From Sphyrna mokarran (taxonomy: Eukaryota), in assembly GCA_024679065.1 (NCBI GenBank), contig JAGIQG010000012.1:54498001-54562000 (forward strand): a stretch of DNA of 64,000 nt. Reading direction: 5' to 3'. Under the pieces are notes generated by a model. That model was not told where the DNA came from, made no database searches, and worked only from the letters and a program-made list of their open reading frames with translations. Below, in pieces: positions 1 to 64,000 of the stretch (positions are counted from its first letter, which is position 1; each line of letters begins with the position of its first letter). A program made the translations under genes and the position numbers.

Positions 1-2140
1 CCAAGTGGCTGGCAGTGCAGGGCCACTGCACATGTGCCGATATCCATATTGACAGATTAGTGCATGTGCAGTGGCCTGCTCAACGTGCTGATTTCAGCCT
101 CTCCTGCGAGGATATGCCCCATCCCCTAGTTTTTAATGATATGTATGCTGTTAGCTTCTGCAGTGCACAGAATGTGGGAGATTCTTCCCTGAACATCTAC
201 TGAAAAAACAGCGTGAATTATTTAAGTTTTCACCCAAATTCGACACTTAGAATTATTTGGGGAGAATTCCAGCCCTTAAACATGAACTGTTAATTACTCT
301 GAACAGAGCGTTTTAGGATCTAAACAGATCCTAACTGGATCATTCCCGTCTCCCCGCCTCCACATTATGGCTATGAACTTTATTGCATTTACTTCTTCCA
401 GTCTGGTTCTGACGATAGTAGCAATATCTTGCAGTTTACAATGCACCGCTGCATAAGGGAGATCACTGAGGCTATCTTTGTAAAGGAACACAATTTGATT
501 TCATTCGCTTTTCCCAGACAGGAGCAGGTAGATAAAGCACAAGGGTTTGCAAGGATTGCAGTCTTCCTCATGGTACATGGTCCTATTGACAGCAATCACG
601 TCACTGTGTGTGTGCTTCATGTCAAGTCTACCGTGTACTTCAGTGAAAGAGATTCCTTTCCCTCGACATTCAACTGGTGTGTAGCTGCAGGCAGTGAAAC
701 TTGGAGGACAATGCCCAGTATCCTGGCAGCAGTCACAAAGTGATCATTTGCAAGTGGCATTGACATTTGAATCAACACAGCGGACCAAAGGATGACGACT
801 GGACAGCAAGTGTTCTCTGTTGATAACATGGCTCATGATTCCAGTTTACAACTCACGCACAAATGCACAGCAGGCATTCAGGTAAAGATATGCTGCCTCA
901 AGAAGGCTGATAGAGCACCTGTGTCTTGCAGTGTTATGATCCCAGCTAATTTTACTACTGGACAGTCAGGTTCCAGAATGGAATCCTGGCTCAATACCTC
1001 ATAACTTTTATTTTTCTGGTTAGAGCCATTGATGAAAAGAGTCACAACACTGACAATTACACTTTAACAAAAAAATAAAATATTTATTAAACATGAAAGG
1101 ATTGACTATAATACAATACTTCTTCCCTGCATCTTTCTCTTCACAGATGTACACAGATTTTTAAGAATAACACAAGTTACAAAATATATCTTATACTACA
1201 ATGTTCTCAGTAATACGCTGTCCCTGTAAACTAACAAGCCAACTGTAATCAGACACACCACACTCGAAACCAAGTGGCAGATGCCACCAAATATAAATTC
1301 TATGGATTTCTCATCAAATCCCCCATTGCTCATGACCCAGCCTGTCCCACTGGAAATCTGACTTCCACCCAAGTGTTTCCAAATACCACTCTTGGAATCT
1401 TCTTCCAAATATCACATTCTCTTGGATACTCTCATCAAGGATCCACCTCCAAGATTTCAATCTCTTCTTTCAATATTTCTCTGCCCTGGATGACCAAGTT
1501 TACTCAAGCTTCCACACAATCTCTCAGGTGCTTAGCCATGCTAATGGAATACTTCAGTTTCACAGGCTGTATTGAGGTATCACTAATCTTAGAACTACTT
1601 CAGATGTCTAGCTCCTGACTATCCAACTTCACCAGATCTGCACCTTTTAGTTCTGTCTTTAACTGGGAGCCTCTCTCTGCCCCTCAATTTAACTTCAATT
1701 AACATTACCTTCTTTAGATTTTGCTCATTGGCTCTTTGACTTGACTCTTCCTGGGACTTCTCTCAAAATCCCCTGGTTTCTAGAACTATCTATTCTTTAG
1801 CTTCTTTAACTTGCTTTCTATCCCTCACACCATTGCCCTGTGTCTGTGTTGGCATTTTCTGTGGGAGCTAGTTTCTTCTCAGATACCTGGTTCCAACAGG
1901 ACTATAAGTGCTTATGCTTTTCAATGTGGGCCCCAATTGCTAAGCAACAACCTAGTCTGTTTTTGAATCCTGTTAGTTTTTCCATTGCAATTACAATGCA
2001 GGCACAGTTTGAAATGAAACCAAGATACAAAGACCTATATCACACCTTTGTTTAACATAAAGCTAACTATAGTTTTAACTCTTTCTTTGCATAGAGACAT
2101 AAACATAAAATTACTTAAAGCTATTTTTAATTTCTAATAC

Positions 2141-3030
2141 TGTGATGACATTGTGCCTTTAGGAAATATATTTTAATCATTTTTCTCTGCAGAATGTTTT
2201 GTTGCCATCATATTGTCTATAGCCGGTGTCCTTTACTGTTACTGAAGCAGTATAATTGATATCATGTTCATTTTAACCTGAACTAAAGCTTTGTTCTTTG
2301 GTTTCTTGGGATTACATAATAAAGCTTGATTTAGGGGTGATTGACAAGTCAGATCACGTGGTTAGGAACAACTATTTCTCAATGAGAATTTCAGTTTTGT
2401 TTCATTTTTGGAAGTAGCTTGAAGCAGTATTTTTTTCCCTCTCTGGGGTTGGAGTTTTCCAGTGTAAGTGTTACTGTGTTAGAAGTACCACAGATTGTAT
2501 TTACCTCTCTGAAATGTGTTTTGAGGATATATCCTTCTCTGCAAATAACTGGCATACCTGTTTTTGTGCTAGCTGTAACCAAGGGTATATGTCTGTGGGA
2601 TGGTGTTTTATGTGGAGCAAAAGAGATAGCCAGCTGTTAGGAGTTATAGTGTGTCACGGTTAAGTCTTTAATTTATTGAATTATAGCATATACTGTGCAG
2701 AGGAGGCCCTTTGGCCCATTGAGTCTGCACCGACATGCAAAAAATACCTGACCTCTCACTTAATCTCATTTACCAGCACTTGAATATTATGATGTTGAAT
2801 GATATTATGCTTGTCAAAGCAGTAAAGTTTTGACAAAGAGTCATCTGGACTCGAAACATCAGCTCTTTTCTCCTGTTGCAGATGCTGCCAAACCTGCTGA
2901 GATTTTACAGCATTTTCTCTTTTGGTTTCAGATTCTAGCATCTGCAATAATTTGCTTTTATCCAGTGTAAAACTTAGGATGTAGGCTAACTTTGCAAAAC
3001 ACTTCAAAGTTTCTGGCCTGGATCATAACA
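2141..3030 (+). mobile_element. Inner solo LTR with 4-bp TSD
   Basis: TGTGATGAC...GGATCATAACA flanked by ATAC at 2137-2140 and 3031-3034. Confidence 0.7.
2828..2962 (+). mobile_element. Penelope-like 3'/pLTR fragment
   Basis: gagtcatctggactcgaaac...cagatgctgccaaacctgctgagatttt...cagcattttct. Homologous copies at 30725, 49873 and 52497. Confidence 0.65.
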
Positions 3031-3134
3031 ATACCCAAAATACAAATATAAATTACTTATAGCTAACTTTGTATTTCCTGACAGAGGCAGTGGATCAACT
3101 GCCTGAACCTCTCCAGAGGGTCAAGGGAACGTTT

Positions 3135-3360
3135 TACTGGTTTTGCTTGGAATGCAACATGTAGCATAATCTTGCCTTCAGGAGATGCAATCTATCAAGT
3201 GAGAATCTGAGGAGCAGGAGTGCCATGAGGAGGAGCAGGAGGTGCAGTTGAAATGAGAACAGTAATAGCTGGAAAAGGAAGGCGGGGAAGGGAGGCCATA
3301 ACTTCGACATTGCCTTCCTGCTTGGCCTGCATGTAAACAATTAATTAATGAGTGATATCT
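3135..3360 (+). pseudogene. Harbinger transposase C-terminal remnant
   Basis: CNM*HNLA resembles the HARBI1-family CCxLHN motif, followed by a GAG-rich acidic tract. Confidence 0.45.
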
Positions 3361-4084
3361 GCAATCTCAACACCAATTGCATATTCACTAATAATCCTTT
3401 ACCTTCCTCCTTCACCGACCATCACATCTTCTTTTTGGTCACAGTGCAAAAGTACTAGACAAGATGAAATACACATTCTAATCCAAATTTATAAGTCATA
3501 CTATATTGTATACAAAATAAACCTGTACATTCCCTTAGTACACATCTTCTGTCTGTCTTTTTCTGTCTGAGTGGATAAAGAGGTATTACCCCAGTGATCG
3601 CAGTACGGTTAGTGAAAGGCTACTGATTTTCAATGGCAGAATGTGAATAGAATTGGACAGTGACCTCAAGCAATTCCAGACATGGAAATTCTGGCTCCAC
3701 ATGGCAGCATCTTTGCAAGGACAGTTACTATTCAGATTGGTTATCTGATAGGCAATGGTGGAGTGGGGGAGGCACTGGTGGAGTAGTATGTACGTAAGAA
3801 TGAACACCATCATTGGAATATCAGGTTCATGCTTAATGGAGCCACTACCAATTTTCTGGGTAGCAATCCAGCAATCATAACAATCTTTTGGAAAACAGAC
3901 TTCTGAATCACTTCGAAACCTTGTATGTTTTTTGTACTCTGTAATCTATAGCCACAGTGTCAAACGGTGTGAGCTTGTATACCAGCAAGTTGACATTGCA
4001 ATAAAAATTTCCCATGCGGTCCTTACTCTTCTGCTGGAAGTTGCTTGTGCTGCATAGGGTGCTGATACATTGCCCCTGATGGTT

Positions 4085-4500
4085 CTGCCATTTATTTATA
4101 ACTCCCATCTGAATTGGACCTACCAAATGCATCATGTCTCATTTGCATGGATTGAATTCCACCTTCCAACCTATTTATATCCTGCTTTACTCTCTGACAA
4201 TCTTCATCATTATCCACAACTCCAGCAATCCTAATTTCATCCGTAAACTTGCTGATCAGACCAGCTATGTTTTCTTCCAAGTCACTTATATATATTACAA
4301 AGGTCCCAGCACAGATCCCTGCGGAACAAGTTACACACTTCCATTCAGAAAAAACACCCTTCCACCACTATCCTTTGTCTTCTATGGCCAAGCCAGTTCT
4401 GAATCCATCTAGCTAGTTCACCCTTGAATCCATGTGATTTAACTTTATGTACCAGCTTGCCATGAGAGACCTTGTCAAATGCTCTACTAAAGTCCATAAG
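4085..4500 (-). mobile_element. CR1 LINE RT fragment
   Basis: DFSRAFDKVSHGKLVHKV...WIQNWL and ISKFTDEIRIAGVVD motifs, frameshifted. Confidence 0.9.
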
Positions 4501-4584
4501 AAGGAGGTTAATTTTGTAGGTACCCATCACCAAAGTATAGATACTCAGTAAAAATTGCACTTGTTCCAAAATACAGAAAATAGT

Positions 4585-5070
4585 CAAAAAAGCAAAATGA
4601 ATGCTATGCCTTTATGTATAGAAGAATAGAATATCAGGGTTTAGAGGTCAGGCTTCAGCTATGCAAAGCCTTGGTTAGATTACAATTGGAAGTTTTGAGA
4701 CATTGTCACACATCACAATTTAAGAATAATATATTGGCATTGGAGGGAATGCAGCATAGATTTACTAGAATGATATCTGGACTTCAGAGATCAAACTTCA
4801 AAGCAAGATAACAAATTAGGGTTGTCCGATCTGGAATTTAGATGATTAAGTTGTAATATTAGGGGGAACAGATAGGGTAGACTGTGGGAAATTACTTCTG
4901 TAGGTTAGCAAGTCTCAGAAACAGAGCTATAGTCAAAAATTATATCCAGAGCTTACTGGAATGAAATTGGGAAACATGTCTTCATGCAAAGTGTGATGGA
5001 GGTTTGGAACTCTGTTTTGCAAATGATAGTTGATGCTGGGTCAATTATTAATTTTAAAATTAAGACTGAT
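4585..5070 (+). mobile_element. CR1 LINE ORF2 3' fragment
   Basis: LQLCKALVRLQLE...ALEGMQHRFTRMISGL. Confidence 0.85.
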
Positions 5071-5198
5071 AGCCCGCCACCTCTTTTAACCCCTCCTCCA
5101 GTTCTAAGTTTATAGATCACTTGTCTGACATCTGATATCAAATGAGGGGATGAACTGAGGACTCAGAGGTAGTAAGCACTACGTGGAGGAGCGAGAAA

Positions 5199-5301
5199 GG
5201 AGCAATGGGCTCATTCACACAGTGAGAGGAGCAATGGGCTCATTCACACAGTGAGAGGAGCAATGGGCTCATTCACACAGTGAGAGGAGCAATGGGCTCA
5301 T
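5199..5301 (+). repeat. 29-bp minisatellite
   Basis: GGAGCAATGGGCTCATTCACACAGTGAGA x3 perfect plus a partial copy; degenerate copies continue to ~5356. Confidence 0.95.
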
Positions 5302-5434
5302 AGCGAGAAGAACAGCACGGCCATTAACAGCGAGAGAGGAGCAATTAACAGTGAGAAGCCAGTGCCACAGCATGTGTTCAAGAGGCCTCACCCATCCACC
5401 CACCCCTTGTCACCACTGGCTGCCCACCTATAAG

Positions 5435-5563
5435 AAGTCTCATGACACCAGGTTAACGTCCAACAGGTTTATTTAGTAGCAAAACCCACTAGCTTTTGAA
5501 ACACTGACTGCCCCTTCGTCAGGTGAGTTTACCGCAGTCCAATGCCGGCATCTCTACATCATG
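5435..5563. mobile_element. Penelope-like pLTR fragment
   Basis: acaccaggttaacgtccaacaggtttatt...ccccttcgtcaggtgag; homologous to the element at 20631. Confidence 0.65.
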
Positions 5564-5607
5564 TCCCACCTGTGACAGAGATTGTAGATCACCCTTTGTA
5601 ATTATCG

Positions 5608-5915
5608 GTCATAGAATCATAGAATCCCTTTAGTGCAGAAAGAGGCCGTTTGACCCATCGAGTTTGCACCAACCACAATCCTCCTTGATCCCATGTATTT
5701 ATCCTACTAGTTCACCTGACATTATGGGGTAATTTACCATGGCCAGTCCACCTAACCCCCATATCTTTGGACTGTGGGCAGAAACTAGAGACCTGGAGGA
5801 AACCCACTGAGACACGGGAAGAACATGCCAACTTCTCACAGACAGTGACCTGAAGCCAGAATTGAATCCAGGTCCCTGGCACTGTGAGGCAGCAGTGCTA
5901 ACTACAATGCTGCCC
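5608..5915 (-). mobile_element. HE1-type V-SINE
   Basis: tRNA-like head, V-domain, (ATTCTATG)n tail. Confidence 0.9.
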
Positions 5916-5924
5916 TAGAACTCA

Positions 5925-6900
5925 TATTTTAATGTGGACAGAAGTCATCCTCAACTCCGAGGAACTGCCTAAAAGACAAAGATTGAATGAGCAGAAATTG
6001 CTTCCAATTAAACATTAAAGAGAACTGAAGCTTCTGTCCTTGCTTCCTGCCATAAACTCCATTCCCTAGCTCAATTTCTCTCCCAGGAAACTGCCTGAGG
6101 CTAAACAAATCCATTTGCAATTTTGGTGCCAAATTTGACTTTGAGATGAACTTTCAACCTTGTATATGTCATCATTAAGACTATCTATTTCTTTTAGTAT
6201 AGCCATTCCCAACTCCAGCCTGGATCATTATCCCTCATCCATGCCTTTGTTACATTGACTTAACTATTCTAACACACGCCTGGCTAGCCTCCTGCATTCT
6301 AATTTCTGTAAATTTGAGGCCAGCTAAAACTGCTGCTTGTGCCTAGACTTACATTATCCTACCCACCCTTCATCCTTCTGATCCCTCACCCACGCTGACT
6401 CCCAGTTAAACTATGCATCAATTTTAAAATTCTAATTTCTTTACCCAGAGGGTGGTTAGGGAGTGGAATGCCCTGCCTGCGGCAGTTGTAGAGGCGCCAA
6501 GTTTGGTGGCGTTTAAGAGGTTAGTTGATAAGTTTATGGAAGAGAAGGAAATGGTTTAGTTTGGAGGGTCATTGCTTTTTTCATAATTGGTCAGCGCAAC
6601 ATCGAAGGCCGAAGGGCCCGTTCTGCGCTGTAATGTTCTATGTTCTAATTTTAATCACTCTATCATGAATTGTAACCTTCAGCCGTCAAAGTCCTAACTT
6701 CTTCATTTCCCCAATCCCTAAACTTTACTACCTGTCTTTTTCTTCCTCTTTCTTTAAGGTACACATTAAAAACTACCACTGCTCTGTTGCCCTAACACCT
6801 CCTTGCACAACTTAGTGTCACGTTTTGTGTGACAAAACTCCTGTGCAGCATCTTGGGGTGCTTTATTTTATTCAAGGAACTATCCAAATAATAGTTGTTG
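5925..6900 (+). mobile_element. Old L2-like LINE 3' fragment, interrupted at 6439-6642
   Basis: Degenerate LDYxN...LPV...FKIL-type RT C-terminus; similar to 14900-15600. Confidence 0.6.
6439..6642 (+). mobile_element. Young 5'-truncated CR1 3' end
   Basis: FTQRVVREWNALP coding end, CpGs retained, (ATGTTCT)n tail, flanked by TTCTAATTT direct repeats. Confidence 0.85.
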
Positions 6901-7009
6901 CAGTTGAAGCATTTCGTATGTCTTTGGTTTGTTGATTTCTTTATATTTTCAACTGTAGATAGAAACAAAGCCGTTTATAATATGAAGATCCCACCATTCA
7001 TGTTCATTA

Positions 7010-7315
7010 ATCATATTTATCCCATCGTATCTATGCAACTCTAACTAATCCACTGTTCTATTCCCTCCCTACTGTTCTGCAACTTCCTCCATTTGAAATG
7101 ATTATCTACTGCTCACTTCAGACATGCACTGATCTCTGCTTCAACTGCTCCATGTGATAAAGCAGTTAATGTTCTAACAACCCTCTGCATAGAAGATTTG
7201 TTTTTTCTCTCTCCTTCCTCTCTTAGAGACAGTTTTAAATTAATGACCACTCGTTACAGACTTCACCAGAGGAAATAACCTTTCTCTATTCATCTGCTCA
7301 AAATTCTGCATCATT
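7010..7315 (-). mobile_element. Degenerate CR1 3' fragment
   Basis: Similar to other CR1 3' ends (ctaacaaccctctgc...). Confidence 0.55.
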
Positions 7316-8357
7316 TCTTTTCCTTAAAAAACAAACCCTCTATCAGCTCTCCTCATTTTCTTCCTTGAGGCCATGAAATAGCCTCACCTCTTTCTCCTCC
7401 CAGCTGCAGTATTGAATTTCACCAACCCTCCAGAAAGGGGTTGGAAAACAGGGAGGGCAATAAAATGATGGCAGGATGCTTTTGAGAGGACAATGCAATG
7501 TATTCCCATCACCACGTGATATTATCAAAGTTCAAAATGGCCATAGTTTGGTTGCCCATCAAGGAGAGTCGGGTAGCCAATTAATGAATTGGTCTGTTAG
7601 TCACCGTTTTATGATGCCGCTGGGATTTTTACCAGCAACAGAACCATCGCCCAATGCGTGGCGAGTTCACAAACTATACTGAAGTGGATTCCTGGCAGCT
7701 ACCTGGGCCCAAATCACTGCAGAAGTATCCTCTGATTAGAAGGTCCTGCTAACCTGACCCCAGAACTTAAAAATAACTTTGCACATACCTGCGAGTGTGT
7801 CTCAAATAAGGATGTCCTCTTTTCCCTCCAGCAGCCTGGGTAGTGACTGCCTCTATTGACAGAGGCTGCAAATGTGCCAGCCCTCTCTCTGGCTCACCAG
7901 CTCTGAGAACAGGTTGTAACCCTCATTTGGACAATGGTCTGAGTGGCAGTTTTTTGATAGGCTGCCGGTAAAATCATTTCTGAGGTCCTGTCATTTGGCC
8001 ACATAGGCCCAGAACCTGCATTCAGTCCCAGGTGGGAGTGCTGGTAAAATACCAGCACATAGTTCCTCATTCCTGGTATCATCGTAATGTGATTTTACTG
8101 CGTCACTTGAGCAAGACCAGAAATTTCTACCCAAGATCAATGGATATTTCCGTTATCCACACCTTGCCCGCTCCAATTCCATGGTGGGTGAGGCAATAGA
8201 TTTCCAGTGAATGAATTTATAGCTTATTCTCTATAGCTTTAAAATCTTTTCTGTAATAAGATTGTCAAAACTAACATGACTAGATTATTGCTTTGTACAA
8301 ATCTTTCATTACCCCTTTGTTCCTGTGGTCAGTGGACTTTAAAGTGAATTGGAATAT

Positions 8358-8535
8358 GTCCAAAAATGTACAGGTTAGGTTGTTTGGCCAAATTAAATTG
8401 ACCCTAGTGTCAGGAGGATTCGCAGGGTAAATGTGTGGGGTTATGGGAATAGAGCCTTGGTTATTGTGGTTGGTACAAACTCAAAGGGTTGAATGGCCTC
8501 CTTCTTCTGTACTGTAGGGATTCTATGATTCTATG
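8358..8535 (+). mobile_element. V-SINE 3' half
   Basis: caggttagg...ctgtagggattctatgattctatg. Confidence 0.85.
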
Positions 8536-8661
8536 TGATTAACACAAAGCCATTGAGTGGAATGCATACCAACACTGTGTTGCCTGCTGATTAGAATAAT
8601 TGCCACATGCAACCAACATTTCTTGTGCTGTTCCTGGATATATTGTTAGTAACTGAAAATA

Positions 8662-9885
8662 GGAACACAAGAACCTTAGAAAGAGGAGCAGGAGTAAACA
8701 ATATGGCCTGTTGAGCCTGTTTCGCTGTTCAACGTTATCGTAGCTGATGTTCTGTCTCAGTCCCACTTTTCCACCTGCTCATTCTCATTCTCCAGCGACC
8801 AAAAATCTATCTCACCCTTAAATATATTCAACAATGGGACATCTACAACTTTTGAGAGAATTCTTGGATTCATCAACCACTGAGTGAAGATGTTTCTCCT
8901 CACATCAGTCCTATATGACTGGCCTCTTTATCCTGATGCTGTGCCCCTGCATTCTAAAAACCTCTCATTGCATAACCTTCAAACATTGAGTGTTTCAATT
9001 CGCTTACATGTCATTCTTCTCAACTCCAGGGAATATAGGCCCAATTTTTTTCATATAGGACATCTCTCTGATCCAACTTAGTATCCCTTCATTAGGCGAT
9101 GCCTCATACCTTAAATAGGCACTCGGTATTTTCTAGTGAAGGAACCTTATTGCCTTAAATATGCAAATATAAAGAGATGTTGTATTCTATGTGGAGTCTC
9201 ATCAAAGCCCTGTACAATTGTAGCAAGCCTTTTTTCATTCTTGGACACCAATATCCTTACAATAAAGCCTAACATGCCATTTGCTTTCCTAGTTGCCTGT
9301 TGTACCTACATACTAAATCCCTGTGTTCTTTGTAAGTGTACCTACGTCTCTCTGAATGTTAAGATGTAGAAGTTTCGTGTCTTGTAAAAATAATTATGCT
9401 TTCTATTCTATTAACATGAATAACTGTATACATTATACTTCATCTACCAACTTGCCCATCACTAACCCTGTCAATATCTCTTTGCAGCTTCTTTGGCTGT
9501 TCCTCACTGTTTATATTCATGCCTAGCTTTATCTTATCAATAAAATTGTATAGATTGTTCTCAGTCTGTTTATTTAAGTCATTAATATAGATTGTAAATG
9601 GCTGGCACACAACACTGATCCTTGCAGCACTCCACTTGTTACAGCCCAACAAATCAAAAATGCCCCATTTATTTTAATCTTTGTTTTCTGTCTGTCAACC
9701 AAATCACTATACATGCTAATTATATTAACTAAACTCCATCTTACATTTTGGGTGGTACCTTATCAAATACCATTTGGAAGTGCAAGTATAGTACATCTAC
9801 TGGTTTCTCTTTATCTACCCTACTACTTACACCCTCAGAATGGTCTAATAAATTTGTCAAACATGATTTTCCTTTCATAAAACTA
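8662..9885 (-). mobile_element. CR1 LINE fragment
   Basis: 3' tail plus FTIYINDL...KLQRDIDRVS RT motifs. Confidence 0.85.
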
Positions 9886-10642
9886 TGGGCTGGGAATATG
9901 CTTTGTGCACCCCAGCATAAATTGCCGGCCCGTTGGAGGCTAACAATTCTGCGTCACAACAGGATTGGTGGCCGTTGCTGGTATTGCAGGAGGCCCAGGT
10001 GAAAAAGGAGTGCTGGACACCCTAAAAAGATAGGTAAGTCTGGGATATCTGCAGGCTAGCATGTCCTGGAGAATGAGGTAGGTGTATGTTGGACAAAGGG
10101 CCTGAAAAAGGGGTACCCCTCCTTTCACTGACCAGAAGCCCGCAGGGTTAAACCTGTTGAGCTGCATGTTAGGCACAAGCCTTTCACAACAGACATGTCA
10201 GGCTCTTAATTGAACAATAATTGTTCATAATGCCTGAATATATTCTAACTTTCGATGCTCAAGTGCATCATCACTTTCCAGAGATACATCAGCAATTTTG
10301 GTCAACTGCAACAATATTCTGTGGTCATCAACCCATCTCTTTTATTTCTTTCTTAATTGTTCCTGAATACTACACAGCTCAGAGTATGGAATTCACTTCC
10401 TCCCTTGTCTGAACCAAGTCTTTTTTATTGCCACTATAGAATAATTCCATGTGGTGGTTTGCACTCACAGTTCACCAATTTATTTACCACTGTACCGGCA
10501 CTTGTGTACATTTACCATATACCCACCTTAGTCTGTTTGCATTTCCCCACTGATCACTTCTGTTTCGAAGCAAAGGTCTGTTTCTAATGACCTTTGCCCC
10601 TCCAAATCCTCTGTGCACCTTGCTGTTCCTCGCCAAGGCTCA

Positions 10643-10972
10643 GGACATAAGACATATAGGAGCAGAATTAGGCCACTCGGCCTATTGAGTCTGCTCTGCC
10701 ATTCTATAATGGCTGATAATTTTCTCATCCCCATTCTCCTACCTTTTCACCATAATCCGATCCCCTTATTAATCAAGAACCTAGCTATCTCTGTCTTAAA
10801 GACACTCAGTGACCTGGCCTCTATAGCCTTCTATGGCAAAGACTTCCCCAAACACACCATTCTCTGGCTGAAGAAATTCCTCCTCATCTCTGTTTTAAAG
10901 GACCATCCCTTTAGCCTAGATTGTGCCCTCTGGTTCTAGTTTTTCCTGCTAATGGAAACATCCTCTCCATGC
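10643..10972 (-). mobile_element. CR1 3' end
   Basis: cataagacatataggagcagaattaggccactcggcc tail; the same tail is on the plus strand at 50940-50980. Confidence 0.85.
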
Positions 10973-12531
10973 TTCAGTCTGGTGCCCTGAGAAATTAGTT
11001 CAAACTCTCTCCCATGAATAGATTGGAAATAATATTTTGAACTCTTAGAAGAAACTTATTCTTCTGATCAGAGAACAGTTCTTGACCGGGAGAGGCTCTT
11101 ACTAAAAAGTTGCAGAGAAAATAAAGCAAAATTTCAGAAGAAGAGACAGAAAATAATAGCTTAAAAGGCAAATGCTGATCGAGAGGAATAATTAACATTG
11201 GTTATCTAGTTAATCAATTACCTCCTTAAAGACAATTAAGGATGGGAATACATCCTGCCCTTTCCAGTGACACCCACATCCTGTCAATGAATAAAAAGTC
11301 CTCTTTTACAGTTGACAAGGCTAGCAAAGAGTGACATTAGATGAAGCAAAGGATTGTTGTCTCCATTGGGGAAAGATGTATCATGCAGGGAGAATTAAGA
11401 GCAGGAGAAACCTTTGGGAAAACACTCAATAAAGTTATCAACAAAACCAGAAATTGCTCCAAAGCTTTGTTTAATCCCAGACTCCAGCATTCATAATACA
11501 CAGCGATGCGTAATTGTGGACTATAAATCCCTATAAATGCATTTTAATCATAATGGGTAATATATGAATTAGCTTTATATGAAGCAACACTAAATTGCAG
11601 CCACTAACACCATTTAAGGGTGTCAATTACTTATTAACTCATTCACGTTTGTGGTGTTGTTACATGTCATTGTGTTCTTAATTTATAAATTGCTTAATAT
11701 TAAGATATGTGCAAAGAACAGACAGGTAAAATATGCTCTAGAATATAACTAACCTCTTCATTCAGATGAACCCAACAATTTGTTCTCTTTTTTTCTAAAG
11801 GTTTATGGTGTTACTCAAACCCACGAGTAGTGTTGTAACTTTGTAATATTGCCCAACAATCTGTTCGCTGACAAACCCACCACTGAAGTCAGTTTGAGTA
11901 CACAAGAAGCACTGGCTGGTTAACTGTGAACTTGTTACTGTGTTCCATGCACAGTTCCCCACGTGTTTCTTACTCATTCATGCAGCTGTGAGGAGGCAGA
12001 AAGCAGAGGTTATAGTGGGAAACTATGGGGCCGAATCTCCCAAAAGTGCTGAATTGGCAAGAAAACTGGCTACGTCGCAACTGTTTATGCAGTGTCATTT
12101 CAAACCCGAATCTCCCCATTGTGTGTACTGCAGAGTCAGAATTGTGAATACCATTAAAAATTGTTTGGTGGGTTGGGTTGGGAGAATTGCATGTTGGTCA
12201 TTTCGTGGGATTTGCGTCTGTGTTCTTGATGCATGTGTGTCTCCCAGAGGCAGGGAATAGTTGCAGTCAGGACTTGCCCAGGCCCAGTAGCATTTCCCAC
12301 CCCGCCAGGAGTACTTCATCCTGGTGGGGTTTACAGTAGCTCCCCATGTTCAGAGAACTAGCAGGATATCCCGCCAGAGTGAATGGAGGGGCAAGATCTA
12401 TTTGTGCCAGAGCCTGACAGCTCTGAAACTCTGCGCATGCGCAATGGTCTCCTATCAGTCTCCCTGTTTGCTGGCCAGCTCAATTGCTGGCCAGCCCAGG
12501 ACCTTCCTCAGTGCTGTTTCTCCAGCTCTCA

Positions 12532-12836
12532 AAGAACAAAGAACAAAATAGTACGGGAAACAGGCCCTTCAGCCCAACGAGCCCGCGCCGCCACCTCGAT
12601 GTTCCCATTTCTACCCATGATCCCTGTCTATGTTTATAGAAATCTGCATTGGAACCAAATTTGCGAGACAATTTAGGGAGATTTGTTTTGCCAATCAGCC
12701 TAACAGCACATCTTTGGCGTTGAGAGGAAACTGGAGCACCACAAGCATGGGGAGAATGCGCAAACTCCCACAGATGCAGGCCAAGTCCATGTATCTGCAC
12801 AGCACAGCAATAGTCACTGAGCTGTCGTGTTGCCCA
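12532..12836 (-). mobile_element. V-SINE variant with (GTTCTTT)n tail
   Basis: V-domain core; plus strand starts aaagaacaaagaacaaa. Confidence 0.75.
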
Positions 12837-13049
12837 TCAACTGGTCCAGTTCAAGTGTACCCTAATGACATGAAGCGCTAGGATACTCTTGAAAAATCCA
12901 AGAGCAGCCCTCTCATGACCCATTGCGTGTATGCACCTTGTTGAACAACAGGGCAGACCGAAGTACCCGTAGGATAAAACAAATACATCAATATCATTCA
13001 CAATTTACACACTTCCCAGGGAACTCCCAAGACTCATGATCCCTAGTTT

Positions 13050-14015
13050 AAATCAGTCTTCCATATCCCTCCATCCCCATTCTATTCACGTGCCCATCTA
13101 AGTATCTCTTAAATAACTCCAGATTGCCTGCCTCCACCACTTTAATTGACAATGCGTTCCATACCCCTACAACCCTCTGTGTGAAAAACTCCCTCTAGCA
13201 TCTAAATTATACCTTGCCTCCCTCACTTTAAGCCTGTGATCCCACGTGGTATTTGATTCCAACCTAGGAAAAAGCTTACCATTGTTTACTCTATCTATAG
13301 CCTTCATAATCTTGTACACCTCTATTAGATCTCCTCTCAGTCTATGTCTTTCTAAAGAAAACAGCCCTAATTTGCCTAACCCCTCCCTGTAACTCAGACC
13401 TTTCCATACCAGGCAGCATCTGGTAAACCTCCTCTGCACTCTCTCCAGACTCTCCACATCCTTCTGGTAGTAAGGCGATCAGAACTGGAAGCAATATTCC
13501 AAATGAGGTCTAACCAACGTTCTTTACAACTGCAACATTAAAGGCCAGCTCTTGTACTCTATACCCCTTCCTATAAAGGGTAGCATAACATATGCTTTCT
13601 TTGCAACCTTCCCCACCTGCTCTGCCACCTTCAGAGACTTGTGCACCTGAACCCTCAGGTCCCTCTGTGTTTCTATACTCTTAATAGGCCTACCCTTTAT
13701 CATATACTTCCCTCCTACATTCTTTCTCCCGAAATGCATCACCTCACATTTATCAGGATTAAATTCCATCTGCCATCTGTCTGCCCAAGCTACCAGCCTA
13801 TCTATGTCCTGCTGCATCTCCTGACAATGCTCCTCACTATCTGCAAGTCCAGCCATCTTTGTATAGTCTGCAAACTTGCTGATCACACCACTTACTCTCT
13901 CTTCCAAGTCATTTATATATTACAAATAGAAGAGGTCCCAGTACTGAGCCCTGTGGCACACCACTAGTGACTGACCTCCAGCTAGAAAGTCACCCTTCCA
14001 CTATTACTCTCTGCC
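13050..14015 (-). mobile_element. CR1 LINE ORF2 fragment (relatively intact)
   Basis: ISKFADYTKM...QQDIDRLVAWADRWQMEFNPDKCEVMHFG...LERVQRRFTR...LRGDLIEVYKIM. Confidence 0.95.
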
Positions 14016-14899
14016 TGATCACACCCCCCCACAACAATTCCTGAACCCTTCCTTTCCCAGAGCATCTCAGTGTCCAGCCCATCTCCCCCAGCAGTGGTGA
14101 TCCCCCATCACCGCTTCCATCACAGCAGACCCCCCCCCAACTGCTGAGCACCCACCCCTAAAACTTCAAACCCCCGATGGGAGGCAGACTCCCTGAAAGA
14201 AGGCAGACCCTCCCAGTAGACCACCCACTTAATCCACCCCAATCACTGGCCTCCCTCCAGCCTAGACCAATGCCCATGCAGATTGGCAGTGGGACACTCC
14301 AACCCCACCAATTGCCCCCTCTGCCCTCCTTACAACAAGCCCTGCCCCTTGGCACCGGCATGGTCACTTTACCACTTGGGCAGTTAAAGGGGGCACGGGC
14401 TGATACTGCTGCCCTACCCCCGCAAGGTTCTGATTGGCCCCCTATTCATTCCAATGGTGTCTGCCGCTAGTTCCCGTATAAGGGAAGCTACTCTAAACCC
14501 CACCTTACGGGGTGGGAGATGCTACTGAACCTGGAAAATCCCGACAGCGACTGTTCCCTGTCTCTGGGAGACGCACATGCATCAGGAACGCATGCACAAG
14601 TCTCACAAAATGGCCAACATGCAATCTTCCCGACTCAAGCTACCAAACAATTTGTGAGTCGCGATAGGAAAATCACCCCCAACATTCAGAGGGCAGTGGC
14701 CCAGAGGTCTTCTGACATTCCTTTCATCGAATGGCCACCAAACACATTTCAGCCAGGCAAAGCACACTGCACAGGGAAAAATAAAACGTTTGTAAAAAAA
14801 GAATTAAGAGCCAGGGAGATATTTTTGGAATGCTAAAGTGCCTTTCGTCCTTCCAATAAAATTTTAGCTACCCTCTCCCAGAAGATTGAACCAGTCTGT

Positions 14900-15600
14900 T
14901 TGCAAACTTGGTTTCATACTTGATGAGCTTCTGATCACATATCCATATATCATCACTATGTCTGTCTAAATCCACCCCCGTTATATTGCCCAATGCTGCC
15001 TGTCTCAGCTAATTGCTGCTGAAAGCCCCATCCAAGTATTCCTTCAGACTTGACTATTCCAATGCAATCCTTGCCAATCTCCCACATCCTGCCCTACTTA
15101 AACTTGAGCACATCCAAAAGCCTGCTGCCTGTGACCTTACTTGAGTCAAACTCCCCTCATCTTTTACCCCCATGATCGTGCAACAACGGTTGCTGATTAA
15201 ACAATGTCTTAATTTTAAAATTCTCACCCTTTGTTTTTAAATCACTCTATAGTTTCCCCCTCCTCCCTTTGTCATCCCTTTCAGCCCTACAATAATATCT
15301 GGGCTCTTCCAGTTGTAGACTTTTCAACATCTCTGCTTTTAATCATTTAACAATCAACTGTGCCTTTAACGACCTAGGCCCTAACCTCTGGAATTCATCT
15401 CTCAGAAATTCACCCTTCTCCAACTTGTCTTTCTCCTCCTTCTTAAAACATACTTCTTTGATCAAGATTTTGGTCACTTGCTCTATTATTTCCTGATGTG
15501 TCTTGGTGTCATGTTTTGCTTCATAATGCCCCTGTGAATCACTTTGGGAAATTTTACTGAGCTTAAGATGCCATGTGAATACAAGGTGTTGTTGCTCATG
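14900..15600 (+). mobile_element. L2-like LINE 3' fragment
   Basis: agacttgactattccaatgc...tttaaaattctc...ggccctaacctctggaattc; 3' end ataaat/gttgttg-like. Confidence 0.65.
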
Positions 15601-15604
15601 ACAT

Positions 15605-15988
15605 CTTAATGATCTATGTATGTGGACTGCCAAGTCTCTTTGGCCCTCAAACTTTAAGGCTTAGAAAATAGTCTGTTTATATGTGAAAAGGGAGAGACCT
15701 CGCAGACGCCAACATTGAAATTCATTTGTCTCAAGTATTACCCATCAAATCCACCTTGTAATTTTATGCATCCATTTATATTATTTACAATACCATCTTT
15801 GTGTCTTTTGCGCATTTGGAGAAATGGCCTTCTTGCTTGTTATCAATATTGTTAGTGAATGAGGTGAATAATTAAAGCTCCCACACAGATCTTTGCATAA
15901 CATCACCAGCCATATCCCATCAATTAGAATATCTTTTATCCCTACTCTCTGTCCTCTTTCATTCATCCAATTTCCTAACCAGGTCAAT
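15605..15988 (-). mobile_element. Degenerate CR1 RT fragment
   Basis: WLGNWMNERGQRVGI motif. Confidence 0.6.
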
Positions 15989-16069
15989 GGCCCAAACTGT
16001 CTGGTCTCCAGATTGTCGGAGACCTAATGTACAACCAAGATGTGCGCTGACCTTGTACTGACCTCCATG

Positions 16070-16520
16070 GCCACTCCTGCACCACCCTCCTGATTTACTT
16101 ACCTATCCTGCACTAGCCACCCTCCCGATCCTCCAACCATTACCCCAATCACCTCTCCCCACCACTCAGCTCTCCCTTTGACACCCCCCCATCCAACTCT
16201 CTTTCAACACCCATCCATCTCAACCCTGACTAACTCCCAACATCCCCTGAGTATCCCTACGGACCACAACTCCCAACCATCCAACTATCCCTGATCATCC
16301 AATTAGCTCCCAATCACTCAACTCTCTCACAAACCATCTGACTACCTTTCCCAACCACCAACTAACACCCCAATCCCTACCTACCATTCCAACCCATACC
16401 CACCATCTCTTCTTACTGTGCTATCCATCCAACCACCTGACTATCCTCTCCGCCCCCAGTGATCTGACTTCTCCCAAATAGACCTGATCAGGTCCTGACC
16501 TGACTAGCCCTAAGTCCCAC
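16070..16520. repeat. C-rich low-complexity tract
   Basis: Degenerate ccaacc/ctaccc units, strongly G-depleted on the plus strand. Confidence 0.7.
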
Positions 16521-16734
16521 TGTAGGACTTGATAGTCAAGAAAGGTGTGTTTATAATATGTTATAAAACAGGTTATCAACTTGTAAATCCTTCCAACATA
16601 CAAGAGCAATTACTGATCAATCATATAATGGAAAGAAAATTGGAGCCTTTATCATTACTATTCATAGCTCTGGACCACAACGTGCATGTAAAAGTGCAAC
16701 CCGCTGTGGGGAGACAGGGTACAAGGGAGGGGTA

Positions 16735-16905
16735 GATGAGGTTCGTTCAGATGGCAGGGTTGCTAGTGTGGATCAGATTGGTCCTAACAGCAAGGAGTTT
16801 GATCCCTGTTCTGGTTGGGGTGGGTTTAAGGACTTTGTCTCCTTGCTCTATTCATGGTGGAGTCCAAGGCGCTAAGGATGGGACCTGCCTTTGGGTAGAG
16901 AAAAG
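16735..16905 (+). mobile_element. Old tRNA-derived SINE
   Basis: A-box/B-box-like gttcgttcagatgg...gagtttgatccc; similar to the head at 59820. Confidence 0.5.
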
Positions 16906-17099
16906 GAAAAGAAGGAGAAAAGAAAACATTTTGGAGCTCAATTCTGCAGCCAACGTGCTCTCCTAAGCAGACACAGCTGAATACCTGTTCAGCAACAGGA
17001 AGGACTTGTTCTACCAGCCCTATTTTGAAAGGGTCATCAGATTAGCTGCTTGTTTTCTTCTTGCTGTTGCTATGACTCTACAAATATTTGCTGATTTTA

Positions 17100-20080
17100 A
17101 TAGAATAGGTTGGAGAGCAGAAGTGTCCTCCTATGAAATCTTGCTGGAAACAAGACCATGTGTCTCATTTTCAGCAATGTTCAAGTTCCATGCTGCCAAA
17201 CGAATACCGTCTTCCTAAGAGAGGACAGCAGATTTGTACACCATGGAATCATTGCCACTGCCCAGGGCAGCACCTCAACAATCCTGTAATCTGTGGGTAT
17301 ACAGATTGCTGCACTGGAGTAACAGTCTGCAAACCCTCTTTGCAAACTGCAATCCCTAGCCATGTACAGCAGTAGACGGAGCTACCACTCAGCATTTAAA
17401 TATTAGGGGCTTGTTCCTTCTGCTGCTTTGGAAAAAGAGGCATTGCCCATCAGGTGCTGCATCAGTGTTCTATCCTGTGAATGGTATTGCCCAGTACTTT
17501 CATACTGGGAAGGCAAAGATATGGACTGTGCAAACCGTGTGCCAGATAGGTTCCTCCATTTCCTTTGGCATTGACTGCAAGATTTCTGGCAGATCTGACA
17601 ATTTACCAAGCGCATTCCTATCAGTGTCCTGCTATGGCTTGCTCCACTAAATTGTTCATTTAAGTCCTCTGCAGCGGAATCTGTGTGCGACCTTACTCTC
17701 CTGCAAGTTATGGAGAGGCATGTGGGCACAGTGATTAGCATTGCTGCCTCACAGCACCAGGAACTTCGTTTCTACTCCTGGTTTGGGTCTATATTTGTGT
17801 AGAGTTTGGACATTCTTCCCGTGTCTGTGTGGGTTTTCTCCAAGTGCTCTGGTTTCCTCACATAGACCAAAGATGCGCAGCTAAGGTGGATTGGCTGTGC
17901 TAAATTGCCCCTTAGTGTCGGAAGAATAGTTAGGATAAATGCATGGGGTCACGGGGATAGGACCTAAGTGGGATTGTCAGTGGTGCAGACTTGAGGGACC
18001 AAATGGCCTCCTTCTGCATAATCCTTGCACCTTGTTCTGGCTGTAGTATACAAGTGCCTGCTGTCTCTCCATGTGCAGTTCCCATCTTGAATCTGTCACA
18101 TACGCCTGGATCTTCACTTGTAAGGCAGGTAGCGTGAGTGAGTGAACTTCCCAGTCTGCCACACACAACCCGAGAGAAAGTCCCTCAAATGATGTGATCT
18201 CTGTTCTGAATACAGAATAGACTTCGGCTTGCCACCCTCAGCACAAATTGTAGGTGGCCATCAAGGCTGTGGTTATTGAGATAGACTGTTTAAAGGGCTC
18301 TCCTCAATTCTTTATCCCAGTTGTTTCATTAAATTCAAGGCTGTATAACCCTCACCCTCACACCATGTCAATCACCATCAGCTTGCCATGAGATCTTCGT
18401 ATGGCCATGCTAACTCATGCCCCCCAGCTCTCCCATGGCCACTTACAGTCCCATGCGAAGTTAATGCCAATGCATGCCAAGCTACCAACTGCCCTTGGTC
18501 CTTAGACCTTCTATGCCAAATCACCCTGTATTCCAGACCTCAGCACCTATGTTGAGATGAAATAAAGATCTGAATATCTAATACAGTCTTCACTATATTT
18601 TTAAAAAAACTTCTACTCATTAAAGCCCATTCAAAACTAAGCACTTGGTATGTCACAACATTCAAGGCTATGGACTGATAAATGGGATTAGATGGAAAGC
18701 CAGTTGTTTCACACACGTTGTGCAGACTCAAGAGGCCAAAAGGCCTCTTGTGCACTATATGATTCAGTTCCTAGTTCTTTACAAAAACAAAGCTCTACTC
18801 GTAACACTACATCAAAGATTGCTAATCCTTTAATAATCTCTTTGAGTTGTCAAACTGTGAATTTAGAAATGCCTGCTGAGATAATTATAGCTTGTAGAAA
18901 ACAGCCAAGTGTTCATAATTACACAATGATAGTCCTTGGGGAAAAGCCACATCCGAGTCCCACCCACCTTTTCTTAAGATCTGCCGAGTCTCCACAACTC
19001 TACGAAAATCCACGCCTCAACATCAGTAAATAAGATTTTGGGTGTTAATTAAGGAAGGGATTTTCCAGCCAAGCTCACCCCAACACTGGAAAATCCTGCC
19101 CGAGGTCAACAGACCTTTGCATGGTCTGCTCTCCCTGCCCGCTATACTTCCAGTGGCGGGCGGGGCGGGAAAATATATTGTCCTGTCTTCACAATCAAGT
19201 TCCTTCTTGGTGCTCCTTCAGTGGTTGGCCGTATTGTATCTGAAAGCAAAAAGGGCGCAAGAGAAAAGTTCTAATGTGGTCAATCGGACACTAGAGGACA
19301 GTGATGATGGTGGAAAGTAGGAGATGCAAATTTATACCATATGCAGCTTATAAATCAGATCAGAGTGTGGATGAGTCACAAATGAGCATTGAGAAGGAGG
19401 ATTAGATATGAGGATGCTATCATTTTCTATGGATTTAATGTTTTTGTTGATCTGTTATTAACTGTGGACATTCCAACAATGGCCAGTGCTGTCAACTCCA
19501 AAGGGCTTAGAATATACTCTCTTGGTGCACTGCACTATGTCCTCAGAACTTGACTCCTGATAATAACCTACAATGTCTGCTCCCATTTCCTTGTGAACAA
19601 GTGCTCGGAGATTTTCCTGTTCCCTGCAGATACAGGCCATCTCTCCTCCATCCCAGTTGCACCAATAAGAGTTTAAATGCTCCATCTGAAGTCTGTGGAG
19701 CCAGATCTCTCTCATACTGTGTCATTCTTCACCATTTCCCAGATCAGATTCACTTCCTGCACAATTAACTGAAGCTGCTCCAATTACAACACAGCTTCCC
19801 TTTAAGAGGTGCACCAGTCATAACTCAGCCCCCCTTTAAGAGTCCATCAGTCATAAGAAAGCTTCCCTTTAAGAAGTGCTTACCAGCTTTAAGTGGAATC
19901 AAGAGGTCACAATTTTGGGTCTCCTGCTGACGCATCTAGGCAATGAACGTTGCGGTTAGCGTTAGTTGCAGGGAGGAATCATGCAGATGAGCAAGCAGCA
20001 CAAAATTGGCATGCTACTTGCATGACAATGAATTGGCATGGGCTAATTGCCCACTGCAATCCCCATGCTCAATTTAGCCT
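17100..20080 (-). mobile_element. Harbinger fossil (Myb/SANT-like gene remnants)
   Basis: 19725-19543 gives MTQYERDLAPQTSDGAFKLLLVQLGWRRDGLY, homologous to 34303 and 39220. ~17700-17560 gives SAAEDLNEQFSG..IGM, homologous to 40880-41000. Confidence 0.6.
17716..18019 (+). mobile_element. HE1-type V-SINE
   Basis: ggcacagtgattagcattgctgcctcacagc head and full body. Confidence 0.92.
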
Positions 20081-20630
20081 CCTGCAAGTTTTATTGACAT
20101 TGTAATATATAAACTTATGGCAGTTTGAAAGTGTAAAATGCCTTTAAACTGAGAAATTAGCAGCAGAACGGGTTATATAGTTGGATGCAGTCTGTAACAT
20201 TGGACGTCTGATTAATTAGATAATTGATGGAAGCGCAGCGAGTTTAAAAATGATGCTTAAAACTTAAAGTAGTCTCAACCAGAACTGGGAAAGAAATGTG
20301 TCACTTAACTATATCAAATGAAGCACACTCTTATTAGCACAGTTGTAGCTGCTGTTCCATTTTATTCATTCAGCAAATTGCAAATCCCCTTCACAACTTC
20401 AGTCCCATATCCTGCAGCTCATTGTTTTGAAATTACAGTTCTTTATTACTTAAGACTCAAATTAGGGACTACTCACACTACTTTTATTTTCTTCACAATT
20501 ACACCTTAGGTTAAATTCTGAATGAAGAATCTCTAATTTGTACAGGTGTCCTGTTCAGATTCTGATCTGAGTTGGAATGTTCTGAATATACTCAGATTTA
20601 ATATGCACAGTACACATAGCAACTATTTTA

Positions 20631-20836
20631 TCACAACACCAGATTGAAGTCCAACACGTTTATTTGCAACATGAACTTTCGCAGCACTGTCCCTTCACCA
20701 GGTGAAGGCATTCAGCTGATGAAGGGGCAGTGCTCTAAAAGTTAGTGCTACCACATAAACTTGTTAGACTTTAACGTGGTGTTGTGAGACTACTTCCTGT
20801 ATCTACTTCAGTCCAACTCTGGCAACTCCACATCAT
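20631..20836. mobile_element. Penelope-like fold-back mini-element with TSD
   Basis: Inverted arms 20631-20704 and 20712-20787; AACTATTTTATCA repeated at 20621-20633 and 20837-20849. Confidence 0.8.
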
Positions 20837-21380
20837 AACTATTTTATCAATATGGAAAAATGTCATTTGCTTTAATTCATCTGCATTTTTATTTGCCGGA
20901 TTAAATGAACTAGATGGTGGAATGTATTCGTACATTGGTATTTAAAAAAAATGCTTCATTTATGGGATTGGTGTGTATATTCGAGAGAAACATTTAATTC
21001 CACTATTCATTTTAAGACTTCCCTCCCAGAAAATACATAAACTCTACTAACAGAATAACAAATACTCAAAAAGCATCAACTTCATATAAAATCCTTTAAT
21101 TTTATCAATAACTTCAGTGTCTGTGTAGATGAAATACCTATCAATCACCTTGCATGTTTGATCATTGACATTGAATTATCTCCAAGCCCAAACCAATTAA
21201 GACAGATTATATCCACCCAGAGTTTTGGAACAGTTAAAAGCACTTAAAAGCGTAATGTGTAAAAGACAACATGAATAAATCTTTTCAGCTTGTTAGAGAT
21301 TTGAATAAAGCCCTTAAAGTAAGAATGAACACCACCAGAACTTTTATCCTGAATAATGATAGAAAGCACAGTTATCATTC

Positions 21381-21718
21381 AGCGTAGTGGCACAGTAACA
21401 GAATGGTTAGCACTACTGACTCACAGCACCCGGGTCTGAATCCCGATTTGGGTCACTATCCATGTGGAGTTTGTACATTCTCCCTTGTGTCTGTGTGGGT
21501 TTCTTCCAGGTGCTCCAGTTTCCTCCCACAGTCCAAAGGTGTGTGTGTGTTGGGTGAATTGGCCATGCTAAATTGCGCCTGAGTATCAGAGGGTGGGGGG
21601 GAGGGGGGGCGGTGCTAGCTAGACAAAACAATGGGGATAGGGCCTGGGTGGGATTGTGGTCAGTGCAGACTCAATGGGCCAAATGGCCTCATTTGCACTG
21701 TAGGATTCAATGATTCTA
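21381..21718 (+). mobile_element. HE1-type V-SINE
   Basis: Head, V-domain and tail as in the other copies. Confidence 0.92.
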
Positions 21719-22984
21719 AACCTCTAATGTGCAGTGATTATAATTGTCATTCTGGGAACCGGTGGAAAATTGGCAGCTGTGAATTACACAATTGGATATT
21801 TTTTTTTGCTGCAACTGGTTGAGCTGGGCCTCTCTTGCTCCAGACTCCCAGCCAACTCCCTGATCACACTCTCCCCAATCTCCATGTACCATTCCAGTGT
21901 TAGGAAGTGTTCCTTTGGCTCCTGGAGGCTGATTCCAAATGGTTTTTAATGGGGTTGGGCAGTTGTTTCCTATTGACTCTTTGGCTGTTTAGATTAAGAA
22001 ATCAGCATGCAACATGCCAACAAGGACTGGCTGTTAAATTGTTTTACATTCCTTTTTATTTTTCTCCTAAAATTAATGACGAGAAGATAATGTGGTGTAT
22101 AATAGTTATGTGGAAAGCTACAGGCAAGGATATCCCGTACTTGCAGCTAAACAAATAAAGACAATATGACAACTAGAGGTAATTGCAGGCGGGGGAGGGG
22201 GGGAGGAGTTTGTGGGGATAATCACGGCAAATATTGGAGGATGGGAGGTGCAGAGCAAAACTAATCAAAGGATCATGGTGATTTTCCAAGTAACTGAATG
22301 AAATAAATATTCTCATTCATTAGAAAGAATGAAAGATCAGAAACCTTAAAAATTTCAGTTCATCCCAAAAAATGTAAAAGTGCGAGGACCTTCAAGAACA
22401 ACACCCATCTTAACCCATCGTTGTTAGCTAGAGCAGGCCACAGCATCTCTGTCTGCATTCCCATCCAACCCATCAAGGTCAAAGAGGAAAGTTACTTTTC
22501 TCATATCTTTAGTTCAGCTAGAAGACATTAAGTTTCGAAAAAAAGGGGATTAACATCATTCAAGATCCTTATCCTAGCAGAGGTTGGTGACTCCAAGAGG
22601 GCGTCAAAGGAAACTCAATAGCCGGCATGACCATTGAGGAGATATCCTTAGGGGCATTAAGGGTGAAATTTCCCAGAAGAAACCCAGAAACTCCCCCTTA
22701 TAAACCCCTTTGATGTGTAGCAGATGGGTGGAGGATTCATCTGTGCTCCCCTCAACAAAAATTAAAAGGTCAGAGTTACAATAAACTCAGTGCCACCACA
22801 TTGTGTACTAAATTTCAGTCAGTAGCATATGGACTGTTTTCCTCCTTTTCCAGTCAAGAAATTTCAGAGCCTAAGGGTGGAAATTTTCCTTTCTTTACAC
22901 AGAGTGCTGTCTGAGCTGAGAAAACTGGCCTATAGCTGACAGGCTGTGCTGTTGGCTTTTCTTGCCATATTGTGTAACACTATG

Positions 22985-23690
22985 AGCAGGATTTTCCCAC
23001 TGCACTTGCCCTGAAATCGGAAAATCCTGCTCGAGGTTAACGAACCTTTTCATGGTCTGCCCCTTGCCTGCTACAATTCCCATGATGGGCCAAATGGGAA
23101 AATTCACCTCTATATTCCAAGGAAATCTCCCAATGTGGCCCATATTATCACACTGGCAGGTTGGCATCTAATAGAGACAACAATGTCCACTTAATGGAGA
23201 GCAAAGCTTCTTATTTAAAGGATGCTCTGATCTGCAACAACAAAAAAAATTCCCTCATGGAAAAAGGTGGGCTCACTCCACCTCATGGAGCTCCGCAGAG
23301 GCCCCCCCCCCCCCCCCCACGTCCTCTTCTGCACTGCAAGGTACTGCCCATCGTGTCCCTCTTCTCCGGGGGGCCCCTAGCAGATTCCCCCCACCTGGTT
23401 CCCATTTTTGAAAAGAGGTTTTAAATCGCACCAATGTGACGTCATGTTGGCAAGGGGGAAATTTCAAATGTAGTGGGATCATTTGGCAGGGATGCCTGCT
23501 GAATTATGCTAAAATTTACTGAAATGACCTTCTTGGGTAGGAACCTCGTTATGTCAATGAAGAGGGGTGGGAAGAAATGGCAAATGAGATCTCGCCAGCG
23601 AGATACTCCTTTTCCAAGTCTACTGAGATTTTACGCTCATGTTCTCGTTTCTGCTCAGGACAAACATGGGCACAAAATCACGGCCTAAGT
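22985..23690. mobile_element. Harbinger-type MITE cluster
   Basis: ggattttccc...ggaaaatcctgctcgagg motif shared with 19055-19175 and 42675-42780. Confidence 0.5.
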
Positions 23691-24911
23691 TTTCTTTAAA
23701 CTATTGTGAGAAACAGTGGAACAAACTTCACAAATCAAAACAGAAATCAGGCAGGGAAGCTTCGGCATTTATGCACTGATGCTTTTTAAAGCCGTGAGTC
23801 CAAATTAAAAGTTTAAAGTTTATTTATTTGTGTCACAAGTAGGCTTACATTAATACTGCAATGAAGTTACTGCAAAAATCCCCTAGTTGCCAAACTCAAT
23901 CTTCAGCCAATTTTCAGGGTTTATCTGTCCATCCATTTCGTTCTGTCTCTATTTATCCATCTGTCTGTCTATCTTTTTATCTCTAATATTTATCTCTACA
24001 TGCAATTTCAGACAAGGATGGAAGTTGGGATTGTGGAGCATTGATGGAACAACAAACTCCAATCAAATTTCACAGTGCCCTGAATCTGAGAAATCAAAAT
24101 AACTGTGCGCATATTAATCCTCATTCAGTTTGGCTTTGCACACTGCCACAGGCTGCTCATTTAAAAATCCTTGGTTCAGCCCTGTTAACTGCAGCACACT
24201 CTTCAGGATACAAAATCTTCTGAGAATATAGAGAAGTAGAGCTGTTTTGAGTAATGGAGGTGGCATTGCTGTTTATGTGTTAATCAGCAGGCGCTTGGTA
24301 GAATTTAATAAAATATTACGGTGTTGGGGATGACAATAGGATATTGATATTTACAATATCAGCAGCAACAATAAAAGATCCTATATTTGTTCTCATTCTC
24401 TCTACCTCAATCTTGCACATCTTTTGTTGTTAATACTTGAGGGTATCAGATCATCTTCTATTTTGCTTTTTTCACTCCATCTCAGTCACCTTGGCCCATA
24501 CCATTGAGTTTGAGAGCTACTTTGTGATTGCCCTGAAAAGGCATGCAGCAGTGGCTAAAAATGATGCCACCCCCTACCTTATTTTCTTTCCTCTAGTGTG
24601 GGTGGCATTTGATCTGTCAAGTAGTTAAGGTCAAGTGGGAAGGGAACTCTCAACTCCTCTTCCTGCAACATTAGAGCTCTGAAGTGTTGTGCTGCTAGTT
24701 CAAAGCAGTTTTGTGGTCATATATAGATTGCAGTAATCAAAGTTTTGAACAAATTCTGGCCACAATTACATGCATTCATGCAAATGAGTGAAACCCAATA
24801 TTAACTGTTTAGAGGTCCCATTGTCATGATGCTATAAAAACAAGACATAAAAGCTCAAGTATTCCAATTTTCTTGCATTTCCAAAAAATACACATTCTAC
24901 AAACTCAAGCA

Positions 24912-27693
24912 TGTAAAAGTGGAAGCTTGTTTAATATTGCTCTACCATCATCCTGAAAGGCATAATTAGAGTACACATTGGAACTGATTAAAGTTACAGA
25001 ATCATTGTCTCCTTTTGCATTAACAATATATACAATATAAAATAAATACATTTACACAAATGGACATTTGTCAGAGCACACAGTATGATACACGTCACAA
25101 AAATATACAGTTGATTGTTTACAGATGTGAAGCACAAAGCTTGCCTAGACCTACAGACATGGTTTTTCACTACAGGTTAAACTTCAACTCCTGGTATTTG
25201 TAGCTTTTTTGAAACATTTTTTTTCTGCTTTTAAACTTTGCATGTAAGACTGCCATAAATTGTTTGTAGGCAGGTAAACACAGATGCATAAATAATTTAA
25301 ATACAACCACCAACACCCAACATTCTGTTCTATATAAGAAAAATAGCTGTTTATAATTTTTTCACATTATTTTGAAACTTGTCTTTTTTTTAAAATGCAA
25401 ATAGTGGAATAAATATTTGTTCTGATTGAAATGCAAGTGCAACTGTTGAGGAGTCACACAATCATATTGCCATAATTAAGCAGGAAAAAAGATAATTGTA
25501 AAGAAAAAAAAAGAAAAATTAGATACAGCTTAAAACATAGAACCTTCATTTTAACGATCTCATTTTTGCTGTTCTGAGATTTTGCCGTGGGTTCTAACCA
25601 TAAGCATGCGCAAAATAAATCTTAAATCCTTCCCTTGCACTCCACAGAGCTAAGCTCCTGTTACTCAAAAGCAGCACCTTACTCCCAGGAGTTGGATTTT
25701 TTTTAAAGGGTCGTGCCAGTTTCTTAGTTCCCTATTACAGCTATAAACTTCAAGTTATTGACCACCTGAATGAGCTGCTAATGATGAATAAAGTCTAGAA
25801 TCACAGTACAGTCAATTCTCTACTGAGAAACCACAATCTACTATATAGTCTCGTACGGCTAATGATACACAGTATTTATAGCACAAGGTTGATGTATACC
25901 ATCAACCTTTTTGTCTTTTTTATTTTTTTTGTTCAAAGCACACAATGTAGCAGTAGTTTGGGAAACTTGTCTGCACCAAAAACTTGTAACGACACAAAGC
26001 TGGTTTTAACAACCATTTGAGATGTTTGAACATAGCCATATTTACAGCATTTAAAAATTAGACATTTACCTATTGTTTGGAAATATTCAAATTCTTTTCT
26101 AAGATATACATTGTTATTCTACAATAAACTGTTACACAAAATATCCCTTTTTTAAATTAATGATTTAAATGTGTATTGTCGGAAGAGATATTTGTTTTGT
26201 TTCTTAAACTATTTGTTCTTATTATTAATAGGAGCAATCTTATCACCAGTAAGGAATAGAATACACTATCTCCTGAGGAATTTTACATCCATTACTGTCT
26301 CTAATTCTACCCTGTGTCTAATGCGTACAATCACAAGAATCTAACACCACAATAAGAACAAGACAACAGTCTTCGAATTCAACTAAAATTAGAAGAACAC
26401 AGCAAACATGAAACATTGCAAGCTGAACTACAACATTTTTTTTTGTTTCCAATACATGACCTCAGGTTAGGCTCACAATCTTTGATTACATAAGTGTACA
26501 CAGAAGAGGATGTCACATGGTACAACAGGGAGCAGCTACTAATACTGACATTTGAGTACTTGGTACAGGTTAGCGCTGTCATTTGTTTTAAAATGTAGCA
26601 AATGTAGCCTTTAAGGGGGAGGAGGAAAAACATCTGATTAGTTGCTAAACCAAATTTACACCTTAACAGTCATGTTTTGAATGGTTAATAAATATGCTTG
26701 TAACGTACATTATTTTACATCAGTACCGTATTTCCAAAGTATGCTGGGGCAAGCTAGTGTACAATCTTGTTACATTGGATTCAATTGTCAGATCAACTAG
26801 CCTATCAATAAAGGTGTAATCTAATTGCAATAATGAACTTGAAGCTATGTATTACCTTGTGTTAAAGAAGTTGAGGATTTTGACTGAACTGGCACTCAAC
26901 ATAAATTGCATCCATAAAAAGTATGCACCTTCTCATTCACTATTGCTTAAGATAAATTCACAGATTAATAAAATGGCTGTAGTGGTAAAGCTGGTACAAA
27001 AAACCCATAAACAACATCAACAACAAAGGTTTTAAAAAAAGTTTTGTTTGTTCTTCGTAACTGTCCGTCGTTTTTCCAGCCAGCAAATAAATGCAGTATT
27101 GTTTTTTTTGTTTCAGTATTGCGTGACTGAGTAAAGCTTACTATTCCCTGAAATAGACATAGTTCCTAACCTAAGAAATATCTGGAAGACTTGAAAACAA
27201 TTAAGGAATTAAATGGCTGTAACTGATCTAAGGTGGAAAAAATGCAATGAGAAGAAGCAGCCAATGCAACGCTGCTCCGTTGCCTAATTACAGACCGTTC
27301 ATATGGAACCTAATACTGCATTCAGTCAATGCGCTGTACTGTTAGGTAAAACAGTTGTCAGTCTGAATCCTTTGTTGATGGGGATATTTCTCTTAATATT
27401 AGTTCAGTGGCATCCATATTATGGATTCCCATCCTTTGGCAGGGCTGGCTTCCTTCTCTCTCTTCATTTAGAGACCTCATTAAAAAGTTCAACAGCAAAA
27501 TCTGCATGAAAAAATCCTAGAAGAATGAGAAGTTGAAAGCTGCTTCACAGTCATACTGCTAAATATCAGTGCAGTTTTTTTTCAATTAAACACTACAGTT
27601 AACTTTTTGTCTGGTTCAATTCCTATGCTTCTTCCCTTTGCTGTGGCCTAACCCATTCTGTGTGTTTCCATGGGAAGGCCGAGGTTCCTCTAG
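24912..27693 (-). other. ESRRG: ESRRG 3'UTR (predicted, ~2.8 kb)
   Basis: AU-rich, free of recognisable repeats, directly after the stop. The end is inferred from ATTAAA followed by U/GU-rich sequence. Confidence 0.7.
24930..24935 (-). terminator. Candidate polyadenylation signal ATTAAA
   Basis: Plus strand TTTAAT. The minus-strand sequence downstream is GU/U-rich (TGAGTTTGTAGAATGTGTATTTTTTGG). Confidence 0.6.
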
Positions 27694-27938
27694 TCAGACC
27701 TTGGCCTCCAGCATTTCCAAGAATAGTTTGTGCATGGGAACTTTGCCTTCCAGTTTGATGTTGTAGAAATGCTGCACAGCTTTGGTAGAGGTCTGCCGGA
27801 GAAGAGGGAGAGTCATCAGTAGCTTACCGGCACGGCGTGGATCTTCGCCATGTTGCCCAGCCTCATAGTCCTGCAGAGCCTCATGCAAGACATCTTGCAG
27901 CTTCTGAACAGCCTCAACATCTTCTATGTGCATCGAGT
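27694..27938 (-). CDS. ESRRG: ESRRG last coding exon (LBD C-terminus, AF-2, stop)
   Basis: Translates (D)[80 protein letters not shown], nearly identical to the vertebrate ERR-gamma C-terminus. Acceptor ttgtcttgtAG ends at 27939; TGA at 27696-27694; phase 1 matches the upstream exon. Confidence 0.97.
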
Positions 27939-28157
27939 CTACAAGACAACAGGGAAGCTCTGTTAACACCACAATAAGTAAAGCGAGGAAAGTGCACACA
28001 CCTATGATGGTACTTTAAAATGTTTAACTTACGGTTCAAGCTTAAATGTGCTAACAACGTTGAGCAGTTGAAACTTGAACACAGTTGCACTTTAAACAGA
28101 ACATTCCCAGCCATCAAATAAAGGGACATTTCACTTAAATAATTATCTAATATCTCA

Positions 28158-28520
28158 GAGGCAGTGGCTTAGTGGTATTGTCATTAGACTAGTAATCCAA
28201 AGACCCAGCATAATGCTCTGGGGACCTGGGTTCAAATCCCACCATGGCAGATGGTGAAATTTGAATCCAATAAAAATCTGGAATTAAAAGTCTAATGGTG
28301 ACCATGAAACCCTTGATGATTGCTGTAAATCCCATCTAGTTCACTAACACTTTAGGGAAAGAAATCTGCTGTTCTTACCTGATCTGGCCTACATGTGACT
28401 ACAAACCCACAGAAATGTGGTTGATTCTCAAATGCTCTCTGAAATGGAGGGCAGTTAGGGATGGGCCATAAATGCTAGCCCAGTCAGCTACACCTACATT
28501 CCATGGACAGATCTATAAAA
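28158..28520 (+). mobile_element. tRNA-derived SINE (non-V family) in the last ESRRG intron
   Basis: A-box TGGCTTAGTGG, B-box GGTTCAAATCC. Its 3' tail recurs at 11230-11297. Confidence 0.85.
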
Positions 28521-30724
28521 ATATGTGTTCTATGGGTTTTGGCTGCCTAACTAACTGTATTGGTTGGATTTTCATTAAATAAGCAATGTATTTACAAACG
28601 TGCTTGTCTGCAATTTATGTTTTGTTAATTGCCCTTTATCTACTTTCCTCTATCAATGATATGACGAAACTTACAGGAAAACTCCAAATAGACAACTACA
28701 ACAGTTAATAGGGCCAACATTTAATTTAGAATCAGTGAGCATTTCATAGTAAAAAGTCAAAATAAATTTAACAAGATGACTGAAGGGGTAAAAAGAATAT
28801 TCTACACGGAACAGCTTTCAGCGAAATGGTGCAACCCGGGATTTTTATCTGACTATCCAGGATCCTTCCCTTTGTATGAATACTTTCTTAGTTCTGCAAT
28901 GGGTAATTAAGTTCTGTATTAGTTTCCAATGTATTAAACATTTTATTTATTTTGGGAAGCCTACCTTTTTTCATTTACTTATATATGTATTTTTACTCTG
29001 GCTCAGGAACACATTTCACAACACTATGAATCACCCCGTGCAACTGCATAAAAAAAACCTGGACTTGTAAATTGTAGTGTCAATAAAACTCAGGGTGTTT
29101 TCTACAGCCTGTAGTTTATAAAATACAAAAATTGGTCTGCTTAATCTTCTTGTGATACTTCCTTCTAAATTGTAAACAAGTGTCACAGCGTATTTGCAGT
29201 ATCCCAGGATAGGCCTTATTGCTTTTGCTTTATATTTCCTGAATTGACAAAATCCAGAGAAACTCAAGTCTTATCTGCTATCACTCAGCTACAGTGTGAT
29301 CTTATTCTGGAGTGGCTTAAACCCCATTTGATGACACCTAAACAACACGTTCGTCCAGCATGCAAAATAGACAACGCGCAAACACACATTATATTCAAAC
29401 ACAAACACATAGGAAGCCGGGAAGTTTCCAAACCAATCGAGTGAAGTAGGGGGAAAAAATAGCACGTTTGTTGTCTGGAATTGCTGAGTTTGGAAATGTC
29501 ATTGACAGCTGAAAGGCTCCCAACTTACTTGTGTCCCCACGTCAGAGCAGCAAAGTGCCAACAACAGTTGCTGAGACAAATAAAAAAAAGTGCAACTTTT
29601 TGTTGAAACAAGTTCCCTCCCATCAATCTGGGAATTTGCACATCAATAAATGAGATGAACTGTTAATTACAAAATCAATTAAAAAATAATTTTCAAAACA
29701 GTCACGCTTTGGTTCTCTGGGGTACAATTTGGCAGAAGGTTCATCTCGGACCCACCAAATCAAGAGCTGTCATCCGAAAATAAGCAAAAGCAATCTGGTT
29801 TTTCATTTTTCAGCGTGGCTGAGCCCAGCCTGAGATTGATCAGCACATATGGCCTCAGAAAACAAACTGTCAATACCTTGAATGCTGGAGAATTTGAACA
29901 AATGGCTGTCCTCCCATTCAGCTACTCATTGCATTCCATTTAACAGATTTTATTGACAGTTTCCTTCTTGTAATTAAAGAGAAAACTACTGGCCGGCAAC
30001 CAAGATAAAGTTCAAAGATTAGGTCAAAACAAAAGAAGACAGGGGGAAATAGAGGGACATGGCGTGATTGTCAACGGTACACAACACCAGAGCTGTTATT
30101 GACACACAGGTAGCTAACGATCAGCATGTTATTAAAGAGTGATCTATCATGAACTTTATGCAAATGTTAAAGTGCCTAAAGACCACGATAAAGCATTGGG
30201 GAGACGGGAAAGAACAACAAAGCACAAACGATTTTATTCATGATTCATTCCCAGTTGCTTCTACACTTTAAATTCAAATCTGGATAAAGTAGGTGCGGGC
30301 AAAATTAACCTCTCTTGTGCCAGTAACCAGCATATGCATTCAGGGAAGACAAAGTCTGCTTTTGGGATTCTTATGACAGTATAATGAACACACTGAAAGC
30401 CAAACTCCAGCTTATTGAAAACAGATTTCAATTCCAAAAGCACATTCCGAAACAAGACTGAAACAATGCAGTGGGCCTGCTTCTACTAAAGGGGCAGCAT
30501 AATTAAGTTTGCAATTTTGAATGATTTTATGTAGAACTGTAATTGGCGACATCAATTTCTTGCACACATTGTCAATTGCTTTTGCCCAACATTGAGTACT
30601 TTCGTGATGAAAACAAAAAGTGCTGCAAAAGCTTGGCGTGTCTGGCCAGGCCGTGGAGAGAAGAGAAACGACGAGCTGCTGTTTTGATTCGAAGATGAAT
30701 CTTCTTAAGGTTTCGGGTTCTTCA

Positions 30725-30852
30725 ATTATGAAGAAGGATTCAACTTGAAGTGTTAATTCTGCTTCTCCCTTCACAGATATTGTCAGGCCTGCTGTGTTTT
30801 CACAGCATTTTGTTTCTAATTTCAGATTTCCAATATCCACAGTATTTTGCTT
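30725..30852 (+). mobile_element. Penelope-like 3' fragment
   Basis: cacagatattgtcaggcctgctgtgttttcacagcattttg, homologous to 2828. Confidence 0.6.
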
Positions 30853-30919
30853 TTTTAAAAAAAATAGAGGAAATTGATACAACGTCATAGCTTTTCATTA
30901 TAAACTTAGCATATATTTA

Positions 30920-31462
30920 AGACTATAAAATGTAGGAGTAGGTCATTTTGCTCATTGAGTCTCTCCACCATTCAATGAGATCATCACTGATCTGATGTGA
31001 TAATCCTCAACTCTACTTTCCCGCCTTAGCTCCACAATCCTCGATTCCCTTACAGTTTAAAAATCTGTCTATCTCAGCATTTAATTTATTTAATCACCAG
31101 CCTCTGTAGTCATTTGTGGTAAAGAAGTCCACAGATTCACTACCCTCTAAAAGAAGAAATTCCTCCTCATTTGCCTTAAATGGGTGTCCCCTTACTCTGA
31201 GATTATGCCCTCTGGTTGCAGCCAGGCCCACAAGGGGAAACAAGTTCTCAGCATCTAGTCTGTTAAGTCCCCAGAGAATCCTGTATGCCACAACAAAACT
31301 GTCACTCATTCTTCTAAACTCCAGTGAATACAGGCCCAACCTATCTAATCTCTCATAAGAAAATCCCTCTATTCCTGGGATCAACTAATGAACCTTCTCT
31401 GGACTTGTCAAATACCAGTATATCCTCCTAAGTTAAGGGGAACAAAACTGTCAATAGTATTT
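30920..31462 (-). mobile_element. CR1 3' fragment
   Basis: MIPGIEGFSYERLDRLGLYSLEFRRM...TRGHNLRVRG. Confidence 0.92.
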
Positions 31463-31588
31463 AAACCAAAAAAAATGCACCTTTCCAATTTCATATGATG
31501 ATTTAACAATACAGGACAGGTTTGGGGAAGAAGGAGTGAGAAAGGTAACTTTTTGAAACTGTGCCTACAATCAAGCAAATGTGCCAAC

Positions 31589-31858
31589 CTGAATTAGCAA
31601 GTGCTATAGCTTTGAGGGTGACAAATTCTTCTTTCTCCAGTTTCATGCTCTTATATTTCTTTACCAGCTGCAGTATCGCGTTATTCAGATCAAGAAGCCC
31701 GGCTAGCTTTGACTGGTCTTCATCCATGATGTAGTCTTCAGCATATACCAGCTCATCCTCAAAAGACAATGACCTGTACACAATCCCCAAGATCAGAATC
31801 TCCATCCAGGCACTCTGGAGGAGGCTCATCTGATCAGCCAGAGATAATGTGGAGAATC
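31589..31858 (-). CDS. ESRRG: ESRRG penultimate coding exon (270 nt, LBD)
   Basis: Translates (G)[89 protein letters not shown](D). Polypyrimidine tract plus AG at 31860-31859, GT donor at 31588-31587. Splices in frame to the last exon (G|AC = Asp). Confidence 0.97.
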
Positions 31859-32714
31859 CTGCAAAGGGGGAAAAAAGGACATAACAGTGTTACCATGTCA
31901 TGCATTGTGGAAACATATAGCTAAGATCACAACAAAGATCAAATTGCCTTCAATTCACCCTTAACATCTCTCCTCACCCATCAAAATACAACTTGACTCA
32001 ATTCTCAAAAACAAATGACTTATCAATATCGTGAGGGGCTTTATTTTGGGTAGGTGGGGGTGTGGGTGGGGGGAGAAATCCTGAATTAATCAAAGAAAAT
32101 AATTCAGATCTGTGTGGAGAGAGAAGTTAAATGAGCAGGGAGTGCCATTTCTTTGATTAAAAGCTATAAATCACGGTTGGGCTCTAAGGAAACTTTATAG
32201 GTTTTACTACAATCTCATTTTGCAGCATGACAAACATTTCAAATTTATTTTTGTTCTGTCAGTGTTATCACATATTTAATATTGCATTAATATCATGGAA
32301 TTTTAATATATATTGCTCAACTGCACTGCTCTGATTAATCATTTGATGGTACAAACACAGGGATAAGGACTACTTATTTTCTAGCAAAACGGAGATTACC
32401 ATTAAACTGCTTCCTAACAGAAAGGTGAAGTAGAAGCATTGCTTTTGGCTGAATTTCATCCCATTCACCCTATTGCAAACTAGACGTATTGACTCCTGGA
32501 CAGCACTCAGATCATCCAAATGGCAAAAATGAGTATGGTGATATCACGGTTTGCCTGAGAATGATCCAACTGATACAAGGCAGAAGTTTTGCTGCAATTC
32601 AAGGAATTAGGTGGGCACCAAATCTAAAGTTTAATGTTGGGACACGATGGGGGTGGATCTTCCCGTTCCACATTCTACGGGAATCATAGTGGGCAAGGGG
32701 CAGACGATAGAAAG

Positions 32715-32910
32715 GTCCATGGGTGGGATTTTCCAGTTTCAGGGTGAGCGCAGTTAGAAAATCCTGTCTGGTTGGTGAAATCTTATCAACTTTCATGCTA
32801 GCGGGACTTCCCTACCCTGCTGCAGTGAACGGAGATTTGGCTAGTCTTCAAATTCTTCAACCTCACCTACAGCAGGAGCGTGGCATGAATGGCCGGTAAG
32901 ATTGCACCCA
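32715..32910. mobile_element. Harbinger-type MITE
   Basis: GGGTGGGATTTTCC...GGTAAGATTGCACCC imperfect TIRs. Confidence 0.55.
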
Positions 32911-34302
32911 AGGATTTTGCAGGAGAATTATCTAATGTACAGTGTAAATGGAGTTACGTATGACTAAAACATTATTTATATTTTATTTTTCCCTAAAACT
33001 TTTGTCTTCTTCTTTTCAATGGTATTATACATCGGAGTGACACTTCTTTTACAATCGGTGAGTCAATGTTAAACAGGTATGATAACAGAATGGCAAATCC
33101 ATGCTAGTTTATCAGGGGAGGGGGAGTTTTAAAGCATCTGTTCAGGCAAGGCTGTCACACTGAAGGCTTCGCTACATGAATCAGTTTGCTTTATCCCTGT
33201 CTAACTAGAACACTAATGGCAAACAGCTCATTATATGTCTTTCAGGCTATTGTTTGTACCAACACAGTACTAATTTATTATCTCCTCACTGTTAAGATCT
33301 ACAATCTTATTAACAGGACAAGAATGGTTTACAGCTTTTGAGGTGGTTTTTCTGGCCTGCCAATGACATGCAATGGAATGCCAGTTGGCAGAGAAGACCA
33401 AAAGCACTTAATAAAATCATCAAAAGGGATTAACCAAGCTTTCAAAGTGAGAGTGCTCACACACATTTGAAGGGAGTGGGTAAAGGGAGGGAAAGTAACA
33501 AATTATGTAACAACTGTCAACGACCTAATTCATCATCAGATCATTGAATCTACACATTTGTCATTTTCAACAATGCCATTTCGGAAAAGTTCAAACGATC
33601 CCATTTTGATAGAACAGGAGCTATTGGAAATGGCAGGACTCAAGTTGACCCTGCAAATAAGACAAGAGCATTTTGTCGGTCCCATATATCATATTTTTGT
33701 ATATACTCAGCAAATAAGTTACCATCCCCACCCATGATACTCGCATTGGTAATCAGCTTCAAACTTTTCACTCCATAACTAGATGTTTTACCTACTGCTT
33801 ACTTATAGCTGAGGTGCCAGGGGTCATGCAGGCAATATGGGCTATGCTGCAAAGATGCATGGGAGTTTAAGACACGTCCACACAGAATTGATCCTGCCCG
33901 ACAAACATCAAAGATGGCGACTGCCAACACCAAGACTTTTGTATCAGTTGACCCCCATTTTCGATGGGATGTTGCGAGGCTTCCAAGGTTGAATTACACA
34001 TGCATATCTATGGTAAATTGCATAGTCCTTGAAAACTTCACAGAGATCACAGTGCGAAATTAACCCAGGCCCACTGATGGGGATGCCAACTTTGAGTTGC
34101 CTCGTCATTTCAATGATTTCAAGAACCAGCTAGCACAAACAGCTGAACAAATCAGCAAAGGGGCTAACATCATGAGTGCCTGACATCACTTAAGGATAAC
34201 AAGCAATACTTAAAGGTACCCCCAGAGGTGAAGGTGCAATCTGACCGAAGTAGATTCTGCCAGTTAGGTTGGAAGTGAAATTGGTCTGTGAAACATTGAA
34301 GA

Positions 34303-34545
34303 ATGGCACAACATGGGGAGACAGCAGGCTTCAATGGTTTCAGACACTGTACTAGCGGCCTGAGTGGCAGAGATGGAAAGCAGGAGAGATGTTCTGTTAT
34401 CACGATCACAAGGAGGCCCTCCAGATACACACTCAGAAAGCAGAGGGAGCAAATTACCATGAAGGACATTGCCAGAGTTCAGCCCAGAGAATCGGGATAT
34501 AATCTTCAAGATACTCAATGATCTCACATGAGGGATCAAGGTCAT
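34303..34545 (+). pseudogene. Harbinger Myb/SANT-like (trihelix) gene remnant
   Basis: Frameshifted MAQHG..SDTVLAA*VAEMESRRDVL..RRPSRYTLRKQREQI..KILNDLT pattern. Confidence 0.65.
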
Positions 34546-35364
34546 TGAACGCATTTCTGAACCACATATCCTACCAATCAAACTACAAGCCTCCGATACT
34601 GTTTACTGTTTAATTCACCACATCCCTTCATTCACCTGCCAACGATCTCTCACTTAATTAGAACTCCCACCCGACAGTTATAACTTTTACCTCATACATT
34701 TAGTACTACTGCAAGTCTCACAGCCAAATCTCATTGATTGCACAGAAGTAGCTATTCAACCATGAAAACCACATCAGCCAAACAGATTGCACAGACACAC
34801 TTCCCTCTTTCTTGCAGGAAATAGGTGGTGTACAACCAGAAGCAGCAGGAGTTAAGCAGAGGGGGACAGATGTGTGTACATATTTTAACCGCAGTTTAAA
34901 GAGGCAGTTCTAGCTATTATTGTTCAGGTTTTGACCAGATAGGTAACTGAAACAATTGAAGATGACAGGGTCAGAATATTTAAAGCTCCTTCACAAATCC
35001 CACTTCCCTCTCATCCCACACTCTAATTTACAAACTGTACCTGGTGTAATGAAGCATCTCCTACTTTGCACTACCGCCCTCTCATTTCTCACACAACAAT
35101 CCTAGCCTTTTGTTCTTTTTTTCCCCTTTATGACGCACACAAAGTACAACACAGCCAAAGCAGCGATGTTGAACAGACACCATCACTCAATTTCAAACTT
35201 CCAGCCAGCAGTTCAGATAGCATGTACACTGGAGGATTATGTAGGGACAGGAGCTACACATGGCAAAACACCAGGTTTGAGTGGCCTAAATGCCATGGAG
35301 GGGGAAAAGATAGCACTAAGTACCAGTTTGGTGGAGAGCGAGCTTGCACTTGGGTTCCACTGCA

Positions 35365-35665
35365 GACAACAAATAAAGAAAATTACAGCACAGGAACAGG
35401 CCCTTTGACTCTCCAAGCCTGCAACAACCATGCTGCTGGTGTGTACAAAAGCCCCCTACCATGCTGGGGACTGTATCTCTCTATTCCCATCCTATTCATT
35501 TATTTATCAAGATGTCCCTTAAAGGTCATTATTGCATCAGCATCCACTACCTCCCCTGGCAGTGACTTCCAGGCACCCACCACCCTCTGTGTAAAAGGCT
35601 TGCCTCTTACATCTCCTTTAAACCTTGCCACTCACACCATAAACCCATGCCCACTTGTAATTGAT
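35365..35665 (-). mobile_element. CR1 3' end nested in the Harbinger fossil
   Basis: caccaccctctgtgtaaaa (FTQRVV antisense) plus tail. Confidence 0.85.
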
Positions 35666-35794
35666 GGTGAGAAATTTACACTTCAATGAGACATCCTCAC
35701 TTAAATAACTAGCAGCAGGTGGGGGTTTCACCATATGGGGAACAAGATAAGCAAACCAAGACATGATAGATTGCTGGCTCTGGGCAGGAGTGGG

Positions 35795-35886
35795 ATGCGG
35801 TGGTGGTGGTGGTGGGGGATGGTGGTGCGGGTGATGGTGGTGGTGTGGTGGTGGGTGGGGGGGAGGGGGTTGGGGGGGGCAGGGGT
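35795..35886 (+). repeat. (GGT)n / G-run microsatellite
   Basis: Seen directly. Confidence 0.9.
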
Positions 35887-35929
35887 AGTTACCTCATTTG
35901 CACATCAATGATTTGCTCCGTTATATTTC

Positions 35930-36900
35930 ATATGATGTTGCCCATGTGTGTACTGGTTGCCCATCAGTCACATTAGCTATCACATTAGCAGGAATACCTT
36001 TTCATCCCTTGGTTTGCCATTCTGATTAAAATGCAGATGGCACAGTGGATTAGCACGGAATAAAAGGGCCAGGAATGTTAGGATACAAACATTGACCTTC
36101 ATGTTTCGCTGCCTTTTGTCACACACCAGCCTGATGTTGAGGGGATGGAATCCCTTCCAGTTCCAGTATAGCGTAGAGTTAATGTACAACATACGAAAAG
36201 CAACCTGTATGGAGTCAATAACCCCTGCACCATGGGGAAATCTTTGGTCATAGTCGTACACTCGCTTCACCTGACTCTCCATGGCAAAAGGGAATATCAT
36301 TTCTTTCATTGAGCTGAATCTCAGTAACCTCTCCTGTGTAACAGTAGACAACAAACTGCAGAATATTATAAATATTACCAGGCTCAGCCTGTAAGGAGCT
36401 AGGCATTAAATATTTAATCTCCATAGTTAAAGTTATAGCATATTTCAGTGAGGATGTCTTACTGAAGTGTAAATTTCTTGCATGTTGAGGGGGATTTTCT
36501 GGTCTCCCTGTGGCATATTTCCCACGGCAGGAGTCAGTATGCCATTTGCTGGCACAGGGATCTTCTGATCCCACCACCATCAATGGAATTTCCCACTCAC
36601 TGCATGCCACGCTGTCAGTAAAACTGGGTGCACCATCAGCTGGACTAGAAAATCCCATTGGCATAAACAGGCAGAAAATTCTGCAATTGCTTCTTGCTGA
36701 GGTTTAGGGAGGAAGATTGTCCCCTCAGTAATCTATCTGGGTATGATTTCCTTCAGAGAACCCTTCTCCTCTCTTCCAGTGGCTTCCTCTCCTCCTTCTT
36801 CCAGTGGCTTGTCTTGCTTTGTGTAGTCTCAGATCATTCTCCTAGTCATGCTATATTAAAAGGGAATGCCTACAGGTATATCCATGACTAGAAGCAACTG
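35930..36900 (-). pseudogene. PIF/Harbinger (HARBI1-like) DDE transposase remnant, split by a MITE
   Basis: FPHGAGVIDSIQV...YWNWKGFHPLNIRLVCD matches FPxxxGxIDxTH...NRKGFHSLNVQxVCD. N-terminal RRRVL*RKSYPDR..SSLNLS lies at ~36780-36690. Confidence 0.85.
36490..36682. mobile_element. Harbinger-type MITE inside the transposase remnant
   Basis: GGGGATTTTCTGGTC...GGCAGAAAATTCTGC; related to 49355 and 63760-63935. Confidence 0.6.
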
Positions 36901-63040: not shown

Positions 63041-64000
63041 GATTTCGATGGTATTTGCAAATCAGGATGGCATTAGGCCAATCTGCCAACTTATCAGTAG
63101 AGAAAATACAGGCATAACTAAAGGTATTATCTTTAGATAATGCCTTACCTGCTGGAGACCTTCGTACTCATGTAGCAAAGCTGACGAAAAGTTATCAACC
63201 AATCAAAAACCAAGATGAGATCAAAGGCAGGATTTTTTAGTCCACCCGAGGACCTTTCAATTGTCCATCAAATTACCCACCTCATTCCCTGTGGCATCAC
63301 TACATGTCGCTAAAGGATCACCAGATTACTTCAAACAAAGGTTTCATTCTTTTAAATAATTCTTTGAAATGTTTTACGCCTTCGTGCCTACTATCACATC
63401 ATAACATGTTCAAAGTCAAATTGCCTTGTGATGTCAAGTACAAATTGTTAAATACCGTGGAATTATAGATGGTTTGTTCAGTTCTAGAGAACTAAAATCA
63501 TGTCACATTTTGCTCACGATGGTAGGGATAGCTGATGAGAATAACTACTCTTGATGACTACTGGAGCACTTCGCATGACAAGTTACCTTCACAAATAATT
63601 TTCTCCTGTCAATGAATATTGCTGTAATTCCCATGTTCAGCTGTAGTTACAAATAAAATATAACCTGCCAATGTTTTACATTTTTTGAGATGATGTCGTA
63701 TTGCTGGATTAAAGCTTAAATTAGACTATGAAGATATTTTAGTACAGCTACAACAGGTACTTAAGTCACCTGCGGAATTTTTAGCACACCCTGTTGCATG
63801 TTTCTCAACAGCAGGATGTAGCCCACCATTAGTCAATGGTGGGATCTTCTGGTCTCACTGGTGTCAATGGGATCAACCCATTGAATCTATCACTTGCCTT
63901 GGGAAAACCACGCCAGCGGCAGGACCCGAAAGTAATTGTGTGAGAATGGGAGGAGGGAATGGATAGATAGAAAGTGGCTCAGGCGAGTACAGTCCTATCC

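Follow-up and report, generated by a model that had tools for sequence, protein, structure and literature searches.

A nuclear receptor gene whose stop codon is followed by CUAG raises the question of whether a programmed, C-terminally extended receptor is encoded, or whether an ordinary stop simply leaks a little. Such a stop is found in a 64,000-nucleotide stretch of Sphyrna mokarran DNA (the window), whose minus strand carries the last two coding exons of ESRRG, both with canonical AG/GT signals. All coordinates below are those of the window, and all features with a strand lie on its minus strand. The penultimate coding exon (31589–31858), encoding part of the ligand-binding domain, was delimited by its translation and AG/GT signals, and the coding part of the last exon (27697–27938), ending in LEAKV, by translation, protein comparison and splice signals. 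We take this LEAKV end to be helix 12 (AF-2). A simple motif search of the window above 31.9 kb found no upstream ESRRG exon motif. The last-exon peptide shares 98–99% of its residues with named ERR-gamma records of tetrapods, compared with about 91% at best for ERR2-named records; in addition, one copy of the exon in the database can be matched to the C-terminal end of ERR-gamma ligand-binding domains of solved structure. Judged by these protein comparisons, the gene with the UGA-CUAG end is ESRRG.

The UGA at 27694–27696 is a stop of the annotated type; FLEMLEAKV is the exact end of 73 of 121 proteins. The receptor ends at its ligand-binding domain and UGA-CUAG lies directly behind, the sense text being GCC AAG GTC TGA CTA GAG GAA. 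The CUAG tetranucleotide (27690–27693) is the readthrough-promoting motif as defined previously (PMC4132726). It opens a run of 25 sense codons (27619–27693), the potential readthrough extension LEEPRPSHGNTQNGLGHSKGKKHRN, which is closed by a second in-frame UGA (27616–27618); together with the residue inserted at the first UGA (X), the extension would comprise 26 residues. The first-pass annotation of this DNA had described the AAG GUC UGA CUAG end and the frame open to the second UGA, and its coordinates and frame are exact. It had further proposed a readthrough isoform with an F-domain-like tail carrying a nuclear localization signal (NLS). We favor a simpler explanation, with a probability of roughly 0.62: this is an ordinary ESRRG end at which UGA-CUAG leaks slightly, and the 26-residue tail is an unselected by-product.

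It had also been conceded at first pass that a 25-codon open stretch can occur by chance, and the counts bear this out. Counted in overlapping windows, which are not independent, 25 open codons follow 733 of 3692 positions in the downstream region (20%) and 16053 of 63716 positions on the minus strand of the window (25%). Basic patches are also present among the 733 open downstream positions: 43 contain at least four K/R in six residues, and 20 contain K[KR]x[KR]. In human, 23 genes end in the motif, where 39 would be expected (PMC5868278). UGA-CUAG is thus rare per gene, but it is expected somewhere in any vertebrate genome.

By analogy with published reporter data, slight leakage at the ESRRG UGA-CUAG is likely. 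All 17 human UGA-CUAG contexts newly tested in one survey were read through, at 1.3–6.7%, whereas a UGA-C control gave 0.7% (PMC5868278), and UGA-CUA by itself gives 1.5% (PMC4132726). A positive PhyloCSF coding signature was reported for just four of the 23 human UGA-CUAG genes (PMC5868278); since all 17 tested contexts leak, the motif predicts leak, not function. A deep mutagenesis study found CU to be essential after the stop, and also that effects outside positions −3 to +4 do not transfer between genes and that upstream and distal context sets the readthrough level (bioRxiv 10.64898/2026.07.14.738498). Because context effects generalize so poorly, a figure of 1–3% for ESRRG is a guess, and its level is not closely predictable. 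Termination in the native context might even be so tight that the extension stays below detectable levels. Single-copy reporters of AQP4, MAPK10 and OPRK1 gave 0.5–1.9%, and context changes can abolish readthrough (bioRxiv 10.64898/2026.07.14.738498), which is in line with this view; the fact that every one of the 17 human contexts exceeded the UGA-C control speaks against it, and we regard it as quite improbable.

Near-cognate tRNAs at UGA are those for Trp, Cys or Arg. ERR-gamma is constitutively active. According to the reading that we prefer, one such tRNA would decode the UGA, and about 1–3% of ribosomes would pass UGA-CUAG and add the hydrophilic 26-residue tail. An extended receptor so scarce would barely alter total ERR-gamma activity, even with AF-2 weakened as in VDRx. 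The context itself may be the ancestral one of jawed vertebrates, UGA-CUA-R, retained within a conserved proximal UTR; one A/G change at +4 would separate the CUAG of the window from tetrapod-type CUAA. Thus, of the isoform proposed at first pass, a low-level leak is reasonable in the light of the reporter data, while a functional tail is not supported by the orthologues, as follows.

The orthologue data are database gene calls in which UGA is read as Trp, so that 3′UTRs are translated in the readthrough frame; an internal Trp in such records may be UGA or UGG. The records are unnamed and partly redundant, and were assigned to classes by diagnostic exon residues common to named records. Directly behind the stop, all 21 tetrapod-type ESRRG records have Leu; Lys comes second in 19 of them and Ala third in 17. 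Two of the records translate one tetrapod-type sequence in different frames; no mismatch occurs over the 55 positions at which they overlap (53 of them fixed), and the sequence thus resolved, which represents one lineage, reads UGA-CUAAA (+1 to +5). Comparison of this sequence with the window revealed that: (i) from +1 to +14, 8 of the 13 resolved positions are identical; (ii) they are followed by 11 of 11 identical positions, the 11-nt block GGCCTTCCCAT (27670–27680), a length reached in 4 of 2000 shuffles, which begins at +14 in the window and at +15 in the tetrapod-type sequence and is therefore out of frame; and (iii) the purine run AAAGGGAA (27632–27639), encoding KGK in the window, begins at +55 and +39, respectively, and is out of frame as well.

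The tetrapod-type tails themselves also differ in frame. The 11-nt block is translated as G[LH]P in 12 of the 21 tails, as A[FL]P in 6 and in the frame of the window in 1, with 2 unassigned. The seven unambiguous tails, those without internal Trp, are 12, 13, 25, 28, 28, 29 and 42 codons long. Neither the frame of the extension (three frames) nor its length (12–42 codons) is conserved among the tetrapod-type records, and the proximal 3′UTR of ESRRG, as far as these translations reveal it, is conserved as nucleotides and not as a reading frame. As the orthologues read homologous downstream nucleotides in different frames, the tail is probably a by-product rather than a conserved regulatory domain. 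The F-domain-like tail with an NLS is therefore not supported: it is contradicted by frame-shifting differences between orthologous extensions, which the first-pass annotation itself had named as refuting, and the teleost esrrga-type genes are without the motif. The NLS-like KGKKHR patch fares no better: two of the three frames of the purine run give KGK, [KR]G[KR] is found in 16 of the 21 tetrapod-type tails, and the KGK(K) patch is, by this comparison, a by-product of translating the purine run.

UGA-CUA is not conserved throughout vertebrates. Leu after the stop, present in 21 of 21 tetrapod-type records, was found in 0 of 12 teleost esrrga-type records, one of whose genes (L003) reads UGA-GGAU; the leaky context is, judged by these records, lost in teleost esrrga-type genes. 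Conservation of UGA-CUA(G), which the first-pass annotation had suggested examining, therefore holds in part: the core is apparently common to tetrapod-type ESRRG and is absent from the teleost esrrga type. A scan of metagenome DNA detected five ERR loci, none of them of the window's type or of the tetrapod ESRRG type; all end in UGA and none in CUAG (CACC, CAGC, GGAU, CCUG, UCAG). It should be mentioned that UGA-C occurs in most ERR-beta/gamma paralogue classes (L001, L002 and L004, with CACC, CAGC and CCUG), where the first residue is mostly His, Gln, Pro or Leu. The exceptions are the esrrga type, with G, and the IKVQGK type, mostly with Ser (UCAG in L005). The sequences suggest that UGA-C is ancestral for the ERR-beta/gamma paralogues.

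The invariant Leu, against 19 and 17 of 21 at the next two codons, means that the UGA-CUA core may be under selection. It can be hypothesized, then, that the leaky stop is ancient and independent of the peptide: UGA-CUA-R would be selected both here and in tetrapods, and any tail behind helix 12 would generate a small pool of weakened receptor. In this case ESRRG would have retained UGA-CUA-R ever since cartilaginous and bony vertebrates diverged, as a rheostat, independent of the tail's sequence, of ERR-gamma as a constitutively active regulator of metabolism, with UGA-CUAA in mammals. The fixation of +1 to +5 as CUAAA in one tetrapod-type sequence agrees with this, as does the recurrence of [KR]G[KR]. 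CUA is, moreover, the universally conserved core of four validated genes (PMC4132726), CUAA was the sole one of 765 MAPK10 variants to outdo CUAG (bioRxiv 10.64898/2026.07.14.738498), and ESRRG does not appear in the human UGA-CUAG survey table (PMC5868278). Several observations weaken the case: CUA lies within a generally conserved proximal UTR and is no outlier there, Leu can be encoded by six codons, of which CUA is established for one tetrapod-type lineage only, the 21 records are phylogenetically redundant, the context is lost in teleost esrrga-type genes, and the supplements on mouse-brain readthrough that were searched do not contain Esrrg. We consider selection of this kind, both as a general explanation and in the form of a rheostat, rather improbable. 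If the leak were selected, ERR-gamma would follow VDR as the second nuclear receptor to have a form dampened by readthrough, and there would be a class of frame-independent readthrough that screens based on CUAG only and on PhyloCSF miss. What the locus offers in this respect is a testable hint at the retention of UGA-CUA on ESRRG across the jawed vertebrates.

A tail like that of the window was found by protein and HMMER searches in just one other sequence, P0122; P0364 is the same gene call with a longer, intron-derived N-terminus. P0122 retains Leu-Glu after the stop (compatible with CUAG), the frame, the length and a basic patch, KGKKRR, and has Trp (TGA or TGG) at the place equivalent to the second UGA. 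Frame and length, which were to be compared according to the first-pass annotation, are thus kept in one close relative and not among the tetrapod-type orthologues. At the protein level, at which synonymous changes are not visible, this single pair differs from the window in 0 of 81 exon codons and in 5 of 25 extension codons, the latter without indel (Fisher p 0.0005 against the exon). Beyond the second stop, 1 of 17 codons is changed and there are 2 indels (p 0.37 against the extension), and in the intron part of P0364, 7 of 18 codons are changed and there are 6 indel steps (24 in all). Constraint on the extension thus exceeds that on the intron but not that on the UTR past the second stop, which is conserved at least as well; this points to constraint at the RNA level.

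The five changes are mostly radical (mean BLOSUM62 −1.0) and no milder than random ones. In a neutral simulation at 10% divergence, 5.2 changes were obtained, and the frame stayed open with UGA or UGG at codon 26 in 61% of runs; frame and second stop were kept in 27–78% of runs at 25–5% divergence. At an intron-like divergence of 20–25%, five or fewer changes in the extension are unlikely (p 0.04–0.004), which counts against the neutral reading. The absence of indels from the extension, when both flanks in P0364 have them, gave p 0.02 if counted by steps and 0.15 if the intron indels are taken as three events (range 0.02–0.18), and the first 8 extension codons are unchanged in P0364 (p 0.12). 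The changes in this single pair are, tentatively, compatible with neutral drift. A search of sequencing runs with 66 sampled words gave 24 rows; in 18 of them, which carry nine organism labels, 91% or more of the words occur, and in two others the fractions are 0.32 and 0.24. As to the 18, these relatives are near-identical and so cannot separate selection of the motif from recent ancestry, and they were not used as evidence.

These data bear on the possibility of a lineage-restricted functional readthrough similar to that of VDR, in which a selected basic tail would alter coactivator binding, localization or stability of ERR-gamma. The complete CUAG motif in the window and the preservation in P0122 of Leu-Glu, frame, length and KGKKRR, with no indel next to an indel-rich intron, are what would be expected of it. 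C-terminal extensions can, in addition, alter nuclear receptors: VDRx requires about 100 times more ligand (PMC5868278), and ERR-beta2, which acquires its F domain by splicing, acts as a dominant negative (PMC4978380). On the other hand, P0122 is the sole independent relative found, its five changes are not conservative, TGG might underlie its Trp at codon 26, and the tail has no PTS1-, CaaX- or PDZ-like end. ERR-gamma, moreover, has an NLS already. The same is true of ERR-beta, in its hinge (PMC4978380). A selected tail is, in our opinion, unlikely.

VDR is the closest analogue of the putative leaky stop of ESRRG. In both cases a nuclear receptor ends with its ligand-binding domain at UGA-CUAG, the extension lies directly behind, and its frame is not conserved across deeper lineages. 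VDRx differs in that readthrough was measured (6.7%) and confirmed by antibody and ribosome profiling for an extension of 67 residues, the ESRRG tail having 26 and being deduced from sequence alone; furthermore, PhyloCSF is positive for VDRx in Old World monkeys, against one relative with neutral-like changes for ESRRG (PMC5868278). AQP4, MAPK10, OPRK1 and OPRL1 share the heptamer with ESRRG, and its first six nucleotides are apparently common to tetrapod-type ESRRG; the last residue is Val in AQP4 and OPRK1 (GUA) as in ESRRG (GUC). In these genes, however, motif, frame and extension length are kept across vertebrates (PMC4132726), and ESRRG lacks both of these defining features of the programmed class, the vertebrate-wide motif and the conserved frame and length. 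It resembles instead the 19 of 23 human UGA-CUAG genes that have a leaky context and no positive PhyloCSF signature; MDH1 and LDHB, which are among the 19, differ from it by a hidden PTS1, none being present at the end of the ESRRG tail (PMC5868278). ERR-beta2 and ERR-beta-delta10 also extend an ERR past the ligand-binding domain, but through primate-specific alternative splicing of ESRRB and not through readthrough (PMC4978380).

The predicted extension peptide is hydrophilic (GRAVY −2.0, net charge +3). BAG6 is specific for hydrophobic tails, and the ESRRG tail may escape hydrophobic-tail surveillance. Judged by the familiar consensus motifs for CaaX, PDZ and NLS sequences, the extension has no CaaX- or PDZ-like end, its last residues being KHRN. 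A PTS1-like end was likewise rejected, the prototype being SKL (PMC4207609) and the tail ending in KHRN in the window and KRRN in P0122. No significant stem-loop, of the kind that stimulates readthrough in SACM1L and ACP2, was detected 3′ of the stop (z −0.49 and −1.38). A predicted 10-bp hairpin at 27645–27680 that begins 14 nt past the stop (−17.7 kcal/mol, z −1.38) was equalled in stability by 18 of 200 shuffles and is not significant. Its 5′ arm is the conserved 11-nt block; in P0122, a change from Asn to Lys probably affects the 3′ arm. An alternative partner for CUUCCC would be the conserved GGGAAG run.

Three other routes would give the extension, or the readthrough, a different meaning: insertion of selenocysteine, splicing at AAG/GT before the stop, or protection from nonsense-mediated decay (NMD). 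An Rfam scan of 22000–27696 contained no SECIS element, with two irrelevant sub-threshold matches, and the selenocysteine route was rejected. As to splicing, AAG/GTCTGA at 27700–27694 resembles a donor, the exon is left exactly after LEAK in four database ERR gene models (P0006, P0087, P0096, P0100), and primate ESRRB acquires F domains by 3′ splicing (PMC4978380); no downstream exon for such a donor was identified in the window. Candidate AATAAA signals at 25924 and 23828, which are unverified, would give a 3′UTR of about 1.8 or 3.9 kb. Readthrough can inhibit NMD, but about 2% readthrough poorly protects longer reporters (PMC5360307), and since readthrough would clear 78 nt of this 1.8–3.9 kb candidate UTR, protection from NMD was rejected too. 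Taken as one explanation, these routes are highly improbable.

We found no paper linking ESRRG or another estrogen-related receptor with readthrough, subscription papers being outside the coverage of the search. As far as they are searchable, the supplements of PMC4207609, PMC4359377, PMC6392083, PMC5868278 and PMC11387191 do not contain ESRRG; a figure for the human ESRRG stop may be present in the remaining files of PMC11387191. Under the preferred reading, ESRRG is a further example of a stop in a leaky context with a tail that is not conserved. It also cautions against taking UGA-CUAG plus a short open frame as evidence for a programmed isoform.

Some further features were observed in the window and in the database. 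About 90 database proteins besides P0002, P0122 and P0386 are calls of UGA as Trp on vertebrate contigs, containing in-frame 3′UTR translations. Such calls are useful for screening readthrough candidates and are also a source of false "extended isoform" records. In the 3′UTR of the window, TGCACTGA is located at 27573–27566, about 120 nt past the stop, in a UTR block that is also recognizable in tetrapod-type tails. By its seed, we take it to be a miR-148/152 8-mer site. A run of 132 N at about 47910–48045 marks an assembly gap. Finally, decayed reverse-transcriptase-like ORF fragments are present at 13919–13170, 9953–9744, 4611–4095 and 57968–57771, presumably remnants of CR1/L2-type LINEs.
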